A stretch of 62,594 nucleotides of DNA, counting the filler. It is 11 parts of 11 records of this genome, joined end to end, with 100 filler letters (N's around TTAATTAATTAA, not from the genome) between each part and the next. Parts side by side here need not be neighbours in the genome. Positions count along the whole stretch, not along the records: positions 5,178 to 11,748 come from SRR31156797_79098; 10 more parts are not named here. One strand, given 5' to 3'. The translations under genes and the position numbers were made by a program. Positions 1 through 62,594 of this stretch are shown here, one piece after another. The first letter of the stretch is position 1. Each line of letters starts with the position of its first letter. Below the pieces are notes generated by a model that worked only from the letters and a program-made list of their open reading frames with translations, did no database searches and had not been told where the DNA came from.

Positions 1-2
1 CC

Positions 3-524
3 GCTCACCCTCTCTTTGTCTATCTCCCCTGCGGCGTGGGCGGCGGTCCCGGAGGTATAGCCTTCGGATTGAAAACCCTTTTCGGAACGAATGTCCACTG
101 CTTCTTTGCCGAACCGACCGCCGCGCCCTGTATGCTCCTGGGGCTGGCCACCGGGCTTCACGACGGGGTGTCTGTTGCCGATTTCGGCCTTTCCGGAAAA
201 ACCATTGCCGATGGTCTGGCCGTGGGCCGGCCTTCCGGGCTTGTCGGCCGGGAGTACGGCCACTTTATAGACGGAGTCTTCACCGTGGAAGATGCCCGGC
301 TTCTGGAGCTTCTGAAGCTTGCCCGAAGGACGGAGAAGTTACGGCTCGAACCATCGGCCCTGGCCGGCTTACCGGGACCTTCCTTTCTCCGCTCCTCGGC
401 GGCAGGCCGGGAGTGGCTGAAACGGCAGGGGCTTGAAGGTCGCTTGGTGTCTGCTTCTCATATCGTCTGGGCTACAGGCGGGGGAATGGTGCCCGATGAG
501 GTTCTCGAGGGGTATCTTCAATAG
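3..524 (+). CDS. dsdA: D-serine ammonia-lyase (dehydratase), C-terminal part, 5' truncated by window edge
   Basis: The frame is open from base 3: [17 protein letters not shown]...FFAEPT...[11 protein letters not shown]...LEPSALAG...H.VWATGG.MVP, the DsdA C-terminal signature motifs. Confidence 0.9.
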
Positions 525-613
525 AGATGATCAGAGATGGGCGTTGGAGATTTAATTTGCTTTCTCCCCGGGAAAAAGTATAAAATAACGGGGTAAACGA
601 ACAAACCGGAGGG

Positions 614-2242
614 ATGAGAATGAAAAGACCTGAAACTGCCTATTTTTCCATGGAGTTTGCCCTGGATACGGAGTTCAGGACCTATGCGGGAGGTCTCGGC
701 ATTCTGGCCGGGGATTACCTCAAAGGGGCCCGGGATTACGGGTTTCCGATTATCGGTGTTGGGATACTCTGGAAACAGGGATACACGGATCAGATGATCG
801 ACGAGGCGGGCAATCCCTACGATTCCTACCACAACTATAAATACGATTTCCTGGAGGATACGGGGGTTAAGGTGACGGTTCCCGTCAGGGGCCGGGATGT
901 GGTCTGCAAAGTCTGGAAGACCGAACATTACGAAAACGCCGAACTTTATCTTCTTGATACGGATCTTCCGGAAAATGCGGACCCCTGGATCACCGGGCAG
1001 CTCTACGGCTGGTTTTCAGAGGAACGGATTGCCCAGGAGATGGTCCTGGGTATAGGGGGACTCAAGGCGATTCGCGCCCTGGAGCTTCCTGTCGATATCT
1101 ATCATTTCAACGAAGGCCATGCCCTCTTTGCAGGCATTGAGCTTCTCCGTGAGCAGATGGAGGAGAAGGCCCACTCCTTCACCGAAGCCATTGATGCCGT
1201 AAAAAAACAGATCGTTTTTACCACCCACACGCCGATTATCCAGGGGAACGAAGTTCATGATATGGATCTTCTCCTCTATATGGGCGCCAACCTCCATCTG
1301 TCGCGGAAGGAAATGGCTTATATCGGCGGAGATCCCTTTAATATGACTATTGCCGCCCTTAGACTGGCGAAACGGTCAAACGGTGTTGCCGCGCTCCACG
1401 GCGAAACGGCCCGGGCTATGTGGAAAGGAGTCCCGCGTATCAGTGAGATTATCGCTGTCACGAATGCCATCCACCGACCGACCTGGGTGGACCTCCGATT
1501 TCTGGAGGCCGCCGGGGAGGAGTCCGGTGATATCTGGGAACTCCACGTGGAGAACAAGAGAAATCTGATCGGCTTTATCGAAGAGCGTAACGGAGTCCGT
1601 CTGGATGAGGATGTCCTTTTGATCGGATTTTCCCGCCGGGCGGCACCCTACAAGAGGAGCAATTTTATTTTCTCTGAGCCTGAGATTATCGAACCTCTTC
1701 TGAAGGAAAACCGGCTGCAGATTGTTTTTTCAGGGAAGGCCCATCCCCTGGACGACACGGGCAAGGAAATTGTCCGATCCCTGGTGGATATGAGCCGCCG
1801 GTACCCGCAAAATGTGGTCTTCCTGGAGAACTACGATATGACCATCGGCCGGATGCTCACCCGGGGGTCTGATATATGGCTCAACAACCCCCGGCGCCCC
1901 AAGGAGGCTTCGGGAACTTCAGGGATGAAGGCGGCCATGAACGGGGTTCTGAACTTTTCGATCCTCGACGGCTGGTGGCCCGAAGCCTGCGATCACGGGA
2001 AAAACGGATGGCAGTTCGGCGATGCCTTTGAAGCGGATGACGAGGACCTTCAGGATGCCAATGATCTGGACGCCCTCTACAAGGTCCTCCAGGAGGAAGT
2101 TCTCCCCGCCTACTACAACGACAGGGAGGGGTGGATCCGGATGATGAGGGCAAGCATCCTTTCCACGAAGGATGAGTTCAACGTAAAAAGAATGCTCAAG
2201 GAGTACTATGAACTCCTTTATACCTGGAAAGAGAGAGGATAA
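614..2242 (+). CDS. glgP: Alpha-glucan (glycogen/maltodextrin) phosphorylase, short form
   Basis: AYFSMEF, YAGGLGILAGD, HFNEGH, FTTHTP and the PLP-lysine motif EASGTSGMK; GGAGGG RBS upstream. Confidence 0.92.
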   Translation: MRMKRPETAYFSMEFALDTEFRTYAGGLGILAGDYLKGARDYGFPIIGVGILWKQGYTDQMIDEAGNPYDSYHNYKYDFLEDTGVKVTVPVRGRDVVCKVWKTEHYENAELYLLDTDLPENADPWITGQLYGWFSEERIAQEMVLGIGGLKAIRALELPVDIYHFNEGHALFAGIELLREQMEEKAHSFTEAIDAVKKQIVFTTHTPIIQGNEVHDMDLLLYMGANLHLSRKEMAYIGGDPFNMTIAALRLAKRSNGVAALHGETARAMWKGVPRISEIIAVTNAIHRPTWVDLRFLEAAGEESGDIWELHVENKRNLIGFIEERNGVRLDEDVLLIGFSRRAAPYKRSNFIFSEPEIIEPLLKENRLQIVFSGKAHPLDDTGKEIVRSLVDMSRRYPQNVVFLENYDMTIGRMLTRGSDIWLNNPRRPKEASGTSGMKAAMNGVLNFSILDGWWPEACDHGKNGWQFGDAFEADDEDLQDANDLDALYKVLQEEVLPAYYNDREGWIRMMRASILSTKDEFNVKRMLKEYYELLYTWKERG

Positions 2243-2247
2243 GGACC

Positions 2248-3570
2248 ATGATCATCAGAAATGTAAATATTCCCGATTTTAAGACGTTTGAAATACGCAA
2301 AGGAGTCGACATCTTTGTTCATGAGGGGCGGATCGAAAAAATCGCAAGGGAAGAGGAAGGATTCCTGGAGATCCCCGTGGATGAGACTGTTATTGACGGC
2401 AAAGGAATGACCGCCGTTCCCGGAATGGTCAACACCCATTCCCATACGGCTATGACCCTCCTCCGGGGATGTGCTGAAGATATGAAGGCTCAGGACTGGT
2501 TCAACAAACGGATTTGGATCTACGAACGGGGGTTGAAGCCCCGGGATATCTATGTCGGGACAATGATCGGTGCCGCCGAAATGCTTCTGAACGGGGTTAC
2601 CGCCGTGGCGGATCACTATTTTCATATGGAGGAAGCTTTTAAAGCCTACGAGGAGTCCGGGATGAGGGCGGACCTCGCCTGGGCACTTTTCGGTGTGGGG
2701 GACGATGTGGAGGTCAATTACAGGAGGGCCGCCGAGTTTGTTTCGGCCTGCAAGGACAGGGAGGAGCGGATCAATCTCTCTCTCGGTCCCCACTCTCCCT
2801 ATCTCTGTCCTGATGACTTCCTTAAAAGGATAGTCGCCGATTCGGAACGGCTGGGGATGAAGCTTCATATACATGTGGCCGAGGAAGAGAGGCAGGTTGA
2901 AATATCCCTGAAGGAGAAGGGGAAAACCCCCATTCAGGACCTCTACGATTTGGGTGTCCTGCAGGATGCGGGGAATTCTCCCGGAACCATTCTGGCCCAC
3001 GCCTACTGGGCGACCGATCCGGACCTTGAGCTTATGGCCCGCTGCGGAGCAGGAGTCGCCCACTGTCCCAAGACCTATGCCAGATTCGGTGATTTTCACG
3101 ATTTTCTGCCCCGGGCCTGTGAACGGGGGGTGAAGGTGGGACTGGGCAGCGACGGTCCGGCATCCAACTCTACAATCAATATGGCCGAAACCGCCAGACT
3201 GGCCGCCATGATTGCCAAGGGTACGACCTCAGATGCCGAGAAGGGACGACTGGGGGAGGTGCTGCCCCTTCTTTTCGGGGGAGAGGTTCTCGGATTGCCC
3301 CGCTACGGCAGTCTGGAGGCCGGGGCACCGGCGGATGTCGTTCTCCTCGACCTCTCCACACCCGCGATGATCCCCGGGAACAACCTTTTTGCCGATATTC
3401 TCTATGGCCTGGACGGCAGAAATATCCATACGGTTATTGTGGACGGGAAGGCTGTGGTGAAGGAGGGAAAGCTTCTTACAATCGATCTTCCCGCTTTAGC
3501 AGCGGAAGCCTCGGAAATTGCCGCCCGTCTGCTGGCTACAGAGGCCGATGCCCCCATGCAAACCTATTAG
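2248..3570 (+). CDS. Metal-dependent amidohydrolase, MTA/SAH-deaminase (AtzA/TRZ)-like
   Basis: PGMVNTHSH, HSPY, LHIHVAE and GLGSDGPASN metal-binding motifs; starts 5 nt after the phosphorylase stop. Confidence 0.85.
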   Translation: MIIRNVNIPDFKTFEIRKGVDIFVHEGRIEKIAREEEGFLEIPVDETVIDGKGMTAVPGMVNTHSHTAMTLLRGCAEDMKAQDWFNKRIWIYERGLKPRDIYVGTMIGAAEMLLNGVTAVADHYFHMEEAFKAYEESGMRADLAWALFGVGDDVEVNYRRAAEFVSACKDREERINLSLGPHSPYLCPDDFLKRIVADSERLGMKLHIHVAEEERQVEISLKEKGKTPIQDLYDLGVLQDAGNSPGTILAHAYWATDPDLELMARCGAGVAHCPKTYARFGDFHDFLPRACERGVKVGLGSDGPASNSTINMAETARLAAMIAKGTTSDAEKGRLGEVLPLLFGGEVLGLPRYGSLEAGAPADVVLLDLSTPAMIPGNNLFADILYGLDGRNIHTVIVDGKAVVKEGKLLTIDLPALAAEASEIAARLLATEADAPMQTY

Positions 3571-3704
3571 CAATGGGGTGATATTTCTCTAATTTTTCAA
3601 CGGCTGTCTGCAGACGGCCGATTTTTTACAAAAATTTTAATATTTAATTCCTGTTCTGCGCTATATTTATAGAAGAAAGCTGATACCAAGGAAGGACAAG
3701 GTTT

Positions 3705-5077
3705 ATGAAAAGCCGGATGCTGATATCCATACTGATGATTCTCCTGCTGCTGGCAGGCTGTGAAGATTTTATGATTCCCGGATTGACCGATGAGAAGGAA
3801 CTCCCGGTTCTGGAGATTACCTTTTATCTGACGGAGAATGATGACGACGGCCTCCAGGCTTACCCCTTCTTTCCCTCCGATGCCTCCTATATCAGCGTTC
3901 AGGTGATGACTCTTACGGATGAAGGTCTCCGGGAACAGGCGGGGATTACCACCCTGGATCTTTCCGGCTCCTCCGGGACTGTCTCCGCCCGGTTCGACAC
4001 TCTGGGGACCGGGAATTACGAGGTCTGGGCTGGTGTCTACAACGGTGATAATCAACTACGGGCCTTTGGGAACGCCGAGGCGGATCTGACCTCCGGCGAT
4101 GTGGTTCTTTCCCCCCTTCTGGGGCCGGCGGTAACGGCCTTTACCCTTGAAGGCACAGACAGCTCCGGGGGAAGTCAGACGATCAATGCGTCTATCGAAG
4201 GACCCTATATCTCTTTCACCCTGCCCGAAGAGGATTTTTCAATTACAAGCTGGCAGGCCTCCAGTTCCCAGGGGACCGGTGATGAATTCCGGCTCTACGC
4301 CCGGGCTTTTCCCGAGGGCGGAACTCCCGTCGGCGCCGACAGCGGTGCCGGTTTCTCTATCGATGAGGGGGCCGGGACGATAGTTGCTACCGATCCGGCT
4401 CTTTTTGCCCTGGCTGTCGGCAGTTCCGAGGATTTTTATCTTCAGACCATCGCTCTGAACAGCGAATCCGAGGAGAAGTATATAGGCTGGACCGAATTCC
4501 TGGTGGATTACGCTTATTCGGGTGAGGTCGAGCTGGCGGAAACCGAAGCGCCGGTCATCTCGCAGGAGGGTCCCTTCGAGGAGAGTGTCGTCATCAAAAT
4601 AAGCTCGGCAACCGAAGGGGCTTCGATCTGGTATACCGACGACGGATCCAACCCCGGGGCCGCCAACCGTACGGCCTACTCCGACCCTTTAACTTATTCC
4701 CGTGCTGTGACGATTCGGGCCTACGCTACCATGGAAGGGCTGGATGATTCGGCAATTGTTTCGGCGGAGTTCTATTCCGAGCTCGAGCAGATCGGCGACT
4801 GTACTTTTTCTCCGGTCGGCGGGAACTACACCTCCGTTCAGGTGGTCGAGATCACGGCGGCGACCGACGGGGCGGAGATACGCTACACCCTTGACGGCAG
4901 TGATCCCTCTTCCTCCGAGGGACTCGTCTATTCGGATGCTGTTACTCTGGAGGCGGATGCAACGATCCGGGCCATGGCCTGGATGGATGGTATGGCCGAT
5001 TCCGGAATCGTCTCCCAGACCTATTCGATCAACCTTGAGGATCTGAATGCTCCGGAATTCTCGGTCTCCGGAGGACC
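3705..5077 (+). CDS. Acidic surface lipoprotein with chitobiase/beta-hexosaminidase C-terminal (Fn3-associated) repeats, 3' truncated
   Basis: Lipobox LLAGC after a hydrophobic signal; repeated ATxGAxI(W/R)YTxDGSxP...Y.....I(R)A.A...G..DS modules. Confidence 0.8.
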
Positions 5078-5177
5078 NNNNNNNNNNNNNNNNNNNNNNN
5101 NNNNNNNNNNNNNNNNNNNNNTTAATTAATTAANNNNNNNNNNNNNNNNNNNNNNNNNNNNNNNNNNNNNNNNNNNN
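5078..5177. other. Artificial contig linker (N-run/TTAATTAATTAA/N-run); identical linkers at 11749-11848, 17756-17855, 23256-23355, 28611-28710, 34504-34603, 40080-40179, 45443-45542, 52206-52305 and 57475-57574
   Basis: 100-nt spacers with a six-frame stop cassette; genes are truncated and GC content shifts at the linkers. Confidence 0.99.
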
Positions 5178-5265
5178 GGGATGGCATTAGAATCCCCATC
5201 AGCAGGGCAATAATGGCGATGACGACCAGCAACTCGATCAACGTGAAGGCATGCTGTCTCTTCAT
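5178..5265 (-). CDS. Prepilin-type N-terminal cleavage/methylation domain protein (planctomycete type), 3' truncated
   Basis: MKRQHAFTLIELLVVIAIIALLMGILMPS; GAGGTG RBS upstream. Confidence 0.85.
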
Positions 5266-5479
5266 GGCTTGCACCTCAAACACGACACTTTTTCCATTCG
5301 TTCCGTTGTCAACGGCGAGCATGGTACGCTGTGACTCTTGGAGTCTTGTGAGAACAACGTTAGTTTCGCGCTAGCCGTTTCATGGCGACGGTCTGTCGAT
5401 AACGTTTGACATGTTCGCTCTACCGCGTGGGCGACGGCAGGTTCGTTAGATTTCTCTAATCTGGATGCCTCTACTTTCC

Positions 5480-5507
5480 AGCATAACGCTATGCCTGCCA
5501 ATGTCAA
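5480..5507 (-). promoter_or_regulatory. Putative sigma70 promoter for the prepilin-like gene
   Basis: Minus strand TTGACA-N16-TATGCT. Confidence 0.4.
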
Positions 5508-6008
5508 CCGAAAAGGCCGGGGTCCACACTGGCAGCGCCGGCCTCGGTTTGACATTTCTTATGTTCGCTGCCGGTCAAACAACCCGGCAGAACTGGCGAT
5601 TCAGTCGCCCAGGGTCCCGACGACCTCCACGTGGGCGATCGCCCGCCACCGGCCATTGCCGGCACCATCCTTCACAAAGCCCGCATCGGCCCCCTTGGGG
5701 AGGTAACTGAATCCTAGTGTCAACCACATCGAAATCCAACAATCGGCCGGTAGCCTTTCCGGTTTCACTGGCGAATGTGTCCCGTTCATCGTATGAGGTG
5801 TGTCTTGAGAAAAGGAGCCATCCAGGCCCGATCTGTGGCCCCATGGCAGGGGGGACGCTTCTGTTTTTCCTTTCTTTTCCTGTTGCCGATGGGCTCTGCC
5901 TTTGCTTTCCTGGGACATAGTACGCTCACGCGGGCTGGTGTCCGGACGCTCCGGGAGTGCGCCGCCGTCTGAATTGAAGCGAAGTGACATTGAGGAGATT
6001 GCACAGAG

Positions 6009-7178
6009 ATGACAACGAGAGAGAATCTTCCCGGCTGGAAAGACAAGGTGTTGTTCACGCCGGGACCGCTGACGACGAGTCGAACGGTCAAGCAGGCGAT
6101 GCTCCGGGATCTTGGATCGCGGGATCACGAATTCATCGGCATCGTTCGTGACATCCGACGCCGTCTGGTGGAGTTGGGCGAAGCCAAGGAGTCGGAGTAT
6201 ACCGCCATCCTGATGCAGGGCAGTGGCACGTACGGCCTGGAAGCAGTCGTCTCCTCCGCCATTGGCCCGCAGGGCAAGCTGGTGGTCGTCGTCAACGGCG
6301 CGTACGGGCGGCGGATTGCGAAGATGGCCGCCGTCCTCGGCATCGAAACGCACGTGCTCGAGTTCCCCGAGAATGTCAAACCCGATCTGAAGCAGATTGA
6401 TGCCGTGCTCCAGGCCGATCCCGATATCGCCATGCTGGTCGTTGTCCATTGCGAGACGACGACGGGCATCGTCAATCCCATTGCCGAGATCGGGGCGCTG
6501 GCCAAGGGGGCCGGGGTGGACTACTTTGTGGATGCCATGAGCAGCTTCGGGGCGATTCCCGTCAACCTGGCGGAGTGTCACATCGACTATCTCGTCTCAT
6601 CCGCCAACAAGTGCATCGAGGGGGTCCCCGGCTTTTCGTTTGTCCTGGCCAAACTCAGTTGTCTCAAGAAGACGCAGGGCTACGCGCGGAGTCTGAGCCT
6701 CGATCTCTACGAGCAGTGGAACGGCCTGGAGCAAAACGGGCAATTCCGGTTCACGCCCCCGACGCATACGCTGCTGGCCTTCCAGCAAGCCTTGCTCGAG
6801 ATGGAGGCGGAGGGCGGCGTCGAAGGTCGCGCCGCGCGCTATGAAGCGAACTATCGCACGCTCGTCGACGGGATGCGAAAACTGGGCTTCCAGGAGTATT
6901 TGACGCCGGAGGACCAGGGCTACATCATCACCTCTTTCCGCTATCCCGACGATCCCGATTTCAGTTTTCATCGGTTCTATGACTTATTGAACGCGCGCGA
7001 CTACGTTATCTATCCGGGCAAAGTCAGTGACGCGGAGTGCTTCCGCATCGGCAACATCGGTCGCATCGCTCAAGCCGATGTCAGAGACCTGCTGGCCGCC
7101 ATCGCGGCGGTGCTCGAGGAGATGGGGGTCGAGCTGAAAACCGTGCGGACGACGGGCGGGGAGACGACTGTCAAATGA
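6009..7178 (+). CDS. phnW: 2-aminoethylphosphonate--pyruvate transaminase
   Basis: LFTPGP, GSGT, VHCETTTG, DAMSSFG, SSANKCIEGVPGF (PLP Lys) and FRFTPPTH; linked to phnX. Confidence 0.95.
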   Translation: MTTRENLPGWKDKVLFTPGPLTTSRTVKQAMLRDLGSRDHEFIGIVRDIRRRLVELGEAKESEYTAILMQGSGTYGLEAVVSSAIGPQGKLVVVVNGAYGRRIAKMAAVLGIETHVLEFPENVKPDLKQIDAVLQADPDIAMLVVVHCETTTGIVNPIAEIGALAKGAGVDYFVDAMSSFGAIPVNLAECHIDYLVSSANKCIEGVPGFSFVLAKLSCLKKTQGYARSLSLDLYEQWNGLEQNGQFRFTPPTHTLLAFQQALLEMEAEGGVEGRAARYEANYRTLVDGMRKLGFQEYLTPEDQGYIITSFRYPDDPDFSFHRFYDLLNARDYVIYPGKVSDAECFRIGNIGRIAQADVRDLLAAIAAVLEEMGVELKTVRTTGGETTVK

Positions 7179-8323
7179 AGATACTGTGCTTAGGTGGGGC
7201 AGGCCGCATCTGTCGCGAAGCGATTCTCGATCTGGTCCAGACCTCTGATGCCGCCAGGATTACGGTTGCCGATGCGAACGAACAGGCAGGGCGGGAGGTG
7301 ACGGCCTGGCTGGATGATCCGAGAGTGGACTTCTGCGTTGCCAATGTCCGGGACGAAGAAGCTACGGTGGCGTTGATGCGAGACTACGATCTCGTGATGG
7401 ACGGGACGCCGATTTCGTTGAACGATGCGTCGGCCGCCTGTATGGCCACGGCCGGTGTGCATGGCATCAACTTGAACGGGATGAGCAGTGAGTGGGATCT
7501 GGACGAGGCGTTCAAGGCCAGCGGCAAGACCCTCGTGCCCGGCATGGGCATGACGCCCGGCATCACAAACTTGATGGCCATGTTTGCCGCTGACAAACTC
7601 GATGAGGTGGATTCGGTACGGTGCAGTCACGGCGCGTTTCGGCCCATTGCCTTCTCCGAGGCCATTGCCGAGACGACCCGGGTTGAATACGATCCCAACC
7701 TGACCTCGCGGGTGGTCTTCGAGGACGGGCAGTTCGTCCAGGTGCCGCCTTTCGCGCGTCCACGGACGATCGAACTTCCCGAACCGTACGGAACGCACGA
7801 GCAGTACATCATCCCGCATCCCGAACCGCTGACTCTGTCCCGATCGCTGGCCGCCAAGGGCGTGCGCCTGGTCGAGGCCAGGGGCACATGGCCGCCCAGG
7901 AACATGGCCTTGCTCAAGGCCTTGTATGAATGGGGCTTCATGGAAAACGGATCGGTTTGCGTCGGTGGGACCGAGGTCGGCGTCCTGGATGCCATCTTCG
8001 CCCATTTGCGGCGGAGCGATGCGGGTACGACGACCGATCTCAATGGCTATGCGTTGCATGTCGAGGTGGAGGGACGAAAGGGCGGCGCGCCCGTTGCCCT
8101 CGTCTTGACCCACACGCACCCGCCGTCCGACGGTTCCGTGCCGGACTGGGCGGGTCTGAGGGCCTACACGCGCTGTGTCGGCATTCCGCTGGCCATCGGG
8201 GCTCAACTCATCGCGACCGGACAGGTCCAGGGTGCGGGTGTCATGCCGCCGGAATTGGCTTTCGATCCCGCCACCGTATTCGAGATGCTCGAGAAGCGAC
8301 GGATATTCGTGCATGAGCGATAG
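7175..8323 (+). CDS. Saccharopine dehydrogenase / lysine 6-dehydrogenase-family NAD(P)-dependent oxidoreductase
   Basis: Start overlaps the phnW stop (ATGA); Rossmann motif MKILCLGGAGRI; family motifs GMGMTPGITN and HPEPLTL. Confidence 0.85.
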   Translation: MKILCLGGAGRICREAILDLVQTSDAARITVADANEQAGREVTAWLDDPRVDFCVANVRDEEATVALMRDYDLVMDGTPISLNDASAACMATAGVHGINLNGMSSEWDLDEAFKASGKTLVPGMGMTPGITNLMAMFAADKLDEVDSVRCSHGAFRPIAFSEAIAETTRVEYDPNLTSRVVFEDGQFVQVPPFARPRTIELPEPYGTHEQYIIPHPEPLTLSRSLAAKGVRLVEARGTWPPRNMALLKALYEWGFMENGSVCVGGTEVGVLDAIFAHLRRSDAGTTTDLNGYALHVEVEGRKGGAPVALVLTHTHPPSDGSVPDWAGLRAYTRCVGIPLAIGAQLIATGQVQGAGVMPPELAFDPATVFEMLEKRRIFVHER

Positions 8324-8395
8324 ATGTCAGCAGTGTGATCCCGTGCGCAAGGGAAATGACGACAGCAAACAACCGAGAAAAGAAGGAGCAAGTCA

Positions 8396-9235
8396 GTGAC
8401 GGATTTGAATGATGGCAGATATGTCGGGCCGGTGAAGGCGGTAATCAGCGATTTGGCAGGGACGACGGTGGACTTTGGCAGTTGCGCCCCGGCCGGGGCG
8501 TTCGTGGAGCTTTTCCAGCGCCATGGGATCGAGGCCACCACGGCTGATGCGCGGGGTCCGATGGGCATTCACAAGCGGGACCACATTCAGGCGATGCTGG
8601 AGATGCCCCACATCGCCGAACAATGGTCACGCGCCCAGGGCCGGGCCTGGACGGACGACGATCTGGAGACGCTCTACCAGGAATTCATCCCCATGCAACT
8701 GGCGGTGCTGCCGAACTATGGTGACGTCATCCCCGGCGTCGTGGAGACCGTGGCGGAATTGCGAAAACGAGGCATCCCGGTCGCGGTCAACACCGGATAC
8801 AACCGGGAGATGTTGGAGGTCGTGCTCCAGAAGGCCAGCGAGGGCGGCTTCGTCCCCGATGCCGCGTCTTGCGGCGGTGACGTGCCCAAGGGCCGGCCGG
8901 CTCCGTGGATGATCTACCGGTTGATGGAAGCGCTCGATGTGTATCCCTTGCAGGCCGTGGTCAAGATAGGCGACACGATCGCCGACATCGAGGCAGGCCT
9001 CAATGCCGGTGTCTGGACGGTCGGCGTCACGAAGACCGGCAATCTCGTCGGTCTCACGAAAGACGAGCTGGAGGCCCTGACGCCGGAGGAATTGGAGCAG
9101 AAAGTGGCGGACGCCACGCGGAAATTCGAGGACGCGCGGGCCCATTATGTGATAGACTCATTTGCGGGTCTGCCCGCGGTGATTGCCGACATCGAGAAGC
9201 GGCTGAAGCAGGCCTCTGGCGTGTCGGTTGCATAA
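8396..9235 (+). CDS. phnX: Phosphonoacetaldehyde hydrolase (phosphonatase)
   Basis: HAD motif DLAGTTVDFG, Schiff-base Lys motif PMGIHKRDHI, GRPAPWM and KIGDTIADI; GTG start with AAGGAG RBS. Confidence 0.95.
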   Translation: MTDLNDGRYVGPVKAVISDLAGTTVDFGSCAPAGAFVELFQRHGIEATTADARGPMGIHKRDHIQAMLEMPHIAEQWSRAQGRAWTDDDLETLYQEFIPMQLAVLPNYGDVIPGVVETVAELRKRGIPVAVNTGYNREMLEVVLQKASEGGFVPDAASCGGDVPKGRPAPWMIYRLMEALDVYPLQAVVKIGDTIADIEAGLNAGVWTVGVTKTGNLVGLTKDELEALTPEELEQKVADATRKFEDARAHYVIDSFAGLPAVIADIEKRLKQASGVSVA

Positions 9236-9262
9236 ATGCGGCTGTTTTCAAGAGGATGGGAC

Positions 9263-11563
9263 ATGAGAACCAATGCCTGCCTGCTGCTCTGTTGGTTGCT
9301 TGCGGCGACTGTCACTCCGGATGCCACGGCCCAGGCGGCGGAAAGGACGCCCCGGAGTCACCCGGTGGTGTTGGGCCCTTATGTGCGCTACGTGACGCCC
9401 TCCGAGGCGGTGGTCTCTTGGTGGACGTCTGAGGCCGGCCCGTCCATTCTGGAATACGGCTTGGCCGGCCCCGGTGCGAAGTACTCGCCCAGCATCCAGT
9501 TGCAGGGAGAGCACCGGGGGCAGCTCAACCACCGTCTGGAAGACGCTCAGCCCAAGACCCGTCACGCCGTGTCGATCGAAGGATTGCGGCCTAATGACGT
9601 CTACGCCTACCGCGTCACAGCAATTGCGGAGGTAGAGGAACGGAGCACGGACGTCTACGAGTTGGACACGGCCCTGAACTACAGCGTGTATCCGTTGCCA
9701 GCCAATGTCCCGTTCTCGACCGACCCAACGCGCCAGGCGCAGGTTGAAGGGGTCGTCAATGAGATGGTGAAGCAGGGTGTGACGAAGGGCTACTGCCTGG
9801 TGTGGGGGCTCGTCGACGGTTCGCTGGCCCATGCCCTGGCCGCTCGTACCGACTTAACCGTGGTGGGGCTCGACGAAGATGCCGATCGGGTGGCCGCGGT
9901 TCGCCGGCGCTTGTACCAGGGGAGCGTGTACGGAACACGCATCACCGCTCAGCACATCGAGAGCCTGGCGGACGTGTCCTATCCGAGCAATTTCGCCAAT
10001 CTCATTGTCTCCGAGCGAATGCTGTTCGAAGGGCGCTGTCCGGGCCCGGCGGCCGAGATGTTTCGTCTCCTGCGTCCGCGCGATGGGGCTGCGCTTCTGT
10101 GGGGTCCTTCGTCCGGCGTTGACGCGATCGAAACCTGGCTGAATACCGCACTGATCGATTTCCAAACTCAGTCGACTGCGATGGGGCCGTTCTGCATGGT
10201 TCAGAAGCAAGTGTCGCCTGGGGTGGGCTCCTGGACCCACCAGTATGGCGATGCGGGCAATACCGCCAACAGTCACGACGACCTGGGTGGGGCTGTCGGC
10301 ACGGACGATCTGCACGTGCAGTGGCTGGGCCGGCCCGGGGCCGATTTCGGAGCGGACCGCAACCCACGCATGCCGCCACCGCTGGCGGCCAATGGTCGGT
10401 TGTTTCATCAGGGCATGAACCGCATGGTGGCCCTCGACGCCTACAACGGCAGCATCCTGTGGTCGCTGGAGATTCCGGCCATGCAACGCGTCAACCTCCC
10501 GCGCGACGCCAGCAATTGGTGTACCGATAGCGACTCGCTCTATGTGGCCGTCAAAGACAAATGCTGGGCGATCGAACATTACGACGGTGGCCTCACACAC
10601 GTCTTTGATCTGCCCGATGGATTTGCGGCGCAGGACTACGATTGGGGCTGCGTGGCTCAGAACGATGGCATCCTGTTCGCCAGTGCCGTCCAGAAGGACA
10701 CGGCGTACACCGATTTCTGGGGCGGCGCGTCCTGGTACGACAAGACCAGCGGCTACGGAACGGAGAAGGTGTGCAGCGACGCGCTGTTTGCCTACGACCT
10801 GCGCACGAAACAACTGCTCTGGACCCGGCAGACCGGTCTCGTGATCAACACGACCGTGGGAGTGAGCGAAGAGGCCGTCTTCTTCGTTGAGTCACGCAAC
10901 GAACAACTGAAGGCATCAGCGGGCCGCCGACTCAACGACGCGCGTCTGTGGTCGGACCAGTATCTGGTGGCGCTGGATCGGCAGACGGGGCAGCCGCGTT
11001 GGGAGAAACCGATCGATACGGCTGACGGCATTGTCGTCTTCTTTCTCGCCTGTACCGACGAGGCCGTCGTCATCAGTTCCTCGGTGGCGGGGAACTACCA
11101 TCTGTACAGGTTCGATGCCCAGACCGGCGCCCAACAGTGGCACGCCGAGCATGCGTGGCCCAACGACAACCATGGTGGTCACATGCAGCATCCTGTGGTC
11201 CTGGCCGACCGAGTCTTTCTGGAGCCCTGCGGCTACGACCTCCGGACGGGGCAACGCGTCACCTCGTCCATGGGGCGACATGAGGGCTGCGCCACCTACT
11301 GCGGCACGAAGCATGCCCTGGTCTATCGCGGCCAGTCCCGTCGCGTGGCCATGTGGGACTTCGGCTCGGGCCGGATCACGAGCTGGTACAACCTCCGCCC
11401 CAGTTGCTGGCTCAGCACGGTCGCCGGGGAGGGGATGGTGCTTTCGCCCGAAGGGGGGGGAGGCTGTAGTTGCGGAAACTGGTTGGAAACCTCTTTGGCG
11501 TTCGCGCCGCGTGAGCCAGCGACTACGGCCCGTGCGGCATCGAATGCGATCTCACCCAAATGA
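9263..11563 (+). CDS. Secreted multidomain protein: purple-acid-phosphatase-N-like Fn3 domain, SAM-methyltransferase-like fold and PQQ-like beta-propeller
   Basis: Signal peptide; LGPYVRYVTPSEAVVSW...H.V.I.GL.P...Y.YRV; GYCLVWG...LTVVGLDED; WTHQYGDAGNT; repeated ALDxxxGxxxW blades; C-terminal RPSCW...GGGCSC. Alternative start at 9236. Confidence 0.75.
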   Translation: MRTNACLLLCWLLAATVTPDATAQAAERTPRSHPVVLGPYVRYVTPSEAVVSWWTSEAGPSILEYGLAGPGAKYSPSIQLQGEHRGQLNHRLEDAQPKTRHAVSIEGLRPNDVYAYRVTAIAEVEERSTDVYELDTALNYSVYPLPANVPFSTDPTRQAQVEGVVNEMVKQGVTKGYCLVWGLVDGSLAHALAARTDLTVVGLDEDADRVAAVRRRLYQGSVYGTRITAQHIESLADVSYPSNFANLIVSERMLFEGRCPGPAAEMFRLLRPRDGAALLWGPSSGVDAIETWLNTALIDFQTQSTAMGPFCMVQKQVSPGVGSWTHQYGDAGNTANSHDDLGGAVGTDDLHVQWLGRPGADFGADRNPRMPPPLAANGRLFHQGMNRMVALDAYNGSILWSLEIPAMQRVNLPRDASNWCTDSDSLYVAVKDKCWAIEHYDGGLTHVFDLPDGFAAQDYDWGCVAQNDGILFASAVQKDTAYTDFWGGASWYDKTSGYGTEKVCSDALFAYDLRTKQLLWTRQTGLVINTTVGVSEEAVFFVESRNEQLKASAGRRLNDARLWSDQYLVALDRQTGQPRWEKPIDTADGIVVFFLACTDEAVVISSSVAGNYHLYRFDAQTGAQQWHAEHAWPNDNHGGHMQHPVVLADRVFLEPCGYDLRTGQRVTSSMGRHEGCATYCGTKHALVYRGQSRRVAMWDFGSGRITSWYNLRPSCWLSTVAGEGMVLSPEGGGGCSCGNWLETSLAFAPREPATTARAASNAISPK

Positions 11564-11577
11564 CTGGAGCCGAGAAC

Positions 11578-11748
11578 ATGAATCGACCCCCGGCTATTGT
11601 CCTGTTGACGGCCGCCTGCATAGCAGGCCTGCTGCCGATCCCCGCCCTGGCCGAGGATTGGCCGACGTATCGCCACGACAACCGGCGCAGCGGTGTCACG
11701 AGCGAGTCGCTGGATATCCCCCTACGGAGGGCGTGGGAATACAACTCC
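11578..11748 (+). CDS. PQQ-like beta-propeller protein, N-terminus only (truncated)
   Basis: Signal peptide followed by AEDWPTYRHDNRRSG...L..PL...W, the typical N-terminus of this planctomycete family. Confidence 0.75.
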
Positions 11749-11848
11749 NNNNNNNNNNNNNNNNNNNNNNNNNNNNNNNNNNNNNNNNNNNNTTAATTAA
11801 TTAANNNNNNNNNNNNNNNNNNNNNNNNNNNNNNNNNNNNNNNNNNNN

Positions 11849-13684
11849 GGCGATTTCATCAATGGTCTTGATGATCTTGCCAATTTCCTCGCCGGCGGCC
11901 GAGATGTCTTTCATGGACTTTGTCATCTCTTCCATGGATGCGGAGGCTTTTCCAACAACCTGCCGGGCCTCGGCCATCAGTGTGTCGGCCTGTGATGCAT
12001 TATCCGAATTCTGCCTGGTCATTGAAGACATTTCTTCAAGGGAAGAACTTGTTTCCTCAAGAGAAGCAGCCTGTTCCGAAGAGCCTTCGGCAAGTTGCTG
12101 GCTGGCTTTTGAAACTTGAGAAGAAGCATCCGCGACCTGATCGGCGCCGCCCCCGATTCCAAAAGCAACCGAGGTGAGTTTTTTAATAAGGCCGCGACTT
12201 ATTAGCAGGGCAAGGCCCACCCCAAAGATAACGGCTGCCAGGCCGATGATCATAACATTGCGTTGCGTGCCCTGGGCGGATGACAGCATGATTTCATCAG
12301 TCACCATATTGCGTCTGGCTTCCTCCCGTATCCGCCCCAGAAGATCAAGCTCCTTTTTCATTGAAGGCATGGTCTTTGCCGCATAAATTTCCATGGCCCG
12401 CGCCAAATCTTTCTCGAGTTTCTCCTCAGCCGCCTGAGCCTCGGCAAAGTGCTTCTTAACACTGTCAAGGGCCGCATTGGTTTCATTGTGGTAGAGCCGA
12501 ATTGCATCTTCCATCCGAAGCTCAGTAACAGCGTTCTCAATATCAATCGCCGACTTATGGAGCCGGTTGTGAGGATCGACAATGGCGTCCATGGCTGCTT
12601 TAAATTCCGGGAAAACCGCCATTAACTTTTTCGTTTCAGGGTCGCTAAGAAAAAGGCCGAAGGCGCACTTGGTCGGATCAGTCTGAATCCCCAGGCTAAA
12701 AGGCCTGCCTGCCGCAAACTCATCCGCGCGCGCCAGCAACGACTTGTTATCCGGATCCAGAAATACGCCTGTTCCGACTATCCAGCCCCAGGGCTCGTAG
12801 AGTCTTACATATGATATTTTCGGAACATTCTCTTCAGTTCCCGGGTAAGGCCAGTAATAGGTCACAAATCCCTCGCCGTTTTCCTGACATACCTTGACCA
12901 TATCCACGAAGAGCCGCTTTCCATTCGGGTCTTTACTGCCGCTGATATCCTTGCCGTCCAGTTGGGGCTTGTATGGATGCATAACCATACGAGGATGAGT
13001 ATCGTTGATCCAGAGGTAGTCCTTGCCTTCCGGTCCGTATCTCATCTGTTTGACGATTTCCATGGCCCGGGCCTGCCGGGATTCCAGGTCCATACTCTTG
13101 TCGGCGTCCGCGGCCTTAATGGCTGAAAGGGCCAGATCAATAACCGTTTTGACCCGATTCTGATAGGAATACAATCCCGCGGATTCAGCCGCCAGACCTT
13201 TTCCCAGGTTGCCCGCCCACATCAGGTGATCGGACAGCTGGTCGTTAAGCGTGGTCGACAAGCCGGCGTGAGGCTGCCTGAAAACACTCTTTATTTCACC
13301 AGCCGAAGCGTGAAAATCAAGATGGGGCTGCATAACTTCCCTGAGCAGGGGTTCCAAGCTTGGAATAAAAGCTACTGCATTATTGAAACCGTCTCCATAC
13401 AGCCACTTGCCGAATGAGCATTCGCGGCCGTCGGTTATCATATCCAATTCGGTTACATTTACGTCGTTTAGAAGTGAATTTATTTTATTGCTCGCCTTTA
13501 AGTGGTTTAGCTCCACCTGCGCCATGTATCCGACAAATTCATTACCCTCTATAACATCCGAAGCGTTCCCGACAATTCTGCCCACGCCGAAATAGGATGC
13601 CAATCCGAGGAACACTAGCAGGATAAGGACGACGCCGAAACCGAGGCCGATCCTTTTTCCCACGGTCATGCTTTGCATTGCCAT
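11849..13684 (-). CDS. Methyl-accepting chemotaxis protein with periplasmic CZB-like and sCache domains, 3' truncated
   Basis: Two TM helices; signalling domain QAASLEETSSSLEEM...IGKIIKTIDEIA; CZB motifs CSFGKW/HLDFH; Cache motifs YLWIND...MVMHP...WGWIVGTG. Confidence 0.9.
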
Positions 13685-13955
13685 ATAAACCTCCTTGTTA
13701 ATCAGTTAAAAGCCAATTAATGGAGATCGGAATTGAAGCTAACGGCTATAGGGCGAGGATTGACCTGAGTTAAACCACATGAGGGGACAACTATCGACTG
13801 AGCATCCTATTGTATATTAATAATATGATAAAGCACTTAAGGGTTATATTCAAGTGGAGGAGAGTCGGGGCGCCTTGAGTCGTAAGGCCGGCCATAAACA
13901 AAATAAAAAGCTAAAGAAGCAAAAACGGTAAATAACAGAATTAAAACAGTTTGTT

Positions 13956-15221
13956 TCATGAATCCTTCTGTTCTTCTTCGTTGTTTTCCTCCTCATCCGG
14001 ATACCTTTCCCTGATAGATCTTATTTCATCCAGGCAGGAGAAAAATATTTCAATAAGACCAGGATCGAAATGGGACCCGCTGTCTTCCTCGAGAACGTTC
14101 AGGGCGTCGCTTTCCTGCCAGGCGGGCTTATAGGATCTTTTTGAGCAAAGCGCGTCATAAACATCGGCAATGGCCACGATTCTGCCGAACAGCGGAATTT
14201 CCTCGCCGATCTTGCCCCGGGCCCGTCCTTCCTCGTTTTCATGGCCGGGCAGGGGCTTGCCCGTTATATAATCCACATGACCGGGATAGCCTGCCCCATT
14301 CCACTTTTCATGGTGGTTAAGGGCCACGGTTTTGGCGGCGTCGTCAAATTCCGATTGGTTTTCCGAAAAAAGGGCGGCGCCCATAACCGTATGTTCCTTC
14401 ATGACCTCGAATTCTTCATAAGTTAAACGGGCGGGCTTTTTCAAAATCGCATCCGATATGCCCACCTTGCCAACGTCGTGAAGCATCGCGGCCATCCGAA
14501 ATACATCGCGGGTGGCGTCGATTTCTTCCCTGGGAATTCCTTTACGCCTGGCCCATTGTTCGTATATCTCCACGCAGTAAGATCCAACCCGGTTTACATG
14601 GGCGCCTGTTTCCTTGGGATCCCGCATTTCCGCCATTTTAATTGTTCTAAGGATCATATTACGGGTCATGCTGGCCCTTTCCAGGGCTACGGTGGCCACG
14701 CCGGCAAAATGAGACATCATTTTTTCATCTTCAGTTTTAAAGGCGGTGGTTTCCCCGCTGTCATCCTGGGCGTTAATTATCTGAAGCACGCCTAAAACGT
14801 TATCTCGGCTGGTGATGAGCGGAATTGTCAACATTGAAGTGGATTTATATCCATTATCGTCGTCAAAGCTTCTGTTGAAATTGTATGGAACATTTTCTCC
14901 GATTTCATAAACATTTTTTATGGAAAGAGATCTGGCGTTATGGGCTACATAACCGGCAATGCTGGTTTCGTCTATGGGCATTTTATAGACGCAATAAGGA
15001 AGTTTGGCGCCCCGGGGCAGCCTTTTCTGCAAGGTTGCATTTTGTGTATACCTGAATTCCAATACATCCATGTTTCTGATGTATATGGACCCGGCGTCGG
15101 CATTGACAAAACTGCGGGCCTCGCCCAGGATGCGCTCCATTAGTAAATCCAGGTCCGCAACTTTATTAAGTTCCACCCCCAGGTTGGCGAGGATTTCCAG
15201 TTTTTGAGCTTCTGTCAACAT
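13956..15221 (-). CDS. GAF + HD-GYP domain c-di-GMP phosphodiesterase
   Basis: GAF (SIAGYVA, SMLTIPL, GVLQIIN); ETGAHVNRV, LHDVGK, HHEKWNGAGYP, DVYDAL and HFDP. Confidence 0.9.
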   Translation of the reverse strand: MLTEAQKLEILANLGVELNKVADLDLLMERILGEARSFVNADAGSIYIRNMDVLEFRYTQNATLQKRLPRGAKLPYCVYKMPIDETSIAGYVAHNARSLSIKNVYEIGENVPYNFNRSFDDDNGYKSTSMLTIPLITSRDNVLGVLQIINAQDDSGETTAFKTEDEKMMSHFAGVATVALERASMTRNMILRTIKMAEMRDPKETGAHVNRVGSYCVEIYEQWARRKGIPREEIDATRDVFRMAAMLHDVGKVGISDAILKKPARLTYEEFEVMKEHTVMGAALFSENQSEFDDAAKTVALNHHEKWNGAGYPGHVDYITGKPLPGHENEEGRARGKIGEEIPLFGRIVAIADVYDALCSKRSYKPAWQESDALNVLEEDSGSHFDPGLIEIFFSCLDEIRSIRERYPDEEENNEEEQKDS

Positions 15222-15334
15222 TTGCCGCCCCTTAGCAGTTATTTTGTAAACCAGGCCTATTATTTTAGATTAATGACTAACAGCAATATTTGCAACCGCT
15301 CCGGATATTTCTCTTTTTTTTCAGCCGGGGTCAA

Positions 15335-16024
15335 TCAAGGCAAGAGCGACAATTGTTCCTCGCTTGCCGGTTCAATACACCTCGGGCCTTCATTTTTGAT
15401 ACTGTTAACAAAAGAACCAACCGGCCATGACTCCATTTTATCCGCGGGAAATGGAGATAGAAGACCGGCTATATCTTTATCACGATCTTCAAACGGCCCC
15501 AACCACAGATCGTAATCCGCAGGATCGATTATAACAGGCATACGGTCGTGCACGCTTTTTACCAGTTCATTAGCCGAAGTTGTCAGAATGGCGAATGATT
15601 CTACCGTTTCCCGATCGGTCTCCCGGCGTTCCCATATACCGGCCATGGCAAAAGGACCTCCTTGAACGACTTTAAAATAGTAAGGCTTTTTTTCTTTTTT
15701 ACCCGCCCATTCATAAAAACCGTCCGCGGGGACCAGGCCCCGACAATTTTGATACGCCTTTTTAAAAGCCGGTTTTTCGTGCACTGTTTCGGATCGGGCA
15801 TTGATCATGGGCTTGCGTATTTGATCTGTTTTAGGCCAGTGCTTCATCAGGCCCCATTTCATAAGTCTAAGCTCCCGCCTGGCGCCTTCTTCGGTCAAAC
15901 ACACCACGGCTGCGGTCTGACTGGGAGCGACATTATACTTCGGCGCCAGTTCAGGGACTTCGTCAAGTTTAAAATGACGGGCCAATTCTTCCGGCGGTGA
16001 AAACTGACCGAATCTACCGCACAT
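15335..16024 (-). CDS. SOS response-associated peptidase (SRAP/YedK/HMCES abasic-site protection protein)
   Basis: N-terminal MCGRF, YNVAPSQ, INARSET, DGFYEW and HDRMPVI. Confidence 0.92.
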   Translation of the reverse strand: MCGRFGQFSPPEELARHFKLDEVPELAPKYNVAPSQTAAVVCLTEEGARRELRLMKWGLMKHWPKTDQIRKPMINARSETVHEKPAFKKAYQNCRGLVPADGFYEWAGKKEKKPYYFKVVQGGPFAMAGIWERRETDRETVESFAILTTSANELVKSVHDRMPVIIDPADYDLWLGPFEDRDKDIAGLLSPFPADKMESWPVGSFVNSIKNEGPRCIEPASEEQLSLLP

Positions 16025-16072
16025 ATCCGCCTCCTGTTTTAATGCATGACGATAGTAAATATTACCAATAGT

Positions 16073-16765
16073 TTAAAGAATGATCATGGTTATCAAGGGA
16101 GTCACAACAGCCGTAGCCAGTCCATTCAAACCTATGGCCAGTCCGGAGGCGGCCCCCTCAAGGCGCCCTTCTTCCATGGCCCTGGCCGTACCGATTCCGT
16201 GGGAAGCCGCGCCCATGGCCAGGCCGAATGCTGTTTTATCGGTTATACCAATTATTTTGAGGAATGCGGGACCCGCGACCGCGCCCAGCACTCCGGCGGC
16301 TATAACCAGGGCAGCGGTAAGAGACGGGATGCCGCCGATTTTTTCGGCAATGCCAATGGCAATGGGCGTGGTTACCGACTTCGGCGCCAGCGATGCTGCG
16401 ACTTCGGTGGAGGCGCCCAGCAATACGGCCGTGCCCGCGGCCGTGACAACGCCGACGACCGAGGCGACAATGATCGAGATCAACACCGGCAGTCCCTGTC
16501 TTTTAATTTCCGCCAATTGTTCGTACAGAGGGACTCCCAGGGCGACTACAGCCGGCCCCAGGAAAAAGCTGATTATTTTTCCGCCCCTGTTGTAAGTATG
16601 GTAATCCAGGCCAATAAACTTGAGAAGACAGATCAGGACAACAATGGAAACCAAAACCGGGCTTAACAAAGGGAAAGGTTTGCGGGCGTATAATTGTTGG
16701 GCCAGGAAATAAGTTACAAATGTCACGGTTATGGCGAAAAGCGGAGAATTTACCAGTTCTTTCAT
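16073..16765 (-). CDS. LrgB/CidB family membrane protein
   Basis: LGPAVVALGVPLY, SLAPKSVTTPIA and GAASHGIGTARA; ATG overlaps the CidA stop. Confidence 0.9.
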   Translation of the reverse strand: MKELVNSPLFAITVTFVTYFLAQQLYARKPFPLLSPVLVSIVVLICLLKFIGLDYHTYNRGGKIISFFLGPAVVALGVPLYEQLAEIKRQGLPVLISIIVASVVGVVTAAGTAVLLGASTEVAASLAPKSVTTPIAIGIAEKIGGIPSLTAALVIAAGVLGAVAGPAFLKIIGITDKTAFGLAMGAASHGIGTARAMEEGRLEGAASGLAIGLNGLATAVVTPLITMIIL

Positions 16766-17097
16766 CTTTTTACCCATTTTTGCATGATCAGGCCCACAAC
16801 AGCAAGAACGGAAAAAGTGCTGATAATAAACCCAGCCCCCAGCGCCGGCCACTGTACCTTGATCAGGTCAAAATAAAGCATCAGGCCTACTCCAGGGGGC
16901 ACGAATAAAAAAGCAAGGTTTTTAAGTAAAACATCGGCGGCCGGTTTGACGCTTTCGAGCTTGACCCGGCCGGAGACAAGCACTGCCGTTAACAAAACCA
17001 TGCCCAAAACATTACCGGGTAATGGCAGCTTAAAAAGCCTGGTTACAGCTTCACCGCATAATTGAAAGAAAAAGATATAGGCCATGCCTTTTACCAA
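16762..17097 (-). CDS. CidA/LrgA family membrane protein
   Basis: PLPGNVLGM and LLKNLAFLFVPPGVG; TTG start with GGAGG RBS. Confidence 0.9.
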   Translation of the reverse strand: MVKGMAYIFFFQLCGEAVTRLFKLPLPGNVLGMVLLTAVLVSGRVKLESVKPAADVLLKNLAFLFVPPGVGLMLYFDLIKVQWPALGAGFIISTFSVLAVVGLIMQKWVKR

Positions 17098-17304
17098 TGC
17101 TTGTTCCTCCTTGAAAAATACAGGCGCAATTTAAATTACAGGCTGATTTATATTTAGTCAAATAAGGGCTTTTGCCGTACCTTCCAAATCCCCGTCCTGT
17201 CTTTAAAATATGTCGTTTGACCGTGGTAGTCCACTAGTGCTATAACATATTGTAAACATACGAATATCAAAGCAGAAACCTTAGTTGACAATGGAGGGTG
17301 TGAA

Positions 17305-17649
17305 ATGAGCGATAATGGAAAACTTTGCGTTATCTGGAGTTCATCGGACAGGGATGCGGCCCTGGGCATGGTTCTAATGTACACCAAGAATTCGAAATTG
17401 CGGGATTGGTGGGATGAAGTCCGTCTCCTGATTTGGGGGCCCTCGGGCAGGCTTTTGGAAGGAGACGAAGAGATTTTGGAGGAATTTGAAGGCGCCAAGG
17501 CGGCAGGAGTGGATCTGGTTGCTTGCAAGGCCTGTGCCGACAAGCTGGGAACCACCGAGCTTCTTGAATCCCGCGGAGTCGATGTTAAGTATACCGGCGT
17601 ACTGCTTACGGAGATGCTAAAAGAGGGTTGGAAGGTGTTGACCTTTTAA
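17305..17649 (+). CDS. DsrE family protein
   Basis: WWDEVRLLIWGPS and LVACKACAD; GGAGG RBS. Confidence 0.8.
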   Translation: MSDNGKLCVIWSSSDRDAALGMVLMYTKNSKLRDWWDEVRLLIWGPSGRLLEGDEEILEEFEGAKAAGVDLVACKACADKLGTTELLESRGVDVKYTGVLLTEMLKEGWKVLTF

Positions 17650-17855
17650 AGAATAGGGGCGATCAATATACTGATTTACAATTATTTTTATCATAACATA
17701 ACGGGAGCGCATTATCATAAATAGGGTCTGTCCATAAATGAGGAATTTTTTCCAANNNNNNNNNNNNNNNNNNNNNNNNNNNNNNNNNNNNNNNNNNNNT
17801 TAATTAATTAANNNNNNNNNNNNNNNNNNNNNNNNNNNNNNNNNNNNNNNNNNNN

Positions 17856-18041
17856 ACCACTAAATAGTGTTGCTAAAATAGTAATTAAAGCAGTCGCAGT
17901 TACAACTGCATCCATTGGAAGTCCAGCATCAGCAAGGATGAAACCATTTACTGGAACAATATACATCATCGTCAAAAATGTTGTAAATCCTGCACTAAGC
18001 TCGGTACTAACGGTAGTGTTATGTTCTTTTAACTTAAACAT
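17856..18041 (-). CDS. NCS2 (AzgA/PbuG-type) purine permease, N-terminus only
   Basis: [32 protein letters not shown]...LADAGLP. Confidence 0.85.
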
Positions 18042-18154
18042 AAGCGAGTCCTTCTTTTCGATTTTAAGGACAAATTATACTTAATCTAAGGTTTATTTAT
18101 ACTAAAAAAGTGTATAAAATATATAATTTATATACTAGAAAAGAGTAATTAATA

Positions 18155-19012
18155 ATGAATATAACTAACGAATGTGTCCAATGTATCGTAGGACAAATAG
18201 ATAAAGCAACTAAACTTTTAAATCTTGAAAAAAACTTATCAACCACTATTATGAAGGAAGTAAACTTTAGAGCAAAATCATTTTCTTTTAAAGAAACTCC
18301 ACCTTTTGTAGCAAAAGATGTATATGAATATTTAGGGAAAATGACAAACCTTAAAGATCCACTTGAAAATCTAAAACAAGAATCTATAAAAAAAGCAAGT
18401 GAATATATCCCTCATATTAAACAAAAATTAAAAAAAAGCGAAGACAAACTATTTACTTCAATTAAAGCTGCAGTTGCTGGTAATGTAATTGATTTTGCTA
18501 CTACAAGAGAGTTTTGTTTAGATGAAGAGATTGATAAAATATTTGATACAAACTTTGCAATTAATCATTATGAAGAGTTTAAAAAAAGATTAAAAGATAC
18601 AAACTATTTAATAATTCTTTCTGACAATGCAGGAGAAAATGTATTTGATAAAATATTGATTAAAACAATAAAAGAGATTTATCCACAGCTTGATATTTAT
18701 TATTCAACAAGAGGAAAACCAATTATTAATGACATAACAACAAAAGAAGCTTTACAAATTGGAATCGATGAATATTGTAGTGTAATAAGTACAGGAGTTG
18801 ATACTCCAGGTCTAGAAAAGAAACAAGCATCAAAAGAATTCTTAGAACTATTTGAAAATTGTGATTTGATTTTATCAAAAGGTATGGGAAATTTTGAGTG
18901 TTTGGAAAATACAAAAGATAATAGAATATTTTTCTTATTTAAAGTTAAATGTGATGTTGTAGCAAAACAAGTAAATGAAAAACTTGGTGAGATAATATTA
19001 AAAAGAGGATAG
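18155..19012 (+). CDS. Damage-control phosphatase, ARMT1/DUF89 family
   Basis: ECVQC, AGNVIDF, DNAGENVFD, PIINDIT, SKGMGNFECL and KVKC. Confidence 0.9.
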   Translation: MNITNECVQCIVGQIDKATKLLNLEKNLSTTIMKEVNFRAKSFSFKETPPFVAKDVYEYLGKMTNLKDPLENLKQESIKKASEYIPHIKQKLKKSEDKLFTSIKAAVAGNVIDFATTREFCLDEEIDKIFDTNFAINHYEEFKKRLKDTNYLIILSDNAGENVFDKILIKTIKEIYPQLDIYYSTRGKPIINDITTKEALQIGIDEYCSVISTGVDTPGLEKKQASKEFLELFENCDLILSKGMGNFECLENTKDNRIFFLFKVKCDVVAKQVNEKLGEIILKRG

Positions 19013-19013
19013 C

Positions 19014-20144
19014 CTAAGCTATCTTCTCTTTTAAAGCAGAATTTTTAGTATTGGTTAGAAGTTCAGCCAATTTTTTAATGCCTCTTTCGATTTGCTCAAA
19101 AGTAGAGTTTGTAAAATTAAATCTAGCCTCATTTGAGTCTCTATTATCATGATAAAATACTTTCGCGGGCACAAATGCAATATCATTTTCAAGAGCTACT
19201 TTAGCTAATTCAAAAGAGTCTTCTTCAAAAGAACCATAAATAAACATACCACCTTTTGATCTTTCAAACTTAAAACTTGGTATATATTTTTCAAAACAGT
19301 TAGCCATAAAATTCATTTTAGATTCATATTCAGCACTAACCTCTTTGATGTGTTCAAATAGATCAAAACTTTCTATATATTCATTAATTATCATTTGGTT
19401 AAAAGTTGATGTGTGTAAATCAATTGCTTCTTTTGAAACCATTAATTGGTTTATCAATTCAATTTTTGCTCTAATCCAACCTACTCTTAATCCAGGTGCT
19501 ACAATTTTTGAAAAAGAGCCAAGATGAAAGCTTTTTTCACAATATGCACTTACAGGTTTTCTAAGTTCTCCTTGAAAATCCAATAAAGAATATGCACCAT
19601 CCTCAATCAGTACTGTGTCTTTTTTATTAATTACTTCTGCAACTTCTTCTCTTCTTTTTGCATCAATAACTCTACCTGTTGGATTTGTGAAGTCACTCAT
19701 CATATAAAATCCATTGGTATTATTTAAAGACTCTTCTAAATCAGATAACTCATCAAATGATTTAACATCAATATCTAAAACTCTGTAAGCACTTAGTGCA
19801 CCTATATATGTTGGGCTTTGTACATATAGTTCATTTTTTAGGAATGTTTTGGCAATAATGTCAAAGGCTTGTTGACTACCTGTAGTGATTAAAATCTCAT
19901 CTTTAGTTGTAGGAAAATCAAATTTTTCGGTATAAATATTAGCAATTTTTTCTCTAAGTTGTTCATAACCTTGTGATTTAGAATATTGAAGACACAAAGA
20001 GTTTTCTAAAACTTTATTTGTAGCTATTTTCAACTCTTCAACAGGAAATAGATTTTCGTTTGGCAAACCACCTGCAAATGAGATTGTTCTTTCATTAATG
20101 GCATCTAATATCTCTCTGATATAAGACCTTTGAAGCTTTTTCAT
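19014..20144 (-). CDS. PLP-dependent class I/II aminotransferase (LysN/MocR-like, no HTH)
   Basis: ISFAGGLP, ITTGSQQ, NPTG, EDGAY, GSFSKIVAPGLRVGW and GGMF. Confidence 0.9.
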   Translation of the reverse strand: MKKLQRSYIREILDAINERTISFAGGLPNENLFPVEELKIATNKVLENSLCLQYSKSQGYEQLREKIANIYTEKFDFPTTKDEILITTGSQQAFDIIAKTFLKNELYVQSPTYIGALSAYRVLDIDVKSFDELSDLEESLNNTNGFYMMSDFTNPTGRVIDAKRREEVAEVINKKDTVLIEDGAYSLLDFQGELRKPVSAYCEKSFHLGSFSKIVAPGLRVGWIRAKIELINQLMVSKEAIDLHTSTFNQMIINEYIESFDLFEHIKEVSAEYESKMNFMANCFEKYIPSFKFERSKGGMFIYGSFEEDSFELAKVALENDIAFVPAKVFYHDNRDSNEARFNFTNSTFEQIERGIKKLAELLTNTKNSALKEKIA

Positions 20145-20253
20145 CTTGCACTCCTTAAAAAATTGTGTAATTATATAAAAATAAAAAGAATTAATCTTTA
20201 TCCTAAATTACAAAAAATTTGTCTTATATTGCTTTTTTTGTTATACTTTTCTT

Positions 20254-21111
20254 ATGAAAAAAGATACTAAACATTTAAGAAATGATATTGTTAACACAAC
20301 TTTTTATTATATTTATAGAAATCTAGAGCATAAAATCACTTTAGATGAACTTGCAAAGATAAACCATGTAAGTAAATATCACTACCATAGAATAATAAAA
20401 GAAGAAACAGGAAGTACCCTTTTTGAGCTAATTACAATAGAAAGATTAAAAAAAGCTGCAAACCTTCTCATAACAAATAGATCTTCTACAATAAGCGAGA
20501 TTGCTAACAAATGTGGATATACATCACATTCATCTTTTATAAAAGCCTTCAAAAATAGATACAGTTATACTCCAATACAATGGAGAAATGGAAGTTTTAA
20601 AGAGTTTTCAAAAAATCTATTGCATAATTTTATTTCAAAAAGAGATTTTTCAACATTAGTTCCTGAGATAAAAGCGTGCAAAACAATACATTGTGCTTAT
20701 ATCAGACATAAAGGATATGACAAGTCTATTAAACAAGTTTGGGATAAGCTTTATGCAATAGCTTATGAAAGTGACATAAAAAAGTATATGCAAGTTGCAT
20801 TATTTCATGATAATCCTGTAATAACACCACTTGAAAACTGCTCTTATGTTGCCTGCATAAATGTTGATGAAAAATTCAATGCAACAAGCACTTTTAATAT
20901 ACCTGAGTCACTTTGTGCAGTTTTTTCTTTAAAGGGTATTTATGGAGATGTCTTAAATCTAATTCGTTATGTTTATCATTATTGGCTCCCAAATTCTGGG
21001 TATGAAGCAAAAACAATACCACCTTATGCAATTTATCACAAGAACTATTTTCAAACTGGAGAAAATGAGTTTGAATTAGATTTTTATGTACCTATATCAG
21101 TTGCTTATTAA
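20254..21111 (+). CDS. AraC-family regulator with C-terminal GyrI-like effector domain
   Basis: N-terminal AraC HTH (SKYHYHR...RLKKAA..L...EIA..CGY.S.SSF.KAFK); GyrI-like FHDNP.ITP...YVAC...WLP.SGY; divergent from the aminotransferase. Confidence 0.88.
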   Translation: MKKDTKHLRNDIVNTTFYYIYRNLEHKITLDELAKINHVSKYHYHRIIKEETGSTLFELITIERLKKAANLLITNRSSTISEIANKCGYTSHSSFIKAFKNRYSYTPIQWRNGSFKEFSKNLLHNFISKRDFSTLVPEIKACKTIHCAYIRHKGYDKSIKQVWDKLYAIAYESDIKKYMQVALFHDNPVITPLENCSYVACINVDEKFNATSTFNIPESLCAVFSLKGIYGDVLNLIRYVYHYWLPNSGYEAKTIPPYAIYHKNYFQTGENEFELDFYVPISVAY

Positions 21112-21337
21112 AATAAAAAATAATAATATTTATAATATATTTTAACAATAGAATAATGATATTGAATATCAAAATAAAACTCTATAAATCCCAAATAATA
21201 GGCTGAGTATTTTTTATACAGTAAAAAAATAACCTTTTTTTCAAATATTAGTTATATAAATAATAATAAATAAATCTAATAATATATTCAATAAAAAAAT
21301 AGTATAATAATGAATAATCATTTACAAAGGAAGAGAA

Positions 21338-23255
21338 GTGTTCAGCAATTTATCAATAAGAGCGAAATTACTTTCGACAGTTCTAGGCTCAATAGTTTTA
21401 ATAGCTGTCGTTATGTTAATAGAGATGACAACCTCTATAAAAAGTGAAGTTAAAACCATCTTAGAAGACAGTGAAAAGTCAGCTTTTGAGGCAAAAGAAA
21501 AAGAACTAGAAAACTATGTTTCTCTGGCTTTTAAAACAGTAGAGTCATATTATGCAAGAACTTCAAAAGATAAAATTAAATCAGAAGTTCAAAGTTATAT
21601 AAAAGAACAAGCAGATTATCTGTTTTCAATTATAAATGCTGAATATGAAAAAAACAAAGATATTCTTCCTGAAGAAGAACTAAAGAAAAGAATTATTTCT
21701 TTAATTCAAGCTACAAGATATGGGAAGTCAGGATATTTTTGGATAAATGACTTTGACTACAAAATGGTAATGCATCCAATTAAACCTGCATTAACAGGAC
21801 AATACTTTAAAGATACACCAAAAGTTCCATTCGTACAACTTGGAGCAGATGAACTTAAAAAGACTGGTAAAGATGAAGGTTATATCGAATATTCATTTTA
21901 TAATCCTAGTTCTAAAAAAACTGTATTTAAAACATCAATTGTAAAAGTTTTCAAACCATACAACTGGATTTTAGGAACTGGCGCTTATATTGATGATGTA
22001 TCAGAAAAAATGAAAGAAGAAGCACTAAAATCTATTGCTGCGATGAAATATGGTAAAAGTGGCTATTTTTGGATAAATGATTCAAATCATGTTGTTTTAT
22101 CACATGGAGCAAAAGAATCTCTAGTAGGGAAAAACCTTAAAGATTTAAAAGACAAAAAAGGGAACTTCTTATACCAAGATATTGTTAAAACAGCAAATGC
22201 TAACAAAGAAGGTGGGATTGTAAAATACTACTGGACTATTCCTGGTAAAAAAGGGGAGTTTTTAAAATTCTCTTATGTAAAAAGATTTGAACCTTGGGAT
22301 ATGATTATTGGAACAGGTGCATATGTAAATGAGCTTGAAGAAGCGATTGTTGAGATGAAAAAGAATACTGATAAAAATATAGATTCATTATTATTAACAA
22401 ATTTAATTATTATTCTTGTTATTCTTATCATAATTTCATTAATTGTTACAATAATCATGAAAAGAATTTTATTTACTCCACTTGTAAACTTCCAAGATGG
22501 GTTATTAGGTTTCTTTAAATATATAAACAAAGAGCAAAAAACAATTGAGCCTTTAGAGATTGAAGCAAATGATGAGATTGGAAAAATGGCAACAATTATC
22601 AATGAAAATATTGATAACTCTAAAAAAATAATTGAACAAGACAATAAACTAATAGAAGAAGTAAAAGATATAGTTAACCATGTAGGAGAAGGATATTTAA
22701 ATAAAAATATCACAGGAACAACAAATAATGAATCTTTAGAAGAATTAAAAGCCCTTCTAAACAATATGCTTAATAACCTTCAAAACCTTGTTGGTCAAAA
22801 TATTAACTCTTTAACTGAAGTATTAGAAGAGTATGCAAATAGAGACTTTACAAAAAATCTTAATAAAGAGACAAGCGGTAAGATTGGTGAAAGCATAATA
22901 AATATGCATACAATGATTACTAAGATTCTACAAAACAACCAAGAAGATGGTTTACTGCTAAAAAGTAAATCTGAAGAACTAAGTACAAATGTAAAAACAC
23001 TAAGTGATAATGCAACTTCTCAAGCGGCATCTTTAGAAGAAACAGCTGCTTCAATTGAAGAGATTACTGGAAATATTAGACAAACAAATGAGAAAGCTCA
23101 AGAGATGTTAAATATTTCAACAGAAACTAGAACATCTGCAAATACAGGTAAAAACCTTGCAACAAGTACTGCAAAATCAATGGATGAGATTAATGATACA
23201 GTTCTAAATATCAACGAAGCAATCACAGTTATTGACCAAATTGCATTCCAAACAA
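21338..23255 (+). CDS. Methyl-accepting chemotaxis protein with duplicated sCache domains, 3' truncated
   Basis: Two YGKSGYFWIND...W..IGTGAY modules, TM2, HAMP-like DEIGKMA, QAASLEETAAS and IDQIAFQT. Confidence 0.92.
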
Positions 23256-23355
23256 NNNNNNNNNNNNNNNNNNNNNNNNNNNNNNNNNNNNNNNNNNNNT
23301 TAATTAATTAANNNNNNNNNNNNNNNNNNNNNNNNNNNNNNNNNNNNNNNNNNNN

Positions 23356-23477
23356 CACTGGGCACTGGGCACTGGGAATGTGAGAGGTTTCTATAAATGT
23401 TATAAGATAATATTGTCTCAGCGCTAATCCTCCCTGAACTCAGAGCTTCTTCTCAGGGCTCACCCTCTCAGGGCTCA
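23356..23477. repeat. Short tandem/dispersed repeats at contig end (CACTGGG x3; CTCAGGGCTCA copies)
   Basis: Directly visible in the sequence. Confidence 0.6.
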
Positions 23478-23517
23478 GTGCATAGCTATAGGCTTTATAA
23501 TTCGGGTCACCTCTTTG

Positions 23518-23588
23518 CACCGGATTTAAATCCGGTGTTACTGAAATAAGATAAATTCAGTAACCCTGGGTTTAAACCCAGGGTTACT
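23518..23588. repeat. Pair of REP-like palindromes (REPIN/BIME-like doublet)
   Basis: Perfect palindromes CACCGGATTTAAATCCGGTG (23518-23537) and AGTAACCCTGGGTTTAAACCCAGGGTTACT (23559-23588), linked by inverted TTACTGAA/TTCAGTAA. Confidence 0.7.
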
Positions 23589-23677
23589 CAAATCATTCTC
23601 ATATCATCATCACAAAATTCATTTTTATATTTACGATTTTTTCATTAATATAGCTTCGTCTTAACACAGGAGGAATT

Positions 23678-24586
23678 ATGAGACGCTATAATGGGACTCC
23701 CATTAATAAACACATCAGTGCTATAAATCGTTTTTTTCCGTATGTCATGCCGGATCGCAACGGTTCCATGGTATATTTGGAATTGAATTTTGAAATGGAA
23801 AATGCATTGGCATATTTGGAAAAAGTGAATAAAGACCGTCCTAAAGAAGATCGGATCAAATTATTTGATCTCTTGTTGGCTGCCATACACAGAACCTATC
23901 TTGAACGTCCGCGATTAAATCGCTTCATCATCGGTAAACGCTATTATCAACGCAATGAACATATATATTTCTTTGTATCAAAAAGTGAATTGACCGATAA
24001 AGGCAAAGAACGTACAGTCGGACTGAAACTCGGCCCACGCGACGGCATTTTTGAAGTCCATAAAAAAGCCCGCGGCGATATTAAAGAAACCAAAGAGAAC
24101 GATACGAACAAAAATGACGAAAATACCTTAGATATTCTTTTTAAATTTCCACGTTGGTTTATCAGATGGTTCGCAAAATTCATCTATAAATTCATGGATA
24201 ACCGGGATATAATGCCGGAATTCTTTGCAGCGACCGATTCAATGCACGGTTCGGCTTACATTGCCAATCTCGGGTCCTTCGGTGTTGTTGACCCTCCTTA
24301 CCATCATCTTTATGATTACGGTGATATTTCATTATTTTTTGTGCTGGGTGGCTTAAGAAAAGATGCAGTCGTCGATCAGGAGACCGGTGAAATAAGCGTT
24401 AAAACACGCATGCCCGCCAAGATCACCATTGACGAACGTGTTGCAGATGGTGTTTACTTCAACAATACCTTCCACGTCATGAACGAATTCCTTCAGGATC
24501 CTACTAAATTGGAAACTTTCCCGGAAGATCAGAAAGATGCGTATCCGCATGTGAAGTATATGAGGAATGGAAAACGTAAACAGTAA
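23678..24586 (+). CDS. 2-oxoacid dehydrogenase E2-like acyltransferase catalytic domain protein (no lipoyl domain)
   Basis: RPRLNRFI.G, GSAYIANLGSFG and TIDERVADG; AGGAGG RBS. Confidence 0.75.
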   Translation: MRRYNGTPINKHISAINRFFPYVMPDRNGSMVYLELNFEMENALAYLEKVNKDRPKEDRIKLFDLLLAAIHRTYLERPRLNRFIIGKRYYQRNEHIYFFVSKSELTDKGKERTVGLKLGPRDGIFEVHKKARGDIKETKENDTNKNDENTLDILFKFPRWFIRWFAKFIYKFMDNRDIMPEFFAATDSMHGSAYIANLGSFGVVDPPYHHLYDYGDISLFFVLGGLRKDAVVDQETGEISVKTRMPAKITIDERVADGVYFNNTFHVMNEFLQDPTKLETFPEDQKDAYPHVKYMRNGKRKQ

Positions 24587-24638
24587 ACAGTGAACGGTGA
24601 ACTGTGATAAACAGTGTTCCGTAAATGGATATTATACA

Positions 24639-24670
24639 AAAACGCTCCGAGATCGGAGCGTTTTCTTTTC
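24639..24670 (+). terminator. Intrinsic terminator
   Basis: AAAACGCTCCGA-GA-TCGGAGCGTTTT followed by a T-rich tail, downstream of the E2-like gene. Confidence 0.75.
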
Positions 24671-24772
24671 GCCTTATTTATTTTGAATTAACACTCTCTT
24701 GTGTTAAAATTCTTTGTACATATTAATTTCTAAAAATCAAAACCGATATGAATTTATAAATTGGCGTGTTAG

Positions 24773-27013
24773 ATGAAAATTCTCAATGTCTTATTATTGA
24801 ATTTTGTTTGTGTTTTATCTTTGTTGGCCCAAAGCTACGGACTTCGCTTCGATGGTACAAATGATTGGGTGGATATTCCAAATTCTACTTCTTTAAATCC
24901 GGATAGTACTCTAACTATAGAAATGTGGTTCAACACGGATTATGAACTCGGATCGATACCGGAAGATTATGCATGCATTTATGACTCTGAAACAAATAAT
25001 TATGTGTTTTTCATCAGAAAATCTGACAGCACTTTGAATTTCCAAGTAGTGAATACCGAATCGGATACCTTGACCGCAAGTATAAGTGGAAGTGAAATTT
25101 CATCAGGAGAATGGTATCATATTGCCGGAGAATACAAAAGAAATCAGATCGAAAACTTTGTTCTAATATATCTGAATGGGATAAATAAGGAATCAGATGT
25201 TAAGAGTTCATTAGCAGGACAACTTAATTCCGGACAAGTAGCTACACTTGGCAGGAACGGCACATCAGCAAATTCTTATAAATTCTATGGTTATCTGGAT
25301 GAAGTCAGAGTTTGGAATGTTAAAAGAAATCAACCTAATATCCAAGAATACATGTATAAAGAATTGCAGGGAAATGAAAACGGATTGATACTTTATTACA
25401 ATATGAATAATGGCAGTGGGCAAATACTGTACGATGAGACCAATAACAATAATAATGGATCAGGATCGGTCGGTATATCAAACAGTTGGGTTGTGGAAGC
25501 CCCTTTTATTATTCCATTCTCCTCCCAACCTTCAGGAAGTGGAACAGAAATAGACCCATATCAAATAGCCGATATAGAGAATTTACTATGGATGGCGGAA
25601 GACAGTAGTCGTTGGGATAAATACTATATACAAACCACCGATATTGATGCCTCGGAAACGGAAAAATGGATCGATAATTCAGAGGACTCACCTGTGGGTT
25701 GGCCGCAAATAGATATTACCGGACCAGTATACGGTTTTAGCGGAGAGTATGACGGTCAAAGCTATGTGATAAGTGGCTTATTCCAAAATCAACCCGAGGG
25801 TAATGCCGGTTTTTTTGGATACATAGAAGATGGCAGTATCTCAAATTTGGGGCTTGAAAATATTGATATTTACGGTTCAAACTGGAATGTTGGGGGATTT
25901 TGTGGTGAGACCACAGATTCTTCAAGCATAACAAATTGTTATGTCACAGGGTCAATTGCTGATGGCACTCGATATCGAGGAGGATTTGTCGGTGATAATT
26001 GTGGTACGATAAATCAGTGTTATTCAGATTGTCTTTTCGATAATATTGGCGATTATTGTGGCGGGTTTGTAGGAAGGAATAATATTGGTGCTACTATTTC
26101 AAATTCTTACTCAAAAGGTACTGTAAGTACTACTTACAGTAGCTATATCGGAGGTTTCGTAGGATATAATTATGGTGGTACTATTAGCAATTCCTACAGC
26201 ACGGGATCAGTTTCAGGTACTTCTAATGTCGGTGGTTTTGCCGGTGGTAATTATTTCGGCACTATCACTCATTGTTTTTGGGATACTCAAACATCCGACC
26301 TTATAACATCAGAAGGCGGTTCGGGAAGAACAACATACCAAATGAAAAGCGATTCAACTTTTACCGACTCAAGCTGGGATTTTACAACGGTCTGGGACAT
26401 GGATCCCGCGATCAATGACGGCTACCCTTACCTGATCAATAATTCACCGGAAGTACCACTCCCTATTGAACTTGCAAGCTTTAGTGCTTCGACAGACCAT
26501 GGGACGGTTGAATTGCATTGGATAACTGCGTCCGAAACCGAGAATTCACATTTTCTAATCTATCGTGATACTAAGATCATCGCCCTTGTTGAGGGCGCCG
26601 GTACTACAAGCGAATCGCAAAAATATATCTTTACAGATGAGCAAGTCGTGCCTGGTTTGCACAAATATGCCCTCGCGGATGTAAGTTATGGAGGTGTTGA
26701 AATATTGCATAAATGCCTCCTCGTTGAAGTCGGCGTGAAATCTTTAGAAATGGATTTTGTATTAAATCGGCCTTATCCCAATCCATTCAATCCTGAGATA
26801 ATTATCGGCTTTTGCTTATCAAGTGCCAACTTTGTAGAAATAAATATTTACAATACACAGGGACACTTGGTGGATCAACTTCTCAGCGAACATATCAATG
26901 CTGGAAACCATGAAGTGATCTGGAATGCCGAAACTAAGTCCAGCGGTGTATACATTGTGATGATGAAGACAAACAATGTCATTCAAACGCAAAAACTTCT
27001 ATTGATGAAATAA
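24773..27013 (+). CDS. Secreted LamG-like + GLUG-repeat protein with C-terminal T9SS type A/FlgD-Ig-like sorting domain
   Basis: Signal peptide; LamG (FDGTNDWV, LTIEMW, WYHIA, GYLDEVRVWN); GSGTEIDPYQI; GGFVG repeats; PLPIELASFSA; PYPNPFNP...SGVYIV...KLLLMK. Confidence 0.85.
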   Translation: MKILNVLLLNFVCVLSLLAQSYGLRFDGTNDWVDIPNSTSLNPDSTLTIEMWFNTDYELGSIPEDYACIYDSETNNYVFFIRKSDSTLNFQVVNTESDTLTASISGSEISSGEWYHIAGEYKRNQIENFVLIYLNGINKESDVKSSLAGQLNSGQVATLGRNGTSANSYKFYGYLDEVRVWNVKRNQPNIQEYMYKELQGNENGLILYYNMNNGSGQILYDETNNNNNGSGSVGISNSWVVEAPFIIPFSSQPSGSGTEIDPYQIADIENLLWMAEDSSRWDKYYIQTTDIDASETEKWIDNSEDSPVGWPQIDITGPVYGFSGEYDGQSYVISGLFQNQPEGNAGFFGYIEDGSISNLGLENIDIYGSNWNVGGFCGETTDSSSITNCYVTGSIADGTRYRGGFVGDNCGTINQCYSDCLFDNIGDYCGGFVGRNNIGATISNSYSKGTVSTTYSSYIGGFVGYNYGGTISNSYSTGSVSGTSNVGGFAGGNYFGTITHCFWDTQTSDLITSEGGSGRTTYQMKSDSTFTDSSWDFTTVWDMDPAINDGYPYLINNSPEVPLPIELASFSASTDHGTVELHWITASETENSHFLIYRDTKIIALVEGAGTTSESQKYIFTDEQVVPGLHKYALADVSYGGVEILHKCLLVEVGVKSLEMDFVLNRPYPNPFNPEIIIGFCLSSANFVEINIYNTQGHLVDQLLSEHINAGNHEVIWNAETKSSGVYIVMMKTNNVIQTQKLLLMK

Positions 27014-27051
27014 AATGTTATACTCTCTAAAAAATAATGCAAGAATAACAT

Positions 27052-27084
27052 AAACGCCCCGAAAACGGAGCGTTTTTTATTTTT
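27052..27084. terminator. Bidirectional intrinsic terminator between convergent genes
   Basis: AAACGCCCCG-AAAA-CGGAGCGTTT followed by T-runs. Confidence 0.65.
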
Positions 27085-27097
27085 AATGTAAAATTGT

Positions 27098-28610
27098 TTA
27101 TTTCTTCGCATGCATAATAAGGGGTTTTTGCCCTTTTCTCTTGGCTTTAAAAGCCTTGATCAGGGCGTCGGCATGTTCAAAGGGAACCGTTACAAACGAA
27201 AAGTTATCCATCACACGAATATCCGTGATCTCTCTCTGTTTGATATTGGTGGTATTGATAATAAGCATTGCAAGTTTATCTGGACGCATTTTATCTTTCT
27301 TGCCCAGAGCAACAAAAAGCCGTGCTTTTCCATGTTTATCCAAATCACCACCCTTTGAAGAAAACTCTTTTACTTTTCCATAGTTACTAGGGTCAAGTTC
27401 TTCGCTGAAAGCGTAGGACAGAACAGATGCCAATATCTTAGAAGGTTTGTTCGTCTCCAACAAGATTTTTGCCCAATTGTAATAATCTGATTCGATATTA
27501 TCATCCAAGGTCAAGTTGATGTCTTCGGATATTTTTTTCTTTTTATTTTCAATGATCTCTTCAACGGTGGGAACCTGTGATCGTTTGATATTGGTTTTTG
27601 CCACACGCTGAATAAACATGAGCTTTTTATATTCACTGGGAGTAATAAAAGTAATGGCGGTACCTTCTTTTCCGGCTCTTCCGGTACGTCCGATGCGGTG
27701 AACATATGATTCAGGATCATGGGGCAAGGCAAAATTGATCACATGAGATAAGTCACTAACATCAATACCACGCGCGGCAACATCGGTTGCGACAAGAATA
27801 TTGATACTTTTTTTTCTAAATCTGCCTAGAGTGCGTTCACGCTGTGCCTGAGAGATATCACCATGAATAGCTTCAGCATCATATCCTCTGCTCAGCAGTT
27901 TGCTGACCAAATTATCGGCATCTTGTTTGGTTCTGGTAAACACCAGGCCATAAAAATGCTCTTCAAAATCAACGATCCTGCACAATGCATCAAATTTATC
28001 TGAATTCTTTACTTCAAAGTAAAGTTGTGAAGTCAGATCGGTCGTCATGTTTTCTTTTTTGGCTTTAAGTAACTCATAATTGCCCATGTAATTCTTGGCA
28101 AGATCCCTGATCCTACTCGGCATGGTCGCAGAGAACATGAGTGTGCGTTTATGAGGATTCGTATGTTTCATGATCTCTTCCATATCCTCAATAAAGCCCA
28201 TATTCATCATTTCATCGGCTTCATCTAATACAAGATGATCAATATTGCGCAAATTCAAGGTCTTGCGTTTCAGGTGGTCGATCACGCGTCCGGGTGTTCC
28301 AACGACGATATGAACGCCTTTTTTCAAACGTCTTAACTGCTGATCTATTGATTGACCGCCATAAATAGGCATGGTCCTGATCTGTTTTTCTCCCCTTAAA
28401 GAGTGGATCTCTTCAGCAACCTGGATAGCCAATTCACGAGTTGGAGTCAGAACAAGAGCCTGAACTCCGGTTCTATCCGGATCGATCAGATCCAGAATAG
28501 GAAGCCCGAATGCGGCGGTCTTACCCGTACCCGTTTGAGCTTGAGCAATAATGTTCTGTTTATTTTCCAGCATGACCGGGATGGTCATAGCCTGTATGGC
28601 TGAAGGTTCT
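27098..28610 (-). CDS. deaD: DEAD-box RNA helicase (DeaD/CshA type with DbpA RNA-binding domain), 5' truncated
   Basis: Q motif EPSAIQ upstream of the listed ATG; AQTGTGKT, PTRELA, DEAD, SAT, ARGID and HRIGRTGR. Confidence 0.92.
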
Positions 28611-28710
28611 NNNNNNNNNNNNNNNNNNNNNNNNNNNNNNNNNNNNNNNNNNNNTTAATTAATTAANNNNNNNNNNNNNNNNNNNNNNNNNNNNNNNNNN
28701 NNNNNNNNNN

Positions 28711-29017
28711 CAACATTATCCAAACTATCGTCAATGAACAATCTAATTTTCGGCACATAACGCATGATGACCTTGTTCCCGATCTCAAGACGAATACGTC
28801 CCTTGTTCGAGATGAGAGCATCCAAGCAGCGTTGGCGCAATTCAGCTTCCGGCGGATAGACGGACACAAAGATCCTTGCTTCTTTCAGGTCCTGCGTCAA
28901 TTCTACATGAGAAACGGTCAGCATGGCGCCTTTGCATTCTTCAGGTGCCGAGTGGATCAATAGATCCCCTACCGCATACCGTATCTCTTTTGCAAGTCTT
29001 TCCGCTCTTGATACCAT
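28711..29017 (-). CDS. rbfA: Ribosome-binding factor A, 3' truncated
   Basis: LTVSHVELTQDLKEARIFVS...MRYVPKIRLFIDDSL; follows infB. Confidence 0.92.
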
Positions 29018-31684
29018 CTAAGCCTCCAGTTTACGTTTAACCGCTTTTTCCTGGTAACTTTCAATGATATCACCTTCTTTGAAGTCAGTAAAGGAATCGA
29101 TGTAAATACCACATTCAAAACCTTCTTTAACTTCCTTAACATCATCTTTGAATCGTTTCAATGATGACAAATATCCCTTGAATATTTCTTCACCCTCACG
29201 GAGTATCCGGATGGTTGTATTTCTTTTCATGATACCGCTAAGGACGATGGATCCTGCGATCACACCGATCTTAGATATCTTGATCAGCTGGCGTACCTCA
29301 GACGTACCCAGGATCTCCTGAACCTTATCGGGTTCAAGCAGTCCCTCAAGTGCCAGACGTACATCTTCAACTGCATCGTAGATAACGGTATAGTTTCTGA
29401 TCTCAACACTAAGCTCTTTAGAACGTTCCAAAGCTTTACCTGTAGCATTGACATGGAAACCGACAATTACGGCGCGTGAAGTGGATGCCAGGTTAATATC
29501 TGATTCATTTATCATACCGATACCGCGGTGAAGCACTTTAACGGCAACTTCCTTGGTCGATAATTTCATGAATGAATCCGCTAAAGCTTCAACTGAACCG
29601 TCTACATCACCCTTGATGATAAGGGCAAGTTCTCGTGTGCGTCCTTCGGCGATCTGACGTCCGATCTCATCCAAAGTTTGTAGAGACTGAGCTCTGAATT
29701 CCTGTTCGCGCTGAATGATCTGACGTTCGTTCGCAATACGACGAGCTTCTTTTTCATCAGCCATCACAATAAAACGATCACCGGATTGCGGTACGGAATC
29801 AAAACCCTGTATCTGTACGGGATCTGCCGGTAAGGCTTCTGTGATCCGTTCACCGTATTCATTCATCATGGCTCGAACCTTACCTGCGTAGAGTCCAGTG
29901 ATGAAGGGATCCCCAACTTTCAGGGTTCCCCTGTTGATCAAAACCGTTGCAATAGCACCCAGTCCTTTATCAAGCTGTGATTCGATCACAACACCTCTGG
30001 CATAGCCTTCCCGTGTTGATTTCAGTTCCAGCACTTCGGCTTCAAGCAAAATAGCTTCAAGCAAAGCATCCATATTTAAACCTGTCTTGGCAGAGACTTT
30101 AACTGACTGTACAGAACCGCCCCAGTCTTCAACCAAAACATTCATTTCAGATAGTTCACGTACAACTCTGTCGGGATCAATATCAGGTTTATCCATTTTA
30201 TTGATCGCGATGATCATCGGTACACCGGCAGCCTGCGCATGGTTGATAGCTTCTTTTGTCTGAGGCATGACGCCATCATCAGCAGCAACCACAACAACCA
30301 CAATATCAGTTGCTTGTGCACCACGAGCACGCATGGCCGTAAAAGCCTCGTGACCCGGAGTATCAAGGAATGTAATACGTTTTTCACTTGCGGTCTTAAC
30401 ACTGTAAGCACCAATATGCTGTGTAATACCGCCCGATTCACCTTCAACGACTTGGGCTTCACGAATATAATCCAAAATTGAGGTTTTACCATGATCAACG
30501 TGTCCCATAACGGTCACGACCGGTGGACGTTCACAAAGTTCGCCCTCGATCTCTTCTTCTTCATCTTCGATGATCTCTTCGGTATATTCGGTCAGTTTTT
30601 TTACTTCAATTTCAAATTCCGCAGCAAGTAATTCGATCGTGTCCCAATCAAGACGCTGGTTAATGGTCACCATCAATCCCATGCCCATGCATTTCGCGAT
30701 AATATCCACAGCAGTGACATTGAAGTGTTTTGCTAATTCATCAACTGAGATAAATTCAGTGATCTCAACAATACCGCTATCAATGATCTCTTCTTCTTCG
30801 CCTTGTTTTGATTTATACTTTTTCTTTTTCGGCTTGTCACCCATAGAAGCAAGTGTTGCGCGAATGTTCTTGTTCACTTCATTCTGATCAACAACTTTTT
30901 TCTTTTTCCGTCTTTTAGTTGCTGCAGGTGTACTTGTTTCCAAGTCCTCAACATTCTTAGATTGACGGAATTTATCCAGTCTTGATTCCATTTCGGAAAC
31001 CTGGATGCGTTTTGTGGCATGTTTATGACGAGCTTTGAGTTTTTCTAACTTATTCTCAAATTGCTGGGTGTCATTCTTTTTGCCTTTATCTTTATCTTTT
31101 TTCTTTTTCTTATCGTCATCTTTTGCAGGCTTTTTAGAAGCCGCTTGTTCTTTTTTCAGGAGTTCAGCAGCTTCACGTTCGGCTTTTTTACGCTCTTCGT
31201 TTTGTTCTTTGAGCTTTTTAGACTCTTCAGCCGCCCTTTTCTTGACTTCGTCTTCTTTTGCTTTTTCAATTCTGACGATCTCAAGTTCTGCTTTTTCACG
31301 CTTTTCTTTTTTAATGACCTTAATAAGGTCCGGCTCAGGCTTAGATTCGGTTCTTACCTTAGGTTTATCTTTAAGGGAATCCAGAACTCTTGCTTCTACC
31401 TTCTTGCGTGCAGCTTCCTCTTCAACTTTTTCCTGTTCTCTTGATTTTCGACGATCTTCTTCTTCCAGACGTTTTTGTTCGCGTTTAACCATCAGGTTAT
31501 CTGCTTTTTTAACGTCTTCGGCAAAATGTTCCAGAACGATCTCTAGTATTTCGGGTTCAAGCGCCTTATTCAAAGAAGCCTCAATGTCCCGTGATTTGAG
31601 ATATTCAATGATGTCCTTATGCGAAGTGTTCAATTGCTTCGCAAGTTGGAATATTTTTACCGGTTTGTCAGCGGAAGCTGTCAT
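29018..31684 (-). CDS. infB: Translation initiation factor IF-2
   Basis: RPPVVTVMGHVDHGKT, GGITQHIGAY, FLDTPGHEAF, NKMD and KRFKDDVKEV..GFECG. Confidence 0.98.
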   Translation of the reverse strand: MTASADKPVKIFQLAKQLNTSHKDIIEYLKSRDIEASLNKALEPEILEIVLEHFAEDVKKADNLMVKREQKRLEEEDRRKSREQEKVEEEAARKKVEARVLDSLKDKPKVRTESKPEPDLIKVIKKEKREKAELEIVRIEKAKEDEVKKRAAEESKKLKEQNEERKKAEREAAELLKKEQAASKKPAKDDDKKKKKDKDKGKKNDTQQFENKLEKLKARHKHATKRIQVSEMESRLDKFRQSKNVEDLETSTPAATKRRKKKKVVDQNEVNKNIRATLASMGDKPKKKKYKSKQGEEEEIIDSGIVEITEFISVDELAKHFNVTAVDIIAKCMGMGLMVTINQRLDWDTIELLAAEFEIEVKKLTEYTEEIIEDEEEEIEGELCERPPVVTVMGHVDHGKTSILDYIREAQVVEGESGGITQHIGAYSVKTASEKRITFLDTPGHEAFTAMRARGAQATDIVVVVVAADDGVMPQTKEAINHAQAAGVPMIIAINKMDKPDIDPDRVVRELSEMNVLVEDWGGSVQSVKVSAKTGLNMDALLEAILLEAEVLELKSTREGYARGVVIESQLDKGLGAIATVLINRGTLKVGDPFITGLYAGKVRAMMNEYGERITEALPADPVQIQGFDSVPQSGDRFIVMADEKEARRIANERQIIQREQEFRAQSLQTLDEIGRQIAEGRTRELALIIKGDVDGSVEALADSFMKLSTKEVAVKVLHRGIGMINESDINLASTSRAVIVGFHVNATGKALERSKELSVEIRNYTVIYDAVEDVRLALEGLLEPDKVQEILGTSEVRQLIKISKIGVIAGSIVLSGIMKRNTTIRILREGEEIFKGYLSSLKRFKDDVKEVKEGFECGIYIDSFTDFKEGDIIESYQEKAVKRKLEA

Positions 31685-31702
31685 ACACGACTCCTAATTC
31701 AG

Positions 31703-33031
31703 TTATTCTTCTACATCTTCAGATGATTTTTCTTCATCATCAGTATTATGATCAATATCAAGCTCCGCATCTTGACTGCGTTTTTCTTCGACTGTATCGT
31801 TAATAAGCTGTTCGATCTTTTCGAAGGTCTTCTCACCGATACCCTTGATCTCAAGCAAGTCGCCCGGATCTGCATTCAGGAAGTCGGACGCGGTTTCAAT
31901 ATCCGCATCGGACAATGCATGGATCTGAGCCGATGTAATGCCCTTGATATCCTCAATGTAAATATCGTCGCCTTCGAAGCGATTGTATTCTGATTGTCTG
32001 ATAGCATCTATCTCGTAACCTGTTACGCGGCCGGCAAGATTAATGTTGATACCGCTAGACCCGATGGCCGTTGCGATCTCTTCATCATCAAAAACAGCAA
32101 GAACCGTACGGCGTTCTTCATCGATCTCAAGAAATAGCGGCTTAGCCGGTGACAATGCACGTGAAATAAGCAATTCTGATTCTGAACTGTAGTTGATAAT
32201 ATCAATATTCTCACCACTGAGCTCTTTAACGATAGCTTTGATGCGGCTTCCTTTAATACCGACACAAGCACCCACGGCGTCAATTCTTTTATCATTGGAT
32301 TCTACAATGATCTTAGAACGTTTACCGGGTACGCGTGCAATAGAGCGGATCTCAACGATGCTGTCAAAGATCTCAGGTACTTCAAGTTCAAAAAGACGGC
32401 GCAGGAACGAGTCATCGGCACGTGTGATGATGATCTCGGGACCGCGTGTGGTCATCTTGACCTCTTTGATGATCGCTTTGATCGTATCACCGCGATAATA
32501 ATGTTCCGTCGGGATCTGTTCCGGACGAGGCATTTTCAACTCGGTTTTGTCAATATTGACATATACCGCATCGTTTCTGCGGATCTGATGGATATTACCC
32601 ATAACGATCTCACCAACACGATTTTGATATTCTTCAAAGACCTGGTTACGTTCAACTTCTCGGATCTTTTGTCCCAGAACCTGCTTTGCAGCAGAGATCA
32701 TGCGGCGTCCGAAAATATTCGGGTCAATGACCTTAACGACGATCTCGCCAACTTCAGGGTCATCTACATCCGGCAGTTCAGCCGCTTCTGTCAGCGGAAT
32801 TTCTGCTGCTTCATCATCAAGATCTTCGTCAGCAACGACTGTCAGTTCCTGATAGATCTCGATCTCGCCCTTGTCGGGGTTTACGATAACATCAAAGTTA
32901 TCAACCTCGCCGTATTGTTTTTTAATAATGGTATCAAAAACCTTTACGATGATCTCACCCACTTCTGAGCGATTGATACCTTTTTCTTTGGCTAGGTTAG
33001 CAAATGCTTCAATAAGATGTCTACTATCCAA
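31703..33031 (-). CDS. nusA: Transcription termination/antitermination factor NusA
   Basis: FGRR..SAAKQ, LFELEVPEI, DAVGACVG.KGSRI and C-terminal HhH-like repeats. Confidence 0.97.
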   Translation of the reverse strand: MDSRHLIEAFANLAKEKGINRSEVGEIIVKVFDTIIKKQYGEVDNFDVIVNPDKGEIEIYQELTVVADEDLDDEAAEIPLTEAAELPDVDDPEVGEIVVKVIDPNIFGRRMISAAKQVLGQKIREVERNQVFEEYQNRVGEIVMGNIHQIRRNDAVYVNIDKTELKMPRPEQIPTEHYYRGDTIKAIIKEVKMTTRGPEIIITRADDSFLRRLFELEVPEIFDSIVEIRSIARVPGKRSKIIVESNDKRIDAVGACVGIKGSRIKAIVKELSGENIDIINYSSESELLISRALSPAKPLFLEIDEERRTVLAVFDDEEIATAIGSSGININLAGRVTGYEIDAIRQSEYNRFEGDDIYIEDIKGITSAQIHALSDADIETASDFLNADPGDLLEIKGIGEKTFEKIEQLINDTVEEKRSQDAELDIDHNTDDEEKSSEDVEE

Positions 33032-33047
33032 TTGTATATCTCCTAGT

Positions 33048-33494
33048 TTACCATTTTAAGCGAACTACGGCGGACACCACGTTTTCCATGGGTATCCGAA
33101 TGCTCGTCAATTCTTTTTTTATTTTTACCGTGAGACTTAATACACCGCCCTCGACCGATTCGATCGTACCTTTAATGGGACTTTTGTGGTCTTCACAAGT
33201 ATGTTCCAATTCAACATCGCGATCAATGTTCTTCTTAAAGTGATGTACCTTCGTCAATGGCATATCAATACCCGGCGATGATACTTCTAAACGGTAATCG
33301 ACCGCATATTTTTCATCGAACTCAGTATTCTTCAGTATTGATCTGCTCAAAGACACCAGCTCAGAGGATGATATCCCCTTTTCGGTATCGCAAATAACCT
33401 TGATCGTACCACCTGTTTCGGATAGTTTGATATCCTCTACTAAGAATCCCGATCCTTCCACGATGTCTGTAATAAGCTTCTTTATCTCATTCAT
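33048..33494 (-). CDS. rimP: Ribosome maturation factor RimP
   Basis: YRLEVSSPGIDMPL; first gene of the rimP-nusA-infB-rbfA operon. Confidence 0.93.
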   Translation of the reverse strand: MNEIKKLITDIVEGSGFLVEDIKLSETGGTIKVICDTEKGISSSELVSLSRSILKNTEFDEKYAVDYRLEVSSPGIDMPLTKVHHFKKNIDRDVELEHTCEDHKSPIKGTIESVEGGVLSLTVKIKKELTSIRIPMENVVSAVVRLKW

Positions 33495-33508
33495 ATTTCA
33501 TTGTCCTC

Positions 33509-33541
33509 AAAAAACGAAAAGTGGGTATTTACCCACTTTCG
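33509..33541 (-). promoter_or_regulatory. rimP-leader attenuator hairpin
   Basis: Minus strand CGAAAGTGGGT-AAAT-ACCCACTTTTCG followed by TTTTTT, immediately before the rimP RBS. Confidence 0.7.
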
Positions 33542-33644
33542 CGCCTAATATATGTATATCACCGGCTTTGTGCAAGGATTTTCGGCAGATAATTTGTAAT
33601 AAAATTAAGCATTTATGTGCGATATATTTCTTTTCCCATAAAAA

Positions 33645-33672
33645 GTACGGAACGGTTTTAAACCGTTCCGTA
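33645..33672. repeat. REP-like palindrome (GTA(C/G)GGA family)
   Basis: GTACGGAACGGTTT-T-AAACCGTTCCGTA. Confidence 0.65.
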
Positions 33673-33702
33673 TGAATCTAAATTTAATTTTAAATAAAAT
33701 GA

Positions 33703-34365
33703 TCAGCGTTTGGCTAAAGCTTCAACTCTTAGTTTTTCGGCATCGCTCAACTCAAGCGTTCCAAGATAAGTGACAACATCATCAAGCTTTTTGCTGTCTT
33801 CAGCATCCACAAATGCTTCCCCGGCACGTAGTCCAAGTGATACTTTTTCTGATTTTCCTAAAGCCTTCTTAGCAGCTTTAAGGTAGTTTTCACCGGCAGA
33901 CAACATATCGCCATTACGGTAATAATAGGTTCCGATCAACTGGTGAGCGCTTGCTTTCAGGGCAGGATCATTAACATCCGATTTTACGAACTTTTCGAGA
34001 TAATCAAGTGTTTCTTCTTCGGGATTACCCAAGTTTTGTGAAACCAGGCCAAGGTAGTAATATGAACGTTTAGCCCAATCATTACGCTTGTATTGTTCAG
34101 CTACCAGCAGAAATTGGTCTTCAGCTTCCGGCAATTGGCCCTTGTTATAATAGTCCAAAGCAATACCAAAATTACCTGATGCTTTTACATTTTGCTGTTT
34201 AACGACAGCTTTTCCACCAAAGAATCCTGCAAAGCCCACAACAAGCACTGCAATGATCGCTATCAGCAAAATCTGATGTTTTCTGAAAAAATCAATAATA
34301 TGAGCCACTTCTTCGAAAAAAGGATCTTCGTTCAGCTCTTTTTTAGTCATATGTTTTTGTGACAT
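33703..34365 (-). CDS. Membrane-anchored tetratricopeptide repeat protein (YfgM-like)
   Basis: MSQKHMTKKELNEDPF, a single TM helix and TPR-like helices; start chosen at the ATG with AAAGGT RBS. Confidence 0.75.
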   Translation of the reverse strand: MSQKHMTKKELNEDPFFEEVAHIIDFFRKHQILLIAIIAVLVVGFAGFFGGKAVVKQQNVKASGNFGIALDYYNKGQLPEAEDQFLLVAEQYKRNDWAKRSYYYLGLVSQNLGNPEEETLDYLEKFVKSDVNDPALKASAHQLIGTYYYRNGDMLSAGENYLKAAKKALGKSEKVSLGLRAGEAFVDAEDSKKLDDVVTYLGTLELSDAEKLRVEALAKR

Positions 34366-34413
34366 CTTATACCTTTCGTTTAAATCTTCTGTATCTGTGC
34401 AATGTAATCTATT

Positions 34414-34441
34414 GTACGGACGCAATGCATTGCATCCCTAC
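34414..34441. repeat. REP-like imperfect palindrome
   Basis: GTACGGACGCAATGCATTGCATCCCTAC, closely similar to 57447-57474. Confidence 0.7.
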
Positions 34442-34474
34442 TCCCACACACTCCGCACCCCTATACTTCTTTTG

Positions 34475-34503
34475 TACCCCCGGCCCGATTCGAACGGGCG
34501 ACC
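34475..34503 (-). tRNA. 3' portion of a tRNA gene (anticodon lost at contig break; isotype undetermined)
   Basis: Minus strand GGTC-GCCCG-TTCGAAT-CGGGC-CGGGGGT-A: T arm, acceptor 3' strand and discriminator. Confidence 0.8.
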
Positions 34504-34603
34504 NNNNNNNNNNNNNNNNNNNNNNNNNNNNNNNNNNNNNNNNNNNNTTAATTAATTAANNNNNNNNNNNNNNNNNNNNNNNNNNNNNNNNNNNNNNNNN
34601 NNN

Positions 34604-34809
34604 GGACGGCCAAGTATTTTGTTGGTCCCTTTGGTGGCGTATTCGAGGCCCATTTTAAAACCGGTCAGGGATTGCTTGGTATAAGCTTCATAAGGGCCGG
34701 TAATCCCTACGACGCGGGCGATCTTGATCGGTTCCGCGGCCAGGGCCGAGGCCGCCGCCAACATAAAGGACAGGACGATAAGAACACTTAAAACTTTCCT
34801 TGCTTTCAT
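34604..34809 (-). CDS. ABC transporter substrate-binding protein (branched-chain amino acid/aromatic acid type), N-terminus only
   Basis: Signal peptide followed by AEPIKIA...TGPYEAY....GFKMGLEYATKGT. Confidence 0.8.
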
Positions 34810-34917
34810 CAGTACCTCCTAAAATCCGGCCCTGCGCCTGTTATTTTTTTGCAGGGCCTTGATTATGTTTTGCCTCTTGAACCCTGGCAGCTTCCGGTTT
34901 TTATTACCGGTCGCGGC

Positions 34918-36435
34918 CTATCCGTATAACTCACGCAGCCTGGTTTTCAGGACTTTCCCGGCCGCATTCCTGGGCAGGATGTCGACAAAAACCACGCTTT
35001 TAGGAACCTTGTATTTGGCCAAACGCGTCTTGAGATAATCGAGAATTTCCTGTTCGCTCAGGCTTTCCCCCTTCTTAAGGGCTACAACGGCCCGACCCGT
35101 TTCCCCCCACTTTTCATCCTTGACGCCTATTACAGCCGTTTCCGATACCTGGTGCAGCTCGTAAATCGCATTCTCAACTTCAGCGGGATAAACATTTTCC
35201 CCGCCGGAAATGAACATGTCCTTTTTGCGTTCCACAATATAAATACATCCGTCGTCATCCATGCGGGCCAGGTCGCCGCTGTGAAACCAGCCGCCGGCAA
35301 ATGCTTCTTCCGTGGCTTCAGGCCTGTTCCAGTACCCCTGCATAAGGTTGGGGCCGCGCATGATCAATTCCCCGACGCCGCCCACAGGCAGGTCGTTCAT
35401 TTCGTCATCGACAATTCTGACATCAAGGTGAAAAACGGCCCGGCCGATGGATCCGGCTTTTGAAAGGGCGAATTCCTCTCCCAGGGTGGCGATGCTTGGC
35501 GCGGCTTCGCTCATGCCAAAACCTTGTTGTATGGCCACTCCGGCTTTATGGTATTGTTCCACCAGGCTGACCGGCAGGGGCGCACCGCCGCTCATGACGC
35601 AACGAACCGATTTAAAGGCGTCGGCCGAGAATTCGGGATGCTGAATGAGGAAGAGAAAAATTGCCGGCACGCCGAAAAACAGGGTTATTTTTTCTTTCAC
35701 CAACAGATTAAGGCAATGCTTGGGATCGAAAGTTCGCATGATAACCACGGTTGCGCCGTGATAGAGCATGGGCAGGGTGAAGAGCCCGATGCCGCCGATA
35801 TGGAACATGGGCAGAACTAAAAGGTCGCGGTCATTGGATGTAAAGTCGATCGATTCCAGGTTAAGGACGTTCCAGAAACTCGCTCCCTGGCTCAGCACGG
35901 CGCCCTTGGGGCTGCCGGTGGTGCCGGCCGTGTACATGATGATGTGAGGCGAATCCAGGTCCGGCGTCCTTTCAGGAGCCGGCTCGACGTCAGGTTGTGC
36001 GGCCAGTAGTTTGTCGTATACCCGTGAATCCAGAACTGTTTCTCCGCCCAGCACAATTGTATTTGAAAACTTGCCGGTTTTAACCAGGTCGCCGGCCAGT
36101 TCGGATAATTCAGGGTCAAATATAAGGGTGGATGCGCCGCTGTCGCCGACAATGAAGCCAAGCTCATTGGCGGTCAGTCTCCAGTTTAGAGGGACGAGCA
36201 AAAGGCCCAGTTTGGCCGAAGCCATTATGACTTCGACAAATTCAAGACAATTGTAGGACAAAATGGCCAACCGGTCGCCGTATTCAAGCCCCATGCCGGT
36301 CATGGCATGGCAGAGCTTGTTGACGCGGCGGTTAAGCTGCTTGTAGGTCAGCCTCCTGTCTCCATCCACCAGGGCTTCCTTGCCCGGCGTCAGGAATTCC
36401 CTTTTGGTCAGCCAGTATCCGATTCCATGCTCCAT
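34918..36435 (-). CDS. Acyl-CoA synthetase (AMP-forming, long-chain/aromatic acid--CoA ligase)
   Basis: YTAGTTGSPKG, QGFGMSE, WFHSGD, ISGGENVYPAEVE and LPRNAAGK. Confidence 0.92.
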   Translation of the reverse strand: MEHGIGYWLTKREFLTPGKEALVDGDRRLTYKQLNRRVNKLCHAMTGMGLEYGDRLAILSYNCLEFVEVIMASAKLGLLLVPLNWRLTANELGFIVGDSGASTLIFDPELSELAGDLVKTGKFSNTIVLGGETVLDSRVYDKLLAAQPDVEPAPERTPDLDSPHIIMYTAGTTGSPKGAVLSQGASFWNVLNLESIDFTSNDRDLLVLPMFHIGGIGLFTLPMLYHGATVVIMRTFDPKHCLNLLVKEKITLFFGVPAIFLFLIQHPEFSADAFKSVRCVMSGGAPLPVSLVEQYHKAGVAIQQGFGMSEAAPSIATLGEEFALSKAGSIGRAVFHLDVRIVDDEMNDLPVGGVGELIMRGPNLMQGYWNRPEATEEAFAGGWFHSGDLARMDDDGCIYIVERKKDMFISGGENVYPAEVENAIYELHQVSETAVIGVKDEKWGETGRAVVALKKGESLSEQEILDYLKTRLAKYKVPKSVVFVDILPRNAAGKVLKTRLRELYG

Positions 36436-36454
36436 TTTGATATCCCCCGGCTGC

Positions 36455-37030
36455 CTACGAATAGATTTTTTTCATGACATGGGCCATGTTCCGGGAAAAG
36501 TTTTCAACCGTGGCCAGGCCTTCCTGGTCCTGGTCTGCATCCCTCGATCCGCCGGCCCCGGCCATGCCCACATTCCAGTATGTGGACCCGGGAACCGTAA
36601 TGCCGTTTATAAAAAACCAGAGAAGAAGCTGGGAAAAAGCCACGTTGTGCCCGGCCCTGCGGGCCACGGTAATGGGGCCGCCGACTTTGCCGGTAAAAAA
36701 GCGTTGATTCCAGATGGCCACAAAAGTGGCCCGACTGAGCAGGGACATCATTTGCGGGGCTACTGAAGAAAGGTACACGGGGGAACCGAGGATGATGCCT
36801 TCGGCCTCGCGCATCTTGGCCAGTATATCCGCGAAGTCGTCATCCTCCTGGGTGCATTTGGCCGCCTTGACGCATTCGTAGCACCCCCGGCAAGGTTTTA
36901 TGGTTTTGCCCTGCAAGGATACAAGTTCCGTGTCAAGGCCTGCTTCATCAAGGGTTTCCAGGGCCCTGCGGACATATTGCAAGGTGTTGCTTTGGGGCCT
37001 CAGACTGCCCGCAATGCCTAATACTTTCAT
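36455..37030 (-). CDS. Iron-sulfur flavoprotein (Isf)/NADPH-dependent FMN reductase family
   Basis: [27 protein letters not shown] and ARRAG. Confidence 0.85.
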
Positions 37031-37839
37031 TTATTTTCCTCATTCAGCAATGAAGACGTATCTTCGGATGTGGTCAATGAGCCGTCTTTTAATTGCTTTT
37101 TCATTAGTTCCGGAAAGAAATCATGCTCCAGGCAATGGCTGAATCTCTCGCTTTCCACTTCAAGCCCTTTTTCAATCGAACCGATTCTCGAAGCCTGCAC
37201 GGCGGATTTGGCCAGGGAAAGAGCGTACTGCGGATTCTTAAGAACCGGAGTTAGCAGACTTTCCACGCCTTCCTTAAGTCGATCAGCTTTCACGCATAAA
37301 TTGACCAATCCAAGTTCTTCGGCTTCCCTGCCTTTATACAGCTTGCCGGTCAGGATCATTTCCATGGCTAGGCCGGTCCCCACCAGCCTGGGCAGCCTCT
37401 GGGTTCCTCCGCCGCCAGGAATCAGGCCGACCTTAACCTCGGGCAGCCCGATCCTGGCGTTTTCGGAAGCGACCCGTAAATCGCACGAAAGCGCGAATTC
37501 ATAACCTCCCCCGAAACAAAGGCCGTTTATGGCGGCGACGGTAATCAATGGGCTTTGTTCTATACGGTTAAAAAAGTTTTGGATTTTTGTTGAAAACTCC
37601 CCGGCTTGTTTCGGCGAAAGCTTCATCATTTCAATGCCGTCAGCCCCGCCGATAAAATAGGAGTCTCCCGCCCCGGAAAACACGACCGCCCTGGATGCGG
37701 ATTTATCCGCCATGTCCAGAAAGCTCGTGATTTCCATCATCAGCTCTGAGTTTATGGAATTCCTGTCCTGTATGCGATTGATATTAACCCACAGAATATC
37801 GTTTTCAGCCTTGACTTGTAAAGATTTAAAATCGTCCAT
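37027..37839 (-). CDS. Enoyl-CoA hydratase/isomerase
   Basis: [17 protein letters not shown] and [24 protein letters not shown]. Confidence 0.92.
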
Positions 37840-37854
37840 GCCCTGAACCCCTTG

Positions 37855-38601
37855 TTATATAACCAGGCCGCCGTTGGGGCTAAACACCTGGCCGGTGAAA
37901 AAGTCGGATTCGGGACCGGCCAGGAATGCCGCCAGGCCGGCTGCTTCTTCGGTTTCGCCCAATCTTTTGAGCGGAGTTTTCTTTATTATGTATTCCCGGA
38001 ATCCTTCAGGAAGAGAGTCCAGCATTGGAGTGTCTATGTATCCTGGTGCGATCACATTTACCCTGATATTATGTTTGGCCGCTTCCACTGCCAGGCTTTT
38101 GGCCAGCATGTTCACGCCGCCTTTTGCTGCGCTGTACCCTATGGCGCCGGGCGTGGGGGTCAATGAAGCAACCGAGGAAAAAAGAATAATGCGGCCGCCG
38201 CCGTTTTCGATCATCCACTTAACGGCTTCGCGGCAGCAGAAAAATGTTCCGTCAAGATTAACGCTTATCAGGCGCCGCCAGTCTTCGTCGTTTATCTGTT
38301 CAAGGAATTCGGTTCCGCCCATAACCGCGGCCGTGTGCACCAGCAGATCGATCGAATCGGCCTCCTGCCGCATGTTTTGAAACAGCGTCCTGACTGATTC
38401 ACTGTCGGCGACGTCTACATAATAACTGTTTGCTTTAAAGCCCCGGGCCTGTATTGCCGCCGCCGTTTCATCCGCGCCTTTTTCATCAATGTCGGCTATA
38501 TAGACGTCGATTTCCATTTGAGCCAGGGTCCGGGCGATTACTCGTCCCATGCCGGAAGCCCCGCCCGTGATCAGAGCTGTTTTTACTTTTCTTGTTTTCA
38601 T
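37855..38601 (-). CDS. SDR oxidoreductase (FabG-like)
   Basis: TGGASGMG, YSAAK, IAPGYIDTPM and TGQVFSPNGG. Confidence 0.9.
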   Translation of the reverse strand: MKTRKVKTALITGGASGMGRVIARTLAQMEIDVYIADIDEKGADETAAAIQARGFKANSYYVDVADSESVRTLFQNMRQEADSIDLLVHTAAVMGGTEFLEQINDEDWRRLISVNLDGTFFCCREAVKWMIENGGGRIILFSSVASLTPTPGAIGYSAAKGGVNMLAKSLAVEAAKHNIRVNVIAPGYIDTPMLDSLPEGFREYIIKKTPLKRLGETEEAAGLAAFLAGPESDFFTGQVFSPNGGLVI

Positions 38602-38604
38602 TGT

Positions 38605-39351
38605 TTAAATATCCCGTTGTTTAAAATAAACATGCTCCGGTTTTTCCGTGGGAAAGATAATCAGGTTGTCCGAGTCGAATTGCCGGAGCATCCCCTCGGC
38701 TACGTCCAAGGGCGTATCCATGAACGTTTTGTATTTTTCTATGACCGGGGCCATTTCATCGGCTCCCGGAGAAACCTTGAAGAATTCGGTGTCGGTAATA
38801 TGGGGGCAAGCGGCCAGGATGCGAATTCCCGTTCCGGCCAGATCCCTGGCCAGGCCTCTTGAAAAGCCAACCAGGGCGTGCTTGACGGCCACGTACGCCG
38901 AAACCTTGTCGGAATGGGCGATCAACCCGCCAATGGAAGCGATGTTAAGTATGGTTCCCCTGTTTCTGTCCATCATGTGTGGAAGAACTTCCCGGGTGAG
39001 TAAAACCGGGGCCATGAGGTTGACTTCCAGCAGGGACCGCCAGTCATCTTCCGTGGTTTCCATGAATTGCCCGTATGCGCCAAGCCCGGCGTTGTTGACA
39101 AGGATATCTATGTTTCCCCAACGATTGATTGTTCGGTCCACAATTGATCTTCGGCATTGAGGGTCGGTGATGTCCCCGACAACAGAAATGGTTTCTCCGG
39201 GGCACTGTTCAGCTTGGGCTTCAAGTTTTTCTTTTCGCCTGGCATTAAGGGCCACGCGGCATCCCCTGGCTGAGAGCAATTTAGCCAAAGCGGCGCCTAT
39301 CCCGGAGCTGGCCCCGGTGACGACGGCTGTTTTGCCGTTGAACTCGGGCAC
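38605..39351 (-). CDS. SDR oxidoreductase
   Basis: TGASSGIG, NNAG and YVAVK; GTG start at 39351 preceded by AGGAGG. Confidence 0.88.
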   Translation of the reverse strand: MPEFNGKTAVVTGASSGIGAALAKLLSARGCRVALNARRKEKLEAQAEQCPGETISVVGDITDPQCRRSIVDRTINRWGNIDILVNNAGLGAYGQFMETTEDDWRSLLEVNLMAPVLLTREVLPHMMDRNRGTILNIASIGGLIAHSDKVSAYVAVKHALVGFSRGLARDLAGTGIRILAACPHITDTEFFKVSPGADEMAPVIEKYKTFMDTPLDVAEGMLRQFDSDNLIIFPTEKPEHVYFKQRDI

Positions 39352-39384
39352 GGAATTCCTCCTGAGCAATACTGCATTATGTTA

Positions 39385-39440
39385 TTCTGATATATGAACC
39401 ACCTGTCAGAAATATTGAAGGAACCAGTTGAAACTGTCAA
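39385..39440 (-). promoter_or_regulatory. Putative sigma70 promoter with adjacent inverted-repeat operator
   Basis: Minus strand TTGACA-N17-CAATAT, immediately followed by TTCTGA-N15-TCAGAA (39385-39411). Confidence 0.55.
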
Positions 39441-39858
39441 GTGTAAATTTGGGGTTAAACAACTTTTTTATTTAAAGCCAGCTTGAGACCGGAAGCGTCC
39501 AAGTTATATTTTAATTATATTTTCAGCCGTTTTAATTACGGCATACTTCTTTTGATATTTAGGCGGGGGTTTGCCGAACCTGCTTAACAAGGGAAAGATT
39601 AGAATATTTTGAAAGGTCAAAAATGAGGCCGGACGCGGCGGCGACCGATATTTTTATATTTAATGACAGGAAGTTATAAGGCTGTTGAATGCAAATCCAA
39701 AATCAATGTCTGTTTGGCGGGTTTGATTGCCGCTGATTGGAACGGTATAAAGGCGAACAGCCCCAAAACTGGTAGGCGGCTCGCTTATCTCATTAAATCG
39801 CTAACTTAGGCTCTCCTAATTCAGCCTGCGAAGCTTCCAATCTTAATAGTGAAGCTTG

Positions 39859-40079
39859 TTACGGCTCTAATCCATCAATGATGATGCCAATTGTTTCGGC
39901 CAAAAGCGTGCGCGGAAATTCAGCTTGCGGCGCGGAATTCCAGACCAGCCATTTAAGCCCGATATTGTGCACCATGCCCATTATGGACCGGACCATGAAA
40001 GGGACGGGCAGATCGCCGCGGATCTCGTCTTTTTCCACGCCGTCTTCCAAACCGGGCTCGTAACCTTCAGCCAGTTTTT
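39859..40079 (-). CDS. TetR/AcrR-family regulator, C-terminal fragment
   Basis: KLAEGY..GLEDGVEKDEIRGDL...IMGMVHNIGLKW...IIDGL, the typical TetR C-terminal pattern. Confidence 0.65.
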
Positions 40080-40491
40080 NNNNNNNNNNNNNNNNNNNNN
40101 NNNNNNNNNNNNNNNNNNNNNNNTTAATTAATTAANNNNNNNNNNNNNNNNNNNNNNNNNNNNNNNNNNNNNNNNNNNNAATCCTGATTCGGCAAACCCT
40201 GGACCACGCCGCAGCTCGCTTGATGCCACTCACTCATGGCACTTCAGGATGTATGATCGTTTATGACAACCTTTCCTGATTACAACTTCTCTACTGTAAC
40301 TATAGATCGTGAATTTACGGGTGCAAAATAAAAACCATAAATCTGCAACAGGTGATACGTTCGTCTCCTGCGGACATCGTGCATTATGCCAACTAACACA
40401 GCGTCAGATGAACAATGATGAAAAAACAAAGCTGGTTATGTCAACACGAGGCAGAAAAAGGTAAGCAGATACCTGATTGTTTTTATGAACA

Positions 40492-42021
40492 CTATCGCCC
40501 GAAGTCCACCTGAAATTCTGCAGCATCCTGCAGGGTAACGGAATCATCGCCATCGAAGTCGAAATTCTGACAGGCGCATGAAACACTGCTGCCATCCGGA
40601 CCGGTCAGGCATTCGGCAAACTGGCTGTAATCAAAAAGGTCGATGTCGCCGTCCCCGTCGGCATCTCCAGGCAGCCGCGGGCACGGTGGGTCAGGCCAGA
40701 AGGTCATCGAATCGACAAATGCATCGTAGATCGGCTGGTTCCAGTCGTCAGGATGCGTTGTCTGGAATGTCCACAGGTTGGTCAGATCCCAGATGTACAC
40801 CTCGTCCGGCTGGCTTGCAACGTCTTCGCATTCTTCCAATTGACTTGTCAGATGAGAACCGAGGCCTACCTGTATGCCGATCGAGTAACAGGCATGGAGA
40901 AACTCACGCGTTTCCATAGACGATAACGCACTGACGTTGAACTGACTGAGAGTCTCTTCTGTTTGATTCACAAACCAGGTTTCGAACTCTTCGACAAAAG
41001 AGGTCCAATCCTGTCCTGGTGCCGGATCGGTGCACAGTTCGTCACACCCTTTACGGCACCAGATCGTGTTCTTGTAGAAATGAAAGAGAACATCCGCATG
41101 CCAGGTGAAACCGGGCCAGTTGGTTACAGGTTGCTTTAGCCATTCCCGACCCGCATGCGCGGCGGACCATTCCAGGCAGGTTGCAGCGTCCGGTGTGTCA
41201 GTCAGGAGTCCGCATGGATTGTCGAACAGCAGGGTCAGTACATCGTCGACTCCATCGGTGCATTCGGCATGGAGATGCACGTCGAGGGCGTCGCAATAAT
41301 CATTGGAGAATGCGATCAGGCGATTTAACGCTGGTGTTGCTTCGTTTTCAGTGTTCAGACATGTGTTTTCGCAGGAAGGATAATCACAGAATTCGCGAGG
41401 AGCACAAATCCACTGGCCGCGGGCGGCCTGCCGAACCAGGCCGGGGGTTGTTGCCGGCGCAATCAGGGGTGTGTTGCAACCGCTTTGGTTGATTCCACTT
41501 CGCAGGGCTCCTGCCTGCAGCTCGAGCCAGGCGTATGCATCCTCAAGGTCCGTATCATCCCAGAAATCCGGTGTCTTCCCATTGATGAAAAGCGTTCCGG
41601 GACCACCGTAGATTTCATTGCCGATCTGAAACCCTTCCACCTCAGATGCATACAAAGCGGCAAACTGCATAAGACTTTCCAGTGCCTGCTCTGGCTCGGC
41701 TGGGATACAGTCCAGATCGGAGCCTTCACTGCATTCCATTCGAATGGAAATGATGGCTCGGACACACTGTTGATCCCAGGCATCGTGTAACGCTTCGAAT
41801 GCCAATTGTGCCTGAGGCTCGTTCAGTACCCGTTCAATATCCTTCAAGTCCATAATGACACGGAAGACAGACACACCCGGCAGTGTGAGATGTGGTGCAG
41901 TCGGGCTGATTTCAGGACCGTGGATTCCGATCTTCATTGCACGGGTTGGATCTCCTGTCGTGACAGTTGAGATCATCAGCAATACAGAAACAAATGAGAT
42001 GGACCAATATGATTTCTTCAT
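40492..42021 (-). CDS. Secreted putative clan GH-A-like TIM-barrel protein with C-terminal dockerin-like repeat
   Basis: Signal peptide; FQIGNE, DALDVHLH and TCLEWS; C-terminal PGDADGDGDIDLFDYSQFAECLTGP...FDFDGDDSVTLQDAAEFQ. Confidence 0.6.
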   Translation of the reverse strand: MKKSYWSISFVSVLLMISTVTTGDPTRAMKIGIHGPEISPTAPHLTLPGVSVFRVIMDLKDIERVLNEPQAQLAFEALHDAWDQQCVRAIISIRMECSEGSDLDCIPAEPEQALESLMQFAALYASEVEGFQIGNEIYGGPGTLFINGKTPDFWDDTDLEDAYAWLELQAGALRSGINQSGCNTPLIAPATTPGLVRQAARGQWICAPREFCDYPSCENTCLNTENEATPALNRLIAFSNDYCDALDVHLHAECTDGVDDVLTLLFDNPCGLLTDTPDAATCLEWSAAHAGREWLKQPVTNWPGFTWHADVLFHFYKNTIWCRKGCDELCTDPAPGQDWTSFVEEFETWFVNQTEETLSQFNVSALSSMETREFLHACYSIGIQVGLGSHLTSQLEECEDVASQPDEVYIWDLTNLWTFQTTHPDDWNQPIYDAFVDSMTFWPDPPCPRLPGDADGDGDIDLFDYSQFAECLTGPDGSSVSCACQNFDFDGDDSVTLQDAAEFQVDFGR

Positions 42022-42327
42022 GACTCTTTCCTCTCGTTGGCTGTGTTTTCAATCCGGCAATTTTCAACCGGACTCTCCAGACGAAACGATGCGTTCAGCG
42101 GTCTATTGCAGAAGTGAAAACCACCGCATGAACAGAGGCATTATCGGCCAACCACAGTATGGCAGGATAAAAGACAGAATGCCACAGAAAACAGGTTTTA
42201 TACGAAGGAGATGTGAATTGCGTTACGAAGAAAAAACCATCTGTCGAATGAGACAATGATACAGCGCAAGAAGCAGGCATTGGTGCAATTCTGAATTGGG
42301 ATTACAAATGCAATGGATCGGGTAGTT

Positions 42328-42993
42328 TCAATCCGTTTCGGTTACCCAGATGCGGCGGGCGGCAGCTACGCCGAGGGATGTGGTGGTGCGGCCTATGCGG
42401 ATTTCAATGGGGCCTTCGTACGGGGCTTTGTTTTCGATTTTGATTCGTGAGCCCATCTTGATGTTGAGACTGGTGAGATAGCGAAGAAACTCCGGATCGC
42501 CGTCGGTGACTTCGACCACATTCCCCTTCTGGCCTGCTTCCAGTGTATCCAGGCTTACGCCGCAATGATCCGGAATGACTCCATCGGGTTGAGGGATCGG
42601 CTGACCGTGTGGATCGAACTCGGGATGGCCGAGATGTTCGGCGATGCGTTCGATCAGTTTATCACTGACGGCATGTTCGAGGACTTCGGCATCCTCGTGC
42701 AACTCATCCCAGGATAGTCCGAGTGTTTCAGCAAGGAACAGCTCGATCAGGCGATGGCGTCTGAGCAGGTTGGTCGCGACGGATCGGCCCTTCGCCGTCA
42801 ACTGCGAGCCCTTGTAGGGTTCGTACCGGATATACTTCTGCTCCGCCAGGGATTTGAGCATCCCGGTCACGGAGGCTTTGCTCACACTGAGTTCCTGGCT
42901 GATCAGCTGTGTACTGGCACGCTGGTACCGTTCCTGCAGGACGTAGATCGCCTTGAGGTAATCTTCGACAGATTTGCTCAGCGCGCGTGCCAC
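42328..42993 (-). CDS. DtxR/MntR-family metal-dependent repressor with FeoA/SH3 domain
   Basis: SVEDYLKAIY, SVTGML, RRHRLIELFL, AEVLEHAVS and DPHGQPIP. Confidence 0.92.
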   Translation of the reverse strand: MARALSKSVEDYLKAIYVLQERYQRASTQLISQELSVSKASVTGMLKSLAEQKYIRYEPYKGSQLTAKGRSVATNLLRRHRLIELFLAETLGLSWDELHEDAEVLEHAVSDKLIERIAEHLGHPEFDPHGQPIPQPDGVIPDHCGVSLDTLEAGQKGNVVEVTDGDPEFLRYLTSLNIKMGSRIKIENKAPYEGPIEIRIGRTTTSLGVAAARRIWVTETD

Positions 42994-43066
42994 TGGAGTT
43001 CCCCCCGGTTACAGGAATCGACTCAGTCAACCGAAGCGATCAGGTGCAGTTACAGTGGATTCGGCT

Positions 43067-43333
43067 TCAGCTTGCAGGCGAAGCGGCTTCCGGTTCGGGT
43101 GCCTGGGCGGCCATCTCACGTTCTGCGATCATGTCTTCGAGCTGTTCTTTTTCACGAACGAGTTCTTCAAGCGTCATGCCGCCATGATCGGCCGAACCGG
43201 CCGGCATGTTGATTCCCTGTTTACGAAGGAACTCATCGACCTTCGGCTGGTTCTTCTTGTAGAGGTAATACCCGACAGCGGCACCGCCGAGACCTACAAT
43301 GAAACCCGTAATGTGATCAGAATTAAATGCCAT
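43067..43333 (-). CDS. Small GxxxG membrane protein (FezA-like)
   Basis: N-terminal TM GFIVGLGGAAVGYYLY followed by a charged coiled-coil (LEELVREKEQLEDMIAE); GAGGAG RBS. Confidence 0.7.
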   Translation of the reverse strand: MAFNSDHITGFIVGLGGAAVGYYLYKKNQPKVDEFLRKQGINMPAGSADHGGMTLEELVREKEQLEDMIAEREMAAQAPEPEAASPAS

Positions 43334-43354
43334 GTTTCACTCCTCTATCAATAA

Positions 43355-44197
43355 TCAACGAAAATGCATTGGAATACCATGTTTGCCACGACCATATCCT
43401 TCGAGCACTTCGTCGTGGACCCGGGATACTTCCCGTAATTCATCCAGCAGATCGCCCGGTCCTTTGCCTGGACTCAGTGCGTACTTCACGAGCCCCCCGA
43501 CCGAGTTGAATAACTGCACCGCCTCCGGCGTGTCCGTATCTTCGCGGACGACCATTTCGTAGCGGGGTTCCTGATCCGATTCATCTTCCACCAGGACCGG
43601 TTCGATCTGTGCGCCCTGGCTGGTCGGCTCGATCAGGTGCCTGGCGAAGGTGGAAATCCAGGTGATGATCGAAGCGTTCAGGAAGTTGCCTTTCATGAAC
43701 GACGTGAGCAGGTAGCCCAGGATCAGCACTTCCGGATCAATGTTGCCGCGAATGCGTGCTTCCCGCCAGCCGTGTTCGAAGACGGCGGCGGCTGTCCCTG
43801 CACCGGCAGTCCATTCCAGGGTTTTGCCGAGCCCGGAGCCTTTGCCGAACAGTTTGCCCAGTAATCCCAGACCAATCAACACTCCGGAGTATGTTGCGGA
43901 TTCTCCCATGACCGGTATTTCCGGCTGCGTCAGTAACCGGACGGGAACCAGGCCATGATCCAGCGAGAGAATAAACGCCACACGTAAGACAATTTCTTCT
44001 TTCGATACGTGACCGCCTCCGAACCGGACCAGGACGGATCGACTCGTCGGCGTGTAGATGACCGATGTGACTCCTTCATGGTTCAGCAGGTCCGACCGAA
44101 GCCGCTCGGGCTCTTTCAGGGCATGCGAGACGCGTACCCGCACTCTTCCCGGTAGCGAATGAACAATGGTCACGGATGGTTTCACTGTTTCATTCAT
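43355..44197 (-). CDS. HMA2-domain membrane protein (FezC-like)
   Basis: IVHSLPGRVRVRV HMA2 motif plus hydrophobic segments; start overlaps the ATPase stop (ATGA). Confidence 0.75.
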   Translation of the reverse strand: MNETVKPSVTIVHSLPGRVRVRVSHALKEPERLRSDLLNHEGVTSVIYTPTSRSVLVRFGGGHVSKEEIVLRVAFILSLDHGLVPVRLLTQPEIPVMGESATYSGVLIGLGLLGKLFGKGSGLGKTLEWTAGAGTAAAVFEHGWREARIRGNIDPEVLILGYLLTSFMKGNFLNASIITWISTFARHLIEPTSQGAQIEPVLVEDESDQEPRYEMVVREDTDTPEAVQLFNSVGGLVKYALSPGKGPGDLLDELREVSRVHDEVLEGYGRGKHGIPMHFR

Positions 44198-45442
44198 TTT
44201 CCCTGCTCCACATCATGGAATAACAGTCGGGACGAGTTGCCCACAACGGCGATCGTACACGCGTTGTGCAGCACCGCTCCCCAGAATACCGGAAGCACAC
44301 CTACCGACGACAGAACCAGCCCCAGCGTATTGACTCCAATCGCCGTGAAGAAGTTCTGCCGGATGATTTTCATTGTTTTCTGCGACAGCCGGACCACGGC
44401 CGGGATCATCAGCGGATCGTCACCGGCGATGGTGATGTCGGCAGCTTCCATCGCGAGGTGGGTTCGTGTCCCGCCCATGGCGATGCCTACCGTTGAATAC
44501 GCCAGTGCGGGGGCATCGTTGATGCCATCGCCCACCATAGCCACGTGAACACCCTTGGATTGCAGACGCAGCACCATTTCCGCTTTTTGTTCTGGCAGCG
44601 CTTCGGCGCGATAGCGATCCATCGACATCCGGTACGCGACGATCTCGGCATGCTGCTCGACATCTCCGGTGAGCATGATGATGTCATCGATGCCGGCGTG
44701 GCGCAGGCGGTTGAGGGATTTTTTCATGTTTTCGCGGAGCGAATCCTGAACACCGAGAACGCCCAGGAGGTTTTCATCCCGTGAGACGTATACGATGTTT
44801 TCACCCTGGCGGGCGAGGCGGGATGTCGCATCGTGGGCGGAGTCCAGGACTACGCCGCTTTCTTCCATGAACCGCAGGTTTCCAACGCGGATCGTCGTTC
44901 CTTCGACGACGGTCTGCACACCGCGAGCCACACAGACTTCCGTCTGGCTATGCTGCGGGATCGCAAGCCCTTTCTTCCGGGCTTTGTCCATGATCGCCAC
45001 GGCCATCGGGTGCGAGCTGTTTTCTTCAGCCGCTGCGGCGCAGGACAGCAATTGTTCTTTCGTAATTCCAGGCAGTGTCGGGATTGTCGTGCTGACCGTC
45101 GCCTTGCCTTCGGTCAGCGTGCCTGTTTTATCGAAGATCAGGGTGTCGGTCTGCGAAAGCAATTCGAGATAGTTCCCACCCTTGATGAGAATCCGGTTTC
45201 TCGCCGCGGTGCAGATCGATGCCGCTAATGCCGTTGCCGTGGAGAGCCGCACGCCGCACGAGTAATCGATGATCAGCATGTTCAGAGCACGACTCGGCTT
45301 GCCTGTCACAAAGAACACAACCGCTGACAGCAGGAAGTTCATCGGGATGAACTGTGCGGAGATTCGGTCTGCAATGGTCTGGATCGGTGCGCGATGATGG
45401 GTCGCCTCTTCCACCATGTGGATGATGCGGGCGACTGCCGTG
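44194..45442 (-). CDS. Heavy-metal P1B-type ATPase, P1B-6 (FezB-like), 5' truncated
   Basis: TM motif IDYSCG, DKTGTLT, SSHP, LTGD, GDGINDAPAL and HNACT. Confidence 0.92.
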
Positions 45443-45542
45443 NNNNNNNNNNNNNNNNNNNNNNNNNNNNNNNNNNNNNNNNNNNNTTAATTAATTAANN
45501 NNNNNNNNNNNNNNNNNNNNNNNNNNNNNNNNNNNNNNNNNN

Positions 45543-46308
45543 CCCCACATTCCAGTTTTTTTAAATACTTTTCTACGACAGACGTTATGAATCCTTCCTC
45601 CCGGATCTGTTTGAGAGCCGCTCTTGCCTTTTCTACCAACACATCCGCAGTCTGTTTGCTGAACGCCGAATAAAATCCTTCCCGATCTGTCCATAAAACA
45701 AAGGTCTTTTCCAACTGATCATAGGAAAAACCGGCTGATTTGACCTTAAGGGGAAGCGTCAGTTCCGTCCATACGATCAAGTCAATCCGTCCAAAAAACA
45801 GTTTCTTGAGATTCAGGATCTCTTTGGGGACAACTTCCATGTTCCGGCCTTCCACAAACCCTTGCCCCAGAAGGTATTGATGCATTGAATCGCCTTTTAT
45901 TACTCCGATCGTATACTGCCTGGCATCGTCTAAGGAATGAATTTCAATATCTTTTCTTTCTTTCAATTTATACAAATAGCTGTTTGAAGACGGAGTAATC
46001 GGTCCAACCCACTTATAATGGTTCTCCCGTTCAGGGATTCGTCTAAGGGTATAAATCAATACGTTCTTCTTTGTCTTCGCCATGTTTACTGCCCGCGCCC
46101 AAGGATAAACGACAAAATCCGCCTCAATTTCCGCCCTGTTCAGCATTGCTTCCACAATTTCTTTTGAGATGCCCGTAATCTTCCCGTTTTCGCTATAGTT
46201 ATAGGGGGGCCATTCATAGGTTACCGCCAAAATACCCGCAGCATTGGCGCAGCTTGTCCACAAGAAAAACATGAGAAGCAACAATGCTGCCTGTTTATTC
46301 ATGATCAT
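45543..46308 (-). CDS. Amino-acid-type (family 3) extracellular substrate-binding protein; stop codon lost at contig end
   Basis: Signal peptide; WPPYNY, YPWARA, PERE..YKWVGP and GRIDL. Confidence 0.85.
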
Positions 46309-46533
46309 TCCTCCGTAACGTTCGTATTATTTCTATCGCGCTATGGGGCTTCAACCGTTCGAGATATTATGAATTAACAACACCTTATGGATAGAGCACA
46401 CATTTCCCACCACTAAAAAAACAATTCGAAAAACAGGGCCGTATTAAAGGCATAATACCTCGATAGCATTTCAAAATCAACCGATTCCCCCTTTACTGTT
46501 GTAACATCGGCCTCCGATTGCTTTTTGCTCTTT

Positions 46534-47883
46534 TCATGTATGACGGTCATGGTTTTTCCCGGGCACAAGCTCCCACACAGGGCTTGTCACCGCCTTATGA
46601 ACCTCGCTTGCGAAATTTTTCATTCCAATGAATCCGGCAAGGGGTGTTTTCCGGTCATGGTTGAAATCACAGAATCCGATCCCCATCTTGCCGGCGACGG
46701 CCCGTTCTTTTCCCCCGCCCACGAAAAGCTCGGCCTCCGTTTCAACGATATATTTGGCAAGGGCAAGGGGCTTGGCATCATCCAGGATAACCGTGCCCTT
46801 GGCACAGCTTTTCTTGAGGATTCCATAATCCGCAGAACGACCTGACTGAATCCCCACAAAAACAACATCCATGCCCAGGAACCCCAGTGCCTTGATCATG
46901 GAAACGGTCCTGGAGGTGTCCCCCACGCAGATACCGGCCTTTTTCCCCTTGAGATCTTTTTTCATATCCATGAGCGCGGGTAAGATCGCCCGGACTTCGT
47001 TACGCACCAGGCTCTCCGTGCGCTTCATGATCGAATGGTTGTGAGAAAAAAATCCGGCAACATTATAAAGGGCATCGGACATGTCATCCAGGCCAAAACA
47101 GGAGACCCGGATGTAGGGAATGCCGTACGCCTGCTCCATCTTTTGGGCAAGGTAAAGCATGGCGCCGGAGCATAGAACCACATTGAGGGAGGCCTTGTGG
47201 GCGGCCTGGATCTCCGCCACCCCGCCCTCCCCGGTCATCACCGATACCACCTGGATCCCGATTTTCCTGTAATACTCCCTGATGATCCACGCCTCACCGC
47301 CCATGTTGAACTCCCCCAGAATGTTGATGCTCTCCCTTTCCACCTCTTTGCCGCGGTTTTGCCCGATCAATTGGAACAATGCCTTGCAGCCGGCCATTCC
47401 GGCGTCCTTCCCCCCTCCGGAATAGACGGGAAGAACGGGGATATTTACTTTGGCCGCCACCTTCCGGCACACGACATCCACATCGTCGCCAATGATACCG
47501 ACGATGCAGGTGGGGTAAACAAAGGCCGCACCGGGAGAGTAAAGATCGATCAGTTCCACCAGGGCGTTGTATAACTTTTCCTCTCCCCCATTAATGATGT
47601 CCGTCCCGGTCAGGTCTGTAGAAAACCCCATCCGATGGAGTTCAGGTCCCGGGGAGAGGCCCCCCCGGATCTCCCTGGTGCAGGCGGTACAGCCCATGGG
47701 CCCGTGGACAAGGTGGAGGGCGTCGGCAATGGGATACAGGACTGCCTGGGCTCCGCAAACCACACAGGCACGACGCCCCATGGTGCCGGCATCACGCCCC
47801 TGGCCGCAGTCCTTCTCATTTGCGTCTGTTCCTTTGCGCCGTCCCTGTTTCTTTCCCCCTTTATATTTGGGTCTCCTATCCAT
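46534..47883 (-). CDS. nifE: NifE-like nitrogenase cofactor scaffold subunit (divergent, no adjacent nifN)
   Basis: RACVVCG..AVLYPIADALHLVHGP.GC, FSTDL, TCIVGIIGDD, NILGEFN.GGE, VLCSG and DFNHDRK...AGF.GM.NFA.EV; ATG at 47883 with GGGGGA RBS. Confidence 0.85.
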   Translation of the reverse strand: MDRRPKYKGGKKQGRRKGTDANEKDCGQGRDAGTMGRRACVVCGAQAVLYPIADALHLVHGPMGCTACTREIRGGLSPGPELHRMGFSTDLTGTDIINGGEEKLYNALVELIDLYSPGAAFVYPTCIVGIIGDDVDVVCRKVAAKVNIPVLPVYSGGGKDAGMAGCKALFQLIGQNRGKEVERESINILGEFNMGGEAWIIREYYRKIGIQVVSVMTGEGGVAEIQAAHKASLNVVLCSGAMLYLAQKMEQAYGIPYIRVSCFGLDDMSDALYNVAGFFSHNHSIMKRTESLVRNEVRAILPALMDMKKDLKGKKAGICVGDTSRTVSMIKALGFLGMDVVFVGIQSGRSADYGILKKSCAKGTVILDDAKPLALAKYIVETEAELFVGGGKERAVAGKMGIGFCDFNHDRKTPLAGFIGMKNFASEVHKAVTSPVWELVPGKNHDRHT

Positions 47884-48245
47884 CGTTCCCCCCGAGATTA
47901 TGGATTTGCCGATTCCGCCTTTTGGGTCATCCGCTTTTTTACAACTGCGGAATACTATCGCAAAGAACGTTCCAGGGAGATCCCCAAAAGAGTGAAAGAT
48001 CATACCTGCCTGATATTAAAGATTATCTTCCCAGACCATCTCGCAAAAAGGGAGTTAAATGGAAGGGGAGTTAATGGCAAAACTTACAATTATAGATTTT
48101 CATCGTCGAAATAATACATTTTTGTCATGCAACACAATATTAACAACACATATGTATCGCATCCCCAAAGACAGTCCAACCAGACAGAGAACCTGGAAAA
48201 AAAGAAAAAGTATCATGGGGGGAAGAGAATCCCCCCATTTTCGGG

Positions 48246-50420
48246 TTAAAATTGGTACTTCAGCATTGCGGTAATCACCCTGCCGGGATTATAGCTTGCA
48301 AGATCATAGGGAACCCCATCGACACTGTCCGTGCCCTGGGAGGCCTCGGTGTGCTCATCGTCGAAAATGTTCTCCACGGACAGGGAAGCGGTGAAACCGG
48401 GACCAAAGGATTTCCATAATTTGATATCAGCGGTAACATAGCTGTCCGCCGCTTTGTTGTCACTGTTCACATCATCCAGGTACTGCTCGTCTTTCCACCG
48501 GAGGCTGAGCTTTGAATTGACGATCCTGTTTTCCCACACGGCCGACAGGTTGACCATCTGGGCAGGGGAAGAGCGCAGCTCCTTTCCGGTCAGGTCCGTT
48601 GCCCCGGTAAAATCGGGCTTTTCATACTCTTTTATCTCTGTGTCCGAAAAGGTATAATCGGCCTTGAACCGGATCTGATCCGTCAAGCTGTATTGGGCGG
48701 TGAGCTCGATGCCATGGATCTCCACCTCCCCCACGTTCTGCTTGATTTTATAGGTCCTGGTCGCCCAATAGCCGCTGGAGGCGACAGGAATGCCCGTATC
48801 CACATAGTAAAGAAAATCCTTTCCAAGGGAGTAAAAGGCCGAGCCGGACAGGGTCAGCCCCTTCATGGGCGTATAGCTGGCTCCCAGCTCAAAGGTGTCG
48901 ATGGTTTCAGGCTTCAGATCCGGGTTGGCAATCTTGGGCCCGACATACTGCCAGCCAGTCCGGCACAAATCGTCAAGCTCGGGGGCGCGGAATCCCCTGG
49001 AGTATGAGCCATAGGCATTGAAATTGTCGCTGAAATGATATTTTCCCGAAATTCTCGGGCTTAAGTTATCCCAGTTTTCATCCTTTATGGGGTTACCGTC
49101 CACATAAGCGGCAAACAGGTGTCCCGGGTGGGTCGAGGTCTTGCAGTCAACGGTTTCAACATAGTCATACCTGAGTCCCAGGGAAAGGGTGAGCCGGTCA
49201 TCCAAGAAGGTCAGCCGGTCATCCAGGTAAAGGGCGTAGAACCGCATATCCCCGCTGTTCTTTATGAACCCGCCGTCCTTGTCAATATCCTGGGCATCGA
49301 CCCCGCCCTGCTTGATATCCGCGCCGATCCCGACCCTGTTCCATTGGGCTATAAAGGGAGAGGAATAGTGCAGGATCACCCCCATATCACTGCGATCGGA
49401 GTCCACATCGGTATCTGTTTTTCCGATGCGATCATAAAGCTTGTAATACTCCTCCAGCTGGTAGTAGAGCCGCGTCTCCCACTTTTTATCCGCAAGCCCG
49501 CCGCTGTAGGTGAGATTGGCCCGGCGGTTCTTGAAATGACGGTACTCCCCGTCGCCACGGTCGTCCCCTTTGCCCCCTTCGCCCCGCTCATCATAGTAAT
49601 AGGAGCAATCCAGCTTCAGATGATTCAATTCATTGAAATCATACCCCAGCTGGGGCGAGATGGACCACTCATCCAGATACAGGGGCATGATCTCATATCC
49701 GTCATCGGTCTTTTTCTTCCGGGTGAAGTCTGACGCCGATTCCCATCCGTCCGATTCCCGGTACATCCCGGCAAGGCCGAAGTTCAATCCCCTGTCCGGA
49801 TCTTTCCTGGCGGCCAGGTTGAACCGGCCACCCCAGGTATCATGGGTGCCCGCCTCGGCGGACACAGCCCCTGAAAAGGGCTCGGTTGCCCGTCTTGAAA
49901 TGATATTGATCACACCGCCCATGGCGTTGCTGCCATACACCGAAGACCCCGGCCCCTTGAACACCTCGATCCGTTCCACCGTATCCGGGTTGATGCTGTT
50001 CCAGTTCACGCCCCCGGAGTCTGTCTTGTTGATGGGGATGCCGTCCATCAGCACCAGGGTTCGGCCCTGCTCAAAGCTGCCAAGCCCCCGCATACCAACC
50101 ACGGTTCGCATCTGGCTTACGCCGGTGCGGTTGGAGGTCACACCGGCAACGTCCCTGAGGACAGTATCCAGGGTTGCCCCGGCCATGTTTTCAATATCCT
50201 GCCGTGTTATGATCTCGATCTTCGCGGCAACCGCGTCCTTTTTTTCAGGCACCCTGCTGGCGGTAATCACAACATCATCCAGGGAAAAGGATTCACCGGC
50301 AAAGGCGTCGGCTGCCCAAATATTAAGCACCAGCGCCGTCACACAAAAGAGAACCCGAACCGGGTCAAAACAACCGATTGCCATGGTTTTACATCTCCGT
50401 ATCTGCATCATATTTTCCAT
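48246..50420 (-). CDS. TonB-dependent outer membrane receptor
   Basis: DDVVITASR, plug LVLMDGIP, VERIEVFKGPGSSVYGSNAMGGVINII, NPDLKPE, ENIFD and terminal YQF. Confidence 0.95.
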   Translation of the reverse strand: MENMMQIRRCKTMAIGCFDPVRVLFCVTALVLNIWAADAFAGESFSLDDVVITASRVPEKKDAVAAKIEIITRQDIENMAGATLDTVLRDVAGVTSNRTGVSQMRTVVGMRGLGSFEQGRTLVLMDGIPINKTDSGGVNWNSINPDTVERIEVFKGPGSSVYGSNAMGGVINIISRRATEPFSGAVSAEAGTHDTWGGRFNLAARKDPDRGLNFGLAGMYRESDGWESASDFTRKKKTDDGYEIMPLYLDEWSISPQLGYDFNELNHLKLDCSYYYDERGEGGKGDDRGDGEYRHFKNRRANLTYSGGLADKKWETRLYYQLEEYYKLYDRIGKTDTDVDSDRSDMGVILHYSSPFIAQWNRVGIGADIKQGGVDAQDIDKDGGFIKNSGDMRFYALYLDDRLTFLDDRLTLSLGLRYDYVETVDCKTSTHPGHLFAAYVDGNPIKDENWDNLSPRISGKYHFSDNFNAYGSYSRGFRAPELDDLCRTGWQYVGPKIANPDLKPETIDTFELGASYTPMKGLTLSGSAFYSLGKDFLYYVDTGIPVASSGYWATRTYKIKQNVGEVEIHGIELTAQYSLTDQIRFKADYTFSDTEIKEYEKPDFTGATDLTGKELRSSPAQMVNLSAVWENRIVNSKLSLRWKDEQYLDDVNSDNKAADSYVTADIKLWKSFGPGFTASLSVENIFDDEHTEASQGTDSVDGVPYDLASYNPGRVITAMLKYQF

Positions 50421-50424
50421 ATTC

Positions 50425-51432
50425 TTAGTTCAGGGGGGTGGAAAGACCGACCACTTCATAGGGATTGGAACCTGCGGTGATCATCTCTTGCGCCATTTTT
50501 CCGGTGACCGGTAACTCTTTGGCAACGGTCACAAACCGCTGGGGTTCGTCAAGGTAGTCCACCAGGGCAAACACAAGGGCGGCCTTAGGACTATCCTTTG
50601 GCGCAAGCTTTCGCATCTTGTCAAAGTCAAAGGAAAAGGCAACGCATTTGCCCGCCCCGGTTTTCGTGTCCGTAATCAACAGCATGCCGGCCGGTTTTTC
50701 CACGGAGATTCTCTCCTTCTGGGCCTGGCTGAGCTTTTTCACGATCATCCCCCGCTTGCCCGGGGTCAGATCCAGAACCACCTGGAACGCATCCTCCTTG
50801 CACCAGATGGGAGAAGAAATCATGGTGTATCGCTCCCCCTGTTTCAAGGGATATCGATCGAGGATCATCCGGGCGATCAGGTAGCCCGAGCTCACACCGG
50901 GGCAGAGGTGATTATGAAGCTCCGCACACTTGAGGTAGTCATAAGGTGCGCCAAGGGCCCAGGAGCCGGCAATGGTGGCAATGGTAAAGAAATCGGATTG
51001 ACAGGTCAGCCCCTCCGTCTCCTTCCAGAACGCCTTGCCGGAGAGGTTTGACTGGGAGAGTTCCAGCCGCTCCGTTACAAAACCGTCCTTTTTCATGGTC
51101 ATGACCACGGCCTCCCCGGTGCTCCCCCGGAAAAGGGTGATGCTGAGGGGATAGAACTGGGCCCGCTGGAAAAAAAGCAGGTTCTGGTTGCCGACGGTAC
51201 AGCCGGTCAGTTCCTGGATGGGTTTCAGGTAATCGATTCCCGGCCGGCCGTTGCTCCGCACATAGGGCGCATTGGTCAGGCATAGAAGATCGGTGCTCCC
51301 CTTCACAGTCGACAGGTCTGTCATGGCCTGGGCGATCATCCGGTTGAACCGGGCATCCTCGGCCCCTGCCGGGCCTATGGCAACAAGGGTAAGAACAATC
51401 ATTGCAACAACATGTTTGAACATTGGCTTCAT
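50425..51432 (-). CDS. Exported FmdE-family (formylmethanofuran dehydrogenase subunit E-like) protein
   Basis: Signal peptide; HNHLCPGVSSG, WCKEDAFQ and TPGKRG. Confidence 0.8.
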   Translation of the reverse strand: MKPMFKHVVAMIVLTLVAIGPAGAEDARFNRMIAQAMTDLSTVKGSTDLLCLTNAPYVRSNGRPGIDYLKPIQELTGCTVGNQNLLFFQRAQFYPLSITLFRGSTGEAVVMTMKKDGFVTERLELSQSNLSGKAFWKETEGLTCQSDFFTIATIAGSWALGAPYDYLKCAELHNHLCPGVSSGYLIARMILDRYPLKQGERYTMISSPIWCKEDAFQVVLDLTPGKRGMIVKKLSQAQKERISVEKPAGMLLITDTKTGAGKCVAFSFDFDKMRKLAPKDSPKAALVFALVDYLDEPQRFVTVAKELPVTGKMAQEMITAGSNPYEVVGLSTPLN

Positions 51433-51458
51433 CTCTATTCAACTCCTTTATCTGCGGT

Positions 51459-51494
51459 AAAAAAAAACGGGAGCGCCGGACCCCGTGGCGCCCC
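51459..51494 (-). terminator. Intrinsic terminator-like hairpin inside the putative operon
   Basis: Minus strand GGGGCGCC-N9-GGCGCTCC-CG-TTTTTTTTT. Confidence 0.6.
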
Positions 51495-51512
51495 ATATCA
51501 TCACCTGTTTTA

Positions 51513-52121
51513 TCAACGATTCGAGGTCTTGGTGATGGGATCAACGCCGGTTGGGAACATGGCGGCAAAGGGTTCAAATCCCTGTGTTTCCCGGACCGTG
51601 CAGAAGTGCATCCCCTTTTTGCTGCCGGTCATCATCAGGGGGGCGGCCCGCTCCACATCCAGGTGATACGCCGCGTCAATGGCGTCGTCGTCCACCTCAA
51701 GATGCAACACCTTTCCCACCACAAGGCTGTAGGAAGCCTCCTTGTACTCCTTCACAAGGGAGCACTCCATCCAGGCGTAGCACCCCATGATGCCGGGGGC
51801 CTTGATGGTGGCGGAGGGTTTTTCTTCAAGCCCTGCCACCTCAAACTCGTCCACCTCGGGACCGGTCATCCGTGCCGTGGGAATGACGCTCTTCTCCATG
51901 GCCGCCCCGGCAAGGTTGATGACGAACTCCTTGGTTTCCCGGATGTTGGCCAGGGTGTCCCGCTTTTCGGCACTGGCAAAGGTGATGAGATCCAGGGGTC
52001 TCAGCACCGGCATGATGCACGAATAGGGGGCGATGTTTCGAACGCCGTCGACGCTCACGGTTGAAATGAATGTCACGGGAAGGGGCATGATCCCTTCCCT
52101 CATGAAGGGTTTGAGTATCAT
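51513..52121 (-). CDS. Flavin reductase-like (flavoredoxin/DIM6/NTAB) protein
   Basis: [34 protein letters not shown] and WMEC; AAGGAG RBS before the ATG at 52121. Confidence 0.88.
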
Positions 52122-52305
52122 AATGGTTCTCCTTATGTTGCGGGGCCGTAAAAACCGCCCCGATGTTTTACATTCCGTCAATAAGCTAATAAGCTAGGCC
52201 TGACCNNNNNNNNNNNNNNNNNNNNNNNNNNNNNNNNNNNNNNNNNNNNTTAATTAATTAANNNNNNNNNNNNNNNNNNNNNNNNNNNNNNNNNNNNNNN
52301 NNNNN

Positions 52306-52332
52306 TACGGAACAGACATGTCTGTTCCGTAC
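52306..52332. repeat. REP-like perfect palindrome at contig start
   Basis: TACGGAACAGACATGTCTGTTCCGTA(C). Confidence 0.7.
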
Positions 52333-52394
52333 AATCTCTATTTGTTATTTATACGTTTCATGGTTAAATTTGAATCTAAAATTCAGGAGAAAGA

Positions 52395-53816
52395 ATGGAC
52401 TGGGACATTGTTATAGGATTAGAAGTACACGCACAGTTGAACACGAAAACAAAAGCCTTTTGCTCTTGCAAGGTAAATTACGGCGATGAGCCCAATACGA
52501 ACGTATGTCCAAGATGTCTGGGATATCCGGGCGCCCTCCCTGTTTTGAACAAGGAATTGGTCAACTCGGCCATTAAACTCGGGCTTGCTACGGGTTGCTC
52601 TATTCGCCCATTCAGTAAATTTGCCAGAAAAAATTATTTTTATCCCGATCTTCCCAAAGGATATCAGATCTCACAGTATGATGACCCGATCTGTTTTGAA
52701 GGCTATATTGACATCAAGATCGACGGAAAAGAAAAGCGCATCGGCCTTACGCGCATCCATATGGAAGAAGATGCCGGTAAATCCATTCACGGTGAAGATG
52801 GAACACAAGTTGATCTTAACCGATGTGGAACACCTCTTTTAGAGATCGTGTCCGAACCGGACATGACATCGCCACAGGAAGCTTATGCCTATTTGACTAC
52901 CTTGAAACAGATCGTTCGTTATACGGGTGTCTCCGACTGCAATATGGAAGAAGGCTCCATGCGATGTGATGCGAACATCTCTATCAAGCCCAAAGGACAA
53001 AAAGAATTGGGTACTCGTACCGAATTAAAAAACATGAATTCATTCAGGAACGTTGAACGCGCTCTTGTTTATGAAGCCAAACGTCAGCAAGAAGTACTGG
53101 AATCCGGTGGCAAGATCGTTCAGCAAACTCTGCTGTGGGATGATCAAAGCGGTAAAACAAAGTCAATGCGGTCAAAAGAGGATTCACACGATTACCGTTA
53201 CTTCCCCGAACCTGACCTCTCCCCTGTCTATGTTGATGAACCCTGGATAGAAAAAGTCAGAAAAACCCTACCGGAATTACCGGCGGCTCGCAAACAGCGT
53301 TATATAGACAGCTTCAATTTCAAAGAAGAAGATGCTGCAACTCTCACATCGGAAAAAGAGATCGCAGATTATTTTGAAGAAACATTAAAGCATTTTAATA
53401 ATCCTAAGCTTGTCCTTAATTGGGTCCGCAATGAGATCCTTAGAATTTTAGTTGATACGGGAACGGATATTAGCGCTTCTCCCGTTTCACCCGAAGCTCT
53501 TGCTGAACTACTTGTAATCCTTGATAAAAAAGAGATCACAGCCCAAACCGCAAAAGCCGTTCTGGATGATATGGCTTCAAGCGGAAAATCAGCAGAAAGC
53601 ATCATTGATGAAAAAGGATTGAAACAAATATCCGATTCTTCCGCTTTAGAGGAATTGATCGATAAGATCCTGACTGAAAATGAAGGAAATGCAAAACGTT
53701 TCAGAGAAGGTGAAGCAAAATTGATGGGCTTCTTTATCGGTCAGGTCATGAGGGCAACTCAAGGAAAAGCTGACCAGGCACTCACCAGAGAGATCTTTCT
53801 AAAAAAATTGGGGTAA
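52395..53816 (+). CDS. gatB: Asp-tRNA(Asn)/Glu-tRNA(Gln) amidotransferase subunit B
   Basis: IGLEVHAQL, RKNYFYPDLPKGYQISQ, HMEEDAGK, RCDANIS and YRYFPEPDL. Confidence 0.98.
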   Translation: MDWDIVIGLEVHAQLNTKTKAFCSCKVNYGDEPNTNVCPRCLGYPGALPVLNKELVNSAIKLGLATGCSIRPFSKFARKNYFYPDLPKGYQISQYDDPICFEGYIDIKIDGKEKRIGLTRIHMEEDAGKSIHGEDGTQVDLNRCGTPLLEIVSEPDMTSPQEAYAYLTTLKQIVRYTGVSDCNMEEGSMRCDANISIKPKGQKELGTRTELKNMNSFRNVERALVYEAKRQQEVLESGGKIVQQTLLWDDQSGKTKSMRSKEDSHDYRYFPEPDLSPVYVDEPWIEKVRKTLPELPAARKQRYIDSFNFKEEDAATLTSEKEIADYFEETLKHFNNPKLVLNWVRNEILRILVDTGTDISASPVSPEALAELLVILDKKEITAQTAKAVLDDMASSGKSAESIIDEKGLKQISDSSALEELIDKILTENEGNAKRFREGEAKLMGFFIGQVMRATQGKADQALTREIFLKKLG

Positions 53817-53821
53817 ATAAG

Positions 53822-54601
53822 ATGCACGAACTTCTTTGCATCGATATCGGCAACACACATGTGGTCATCGCCTTGATGAAAGGCGAGATCATCTTGGATT
53901 CCATCAGAATCCCTTCAACACCACTGTTATCTATTCCGGAATATATCGCTCAAATAACCGACATGCTCTCAAAACCGGGAAATATTGACAAGCATATTGA
54001 AGACACGGTTATTTCTTCGGTTGTCCCCCGCCTTACACAGCCCTTCAAGGATGTAGGCAAAGAGCTTAGCGGAAAAGAGGCTTTGGTCGTGGACCATACA
54101 TTAGCTCTTGATCTGAAAATAAATTATGATGATCCGGCTGAAGTGGGTGCGGATAGAATTTGCAATGCCGTCGGCGCCTTGAAAAAATATACAGCCCCGC
54201 TTATCGTTGTGGATATGGGAACAGCGACCACATTTGATGTTGTTTCTGACAAGAAAGAATATCTTGGTGGTGTGATCATGCCCGGACTGGAAACAGCCGG
54301 TCGTGACCTTTTTCAACGTGCCGCCAAATTACCCAAGGTCAGTTTTGATTTTCCCGAAAAGATCATCGGAACCAAAACCCGGGAATCACTTCAATCCGGT
54401 TTGATGTGGGGAACTATTGACCAGATCGACGGGTTGATAAAACGTGTTTCAGATGAATGGGGCGTTCGGGATATTTCTGTGATCGCCACCGGTGGATTAT
54501 CGGAGGTTATCGCACCGCATTCAACATACATTCAGGCCGTTGACAAAGCCCTGACCCTGACAGGAATGGTTGAGATTTACGAACAAGTGAGGGGAAAATG
54601 A
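53822..54601 (+). CDS. coaX: Type III pantothenate kinase
   Basis: IDIGNT, SSVVP, GADR, VDMGTATTFD, GG.IMPG and ATGG. Confidence 0.95.
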   Translation: MHELLCIDIGNTHVVIALMKGEIILDSIRIPSTPLLSIPEYIAQITDMLSKPGNIDKHIEDTVISSVVPRLTQPFKDVGKELSGKEALVVDHTLALDLKINYDDPAEVGADRICNAVGALKKYTAPLIVVDMGTATTFDVVSDKKEYLGGVIMPGLETAGRDLFQRAAKLPKVSFDFPEKIIGTKTRESLQSGLMWGTIDQIDGLIKRVSDEWGVRDISVIATGGLSEVIAPHSTYIQAVDKALTLTGMVEIYEQVRGK

Positions 54602-55215
54602 AAATTAAACATATTCTTATCGTAATGCTGCTGGTAGTTCAGATCGCTGTTGCCGCCCCCTATTCTTCTATGGGACAGGTTAAAAAGATCTATGGTGTGG
54701 ATATGAGAATGACGGATTACGGTTCCAGTCTGGGCGGCGTTATGCAATGGCGCCTGATCGACAACCTGCATGCCGGCATTCAGGCAAACTGGACTTTTGT
54801 TTCCAGTGGGAAAGAATATACCTGGACCGATCCCTATACCGGTTATACCATGAGGATCAACACCATCCATCTGGATTTTATCAAAACCGGACTTTTTGTT
54901 AAAAAGCATTTTTTCACCAGGCAATTAGCCAATACTTTCGCTCCCTATGTTTCACTTCAGGCAGGTCCGGTACTGGCGATCGACACGGACAACGATCCAT
55001 GGGCAAACCTATCCCGCTACAGTAATGCAACATATCATCTCGGTTTTTATTCCCATTTTCATCTGGGTGTAGACTTTATGATGGAAAAACATTCCTCTTT
55101 GACCATTGCCCTGGGCTATGAGATCAACAGCTTCAACCGGGCAGTTGACGAAGATTTTACAAAAACAAGTTGGAATGGAGCTGCCATCGTCATGAATTAC
55201 GGACGGTATTTCTAA
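54598..55215 (+). CDS. Hypothetical outer-membrane beta-barrel protein
   Basis: Signal peptide, alternating beta-strand pattern and terminal NYGRYF; overlaps both neighbours. Confidence 0.65.
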   Translation: MKIKHILIVMLLVVQIAVAAPYSSMGQVKKIYGVDMRMTDYGSSLGGVMQWRLIDNLHAGIQANWTFVSSGKEYTWTDPYTGYTMRINTIHLDFIKTGLFVKKHFFTRQLANTFAPYVSLQAGPVLAIDTDNDPWANLSRYSNATYHLGFYSHFHLGVDFMMEKHSSLTIALGYEINSFNRAVDEDFTKTSWNGAAIVMNYGRYF

Positions 55216-55907
55216 TGGCTCACGAGCAGTTTTTTTACTCAACACATATCAAAGATAAACATCTGGTCATCGAATACAGGGAGCATCAGCACCTGACTCG
55301 CGTTATGCGCAAAAATCCGGGTGATAAGATTTGGGTCAGCGATGGAAAAGGCATGGCCTATTACACCGAGATCAACGCGGTCAATAAGGAAGCGACAGAA
55401 TGCACGATATTGGATAAACATCCAAATTTCGGAGAACCCCAAAACAAGGTTTCATTGGCGGTCGGTCTGATCAAAGCATCTCATTGGGAGATCATGCTAG
55501 AAAAAGCCGTAGAATTGGGTGTACATGATATTTATCCCTTATTAACGCAATACACCGTCGTGAAGGGCTTAAAACGCGAACGCAGCGAGAAGATCATCCT
55601 TTCGGCTTTGAAGCAATGTGGGCGCTCTTACCGCCCGATTTTGCACGATCCTGTCACATTCAATGACTTTATGGATCAAAAGCACCATGAAAACACCCTT
55701 ATCTGCGATAACCAGGATGATTATCCCATGCTGGAAAGCGGCACGAATAACACGGACTATATTATTCTGATCGGACCCGAAGGTGGGTTCTCACCCGATG
55801 AAGTCGATCTTGCCATAAAACAAAGTGCCACGCCGGTACTGCTCTCTAATCGGCGTTTAAGAACTGAAACGGCGTGCATAGCTGCGCTGAGCCGTTTAGT
55901 AGTTTAG
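55215..55907 (+). CDS. rsmE: 16S rRNA m3U1498 methyltransferase
   Basis: HLTRVMR, EKAVELGV, KQCGR, IGPEGGFS and LRTETA. Confidence 0.95.
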   Translation: MAHEQFFYSTHIKDKHLVIEYREHQHLTRVMRKNPGDKIWVSDGKGMAYYTEINAVNKEATECTILDKHPNFGEPQNKVSLAVGLIKASHWEIMLEKAVELGVHDIYPLLTQYTVVKGLKRERSEKIILSALKQCGRSYRPILHDPVTFNDFMDQKHHENTLICDNQDDYPMLESGTNNTDYIILIGPEGGFSPDEVDLAIKQSATPVLLSNRRLRTETACIAALSRLVV

Positions 55908-56052
55908 ACGCCCTGCGGGCTGCTTAGAAGTTTATGAATCATAAGTGTCAAATAAAATGATTTTGCAAAGATGTAGGGGCGGAACTTGGCCCGTCCGTTT
56001 AGCATAGGTAGGGCCACGTACAATTGATTCGGAGCATTAATTGGAGCCTAAA

Positions 56053-56640
56053 ATGACGAAGAAAGTTTTATTATTCTTAAACCAAGGTTTTGAAGAACTC
56101 GAAGCTGCCGCATTTACGGATGTATTGGGTTGGAGCAAAATGCTGAATGAGGAACCCGTAGACGTCCTTACTGCCGGTTTACGTTCCGAGATCACATGCA
56201 CCTGGAACTTTATTGTTAAACCTCAGGTGGAATTCAAAGATATCAATGTAGATGATTTCCACGCTCTGGCAATTCCCGGTGGATTCTATGATGCCAGTTT
56301 CTATGATGACGCTTTTGACGAACGATTTTTGCAATTGATCAGGGATTTCGATGCTAAAGGAAAGATCATTGCTTCGGTTTGTGTTGCAGCGATCCCACTG
56401 GGGAAATCAGGTATCCTGAAAGGCCGTAAAGCTACTACCTATGATCTTAATGAAGGTGTTAGGATTCAACAATTGAAAGACTATGGCGCGATCATAAAGA
56501 AAAAAAAGGTGGTCGTGGATAAAAACATCATTACGTCTACCGGCCCCTCGACTGCTATTCCGGTTGCATTCAAGCTTCTTGAAATGCTGACCGGTAAGAA
56601 AAACCTGAAAACCGTTAAAAAACATATGAGATTTAAATGA
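56053..56640 (+). CDS. DJ-1/PfpI family protein
   Basis: GFEELE, AIPGG, ASVCVA and ITSTGPSTA. Confidence 0.9.
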   Translation: MTKKVLLFLNQGFEELEAAAFTDVLGWSKMLNEEPVDVLTAGLRSEITCTWNFIVKPQVEFKDINVDDFHALAIPGGFYDASFYDDAFDERFLQLIRDFDAKGKIIASVCVAAIPLGKSGILKGRKATTYDLNEGVRIQQLKDYGAIIKKKKVVVDKNIITSTGPSTAIPVAFKLLEMLTGKKNLKTVKKHMRFK

Positions 56641-57431
56641 AAATTGGATTAAGATATTTCACCGGAACCGGCAATGCATGGAAAGTACTGGATGCTTGTA
56701 AAGAGGTATTTATTGATGCCGGACATCAAGCTAATATTTCTAAACTCGACCCAAATGAGCATTTGCTTAAGGCTGATCTGATCGGTTTTTCTTTTCCGGT
56801 CTATGCTTTTGGCATGCCAAAGATCGTCCTTCGCTATCTTCGATCACTGAAAAGATTCGAAAGAACGCAAGATATTTTCTTTCTGGTCACTCCGGGTGAT
56901 GTAAATGGGGCAAGTACTACAACAAGAAAATGTGAAAATTTATTAAAGCGAAAAAACTGCCGGATCGTTTATTCCGATGTTCTCGGCATGCCGAATAACT
57001 GGATCCCCTACACAAGCACGGCAAGCAAAGAAACGAACAGGCTCATGGTCGATGCAGGCGTAAATAGAGCAAAAGAAATATCCAAAGACATCCTCAATAA
57101 ACAGCGATCGACATTTGATGTAAAACAGGTGCCCTCTATCTTTAGGGCGATGGGGAATGTTGTAAATATTCTTTTCACGAATTTTGGACTTTGGGGCCTT
57201 AAAAGCATGTTTAGGACATACCCCTCATGCGATGGCTGCGGAATCTGTGCCAAAGCTTGCCCGACAAACAGCATAAAAATTGTAAAAGGCAAACCCAAGT
57301 GGTTCAACACCTGCGAACAATGCATGCGCTGCGTTCATATTTGTCCCAAAAGATCAATTTATCAACTTCCTGCATCAACAAAAGGCAAAGACAGGTATTT
57401 TGCGCCAGGGTTTGATCCTATAAAAATGTAA
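56637..57431 (+). CDS. EFR1-family flavodoxin-ferredoxin fusion
   Basis: YFTGTGN, FPVY and MPNN; two CxxCxxCxxxCP motifs. Confidence 0.88.
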   Translation: MKIGLRYFTGTGNAWKVLDACKEVFIDAGHQANISKLDPNEHLLKADLIGFSFPVYAFGMPKIVLRYLRSLKRFERTQDIFFLVTPGDVNGASTTTRKCENLLKRKNCRIVYSDVLGMPNNWIPYTSTASKETNRLMVDAGVNRAKEISKDILNKQRSTFDVKQVPSIFRAMGNVVNILFTNFGLWGLKSMFRTYPSCDGCGICAKACPTNSIKIVKGKPKWFNTCEQCMRCVHICPKRSIYQLPASTKGKDRYFAPGFDPIKM

Positions 57432-57446
57432 CAATAAAAATCGATT

Positions 57447-57474
57447 GTAGGGACGCGATGCATCGCGTCCCTAC
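57447..57474. repeat. GTAG-type REP perfect palindrome at contig end
   Basis: GTAGGGACGCGATGCATCGCGTCCCTAC (28 nt). Confidence 0.75.
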
Positions 57475-57574
57475 NNNNNNNNNNNNNNNNNNNNNNNNNN
57501 NNNNNNNNNNNNNNNNNNTTAATTAATTAANNNNNNNNNNNNNNNNNNNNNNNNNNNNNNNNNNNNNNNNNNNN

Positions 57575-59091
57575 TCATTCTTGGCCCTGTACAGAGCCAT
57601 ATCCGCATAGTTCAGACAGCTGTCGATACTCAACACATCCCCTGGCCCGGGGCTGTAGATGCCGAGGCTTGCGGTAACGGGAACTGAAACGTCCCCGCTG
57701 CTCAGATTAAGATCCTCAATGCTCCTGCGGATTCGCTCTGCCACAAGGCGTCCCGCTTCCAAGTCCGTCTGGGGACAGAAGACGCAGAACTCCTCCCCCC
57801 CGTAGCGGCCGAATATCTCGGAAATGCGCAGCTCCTTCTTCACCGTTGCGGCCACTGCCTTCAGAACCTCATCGCCAAACAAATGCCCACAGCCGTCGTT
57901 GATTTTCTTGAAGTGGTCCAGGTCGAAGATGATCAGGGCGCAGGGAGATGTGCTTCTCCTGTGGATCTCAAGCTCACGGGAGGCCAGGTTCATCCACTGC
58001 CTTCTGTTGTAGACAGAGGTTAAGGGATCCACGGTGGCCTGGATCTCGAGTTTGTCCATCAGCCTGACGGTGCGGGTAATATCGTGAATCAGGAGGGTAT
58101 AGCCGGTACCAAAACTCTGTGTTCTCCCTTTCAGGCGTCGAATCCTGATCTCGAAATGCTGGTCGTCATAGCTGTATGTCTGGGACTCAAAGGCCTGCCC
58201 CTCCTCTTCCGCGCTCATGATCCTGTCCAGATAGAGTCCGAACTCCCCACAGCTTTTCAGAATACCGCTGATTTTAAAGCCGGCGAGAAGGGCGGACTCC
58301 CGTCCCGAACGATTAATATCGAGGATGACCTTATCCCTGTCCAGTACGACAAGATACTCTCCGATCGTATCTACCGCGCTGTCCCGGGCAATCCTCAGGA
58401 GGTCCAGCATCTGATACCGGAATAGGGAGACGGCGATAAAACAGCCCATCACAATCAAGGCCAAAGGCTGGGTATCCATCACCGCATTTCGCTGCGGAAA
58501 GATTATCGTGTTCAGGGTGGGAATCGTTCCCCCTACGGAGATCAGAAGAGCCTGGGTCCGAAGCTTCCCCCTGGAACGCAGGGCCTTGAGCAGAAGGACG
58601 GCCTCCCCTACCAGGGAGCAGCCGATGAGGTAGGTAAGCTGAACATAGTAGAAGGGTCCTCCCACATAGACGAATTCGGGGAAGTAATCCCCCTCAGCCA
58701 TTCCGTAGGATCTATAGACCAGTCTGTGCTCTTCGGGAGTCATCCCCAGAACTCCCAGCAACAGGGCTCCCGCCAGCAAGACGACATAGGCAGCCAACGG
58801 CAGGTGCCGCTCTCTGTGATAACGAAGGGCGAAGAGGAGAAAAGCGGGAGCCGTAAAGGATGCCCAGAAGAACTCGAATTTGATAAAATCAAGTACCCGG
58901 GGAAGTACGGTGCCGTTTATCTCAAAGGCCGAACCCATACTGTAAAAGGCTACGGTGAGTAAAAAAAAGGCGAGCTCCCCCGCTCCCCCCACATAGCGAC
59001 GCTGGAGGGCATAGCCGGATATATAAACAGCCAGAACACTGAAAACGGTCAGTACTATTGCCCAGAGTACAGATACTTCGTGAAAGATCAT
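57575..59091 (-). CDS. Diguanylate cyclase with N-terminal 7TM (HisKA_7TM) and PAS-like region, 3' truncated
   Basis: Multiple TM segments; DPLT..YNRR, DLDHFKKIND..GH..GD, RYGGEEF and ADMALYRAK. Confidence 0.92.
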
Positions 59092-59355
59092 AATTTCTCC
59101 CGGTATGTGTCTGATTATAGAGTATTTTCCTGAACAGGACAGTCTTTAAATACGAGGTTTTATATATTATTCTTTTCGACTGCGAGGACTCAGGCCTCTG
59201 CAGCTCAAAGCGCCGCAGACCCGTTTCCTCTTGCAATCGCAAGCAGACAGGCCGGAGAAGTCTACGGCAAAGCAGGATGGCGGAAACGAACAACCTGAGA
59301 ACGGCTATTTCGCTTGTGAACCAAATGTCCCTTCTATGATACAATCTTCCGTATT

Positions 59356-60282
59356 ATGAAGATCGACCGCCTCCTATCCATCATCGTATACCTTATGAAC
59401 AGAGACCTGGTCAGCGCCAGAGTACTGGCAGAGCGTTTCGAAGTGACCGTCCGGACCATACAGCGGGATATGGAGGCCATAGAACTGGCCGGTATCCCCG
59501 TGGTAAGCATCCAGGGTCCCAACGGCGGTTACGGCATTATGGAGAGTTTCAAGATGGACCGGCGGCTGGTTTCGGCTGAGGATCTCTACCATATCATCAG
59601 CTCCCTCAGATCCGTTTCCGATTCCATGGGAGACCTCAGACTGGAGGGAACCCTCGAAAAAATGAAGGGCCTCCTTCCCGCAGAGCAGTCGGACATCCTT
59701 TCCCAGCGGGACAGCAAGCTCTGTATGGATTTTACCATGCTGGGAGGCGATCCGCGTCAGAGGAAGTCCTTTCGGACCGTTAAGGACGCGGTGGATTCGG
59801 AACGGCTTCTCCGCTTCCGCTATACAAGCAACAAGCTGGAGACGACACTCCGCACGGTCGAACCCCTGACCATTGCCTTCAAGTGGAGATCATGGTATCT
59901 ATTCGCCTGGTGCAGGGAGAAGGAGGACTACAGAATCTTCCGGATCTCACGTATCAAGGAGCCGGAAATCCTGGCCGCCCGTTTCAAAAGAAGGGACATA
60001 TCCTTCCAAGAGTACAGCGCCCGGCGGGAAGGGAGCACCCCCTCTACGGAGCTTGTCCTCCGCTTCGATGCCTGCATGCGTTCCCTGGTCGAGGAATTCT
60101 ATCCGGAAAAGAAGTGCAGTGAAGGCCCTGAGGGGAGTCTTATCGTCAAAGCCGCCATGCCCGAGGATAACTGGATGTATGGATTCCTCCTCTCATACGG
60201 TCCCCACCTCACCATCCTCGACCCGCCCCATGTCAGGGAGAAACTGCGCGACTTCGCCCTGCGGATAGCGGCCAGATACTGA
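59356..60282 (+). CDS. YafY/DriD-type HTH-WYL-WCX transcriptional regulator
   Basis: LAERFEVTVRTIQRD HTH, GPNGGY, VEPL, WYL, DYRIFRISRI and C-terminal L..G....IL.P. Confidence 0.93.
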   Translation: MKIDRLLSIIVYLMNRDLVSARVLAERFEVTVRTIQRDMEAIELAGIPVVSIQGPNGGYGIMESFKMDRRLVSAEDLYHIISSLRSVSDSMGDLRLEGTLEKMKGLLPAEQSDILSQRDSKLCMDFTMLGGDPRQRKSFRTVKDAVDSERLLRFRYTSNKLETTLRTVEPLTIAFKWRSWYLFAWCREKEDYRIFRISRIKEPEILAARFKRRDISFQEYSARREGSTPSTELVLRFDACMRSLVEEFYPEKKCSEGPEGSLIVKAAMPEDNWMYGFLLSYGPHLTILDPPHVREKLRDFALRIAARY

Positions 60283-60302
60283 TTCTTAAAAAAGTTAAAA
60301 CA

Positions 60303-60340
60303 TATACGACATAGGGCTGTCGTATACCCCATGCCATAAT
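60303..60340 (+). promoter_or_regulatory. Palindromic WYL-regulator operator plus extended -10 promoter
   Basis: TATACGACA-N6-TGTCGTATA (60303-60326) followed by TGCCATAAT (60332-60340). Confidence 0.75.
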
Positions 60341-60369
60341 CCGAACATAAAAGATTTCAGGAGCCGATT

Positions 60370-60822
60370 ATGGAGATAAAAGAGACGACCCAACAGAAGA
60401 CGATAATGATCAGGACCACAACGCCGGCGGACAAACTGTCCGAAGTCATGGGCAAGGCCTATCATGAGATAGCCGATTACATGGGCCGCAAAGGAGTAGA
60501 TTTCATCGCCCCGCCCTACGCCATGTACTACAACATGGATATGGAAGCCCTGGATGTGGAGATGGGCTTTCCCGTCGCCCGAGACCTTGAAGGAGAGGGC
60601 CGTATCAAGGCCGGCACGATTCCCGGAGGCCGGATCGCGACCATGGTCCATACGGGACCTTACAGCAAACTTGAGGAGAGTTATACGGCGCTGATGGGGC
60701 TTGTGAAGGAGAAGGAACTGGAAGTCTCGGAGAGGATGTACGAATACTATCTGAACGATCCCGCCAAGACCTCTCCGGAGGAGCTTCAGACCCAGATCTG
60801 CCTGATCCTGAAGGAGAGCTGA
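60370..60822 (+). CDS. GyrI-like small-molecule-binding protein
   Basis: EMGFPV, HTGPY..L...Y and YEYYLNDP......EL.T; AGGAG RBS. Confidence 0.88.
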   Translation: MEIKETTQQKTIMIRTTTPADKLSEVMGKAYHEIADYMGRKGVDFIAPPYAMYYNMDMEALDVEMGFPVARDLEGEGRIKAGTIPGGRIATMVHTGPYSKLEESYTALMGLVKEKELEVSERMYEYYLNDPAKTSPEELQTQICLILKES

Positions 60823-60853
60823 GGCCTATGGGAGCATAGAGATCGGCTGCCGA

Positions 60854-62594
60854 TCATTCCTCATGGCCGCAGCAGCGGATCTCTGTGCAGACGCCGCCCC
60901 TGGTTTCGATCTTCATCACGCCGCCCAGCTGTTTGGCGAGCATCCTCACCAGCTTCAGTCCGAATCCCGGGTCGCTGTCCAGATCGAATCCGGGGGGCAG
61001 GCCTTTCCCGTCGTCAAAGACGGTCAGCACGACCTCTCCGTTTTCATAGCGACTCAGGTCGACATTGATGCGCCCCTCCCCCCTCAGTTCGAAGGCATAC
61101 TTCATGGAATTGGTGATCAGCTCGTTGAGGATAAGACCCAGAGGGAAGATCTTCTTGGTATTCATCTGCAGATCGTCGATGCTCGTTTCGATACGGATGC
61201 TCTTCTTCTCGGGAAAAATATCCTCGATGCTCCTTATCAGCTCTTCCGCATAGGGCTTTACGGCGATCTCCTTATACTCATCCGAGAGCAGAAGCTTTTC
61301 GTAGAGAACCCTCATCCCCTCAAGACGGCCGATCGCCTTATGGATGGCCCCCGAATCGTCCGCGTCATCCATCCCCGCCTGAAGCTTCAGAAGGCTGCTG
61401 ACCGAATTCATATTGTTCTTTATCCGGTGGTGTACCTCGCGGAGAAGGATCTCCTTTTCCTCCAACTGCTGCTGTATGGCCTTTTCGTTTTCCTTGCGTT
61501 CCGTAATGTCCTGCTGGGTGCCGAATATCCAGAGGGGCTCTCCCTCCTCCGTCCATTCAGTGACCTTGCCCTTGTCCAGTATCCACAGCCAGGCTCCGTT
61601 CTTATGCCTCATCCTGACCTCGCAGGAGTAATAGTCGGTCCGGCCCTCCAGATGATCTTGGATGCAACTGTCGCTAACGGCCACATCGTCCTTGTGTGTC
61701 AGGGAGATCCAGACGTCGTCGTCCATAGCTCCCAACTCCTCCCTGGTATATCCCAGCATGGCGGCCCACTGCTCATTGATAATGACTTCGTTTGTAACCA
61801 GGTTCCATTCCCAGGTCCCCAGATTCGTTCCCGCTATAATACCGGAAAGACGCTCCTTCTGCCTGACGACTTCGTCTTCGGCTTCCTTCAGACGACTCTG
61901 ATCAAACATGTAGCCCAGGATCTCGCAGACCCTTCCCTCTTCGTCCCTTCTGAGCCTGGTAAAATCGAGTACCCAGAGAAAGTGGCCGCTTTTATGCCGG
62001 ATCCGGTAGGACTGGTCGAAACTGTCCTCCCCCATAGCCGTATTGAACGCGACCTCTTTCCGGACACGCTCCAGGTCGCCGGGATGAATAAGGTCCGCGT
62101 ACAGCAGATCCTCGGACATCAGCTCGTCGGCGCCGTAACCCAGGATCTCAGAGATATTCCCAGACACATAGCTGACCGGCCAACCTGTCCGGGGAAGCCA
62201 TGCGAAAGAAGAGACAGGCCCCTCAGAGAAAAAGGTCCTCTCCCTTACGAGCACCCTTTCCAGCTCCCTCCGTTCGGTAAGATCGTAGAAATAAGCTATC
62301 GAATAGAGATTCTCACCAGACCGGCATACGCCGGAAGCCGTATCGCAGTAGAAAATCGTACCGTCCTTTCGTTTGCAGGGAATGTTCTCTATCTTCCCCT
62401 CCCGCTCGATACGCCTCCCCTGAATAGGAAAGTCATCGGGGAATAGACCGGTATCATGCAGATCGGGAAACGTCATGGCACCGAACTCCTCCGGGGTATA
62501 ACCGAAGAGCCGGCAGGCCTGGGGATTGGCATAACTGATCCGGGCGCTTTCGGACTCGGCGACAAGAATCCCCTCTTTCGCATTGTCGAAGACC
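60854..62594 (-). CDS. Multi-PAS sensor histidine kinase (HWE/HisKA_2 type), 5' truncated by window edge
   Basis: EVHHRIKNN, LILNELITNSMKYAF, DDGKG and GFGL; three PAS/PAC segments; the frame stays open to the window end. Confidence 0.92.
   Translation of the reverse strand, partial: VFDNAKEGILVAESESARISYANPQACRLFGYTPEEFGAMTFPDLHDTGLFPDDFPIQGRRIEREGKIENIPCKRKDGTIFYCDTASGVCRSGENLYSIAYFYDLTERRELERVLVRERTFFSEGPVSSFAWLPRTGWPVSYVSGNISEILGYGADELMSEDLLYADLIHPGDLERVRKEVAFNTAMGEDSFDQSYRIRHKSGHFLWVLDFTRLRRDEEGRVCEILGYMFDQSRLKEAEDEVVRQKERLSGIIAGTNLGTWEWNLVTNEVIINEQWAAMLGYTREELGAMDDDVWISLTHKDDVAVSDSCIQDHLEGRTDYYSCEVRMRHKNGAWLWILDKGKVTEWTEEGEPLWIFGTQQDITERKENEKAIQQQLEEKEILLREVHHRIKNNMNSVSSLLKLQAGMDDADDSGAIHKAIGRLEGMRVLYEKLLLSDEYKEIAVKPYAEELIRSIEDIFPEKKSIRIETSIDDLQMNTKKIFPLGLILNELITNSMKYAFELRGEGRINVDLSRYENGEVVLTVFDDGKGLPPGFDLDSDPGFGLKLVRMLAKQLGGVMKIETRGGVCTEIRCCGHEE

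Follow-up and report, generated by a model that had tools for sequence, protein, structure and literature searches.

A metagenomic contig raised the question of what a dehydrogenase encoded between genes for a 2-aminoethylphosphonate (AEP):pyruvate transaminase (phnW) and a phosphonoacetaldehyde hydrolase (phnX) contributes to phosphonate breakdown. In nature, AEP and its N-methylated derivatives rank among the commonest phosphonates, and through their degradation microbial communities regain phosphorus and nitrogen. According to PMC10590968, the known N-methyl-AEP enzymes are all flavoproteins, dependent on oxygen or on a still unidentified respiratory acceptor. Tightly conserved and found with such genes in at least seven bacterial phyla, the dehydrogenase is a good candidate for a missing oxygen-free step.

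Gene layout at the locus

The window, meaning the whole stretch of 62,594 nucleotides that was analyzed, consists of 11 unrelated contigs separated by spacers of 44 N, 12 nucleotides and 44 N. The locus lies on a 6571-bp contig of metagenome origin (positions 5178-11748, GC 0.616), and its features are listed in Table 1. PhnW passes two NCBIfam equivalog models (NF010006, 495.9 bits against a cut-off of 296; TIGR02326, 490 bits against 400.8), as does PhnX one (TIGR01422, 340.3 bits, cut-off 220). The ATG at 7175 is supported as the start of the dehydrogenase by homologs that begin MK(I/V)LCLGG, and phnX follows after a 72-bp gap, with AAGGAG 8 nt upstream of the GTG at 8396. Sequence, ORFs and family models therefore confirm what the first-pass annotation had reported, a dehydrogenase gene overlapping the phnW stop codon at an ATGA and located ahead of phnX. 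The zero-gap junction with phnW recurs in a locus from the Acidobacteriaceae (L061), and recurrence across phyla argues that the arrangement of the three genes is not due to chance.

The beta-propeller gene downstream is probably co-transcribed. Its ATG abuts the phnX stop codon; another possible start, at 9263, lies ahead of a segment resembling a signal peptide. The protein also scored 29.7 bits for Pur_ac_phosph_N, slightly below the cut-off of 30. Relatives found by tblastn are encoded close to the dehydrogenase gene at three other loci (L006, 39% identity; L078, 30%; L028, 28%). The stretch upstream of phnW presumably contains the operon's promoter or other regulatory elements; a consensus promoter scan gave sites no more numerous than in shuffled sequence, and Rfam had no match anywhere on the contig.

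Table 1 Features of the phnW-phnX locus, in positions of the whole window
Feature	Position	Strand	Basis
Non-coding stretch upstream of phnW, without convincing ORF	5323..6008	.	ORF list
phnW, AEP:pyruvate transaminase, 389 aa	6009..7178	+	NF010006, TIGR02326, Pfam Aminotran_5
ATGA, dehydrogenase start codon overlapping phnW stop, translational coupling	7175..7178	+	Read from sequence
Dehydrogenase gene, saccharopine-dehydrogenase superfamily, carboxyspermidine-dehydrogenase-like fold, 382 aa	7175..8323	+	PF03435, PF16653, predicted structure
phnX, phosphonoacetaldehyde hydrolase, 279 aa, GTG start	8396..9235	+	TIGR01422, HAD Pfam domains
Secreted beta-propeller protein, 775 aa	9236..11563	+	PQQ_2, 44.2 bits (cut-off 27.6)

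Family, fold and cofactor of the dehydrogenase

The dehydrogenase matches PF03435 (55.3 bits, cut-off 25.1, residues 3-121), with a GxGxxG-type motif present as GGAGRIC, and PF16653 (62.4 bits, cut-off 31, residues 125-375). With both Pfam domains and a matching fold, it is a member of the saccharopine dehydrogenase superfamily. No NCBIfam model came near its cut-off, the best being carboxynorspermidine synthase (NF043000, 21.2 bits against 800). The best 120 database matches are 63-85% identical to it, and 80 loci in genome_contigs encode proteins 57-73% identical, with 85 residues invariant across the 80 sequences. Among the matches listed from representatives of 50%-identity clusters, only one (P0121, 56%) was both full-length and above 50%, and the next full-length relatives were at most 39% identical. 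On these comparisons the family is a tight ortholog group, with at least 57% identity over at least seven phyla, and sharply set off from its relatives; this identity and the invariant residues make one conserved function likely. Homologs are currently labelled 'saccharopine dehydrogenase' or 'lysine 6-dehydrogenase'.

The AlphaFold2 model (pLDDT 92, pTM 0.90) had 8deb as its best Foldseek match (TM 0.82, 17-18% identity), within a range of TM 0.76-0.83 to 8deb, 4ina, 8h52, 3abi and 5l78 and with 0.77 to saccharopine reductase. Carboxyspermidine dehydrogenase (CASDH; Bacteroides fragilis 8DEB, Helicobacter pylori 8H4Z/8H52 and the misannotated 4INA and 4RL6) was also the best sequence-profile match (E 4.4e-16) and is the closest match overall, sharing the Rossmann domain, the alpha/beta catalytic domain and a His/Glu/Ser-Thr relay. 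Invariant His215, Glu217 and Thr131 align with His228, Glu230 and Ser144 of the B. fragilis enzyme, residues proposed as general base and proton relay in PMC10413350, and the mostly conserved Asp173 aligns with its Glu188. The middle residue of the His-Glu-Glu triad, Glu229, is replaced by Pro in the window protein and by Pro, Ala or Ser in relatives, leaving the triad incomplete. The residues that bind the NADP 2'-phosphate in CASDH, Ser34, Thr36 and Lys39, are likewise replaced, by Asp33, which is invariant, and by Asn35 and Ala38. An acidic residue at this site is a textbook marker of NAD preference, and on the strength of Asp33 the enzyme is predicted to be of the NAD type. The NAD(P) linkage in the first-pass annotation is narrowed by this prediction to NAD rather than NADP. 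The NF043000 score and the replaced NADPH residues led us to reject the dehydrogenase as a CASDH proper. CASDH belongs to polyamine biosynthesis, whereas the context here is one of phosphonate catabolism, and no carboxyspermidine decarboxylase was found among the recurrent annotated neighbor families.

Saccharopine reductase (LYS9; the saccharopine dehydrogenase domain of AASS) and L-lysine 6-dehydrogenase (3ABI) have the same two Pfam domains, the same fold (TM 0.76-0.78) and comparable chemistry, the NAD(P)-linked oxidation of a CH2-N group to aldehyde and amine, but they are only 15-19% identical to the dehydrogenase, with weak or partial profile matches, and they are described in PMC10413350 as being without the His-x-Glu motif. 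An identity as L-lysine 6-dehydrogenase was rejected, with the 3abi profile matching residues 1-145 only (E 6.4e-07) and a fold-alignment identity of 19%. Placement in a saccharopine/lysine-6-dehydrogenase family, as originally suggested, is thus right for the superfamily by Pfam, but the nearest characterized enzymes are carboxyspermidine dehydrogenases and those two are more distant. To our knowledge, the bond formed or cleaved by every characterized member of the fold is an aldehyde-derived CH2-N bond beside an anionic chain, a pattern that phosphonoacetaldehyde would fit.

Association with phosphonate catabolism genes

Phosphonate linkage was scored over the 80 loci as the presence of a marker gene within 8 kb. 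Fifty loci were linked, with PhnW in 35, PhnS2 in 33, PhnU2 in 32, PhnX in 28, PbfA in 12, phn_DUF6 in 8 and a PhnA-like gene in 4. The first-pass annotation had said that mostly unlinked close homologs would count against its proposal; they proved to be mostly phosphonate-linked. Linked loci are scattered over the entire family tree (Planctomycetota, Desulfobacterota, SAR324, Bacteroidota, Acidobacteriota, Bacillota and Verrucomicrobiota), and 23 of the 35 PhnW genes directly adjoin the dehydrogenase gene, on the same strand and within 300 bp. AEP transporter genes occur near the dehydrogenase in 33 of the 80 loci. Within the Brevibacillales, PhnW was found in 28/28 genomes with the dehydrogenase versus 4/33 without it (Fisher p = 2.6e-13, uncorrected for phylogeny). 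A variant AEP operon was present in all four Desulfobacterales regions examined, and where PhnW was missing from the locus, 5/5 such genomes encode it above the cut-off elsewhere. Two of the three Brevibacillales PhnW clusters without the dehydrogenase keep decayed remnants of it beside intact transporter, phnX and phnW genes, which indicates that it is accessory and not core. The family thus recurs in the manner of the ancillary 'phosphonate breakdown factor' enzymes of hydrolytic AEP pathways. Two loci (L011 and L021) have an alanine dehydrogenase beside PhnW together with the dehydrogenase gene, so that it is not the pyruvate recycler there.

The remaining 30 loci had no phosphonate marker within 8 kb. 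Fifteen of them are shorter than 10 kb, and eight belong to one Verrucomicrobiota clade in which the gene stands alone beside unrelated genes. Ten further genomes with unlinked loci yielded only two PhnW and only two PhnX above curated cut-offs. These observations speak against the reading preferred below, as do two sister loci (L033 and L049) where the gene precedes genes for ethanolamine ammonia-lyase.

Among ancillary enzymes, the FAD-dependent N-methyl-AEP and AEP oxidoreductases PbfB/C/D are likewise recurrent accessory genes of phnWX/phnWYA-type clusters, and PMC10590968 reports that they generate phosphonoacetaldehyde from an AEP derivative not accepted by PhnW, the role also predicted for the dehydrogenase. 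Their fold and cofactor are unrelated; the dehydrogenase would use a pyridine nucleotide, with no O2 or quinone, and unlike them it occurs mainly in Bacillota, Desulfobacterota, Planctomycetota, Acidobacteriota and Verrucomicrobiota. It was rejected as an enzyme of the PbfB/C/D type, as only PF03435 and PF16653 were found and no DAO or FAD domain. PF01266 (DAO-type FAD oxidases) was absent from the 25 commonest families, each matched by at least two members, among 106 otherwise unannotated neighbor ORFs, which fits a role of the dehydrogenase in replacing such oxidases. The list of ancillary enzymes in the first-pass annotation was incomplete and has to be extended by PbfF, an NAD-dependent HAEP racemase (PF02826) described only in Alphaproteobacteria (PMC12366243), and by the HEP dehydrogenases PbfG/PhpC (PMC13576164), though neither is in the family of the dehydrogenase. 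These are also pyridine-nucleotide enzymes found through recurrence in AEP clusters, and they widen the range of phosphonates reaching phosphonoacetaldehyde; PbfF has a D-2-hydroxyacid dehydrogenase fold and PbfG/PhpC are Zn- or Fe-alcohol dehydrogenases, all acting on C-OH and not on C-N.

Corrinoid methyltransferase parts (MttB, a corrinoid protein, and MtaA-like and MtmB-like proteins) are encoded at 11 of the 80 loci, all from anaerobic lineages and at least six separate ones. They are a hint of an N-methyl substrate. Three MttB copies contain an in-frame TAG. MttB of the pyrrolysine type is expected to use trimethylamine, which dehydrogenation of a methylated AEP cannot yield; this counts against a methylated-AEP substrate. 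The MtmB-like neighbors are without pyrrolysine and may not point to methylamine.

Candidate reactions and their significance

The best explanation, to which we give a probability of about 0.4, is that the dehydrogenase is an accessory enzyme of AEP catabolism, a soluble protein that cleaves the C-N bond of N-alkyl AEP oxidatively with NAD to give phosphonoacetaldehyde. We infer the substrate from genomic context only, and direction, products and cofactor are predictions as well. An N-substituted AEP would give up a hydride at C2 and so become an iminium ion; the likeliest substrate is N-methyl- or N,N-dimethyl-AEP, neither of them usable by PhnW. Water activated by the His215/Glu217/Thr131 relay would then hydrolyze this ion to phosphonoacetaldehyde and free (methyl)amine. 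Oxidation of amines by NAD is thermodynamically uphill, which counts against this reading, but cleavage of phosphonoacetaldehyde by PhnX, or in other lineages by PhnY/PhnA or a CoA-dependent system, would pull the otherwise unfavorable oxidation forward. The enzyme would then be the oxygen-independent counterpart of PbfB/C/D. Of the new phosphonate catabolic step first suggested for this gene, recurrent membership in AEP clusters is observed and C-N oxidoreduction fits the fold and relay, while the reaction itself, with its direction and its independence from oxygen, is a proposal.

Phosphonoacetaldehyde need not be the product. PhnX is directly adjacent to the dehydrogenase in only 4/27 cases, and the tight pairing with PhnW over PhnX suits a product consumed by PhnW at least as well. 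The enzyme might instead break the opposite C-N bond of N-substituted AEP and hand AEP to PhnW, for instance from an opine-like N-(carboxyalkyl)-AEP, with release of a 2-oxo acid, or from N-methyl-AEP, with release of formaldehyde. We consider this unlikely, although it accounts for how closely the gene is paired with PhnW, often with translational coupling, and for the finding that no Brevibacillales genome has the dehydrogenase but lacks an AEP transaminase, and the nearby corrinoid and C1 genes fit methyl-group handling. Two sister loci (L033 and L049), in which an ABC importer and the dehydrogenase gene stand ahead of the ethanolamine ammonia-lyase genes (eutABC), could be read as releasing ethanolamine for the lyase. 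We know of no natural carboxyalkyl-AEP, however, and the characterized members of the fold (CASDH, saccharopine reductase and lysine 6-dehydrogenase) oxidize the aldehyde-derived CH2 by the anionic chain and not a methyl group or alpha-carbon. The FAD enzymes convert N-methyl-AEP to phosphonoacetaldehyde and methylamine and not to AEP and formaldehyde, according to PMC10590968, and three clusters (L014, L070 and L082) have PbfA and PhnA-like genes with no PhnW within 8 kb.

It is also improbable that plain AEP is deaminated with NAD+ to phosphonoacetaldehyde and ammonium, independently of pyruvate and parallel to PhnW, much as L-lysine 6-dehydrogenase acts on a terminal primary amine. The fold does resemble the Pyrococcus horikoshii lysine dehydrogenase (3abi, TM 0.76/0.82), PMC10590968 reports that certain PbfD enzymes also oxidize plain AEP, and five loci have a phosphonoacetaldehyde consumer with no PhnW within 8 kb. 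Such an activity would duplicate PhnW, yet the two are kept together (28/28 Brevibacillales genomes, 23/35 adjacent), and a clear replacement of PhnW was not seen. One genome (G071) has the dehydrogenase and PhnX with no PhnW-like match at E <= 1e-60, but it is an incomplete MAG in which PhnX lies among unrelated genes. The lysine dehydrogenase is moreover without the His-Glu-Glu motif according to PMC10413350, whereas the family keeps the His and the second Glu.

Less credible still is a substrate other than a phosphonate. The enzyme would then be an amine/aldehyde oxidoreductase of a general kind, with substrates such as N-methylated ethanolamine-type head groups, a polyamine-like compound or acetaldehyde plus an amine, and would travel with AEP genes only through shared use of lipid head groups or acetaldehyde handling. 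The 30 loci without markers would be explained in this way, as would the eutABC/BMC neighbors of L033 and L049, which count as one event because the two are sister sequences, a choline/ethanolamine-kinase-like neighbor in nine loci, and a locus (L010) with MttB, a short-chain dehydrogenase/reductase (SDR) and an Fe-ADH beside the gene and no classical phosphonate genes. The kinase genes in Verrucomicrobiota are convergent and not co-oriented, however, AEP operons are present elsewhere in genomes with unlinked loci, and phosphonate-specific genes (AEP-type transporters, PhnW, PhnX and PbfA) dominate the surroundings of a family likely to have one function. A reductive condensation of phosphonoacetaldehyde, amine and NADH to N-substituted AEP, for storage, aldehyde detoxification or biosynthesis, is very improbable: the equilibrium favors amine formation and CASDH runs in this direction (PMC10413350), but the neighboring genes (importers, PhnX and DeoR, LysR or GntR regulators) are of a catabolic type, those that were annotated included neither PEP mutase nor anything else for phosphonate biosynthesis, and Asp33 predicts NAD and not NADPH.

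The view that this ancillary activity had not been described held up, as a full-text literature search turned up no publication that connects the family with phosphonate breakdown. If NAD-linked cleavage of N-alkyl AEP is its function, the saccharopine/carboxyspermidine dehydrogenase superfamily would be extended by a new reaction, and annotation pipelines would gain a name for proteins that now go under 'saccharopine dehydrogenase' or 'lysine 6-dehydrogenase'. Because its members are small, soluble and present in bacteria that can be cultivated (Brevibacillus and Paenibacillus), this reading is readily testable. A soluble NAD-linked enzyme would explain the use of N-methyl-AEP by many soil Bacillota and by strict anaerobes, here sulfate reducers, syntrophs and Planctomycetota. 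More tentatively, and somewhat doubtfully, the family may be the missing oxygen-free entry for N-methylated aminophosphonates, acting in anaerobes with corrinoid methyltransferases that include pyrrolysine-type MttB. In that case trimethyl-, dimethyl- and monomethyl-AEP of phosphonolipids would be converted to phosphonoacetaldehyde and methylamines in anoxic sediments, and the phosphonate cycle would be linked to methylamine and C1 metabolism.

Operon context and family delimitation

The 11 contigs joined in the 62.6-kb window (5.0-6.7 kb each, GC 0.28-0.62) are unrelated and are separated by N44 + 12 nt + N44 spacers (e.g. 5078-5177 and 11749-11848), so gene neighbourhoods cannot be read across the joints. 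The 2-aminoethylphosphonate (AEP) operon is confined to the contig at 5178-11748 (GC 0.616), which limits its native context to about 6.5 kb. PhnW scored above the NCBI equivalog cut-offs (495.9 vs 296 and 490 vs 400.8 bits), as did PhnX (340.3 vs 220 bits), and both saccharopine-dehydrogenase Pfam domains were above threshold in the protein encoded between them. The first-pass annotation had described a saccharopine-type gene that overlaps the phnW stop and directly precedes phnX, and sequence, open reading frames and domain scores all bear this out. The product of the last gene is a secreted protein; its repeats are of the PQQ-like beta-propeller type, and its N-terminal domain resembles either FN3 or that of purple acid phosphatases. 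Three other loci (L006, L078 and L028) have relatives of it close to the dehydrogenase gene, and it may act outside the cell as a partner of the operon. The 5' end of the contig carries a fragment of a prepilin-like N-terminus (FTLIELLVV...), a motif we take to be typical of Planctomycetota DUF1559 proteins, and the closest relatives of the dehydrogenase bear Thermoguttaceae and Pirellulaceae labels, which together make a Planctomycetota origin likely. Rfam and promoter/terminator scans of this contig returned nothing usable.

Coordinates of features in the window and in homologous loci (L-numbers)
Location	Positions	Feature	Remarks
Window	6009-7178	phnW	co-oriented with the next three genes; from sequence and ORF reading
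Window	7175-8323 (+)	dehydrogenase, 382-codon ORF	co-oriented; ATG overlaps the phnW stop as ATGA
Window	8396-9235	phnX	co-oriented; GTG start, AAGGAG 8 nt upstream
Window	9236-11563	775-codon ORF	co-oriented; starts immediately after the phnX stop
L058	7989-9179	split dehydrogenase gene	Desulfobacteraceae MAG; 306 + 71 aa
L050	6053-7972	PhnX-PhnW fusion	one frame; 639-669 aa across the four loci
L074, L076	6032-7978	PhnX-PhnW fusion	one frame
L077	5985-7994	PhnX-PhnW fusion	one frame
L014	1716-4750	two PbfA paralogs	adjoin the dehydrogenase gene
L021	9196-10701	MttB-family gene	in-frame TAG at conserved site ...SWTSGG*VDSK...
L011	7406-8965	MttB-family gene	in-frame TAG, same site
L027	5349-6437	MttB-family gene	in-frame TAG, same site
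L104	9935-10348	dehydrogenase gene remnant	between phnW and deoR
L106	10542-11130	dehydrogenase gene remnant	between phnW and deoR
L102	5065-11462	DeoR-PhnX-FeADH-PhnD-PhnC-PhnE-PhnE	Anaerovoracaceae MAG

No curated NCBIfam family fits the dehydrogenase: its best score is 21 bits, where the cut-off is 800. When 5.8 billion proteins were searched by word index, 1231 of the 8000 candidates scored had E <= 0.001; the top 120 were all full-length, at 63-85% identity, with source labels of Planctomycetota, Desulfobacterota and Poribacteria. In an exhaustive HMMER search of the representatives of 1.84 billion clusters at 50% identity, 1789 matched at E <= 0.001, of which 85 reached E <= 1e-30. Among the 150 matches listed, the sole full-length relative above 50% identity was P0121 (56%) and the next full-length ones reached at most 39%, and by this drop in sequence identity the family is a discrete, slowly evolving ortholog group. 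Its branch is long (0.95 substitutions per site) in a tree rooted with 14 relatives of 31-39% identity, and 85 of 382 positions are invariant across 80 sequences, namely the window protein and those of 79 of the 80 loci described below. The remaining locus (L058) was excluded because its gene is split into two ORFs, which may reflect a frameshift or faulty assembly. The nearest of the 31-39% relatives, P0130, is archaeal and lies beside a CitMHS-type transporter and unrelated genes, a context uninformative on chemistry.

Phosphonate genes in neighbourhoods and genomes

A locus search with the single protein found one close locus and four archaeal relatives (L002-L005, 23-26% identity), the latter excluded from all context counts. 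An alignment-based scan of one genome per species yielded 301 loci, of which the best 80 (57-73% identity) were kept. Neighbouring ORFs were chosen by conservation-weighted selection, clustered and named with Pfam and NCBIfam, and the loci were re-scored by tblastn with the named representatives. This survey of homolog neighbourhoods, proposed in the first-pass annotation, found a phosphonate marker within 8 kb in 50 of the 80 loci. PhnW was present in 35, the AEP ABC importer equivalogs PhnS2 and PhnU2 in 33 and 32, PhnX in 28, PbfA (NF049939, above cut-off) in 12, phn_DUF6 in 8, a PhnA-like protein in 4, and PhnD and a PhnX-like protein in 2 each. For 23 of the 35 PhnW genes, the dehydrogenase gene is on the same strand and no more than 300 bp away; the order in Bacillota is phnS2-T2-U2-phnX-phnW-dehydrogenase-deoR. 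Linked loci occur in nearly all clades of the family tree and in Planctomycetota, Desulfobacterota, SAR324, Bacteroidota (behind a SusC/SusD pair), Acidobacteriota, Bacillota and Verrucomicrobiota. The other 30 loci had no phosphonate marker within 8 kb; 15 of them are shorter than 10 kb, and eight make up one clade of Verrucomicrobiota, where the gene is isolated and its neighbours are convergent and unrelated.

Several loci had unusual arrangements. A fused PhnX-PhnW frame is seen in several loci of Brevibacillus and Clostridia, and other genomes have corresponding open frames of 643-671 aa. In Brevibacillus and Scopulibacillus (L022, L030, L034 and L072, also L035 and L052), phnX/phnW and the dehydrogenase gene share a locus with genes for BMC-H shell proteins, EutN, an acylating acetaldehyde dehydrogenase and a PduL-type phosphotransacylase, which looks like a metabolosome trapping the acetaldehyde made by PhnX. 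Two PbfA paralogs, both above the NF049939 cut-off and either divergent or in tandem, adjoin the gene in Syntrophales, Desulfobacterales and SAR324 (L014, L040, L070, L082 and L023); the two copies may differ in substrate.

Co-occurrence was also evident at the genome level. Among 61 genomes of the Brevibacillales, the order of Brevibacillus, 28 carry the dehydrogenase gene and 32 PhnW; PhnW was found in all 28 genomes with the gene vs 4 of the 33 without it (Fisher p = 2.6e-13, uncorrected for shared ancestry). Where a genome has two copies, each adjoins its own PhnW. Three of the four PhnW-positive genomes lacking an intact dehydrogenase gene were examined, and two (L104 and L106) retain decayed remnants; in the third the gene is cleanly absent. 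Each of the three clusters keeps an intact transporter, phnX and phnW, so the dehydrogenase is dispensable for the core pathway, as expected of an accessory enzyme. No FAD oxidase was found in place of the missing gene.

PhnW was above cut-off elsewhere in all five genomes whose dehydrogenase locus lacks it. Ten further genomes gave a weaker picture, with PhnW above cut-off in two, PhnX above cut-off in two, and a PhnW-like match at E <= 1e-60 in nine. The exception, G071, has PhnX without canonical PhnW, and was set aside as uninformative because its PhnX lies among unrelated genes. G074 was likewise rejected, its PhnX belonging to a DeoR-PhnX-FeADH-PhnDCEE cluster of the hydroxyethylphosphonate type. 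The L102 cluster, which lies apart from the dehydrogenase locus of the same genome, looks like the 2-hydroxyethylphosphonate route described in PMC13576164. In four Desulfobacterales genomes the regions around sub-threshold PhnW-like genes (L090-L093) were examined, and each held a variant AEP operon. Its genes encode two citrate-synthase-like proteins, an acylating aldehyde dehydrogenase and a transaminase that is PhnW-like but divergent, scoring about 290 bits on TIGR02326, which is below the cut-off. The operon has no PhnX of its own; AEP-type importers, a PhnX-like gene or PbfA are found nearby, and the operon abuts the dehydrogenase gene in L056, L040, L070 and L023.

Fold, predicted cofactor and active site

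An AlphaFold2 model built from 25 sequences was confident (pLDDT 92, pTM 0.90). Foldseek against the PDB placed it closest to carboxyspermidine dehydrogenases (8deb, 8h4z/8h52, 4ina and 4rl6; TM 0.80-0.83, 17-18% identity), followed by the Pyrococcus horikoshii L-lysine dehydrogenase 3abi (TM 0.76, 19% identity), saccharopine reductases (TM 0.69-0.78) and homospermidine synthases (TM about 0.6). A profile search of PDB sequences gave the same order, with 8deb at E 4.4e-16 and 3abi aligned across the Rossmann domain only.

For the Bacteroides fragilis enzyme (BfCASDH, 8deb), PMC10413350 proposes His228 as general base, Glu230 as its partner and Ser144 as a relay residue, and has Ser34, Thr36 and Lys39 holding the NADP 2'-phosphate. 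In a HMMER alignment the catalytic residues correspond to His215, Glu217 and Thr131 of the family, all invariant, and Glu188 to Asp173, conserved in at least 90% of the family alignment; the Glu229 position is Pro, Ala or Ser. The counterparts of Ser34, Thr36 and Lys39 are Asp33 (invariant), Asn35 and Ala38. An acidic residue ending beta-2 is the textbook mark of NAD preference, and the invariant Asp33 at a 2'-phosphate position suggests that the dehydrogenase prefers NAD. Invariant S151, H152, R156, S161, T167, T168, Y292 and H295 map by alignment to the two loops described as capping the BfCASDH active site, and such Ser, Thr, Arg and His residues would, conjecturally, suit an anionic phosph(on)ate substrate.

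Proposed reaction and alternatives

To our knowledge, every enzyme of this fold that has been characterised forms or cleaves the bond linking an amine nitrogen to a CH2 that derives from an aldehyde and has an anionic group a few atoms further on; the aldehydes in question are aspartate semialdehyde, aminoadipate semialdehyde and lysine C6. Phosphonoacetaldehyde, as far as we know the hub of every AEP pathway, matches this pattern, which led us to propose oxidation of the C2-N bond in N-substituted AEP. NAD-linked oxidation would give an iminium, its hydrolysis through the His215/Glu217/Thr131 relay would release phosphonoacetaldehyde and a free amine, and PhnX or its alternatives would pull the reaction forward. 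N-methyl-AEP and N,N-dimethyl-AEP are the most plausible substrates, because they are natural and not usable by PhnW (PMC12366243), because known N-methyl-AEP enzymes yield the same products (PMC10590968), and because methyl-handling genes cluster with the family in anaerobes. Corrinoid methyltransferase parts (MttB-family, corrinoid, MtaA/CmuA-like and MtmB-like proteins and a pterin-binding methyltransferase) occur in 11 of the 80 loci, all from anaerobic lineages and at least six separate ones. In two Desulfohalobiaceae MAGs (L011 and L021), phnD-C-E-E is followed by the dehydrogenase gene and, directly downstream, MttB; the conserved in-frame TAG marks MttB there and in L027 as pyrrolysine-type. 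DAO-type FAD oxidases (PF01266, the PbfB/C/D kind) do not recur among the neighbours: in a set of 106 ORFs that had no other annotation, were 300-560 aa long and lay within 6 kb of the gene, PF01266 is not one of the 25 most frequent families, each of which has at least two members.

We put the probability of this reaction, most likely with the methylated substrates, at roughly 0.4. Several points weigh against it: the gene pairs more closely with PhnW than with PhnX, pyrrolysine-type MttB should use trimethylamine, which the proposed reaction cannot supply, the MtmB-like genes have no pyrrolysine, and some family contexts are non-phosphonate. Plain deamination of AEP, the substrate of PhnW itself, is one rival, and cleavage yielding AEP for PhnW, to be read beside the closer pairing with that enzyme, is another. 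A non-phosphonate substrate is to be weighed with the non-phosphonate contexts on one side and the 50 linked loci on the other; in two sister loci (L033 and L049) an ABC importer and eutABC, the latter with microcompartment genes, flank the gene. Reductive condensation, a further rival, would use the bond-making direction known for the fold. A role as an alanine dehydrogenase surrogate, recycling pyruvate for PhnW, was rejected, since a true alanine dehydrogenase (TIGR00518, 515.8 bits) adjoins PhnW in L021 and a tblastn match to it does so in L011, both of which hold the dehydrogenase gene. PbfF, a PF02826 racemase described in Alphaproteobacteria (PMC12366243), and PbfG, like PhpC an alcohol dehydrogenase (PMC13576164), are ruled out as its identity by their different folds.

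The first-pass annotation did not recognise the activity as described, and full-text searches of open-access papers likewise found no paper linking the family with phosphonates. Searching for an NAD-dependent N-methyl AEP dehydrogenase matched only a 2023 review, and PbfE with phosphonate matched no paper. Word look-ups in PMC13576164 and PMC10590968 gave no match to saccharopine, Brevibacillus or Paenibacillus, and those in PMC12366243 none to saccharopine, Firmicutes or Bacillota.

Irrespective of the exact reaction, the dehydrogenase is very probably an accessory enzyme of AEP catabolism. Its gene is genuine and well supported as an accessory gene of that pathway, apparently undescribed in the literature searched, and its predicted chemistry is plausible. 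The enzyme falls into a known class, that of ancillary enzymes feeding the hydrolytic AEP pathway.

Follow-up and report, generated by a model that had tools for sequence, protein, structure and literature searches.

The window, a stretch of 62,594 nucleotides, is made up of 11 contigs joined by N-linkers, with GC ranging from 0.28 to 0.62. The cluster described here lies on a single 5.3 kb contig (SRR31156797_79583, positions 40180-45442), where four open reading frames follow one another in the same orientation on the minus strand: a P1B-type ATPase (44194..45442), a 280-aa accessory protein (43355..44197), an 88-aa GxxxG protein (43067..43333) and an MntR/DR2539-type member of the DtxR repressor family, with 221 aa in three domains (42328..42993). 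The 3' 415 codons of the pump are present; its 5' part is cut by the contig end, so that the contig lacks about 320 N-terminal pump residues together with the promoter and whatever gene(s) lie upstream. The start of the 280-aa gene overlaps the pump stop codon (ATGA), and the following gaps are 21 nt (280-aa to 88-aa gene) and 73 nt (88-aa to repressor gene). At the repressor stop codon there is a weak terminator-like hairpin on the same strand (42315..42334), with 6 such sites on the contig against 4.6 ± 2.3 by chance. Outside the module lies a minus-strand gene for a 509-aa signal-peptide protein with a dockerin-like tail (40492..42021). At the other end, an N44-linker-N44 junction (45443..45542) has unrelated contigs on either side; nifE-like, TonB-receptor and other genes past the linkers were rejected as context because the linkers join unrelated contigs.

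Pieces of one DNA sequencing run, possibly the source itself, span the pump/280-aa and repressor/509-aa junctions with no differences, and the gap between the 88-aa and repressor genes is unbridged among the pieces listed from that run. Among the matches listed, no RNA sequencing run carried the cluster. Neither the contig nor the surroundings of the cluster in related loci had any Rfam match. While a single-sequence scan of named genomes returned no match, an alignment-based scan, with patterns drawn from mostly planctomycete-like sequences, returned 38 loci. The four-gene cluster is real and not a product of chance, since the pump and 88-aa genes flank the 280-aa gene in 35 of these 38 loci. 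What is conserved is a unit of five to six genes, in which a 187-aa HMA_2 gene and an optional 140-aa HMA_2 gene lie upstream of the pump, 280-aa and 88-aa GxxxG genes. It is carried by planctomycetes, Desulfobacterota, spirochaetes and Fusobacterium; planctomycetes account for 30 of the 38 loci, a share biased by the composition of the patterns.

A Phycisphaerae-like host had been proposed in an earlier, sequence-only reading of this DNA, from the neighbouring dockerin-like protein. This proposal is not supported: no Phycisphaerae occur among the 38 loci, the window pump does not fall within the 23-row clade that contains planctomycete pumps, and the dockerin-like match of the neighbour is below the Pfam cut-off (20.8 vs 22.9 bits). 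Of 301 planctomycete genomes, 2 have a match to the tail and 1 to the whole 509-aa protein, the latter through the tail only, while none of 151 Desulfobacterota genomes matches the tail; both are weak tests of the host. The 509-aa neighbour is absent from every related locus. Three of the 120 repressor relatives listed bear an organism name, namely Planctomycetota (58%), Phycisphaerales (57%) and 'bacterium' (57%). A planctomycete host is plausible. The host would not be the new element here, because planctomycetes also have canonical DYSCA-type pumps, in at least 7 of the 300 genomes sampled; a planctomycete host was therefore rejected as a source of novelty.

The pump and its accessory proteins

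Over its 415 open residues the window pump matches TIGR01525 above cut-off. The P1B ATPase with DYSC and HNxxT motifs recognized earlier is confirmed by IIDYSCG, DKTGT and, in the last helix, HNACT. The membrane motif reads DYSCG-VRLSTAT in full, and DYSCG is found in 151 of 151 DYSC-type pumps (157 rows counted). FezB pumps, as published, are defined by D[Y/F]SCA (Grant and Komeili, bioRxiv 10.1101/2020.01.10.902569); this motif is absent from the metal-binding helix of the window pump, which has DYSCG instead. Full-length relatives are about 735 aa long and carry an R-rich N-terminal motif (HxLPGRVRI, with HMA_2 above cut-off) in the part that lies off the contig for the window pump.

When compared with 'FezB-like' references, which are genome proteins assigned by motif and not named Fez sequences, the window pump fell within a D[Y/F]xCG clade of R-rich P1B-6-like pumps, and none of the five trees put it inside the DYSCA clade. 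The earlier reading of the ATPase as a FezB is therefore not supported. Nor can it be placed with CtpC, since a clade of D[Y/F]xCG and CtpC-like pumps was rejected (AU p=0.004) and the CPC motif is lacking. A clade of D[Y/F]xCG and DYSCA pumps was allowed (AU p=0.45); this sister pairing was recovered in 2 of 5 trees, namely as the top topology of the two 'careful' runs (supports 48/58 and 80/92, both unstarred), while the three quick trees joined D[Y/F]xCG to the ACPCG/VCPCA pair and not to DYSCA. For DYSCA and DYSCG alone, AU p was 0.086 with the C-terminal part and 0.025 at full length. Pump identity is 35-37% to DYSCA pumps versus 41% to a CtpC-like, DUF1490-linked pump. The trees suggest that the D[Y/F]xCG clade is possibly the sister of FezB.

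The 280-aa protein consists of a Cys-less, R-rich HMA_2 domain, four helices and a family-specific C-terminal region. It had been described as a translationally coupled HMA2 protein; the coupling and the motif (HSLPGRVRVR) stand, while the HMA_2 match itself is weak and below cut-off (E 0.0015). HMA_2 is matched in 35 of 38 members of its family. In hhalign it matched the N-terminal membrane part of the pump (probability 97.5, E 8.2e-12, residues 4-187). The top VIA match of its model was ZntA (4UMW 125-219, Z 10.3, rmsd 3.9, 95 aligned), a helical bundle under Z 13 that was counted only alongside the hhalign profile match, and Foldseek with the same model gave no match at E 0.001. Judged from these comparisons, the 280-aa protein and the N-terminal part of the pump itself are paralogues. 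FezC is recognized by an HMA domain and two DUF4405-related helices, with haem bound through His. His142 and His187 are conserved in the 280-aa family, and no DUF4405 match was found in its 38 members; with four helices homologous to the pump N-terminal part, the FezC-like identity suggested previously was rejected. The family is rare and patchy in planctomycetes, as it was absent beyond the seed in 400 sampled planctomycete genomes.

The small GxxxG membrane protein is likewise as first described: 88 aa, with two such motifs (GFIVG and GAAVG) in a Gly-rich hydrophobic N-terminal segment, followed by a conserved C-terminal segment (L-E-E-L-x-x-E-K-E-x-L-E-D-x-I-A-E-R). No NCBIfam or Pfam family names it, and its Atlas neighbours are unnamed clusters. 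Searched against 19,359 segments, the profile of its family found full-length small proteins in large clusters of the DYSCA type (E 1e-5 to 4e-3) and had no match among PacL-like ORFs. DUF1490 (PF07371) did not match it, while a control protein from locus L048 scored 136.8 bits, and a His-rich tail is absent. By profile, the 88-aa protein is related to the small proteins of large fez clusters and not to PacL.

The published account of fez clusters (bioRxiv 10.1101/2020.01.10.902569) describes much that is common to the present unit: the Asp-Tyr-Ser-Cys and HNxxT pump motifs, the R-rich N-terminal pump domain (here in full-length relatives), coupled R-rich proteins with a small GxxxG protein, and, in the neighbourhood, regulators of the Fur/DtxR kind and genes for iron uptake (legend of Extended Data Fig. 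5c). The two differ in the pump, which has D[Y/F]SCA-x-KL there but DYSCG-x-RLSTAT here and belongs to a separate clade. A DUF4405-like FezC there contrasts with a pump N-terminal paralogue downstream here, and here a three-domain MntR-type repressor closes the operon. Of the 'fezB-fezC-fezA' module first proposed, the fez-like architecture (R-rich HMA_2, GxxxG and P1B-6-like pump) remains, but the pump lies outside the FezB (DYSCA) clade and the 280-aa protein is not FezC.

The CtpC-PacL1 effluxosome of mycobacteria and the DUF1490-linked pumps (bioRxiv 10.1101/2021.10.01.462712; PMC13460109) belong to the same R-rich P1B-6-like radiation, and HN in the last helix and a small single-helix partner are found in both. 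In contrast, the window cluster is without CPC, DUF1490 and a His-rich tail, its grouping in a CtpC-like clade is rejected, and the unit has three or four HMA_2 proteins.

Related units also exist in cultured hosts. In Fusobacterium vincentii (NZ_CP084075.1, L046), two HMA_2 genes, a DYSCG pump, an HMA_2 membrane protein and a small GxxxG protein are encoded, and Priestia/Bacillus plasmids (NC_004604.2, L047; NZ_CP015356.1, L200) have the same five-gene order with a DFICG pump. The small-protein profile matches in these units at E 6e-33 to 5e-12. No DtxR gene occurs in the stretches examined of the three loci. The units are unannotated, no function for them was found in the literature searched, and their hosts, being cultured, are practical models.

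The repressor and its predicted operators

The DtxR/MntR repressor noticed earlier is confirmed, with 221 aa and three domains including a FeoA domain. It keeps Asp11, Lys14, His80, Glu84, His99, Glu103, Glu106, His107, Asp127, His129 and Asp164, that is, 10 of the 11 listed primary and ancillary ligands of DR2539 plus Lys14, and has Gln131 where DR2539 has Asp130. The nearest structures are 5ZR4, which we take to be M. tuberculosis MntR, and 8PVT (DR2539, the Deinococcus manganese sensor). The best NCBIfam match, NF047407, is below its cut-off (187 vs 350 bits). These residues and structural matches indicate that the window regulator is a three-domain repressor of the DR2539/MntR type; it is encoded by the last gene of the operon and, we infer, controls it. 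DR2539 is a Mn- and Fe-dependent repressor that needs His98, the equivalent of His99 here; Mn, Zn, Fe, Cd and Ni each allow it to bind DNA (bioRxiv 10.1101/2024.02.12.579695; PMC3327659). The recognition helix (ASVTGML) and the FeoA-like third domain are the same in both, and relatives control mntH; DR2539 stands alone, whereas the window repressor is joined to a pump/HMA_2 operon.

Among the 31 genome loci whose flanks are long enough to judge, 21 have a DtxR-family gene next to them (17 of the long form, 4 of the short), and 10 have no regulator nearby. DtxR-type control of a fez-like module, as claimed earlier, therefore has a real link behind it; as a novelty it falls, since DtxR regulators next to fez clusters had already been noted (Grant and Komeili, bioRxiv 10.1101/2020.01.10.902569). 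In the pump tree, the clusters with long regulators are spread over three branches, and the regulators themselves form no common group (37-50% identity), which suggests three separate recruitments. Those of Pirellulales and spirochaetes have Asn, not Asp, at position 11.

The palindrome of the short DtxR, TTAGC-N4-GCTAA, lies upstream of the cluster in several lineages and in two genomes also before feoB. It was found at 15 sites in 92 cluster loci versus 0-1 in 20 shuffles. In five whole genomes there were 8 exact sites, 7 at the cluster and 1 before a feoA-feoB gene; in another of the genomes, feoB is preceded at a distance of about 100 bp by a strong site. As the pattern was derived from cluster loci, only the feoB sites are independent of it; they concern 2 of the 7 feoB loci and 2 of the 5 genomes. 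Read backwards, the pattern is commoner genome-wide, at 4-14 per genome. In one Pirellulales clade, a different box, TTTGG-N4-CCAA[A/C], is found upstream of the cluster, behind a TATAAT, in 12 of 14 loci, and upstream of mntH in 11 of 12, against a mean of 0.035 and a maximum of 1 in shuffles; the mntH link is confined to one clade and hence is one event. Genome-wide at two mismatches it is at control level except for the cluster sites. We assign this box, which precedes both cluster and mntH, to the three-domain MntR. Neither predicted box is on the window's contig, which ends before the promoter and has no site above chance.

Since in relatives boxes are shared with feoB or mntH importers, starvation-induced storage is favoured over detoxification; control in common with importers points to the former. 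In one locus (L153), feoB is immediately upstream of the cluster. An exporter that detoxifies Zn or Mn in the manner of CtpC/PacL, named as the alternative in the sequence-only reading, seems improbable. Such an exporter would account for the HN motif and R-rich N-terminus in common with CtpC, the 41% identity to a DUF1490-linked pump, the Mn exporter gene mntP convergent and downstream of the cluster in L147, and the CDF-like gene (identity by eye) beside L009, L132 and L154. But the pump has no CPC motif and is rejected from a clade with CtpC-like pumps, the 88-aa protein has neither a DUF1490 match nor a His-rich tail and is unrelated to PacL, and importer-shared boxes just after the -10 element fit repression by metal. 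By comparison, ctpC is induced by zinc excess (bioRxiv 10.1101/2021.10.01.462712; PMC13460109), in contrast to the importer-shared control here.

A candidate ferrosome-like storage module

We propose that the cluster is a ferrosome-like metal-storage module built around a possible sister of FezB, with Fe(II) as the likeliest cargo, and give this reading a probability of about 0.5. The cluster probably stores metal after starvation. When metal is plentiful, the metal-loaded repressor would shut the operon off, and starvation would turn it on together with the importer. The GxxxG and HMA_2 proteins may gather the pump into a membrane patch or vesicle. On return of metal, the pump would move divalent metal into the lumen, to be kept there, probably together with phosphate as ferrosomes do. 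We prefer Fe(II) because the short-DtxR/feoB link spans deeper branches and because DR2539-type repressors answer Fe(II) too.

Some versions of the cluster may store manganese. It is rather unlikely that those with a three-domain MntR (the window, two spirochaetes and one Pirellulales clade) have switched cargo to Mn(II), or to Mn plus Fe. Such a switch would fit the window repressor being near 5ZR4 and 8PVT with its DR2539 ligands kept, the suggested three recruitments and the single type of box before both mntH and the cluster; moreover, in 3 of 5 such genomes the cluster regulator is the sole DtxR-family match, and FeoB is found in 2 of 5. However, the membrane motifs stay the same whichever regulator is present (every pump has DYSCG, and the HNxxT variants occur with either kind), Fe(II) is also a signal for DR2539 and, going by the name of TIGR01197, a substrate of Nramp proteins, Asn replaces Asp at position 11 of the Pirellulales and spirochaete regulators, and no yybP-ykoY riboswitch was found in 19 related loci.

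The accessory proteins could also work without any granule, as a platform that stabilizes the pump and passes scarce metal to envelope or secreted enzymes in starvation, or aids uptake. We regard this as doubtful. The 280-aa protein, a seemingly catalytically empty copy of the pump N-terminal part, is like a stabilizing subunit; neither a FezC-type haem protein nor a ferritin-like gene was seen in the unit; and importer-shared control suits metal delivery as well as storage. On the other hand, the nearest characterized systems with Asp in the first membrane motif and control by starvation (FezB) make granules, and it is in large fez clusters, not in PacL, that relatives of the 88-aa protein were found. 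C. difficile is described as making granules with a small fez set. PacL scaffolds membrane microdomains, and the same has been proposed for DUF6110/P1B-6 pairs (bioRxiv 10.1101/2021.10.01.462712; PMC13460109), which agrees with a platform. Returning to storage, the fuller proposal that D[Y/F]xCG clusters form a second ferrosome-like organelle, with manganese stored under a three-domain MntR and a truncated pump copy as subunit, is speculative and would be the less expected outcome.

Among the literature matches listed, none dealt with a DYSCG pump, a planctomycete fez cluster or fez with MntR/mntH; the supplements of bioRxiv 10.1101/2020.01.10.902569 may include D[Y/F]xCG pumps and planctomycete carriers. 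Whether metals besides iron also have ferrosome-like structures is a question raised outright in a 2026 review (PMC13463818). The present cluster is a compact candidate for that question: depending on the host, its boxes also stand before feoB or before mntH, two predicted operators are supplied, and cultured carriers are at hand in Fusobacterium and, with a related plasmid unit, Priestia megaterium. Comparison of feoB-linked and mntH-linked copies would reveal whether cargo follows the regulator or the pump motif. If both store iron, ferrosomes would reach further than the FezB motif by which they are currently recognized; if manganese storage is true, this would be the first non-iron ferrosome-like compartment.

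The contig and the spread of its gene unit

The window comprises 11 contigs joined by N44-TTAATTAATTAA-N44 linkers, and the cluster lies on the one at 40180-45442 (5,263 bp, GC 0.54), which excludes the promoter and first genes of the operon. On the minus strand, a P1B ATPase represented by its final 415 codons (IIDYSCGVRLSTAT, DKTGT and HNACT; TIGR01525 401 bits, cut-off 346) is followed by a 280-aa ORF on the same strand that overlaps the pump stop by ATGA, then by an 88-aa ORF (minus strand, 21 nt further on) and, 73 nt later, by a 221-aa DtxR-family ORF, also on the minus strand. About 300 nt past the latter is the gene of a 509-aa secreted, Cys-rich protein (40492-42021) with a sub-threshold dockerin-like tail; its GC3 (0.57) is below that of the three larger genes in the cluster (0.64-0.71), and no full-length relative was found in the 301 planctomycete genomes searched. 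On a separate contig (46534-52181), a NifE/NifD-like ORF (46534-48003) stands behind ORFs judged by eye to be TonB-dependent receptor-like and FmdE-like, and has no relation to the cluster.

For the 280-aa protein, a word search gave 39 relatives (42-62%), a profile search 192 clusters at E 1e-10, and an alignment search 38 loci in named genomes plus 54 metagenome loci. Of the 38 genome loci, 37 contain the pump, 36 the 88-aa gene and 35 both, with the genes ordered as in the window. Upstream of the pump, relatives carry a 187-aa full-length HMA_2 gene, often also a 140-aa HMA_2 gene. The same five genes occur in Fusobacterium vincentii, and a related set with a DFICG pump on Priestia and Bacillus plasmids. 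Planctomycete titles (Pirellulales, Planctomycetaceae, Isosphaeraceae) account for 30 of the 38; the other 8 include Desulfocapsaceae, Gemmatimonadaceae and two spirochaetes. None of 400 randomly drawn planctomycete genomes held the family; its distribution is therefore patchy, and it is probably mobile. One locus titled Acidobacteriaceae (L027) has pump, MntR, MntH and intergenic DNA that all fall within the Pirellulales clade, a case of misbinning or recent transfer.

The sequence-only reading had suggested a Phycisphaerae-like host. Two of the three named relatives of the repressor among the matches listed are planctomycetes, one of the Phycisphaerales (57-58%), and the dockerin-like tail found matches in 2/301 planctomycete and 0/151 Desulfobacterota genomes. 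The 38 named-genome loci include no Phycisphaerae. The window pump is about 70% identical alike to planctomycete, Desulfobacterota and unclassified copies and falls outside the clade containing planctomycete pumps. The odds of a planctomycete host are a little over even. Such a host would not be the novelty, because among 300 planctomycete genomes sampled, at least 7 already have DYSCA-type pumps (FezB-like by motif) with GxxxG and HMA_2 neighbors. In five planctomycete loci (L189-L193; genomes G089, G237, G171, G034 and G114, 2.9-4.1 Mb), an HMA_2 protein and two small GxxxG proteins accompany a canonical DYSC[A/S] FezB-like pump; their hosts, in our impression, resemble anammox bacteria. Two large planctomycete clusters (L194, L195; G137, G207) contain, besides a DYSCA pump, a second pump of the ACPC-ATVLAAS kind, together with feoB, a FeoA-like gene and several membrane proteins rich in Gly. 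Desulfobacterota two-pump clusters (L178, L179; G679, G617) pair an ACPCG or VCPCA pump with an ACPC/SCPC-ATxLAAS pump, with no DYSCA pump within the stretch examined; close to L178 there are also feoB and a degenerate gene of DtxR type.

Relationship of the pump and its partners to Fez proteins

The main text of Grant and Komeili defines FezB by D[Y/F]SCA together with HNxxT (bioRxiv 10.1101/2020.01.10.902569). Of the 157 rows counted for the window's pump family, all 151 of DYSC type read DYSCG. References for the trees were E. coli ZntA, CopA and KdpB together with DYSCA-type, CtpC-like (DUF1490-linked) and further pumps drawn from the genomes sampled; the DYSCA arm was assigned as FezB-like by motif only. 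One P2-type row was omitted from the first tree, and the later ones used subsets of 38, 33, 26 and 23 rows. All five recovered a single R-rich radiation with five arms, in which the window pump always grouped with Fusobacterium and DFICG pumps and never inside the DYSCA arm. The D[Y/F]xCG clade was sister to DYSCA in two careful trees (support 48/58 and 80/92) and joined the ACPCG/VCPCA pair in three quick ones. In AU tests on full-length rows, D[Y/F]xCG with DYSCA gave p=0.45 and DYSCG alone with DYSCA p=0.025; uniting D[Y/F]xCG with CtpC-like pumps gave p=0.004, which rejects that grouping. By motif and by position, the window pump, first read as fezB-like, is not FezB in the strict sense. 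Throughout the D[Y/F]xCG clade the segment after the metal motif reads STAT (window 44194-45442) and lacks the proline of L-[S/A]-T-P, the usual sequence there, and in 113 of 157 pump rows the last helix contains a Cys (HN[A/S/T]CT); either feature may bear on metal choice.

In the predicted structure of the 280-aa protein (pLDDT 76.7), an HMA-like domain without Cys is accompanied by four helices (99-189) and a short C-terminal region. Profile comparison aligns the protein with residues 5-210 of the pump family (probability 97.5, E 8.2e-12), and the closest structural counterpart of the four helices is the N-terminal membrane part of ZntA; both matches show it to be a paralogue of the pump's own start, apparently catalytically empty. 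Its predicted membrane location rests on homology, because hydrophobicity is only moderate (17-residue means 1.4-1.6). FezC, in contrast, is described as a two-helix, DUF4405-like, haem-binding protein (bioRxiv 10.1101/2020.01.10.902569), and DUF4405 had no match across 38 members of the 280-aa family; the name FezC was accordingly rejected for it. The 88-aa family profile matches a Fusobacterium protein (E 6e-33) and the units of Bacillaceae (E 5e-12, 6e-13). It also reaches small ORFs that stand last in large DYSCA clusters with two pumps (E 1e-5 to 4e-3); PacL gave no match.

Regulators and operator boxes

The nearest solved structures to the window repressor are 5ZR4 and 8PVT, the latter being the Deinococcus manganese sensor DR2539. 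The repressor keeps Asp11, Glu103, Glu106, His107, His80, Glu84, His99, Asp127, His129 and Asp164, but has Gln in place of Asp130 of DR2539. DR2539 is described as repressing mntH with Mn(II) or Fe(II) (bioRxiv 10.1101/2024.02.12.579695; PMC3327659). Thirty-one genome loci have an upstream flank of 1.2 kb or more. Of these, a long (three-domain MntR) regulator lay divergently upstream in 15, with mntH behind it in 12 of these, and downstream, as in the window, in 2, both spirochaetes; a short two-domain DtxR lay upstream in 4, and 10 had no regulator nearby. In all, a DtxR-family regulator adjoins 21 of the 31 loci, in support of the suggested link to such control; DtxR near fez clusters is already in print (bioRxiv 10.1101/2020.01.10.902569). 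The longest contig given for the best match of the window 280-aa protein (62%) measures 2,589 bp, and so does the one given for the best match of the repressor (72%); the window's gene order may therefore occur a second time. Operon position and relatives suggest that the adjacent repressor would control the window operon.

The short type, or just its box, is scattered across the deeper branches of the pump tree. The divergent long type forms a single clade of 14 rows, and the spirochaetes and the window each stand apart; the long regulators of these three groups do not cluster together. At the position of a Glu in MntR, most short DtxR proteins carry His or Cys, Cys being the DtxR/IdeR residue. 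The divergent mntR-mntH operon continues beyond mntH with a universal stress protein (Usp) gene at L004:299-796 and in 7 further genome loci.

In both regulons, the cluster and a metal importer have a box in common. Exact copies of the short-type box TTAGC-N4-GCTAA were present in 15 of the 201 loci searched; 13 of these 15 are cluster loci, and there are duplicates among them. Across five whole genomes (28 Mb) the box occurs 8 times, 7 at the cluster; the remaining one, accompanied by a second near-perfect copy, precedes a feoA-feoB gene. A weight matrix gave one further site a high score (19.1, where training sites score 21-28); it lies about 100 bp in front of feoB in a different genome. 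In five more feoB loci, each extending only 1.5 kb, the matrix found no such site. The core of the short-type box is similar to a palindrome in front of E. coli mntH (AAACATAGC-N4-GCTATGTTT), which we take to be the MntR box. It also resembles the DR2539 site ATTTTAGTCGCGCCTAAAAT (bioRxiv 10.1101/2024.02.12.579695; PMC3327659).

With the long type of Pirellulales, a TTTGG-N4-CCAAC box after TATAAT, directly downstream of this -10-like element, precedes the cluster in 12 of 14 loci. A relaxed form, defined after three loci had been inspected, precedes mntH in 11 of 12; most of these copies read TTTGG-N4-CCAAA (in 200 shuffles the mean was 0.035 and the maximum 1). Because the loci are kin, this sharing is one event. 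Neither box was found on the window's contig, where the promoter is missing. A two-mismatch Pirellulales box before Fur/PerR-like regulator and ferritin-like genes (L249, G001:C28; by eye) has control-level frequency and is possibly chance. Loci with no adjacent regulator often have an imperfect GTTG-N8-CAAC-like palindrome beside a TTGAC element, 200 bp upstream of the 187-aa gene (L002, L003, L006, L014, L019, L023, L028, L036, L138, L153; exact in 3 of 48 loci counted, looser matches by eye); a third regulator may control them.

Predicted working and cargo

DtxR-family proteins as a rule repress when metal-bound. Together with the importer-shared box, this implies that the operon should be on in metal starvation and off in plenty. 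The predicted pattern is like that of ferrosomes, whose granules form upon re-feeding after starvation (bioRxiv 10.1101/2020.01.10.902569; PMC13463818), and the reverse of ctpC, which is zinc-induced (bioRxiv 10.1101/2021.10.01.462712; PMC13460109). Detoxifying efflux is therefore improbable; the CtpC/PacL-like alternative of the sequence-only reading also conflicts with the AU result and the missing PacL match. In the favored reading, the pump would load a membrane compartment, for which the GxxxG and HMA_2 proteins would act as scaffold, and iron is the likeliest cargo (probability about 0.5). For the MntR-linked copies, manganese, or manganese with iron, is an unlikely candidate; a membrane platform without granules is equally unlikely. 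Metal or redox genes neighbor the unit at single loci: mntP (L147:3242-3826), feoB (L153:1-681) and, in order, feoB, catalase and an Rrf2 regulator (L150:1264-1707; L011:11900-13339; L138:7796-8314).

In a literature search that included the main text of the fez preprint, none of the papers listed tests a D[Y/F]xCG cluster, describes a pump-paralogue partner, or reports the two predicted operators or a feoB/mntH regulon swap. The general theme is already known and the contig is partial; the cluster offers a direct way to ask whether ferrosomes for metals other than iron exist.

Follow-up and report, generated by a model that had tools for sequence, protein, structure and literature searches.

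A lone, diverged nifE-derived gene behind a nifH-type promoter in a probable member of the Desulfobacteraceae, with traces of nif operon collapse and relaxed selection

The nitrogenase component-1 fold serves outside nitrogen fixation in CfbD, DPOR/COR, MarDK and other Group IV proteins, of which CfbD works as a single gene product. To our knowledge, such repurposed folds are known only as old, finished clades. Within nitrogen fixation, it is reported that all three Cys ligands of the O-cluster come from NifE, with NifN supplying hydrogen bonds in that structure (PMC13031127), and that in A. vinelandii NifE Cys25 is the receiving and Cys250 an essential residue (PMC13128457). In addition, nifE without nifN is found in thermophilic group III/C diazotrophs (PMC3464626, PMC3760896, PMC13474568), NifX holds NifB-co without converting it (PMC13128457), and in the engineered A. 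vinelandii strain DJ1041 the nifH promoter was joined by deletion to nifENX (PMC13128457). Our literature search, which covered few subscription papers, found no report of a lone, collapsed-operon nifE.

The gene described here, a nifE-derived open reading frame (ORF) in a metagenome contig, compares with each of these systems in part. With Desulfobacterales NifE, the FeMo-cofactor maturase alpha subunit (TIGR01283), it shares descent, fold and ligands of the A. vinelandii Cys25/37/62/124/250 type, but it differs in having no nifN, no EGF loop and no F/Y98, a rewritten YVGGAFKAF loop, a basic N-terminal arm and a long branch. As in the group III/C diazotrophs, nifE stands without nifN; however, those organisms have a distinct-group nifHDK, whereas the present ORF derives recently from an ordinary NifE of the always nifN-paired kind and has lost its nif neighbors. 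As in DJ1041, DNA between the nifH promoter and nifE would have been deleted so that the nifH promoter drives nifE, though here the locus is natural and old, nifN is also lost and the protein has diverged heavily. The Group IV/V proteins form deep, conserved clades with a NifH-like reductase of their own, whereas the ORF is a shallow offshoot with no NifH-like reductase gene alongside it on the 6.7-kb contig. Any likeness to NifX/NafY would be one of functional analogy only, in a putative holding of NifB-co without conversion, the fold of those proteins being unrelated to that of the ORF.

The window, that is, the whole stretch of 62,594 nucleotides that was analyzed, consists of 11 unrelated contigs (5.0-6.7 kb, 28-62% G+C) joined by N spacers, the 12-base cores of which make false ORF ends, for example at 45487 for the solute-binding protein ORF. 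The ORF sits inside the contig at 45543-52205 (6,663 bp, 53% G+C), which carries five genes, all on the minus strand, in the following order:

52181-51513, minus strand: flavin-reductase-like gene, a neighbor
51432-50425, minus strand: FmdE-domain gene, a neighbor
50420-48246, minus strand: TonB-dependent receptor gene, the neighbor upstream of the ORF
46534..47883, minus strand: NifE-derived ORF of 449 aa, with Cys26, 40, 43, 65, 126 and 238 and Asn408 kept and with altered cluster-lining and docking loops
45543..46308, minus strand: family-3 solute-binding protein (SBP_bac_3) gene, downstream of the ORF, cut at the contig edge and not shared with the ortholog's locus

This arrangement agrees with the sequence-only reading, which had described an intact NifE-like ORF between a TonB receptor and a substrate-binding protein. 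That the join is an assembly chimera was considered and rejected: in the run that we call X1, probably the source of this DNA, a 19,656-bp contig at a depth of 95.8 carries the whole stretch with 0 differences, and record 17 of a second run, X3, repeats the join of TonB and nifE-like gene. Among relatives with a taxon name, those nearest to the FmdE protein come from MAGs of Desulfobacteraceae (92%) and Desulfobacterium (85%), and the host is therefore most likely a member of the Desulfobacteraceae. At E 1e-30 this 335-aa protein finds 248 relatives; where these carry a name, it is mostly one of Desulfobacterales. The flavin-reductase-like, FmdE and TonB genes form a compact unit (48246-52181), probably for uptake of a metal or cofactor. 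The solute-binding protein gene and its flank (45543-46533) have 43% G+C and a GC3 of 0.50, compared with a GC3 of 0.67-0.75 in the other genes, which suggests that this gene may have arrived separately. At the other end of the contig, 52010-52205, summed contig depth is very high (2405 in X1, 195 in X3), as would be expected of a repeated element, for instance a REP or an IS end.

The frame of the ORF is open over all 449 codons (47883 to 46534), with no internal stop. Its profile scores are 500.8 bits for TIGR01283 nifE, just short of the equivalog cut-off of 505.1, against 263.8 for nifD, 69.9 for BchB and 29.7 for CfbD. Among 5.8 billion proteins, the closest are ordinary Desulfobacterales NifE of at most 65% identity (P0001, 65%). 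In a FastTree phylogeny rooted on 6 NifD and comprising 115 sequences (among them the query, 66 of the 120 hits and alternate NifE from the related loci), the ORF falls within a clade of 7 that includes NifE labelled Desulfamplus, with a support of 0.98 for the clade and 0.34 for the exact sister, and its terminal branch of 0.685 is 6-8 times longer than those of its sisters (0.08 and 0.12 for the neighbors). This phylogeny, of NifE and NifD only, bears out descent from NifE, and CfbD and BchB are set apart by their HMM scores.

Comparison with the 120 best hits shows where the protein departs from its relatives. A column was taken as conserved if kept in at least 95% of these hits, and of 257 such columns 59 are changed or deleted in the ORF; no hit has more than 7 such departures, and the median among the hits is 1. 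All of the cysteine motifs named beforehand (C26, C40, C65, C126, C238) are nevertheless in place and, in total, 10 of 10 conserved cysteines are kept, among them C43, which is invariant in the 120 nearest relatives; N408 is kept as well. C40, C65 and C126 align with the O-cluster ligands Cys37/62/124 of A. vinelandii NifE, and C26 and C238 with Cys25 (receiving) and Cys250 (internal, essential). The three segments previously described as altered are altered as described. One difference is in a loop:

47389..47424, minus strand: remodelled loop, residues 154-165, in which 4 residues net are lost in frame, the conserved EGF among them; Tyr and Lys are also gone

The lost Tyr and Lys correspond to N164/R165 of A. 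vinelandii NifE, the residue roles being taken from PMC13128457. The EGF loop is missing in only 6 of 190 relatives, and by eye those 6 look frameshifted or misaligned. Residue 98, which is Phe or Tyr in 120 of 120 relatives, is Asn in the ORF. Two of the lost or changed aromatics we take to be the equivalents of the NifH-docking alpha-Phe125 and alpha-Phe186, a docking role on which our literature search found no paper. The YVGGAFKAF loop is rewritten, with 9 changes within residues 317-329, and T347, V391, Y398, H407 and E410 are further changed conserved positions. Some changes, at A45 and Q46, match the A. vinelandii NifE residues. In addition, a new C68 creates a second CxxC (65-68), and the N-terminal arm has a net charge of +6, compared with -3 to +4 in relatives. 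Loss of the NifH-docking aromatics and of the pocket loops has probably ended any activity as a FeMo-cofactor maturase, and the earlier description of a divergent NifE copy without nifN that is probably not a working maturase stands.

A structure model of the ORF from 108 sequences has the NifE fold (pLDDT 84.5, TM ~0.84-0.88 to NifEN chains), although such a model mostly mirrors the alignment of the relatives and is no proof that the ORF sequence itself folds; an earlier model from 22 sequences was poor (pLDDT 65). The prediction of a homodimer with 4Fe-4S scored 0.08 against a mark of 0.42 and was counted neither for nor against any reading. In composition, the ORF has 57 glycines, compared with 37-47 in the 120 relatives, and Tyr has become Cys at three conserved positions (68, 262 and 319). 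Where a conserved site has changed by a single step, the new base on the coding strand is G in about half of the cases. Adenine-directed hypermutation was rejected as their source, changes to G arising from A, T and C about equally.

The orphan state of the gene is unusual among its relatives. The best 80 of 510 confirmed metagenome loci were inspected for nifN, and 9 of the 80 ended too soon; in the 71 with room downstream, nifN follows nifE in 69 and is fused to it in 2 (71/71). Apart from a 23-bp nifH scrap, the 6.7-kb contig has no second nif gene beside the ORF, and the absence of nifN to which the sequence-only reading drew attention is borne out. The fused NifEN genes, 2 among the 80 loci, are at L043:7780-10545 and L045:10001-12814. 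Some of the related loci show other variations. A gene for a ~155-aa protein, acetyltransferase-like by eye, lies just before nifE at L033:672-1130, L037:2736-3215 and L041:4042-4506; L037 has, in addition, a NifB-like ORF in the interval from nifK to nifE, and in L036 these two genes are ~6.4 kb apart.

The 362 bp upstream of the ORF carry the traces of its origin and contain the following elements:

47884..47900, minus strand: spacer made up of TAA and the next 14 nt, which include a ribosome site rich in G, apparently resembling the old nifK-stop/nifE spacer
47901..47923, minus strand: 23-bp scrap of the nifH 5' end with Walker-A codons KGGIGKS, in frame with the ORF and marking the deletion junction
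47960..47974, minus strand: sigma-54 promoter motif of the -24/-12 type, upstream of the nifH Lys codon by 52 nt
48115..48131, minus strand: NtrC-like palindrome, ~150 nt upstream of the promoter, a weak lead only
48215..48238, minus strand: terminator-like hairpin that ends the TonB unit and parts TonB from the nif remnant

The scrap matches the start of nifH in 26 of 87 loci (blastn; best 23/23, E 4.5e-5), and its KGGIGKS codon pattern occurs a single time across the whole window. In several related loci the nifK stop is followed after ~6-23 nt by the nifE ATG. A sigma-54 motif of this kind stands before nifH in 26 of 38 loci when the pattern is relaxed and in 14 of 38 when it is strict. Across the window, sigma-54 matches are at chance level (2 found, 4 expected), and the chance of a match in this spacer and on this strand is ~1%. 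The distance from the motif to the nifH Lys codon is 52 nt here, compared with 74-176 nt in relatives, and therefore the nifH ribosome site and first codons are missing. No NifA TGT-N10-ACA site was found at the locus. The NtrC-like palindrome has a shuffle probability of 0.02, yet it stands before only 1 of 36 nifH genes (1.1 expected) and so is not enriched. The hairpin (48238-48215) has a predicted energy of -18.5 kcal/mol (z -3.2). No terminator-like site was found on the minus strand from the ORF to the solute-binding protein gene, which has sigma-70-like sites of its own.

As the nifH scrap, the sigma-54 motif and the nifK-like spacer stand directly upstream of the ORF, a history of operon collapse for the lone nifE is well supported by the sequence. 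A nifH-D-K-E-N operon, probably with nifI1/I2, would have stood behind the TonB-FmdE genes in a lineage of Desulfobacteraceae. A deletion of ~4.7 kb that began at nifH codon ~15 and took in the remainder of the operon as far as the nifK end, together with the loss of nifN and what followed it, would then have left nifE alone under the nifH sigma-54 promoter. In most related loci the nifH Lys codon and nifE are about 4.6-4.9 kb apart. The sequence-only reading missed both the nifH promoter and the nifH scrap, which reveal this collapse.

To compare the locus with relatives we used four runs, X1-X4, of which X3 and X4 represent one independent salt-marsh sample (S3). In X3 record 17, TonB (137 differences over 1,462 bp) is joined to the 5' end of the nifE-like gene, in a stretch that also has the nifH scrap (57 differences over 349 bp). 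X3 record 16 holds the 3' end of the ORF (65 differences over 441 bp), with similarity ending at the last base of the stop codon, and X4 record 24 crosses the deleted loop with a net length difference of 0 (36 differences over 231 bp). A 50-nt promoter-bearing piece (47935-47984) is common to X3 and X4, its flanks being unalignable. The S3 ortholog and the ORF have in common the promoter-bearing piece, the deletion junction and the shortened loop. Net indels in the three S3 pieces are 0, +3 and 0, from summary counts that would not reveal stops. Had the S3 stretches come from even the closest of the 120 canonical NifE, non-synonymous differences alone would number at least 70, 53 and 36, against the 65 differences of all kinds in record 16; because this leaves little or no room for synonymous differences, the S3 pieces represent the diverged form and not a canonical nifE. 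X3 record 17 also has ~48 bases more than the window between 48080 and 47923, roughly what the nifH ribosome site and start, missing from the window, would take up, and from the coordinates (window 47885-48003) the ortholog may encode a short NifH-NifE fusion.

The relative in X2 lacks the remnant at this place. Although a gap in coverage proves nothing by itself, X2 record 11 carries the TonB-FmdE-reductase genes at 92.6% identity on an 11.5-kb contig that runs across the place, with unlike DNA just past the terminator, and X2 is slightly closer to X1 than X3 is. The proposed TonB-FmdE-nifE synteny accordingly holds for TonB and the nifE-like gene in two of three lineages and fails in X2. A second X1 contig, of 22,045 bp and depth 90.2, has a nifE piece of 83% identity that shows 29 differences, where 12-13 non-synonymous ones are needed for the sister clade; on depth alone, it is a candidate for the canonical nifE copy of the same genome. 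No further copy of the diverged form was found in 5.8 billion proteins, 1.84 billion representatives (best full-length match 51%), a genome set (a scan with the single protein gave 7 archaeal loci only, at 29-40%) or viral contigs. The best 80 of the 510 confirmed loci in the metagenome scan (at least 600 stretches) are all at or below 60%, and orthologs beyond those listed are possible there. A search for short proteins covered 137 of 164 candidates, and none of the 120 listed resembles the diverged form.

We next consider selection on the ORF. Against a stand-in ancestor built from six sister proteins, 135 of 422 positions have changed (32% amino-acid change). The changes fell in 55 of 253 conserved versus 80 of 169 variable columns (P 5e-8), and part of them predates the collapse. 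In neutral simulations to 32% change, a mean of 6.4 stops arose and 0.1% of runs had none (P 0.001, with the whole branch neutral); under a cautious model in which only the conserved-column changes are neutral, 1.5-10% of runs had none, frameshifts not being counted. The changes are also clustered, the longest unchanged run being 34 conserved sites (P 0.004-0.01). Cluster-lining and docking segments, which were defined from NifD residues after the alignment had been seen and were checked for correspondence against a NifD, have 29 of 78 conserved positions changed, compared with 18 of 159 in the rest (P 8e-6) and 8 of 16 in the N-terminal arm. Loops show no enrichment over helices or strands (25/106, 22/101 and 8/46), and therefore the clustering follows region. 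Of 57 positions with Cys, Gly or Pro, 3 have changed (P <0.001 to 0.07, depending on the mutation model); none of the 10 with Cys has (P 0.05-0.07). The exchanges themselves are no more conservative than neutral (BLOSUM P 0.09-0.17), and a test of aliphatic-to-polar changes was likewise neutral-like.

Between the orthologs, DNA identity is 84-85% for the nifE-like gene versus 91% for TonB. A rough dN/dS of 0.31-0.67 follows from summary counts, with the three pieces assumed to be of one organism and a TonB dN/dS assumed at 0.1-0.25; the listed X2 differences comprise 12 synonymous and 7 non-synonymous codons. Collectively, this rough estimate argues that selection on the ORF has been and is still relaxed, neither absent nor re-tightened. 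With no stops or frameshifts, uneven changes and a dN/dS of roughly 0.31-0.67, the ORF does not look like a pseudogene. Decay of a duplicate, which the sequence-only reading had offered as one explanation, is thus disfavored in its neutral form, as the frame is open, the changes are clustered and scaffold and cysteines are kept; nor was its combination of dN/dS near 1 with no syntenic ortholog found, the ortholog in S3 being syntenic. As judged from its sequence, the ORF appears to be neither a working NifE (no partner gene, altered pocket and docking loops, a score below the cut-off) nor a member of the nitrogen-fixation-like clades, nor a pseudogene.

The explanation that we prefer, and to which we give roughly even credence, is that the product has a weakly useful, passive role beside a canonical NifEN, as a cluster sink or buffer or as a decoy for NifN. 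The ORF would probably still be switched on with the nitrogen-starvation regulon. Its product would be a folded three-domain protein that holds a [4Fe-4S] on its own cysteines 40, 65 and 126, perhaps also 43, and it may hold NifB-co on Cys26 or Cys238. Little would be under selection beyond an open frame, the scaffold and, probably, the cysteines. The likeliest job would be passive, as an Fe-S/NifB-co sink or buffer or as a decoy subunit that modulates a canonical NifEN encoded elsewhere, and the benefit would be small, at least one relative having lost the gene. Several findings sit uneasily with this proposal. The orthologs diverge fast, where a firm new function should have brought conservation back; X2, though slightly closer to X1 than X3 is, shows nothing similar at the site; no further copy turned up in the protein, representative, genome or viral sets or among the metagenome matches listed; loss of the pocket with a kept core is also expected from selection against misfolding alone; and the exchanges are no more conservative than neutral.

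These same observations favor the strongest rival, a slow decay without useful function, which we regard as unlikely on balance while taking it seriously. Here the gene would be expressed from the nifH promoter, with stops, frameshifts and core-destabilizing changes purged for the cost of misfolding, and lineages would escape by deletion. The strong continuing divergence of the orthologs, the absence of the gene in X2 and of any wider family found, the erosion of functional loops around a kept core, exchanges as radical as neutral ones and the excess of glycines would all follow. Yet a useless expressed gene is easily lost by promoter mutation or deletion, whereas promoter, junction and open frame have outlasted ~0.2-0.3 synonymous divergence between two lineages and 32% amino-acid change. 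Moreover, all six ligand-type cysteines are kept within the most eroded segments (about P 0.05), which also speaks against such decay. Somewhat more doubtful is a bolder version of function, in which the ORF would encode a natural NifN- and NifH-independent single-subunit Fe-S protein of recent NifE origin, expressed from the nifH promoter, with a [4Fe-4S] on its own cysteines (CxxC 40/43, the new CxxC 65/68 and C126) and a basic arm, and acting as a NifB-co holder or decoy regulator.

Improbable is a neofunctionalized metallocluster scaffold or enzyme partnered with the TonB-FmdE-flavin reductase uptake genes or the solute-binding protein, the other explanation that the sequence-only reading had put forward. 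The kept cysteines and the new CxxC at 65-68 are compatible with it, as are the synteny of TonB and nifE-like gene in two lineages and the precedent of repurposed nitrogenase folds (PMC13474568). The link to uptake genes is not supported, however, as the hairpin parts TonB from the gene, the sigma-54 promoter is inherited from nifH, X2 has TonB-FmdE without the gene and X3, with other DNA downstream, does not share the solute-binding protein gene there. Furthermore, near the nif genes of 87 loci there are 0 homologs of the FmdE, flavin-reductase or solute-binding proteins and one weak TonB hit, and the contig offers no reductase partner. Repurposing by a burst of change followed by strong conservation is itself weakened, as the poorly conserved orthologs outpace TonB in divergence.

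It is very improbable that the organism has no nifE but this one, still at work, and that nifN and the other nif genes have moved elsewhere. All known cluster ligands are kept, the score is near the nifE cut-off, a nif promoter is in place, A45 and Q46 equal A. vinelandii residues and NifE without NifN exists in the thermophilic group III/C diazotrophs (PMC3464626, PMC13474568); set against this are the 59 departures versus at most 7 in working relatives, the lost EGF loop, Asn in place of an aromatic at residue 98 and a candidate canonical copy at similar depth in X1. Equally hard to credit is promoter capture, in which nitrogen-controlled transcription of downstream genes such as an amino-acid-type solute-binding protein is selected and the ORF stays open only to avoid polarity: the two genes share a strand with no terminator-like site between them and the promoter is conserved, but X1 and X3 differ downstream, the solute-binding protein gene has its own sigma-70-like sites and such capture would not preserve scaffold and cysteines.

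If the gene is only decaying, it serves as a caution, since at less than 5 bits from the nifE cut-off metagenome surveys would take it for a nitrogen-fixation gene. More broadly, the locus keeps a deletion scar, an inherited promoter and a young, long branch and so shows a maturase subunit soon after the loss of its partner. If the ORF product binds a cluster alone, it would test whether NifN is needed for NifE to fold and to hold Fe-S or NifB-co, and would bear on models of a single-gene nitrogenase ancestor and on minimal nif engineering. Should the single-subunit Fe-S reading be true, the gene would represent an early, datable stage of the kind of repurposing that lies behind CfbD- and Mar-like enzymes.
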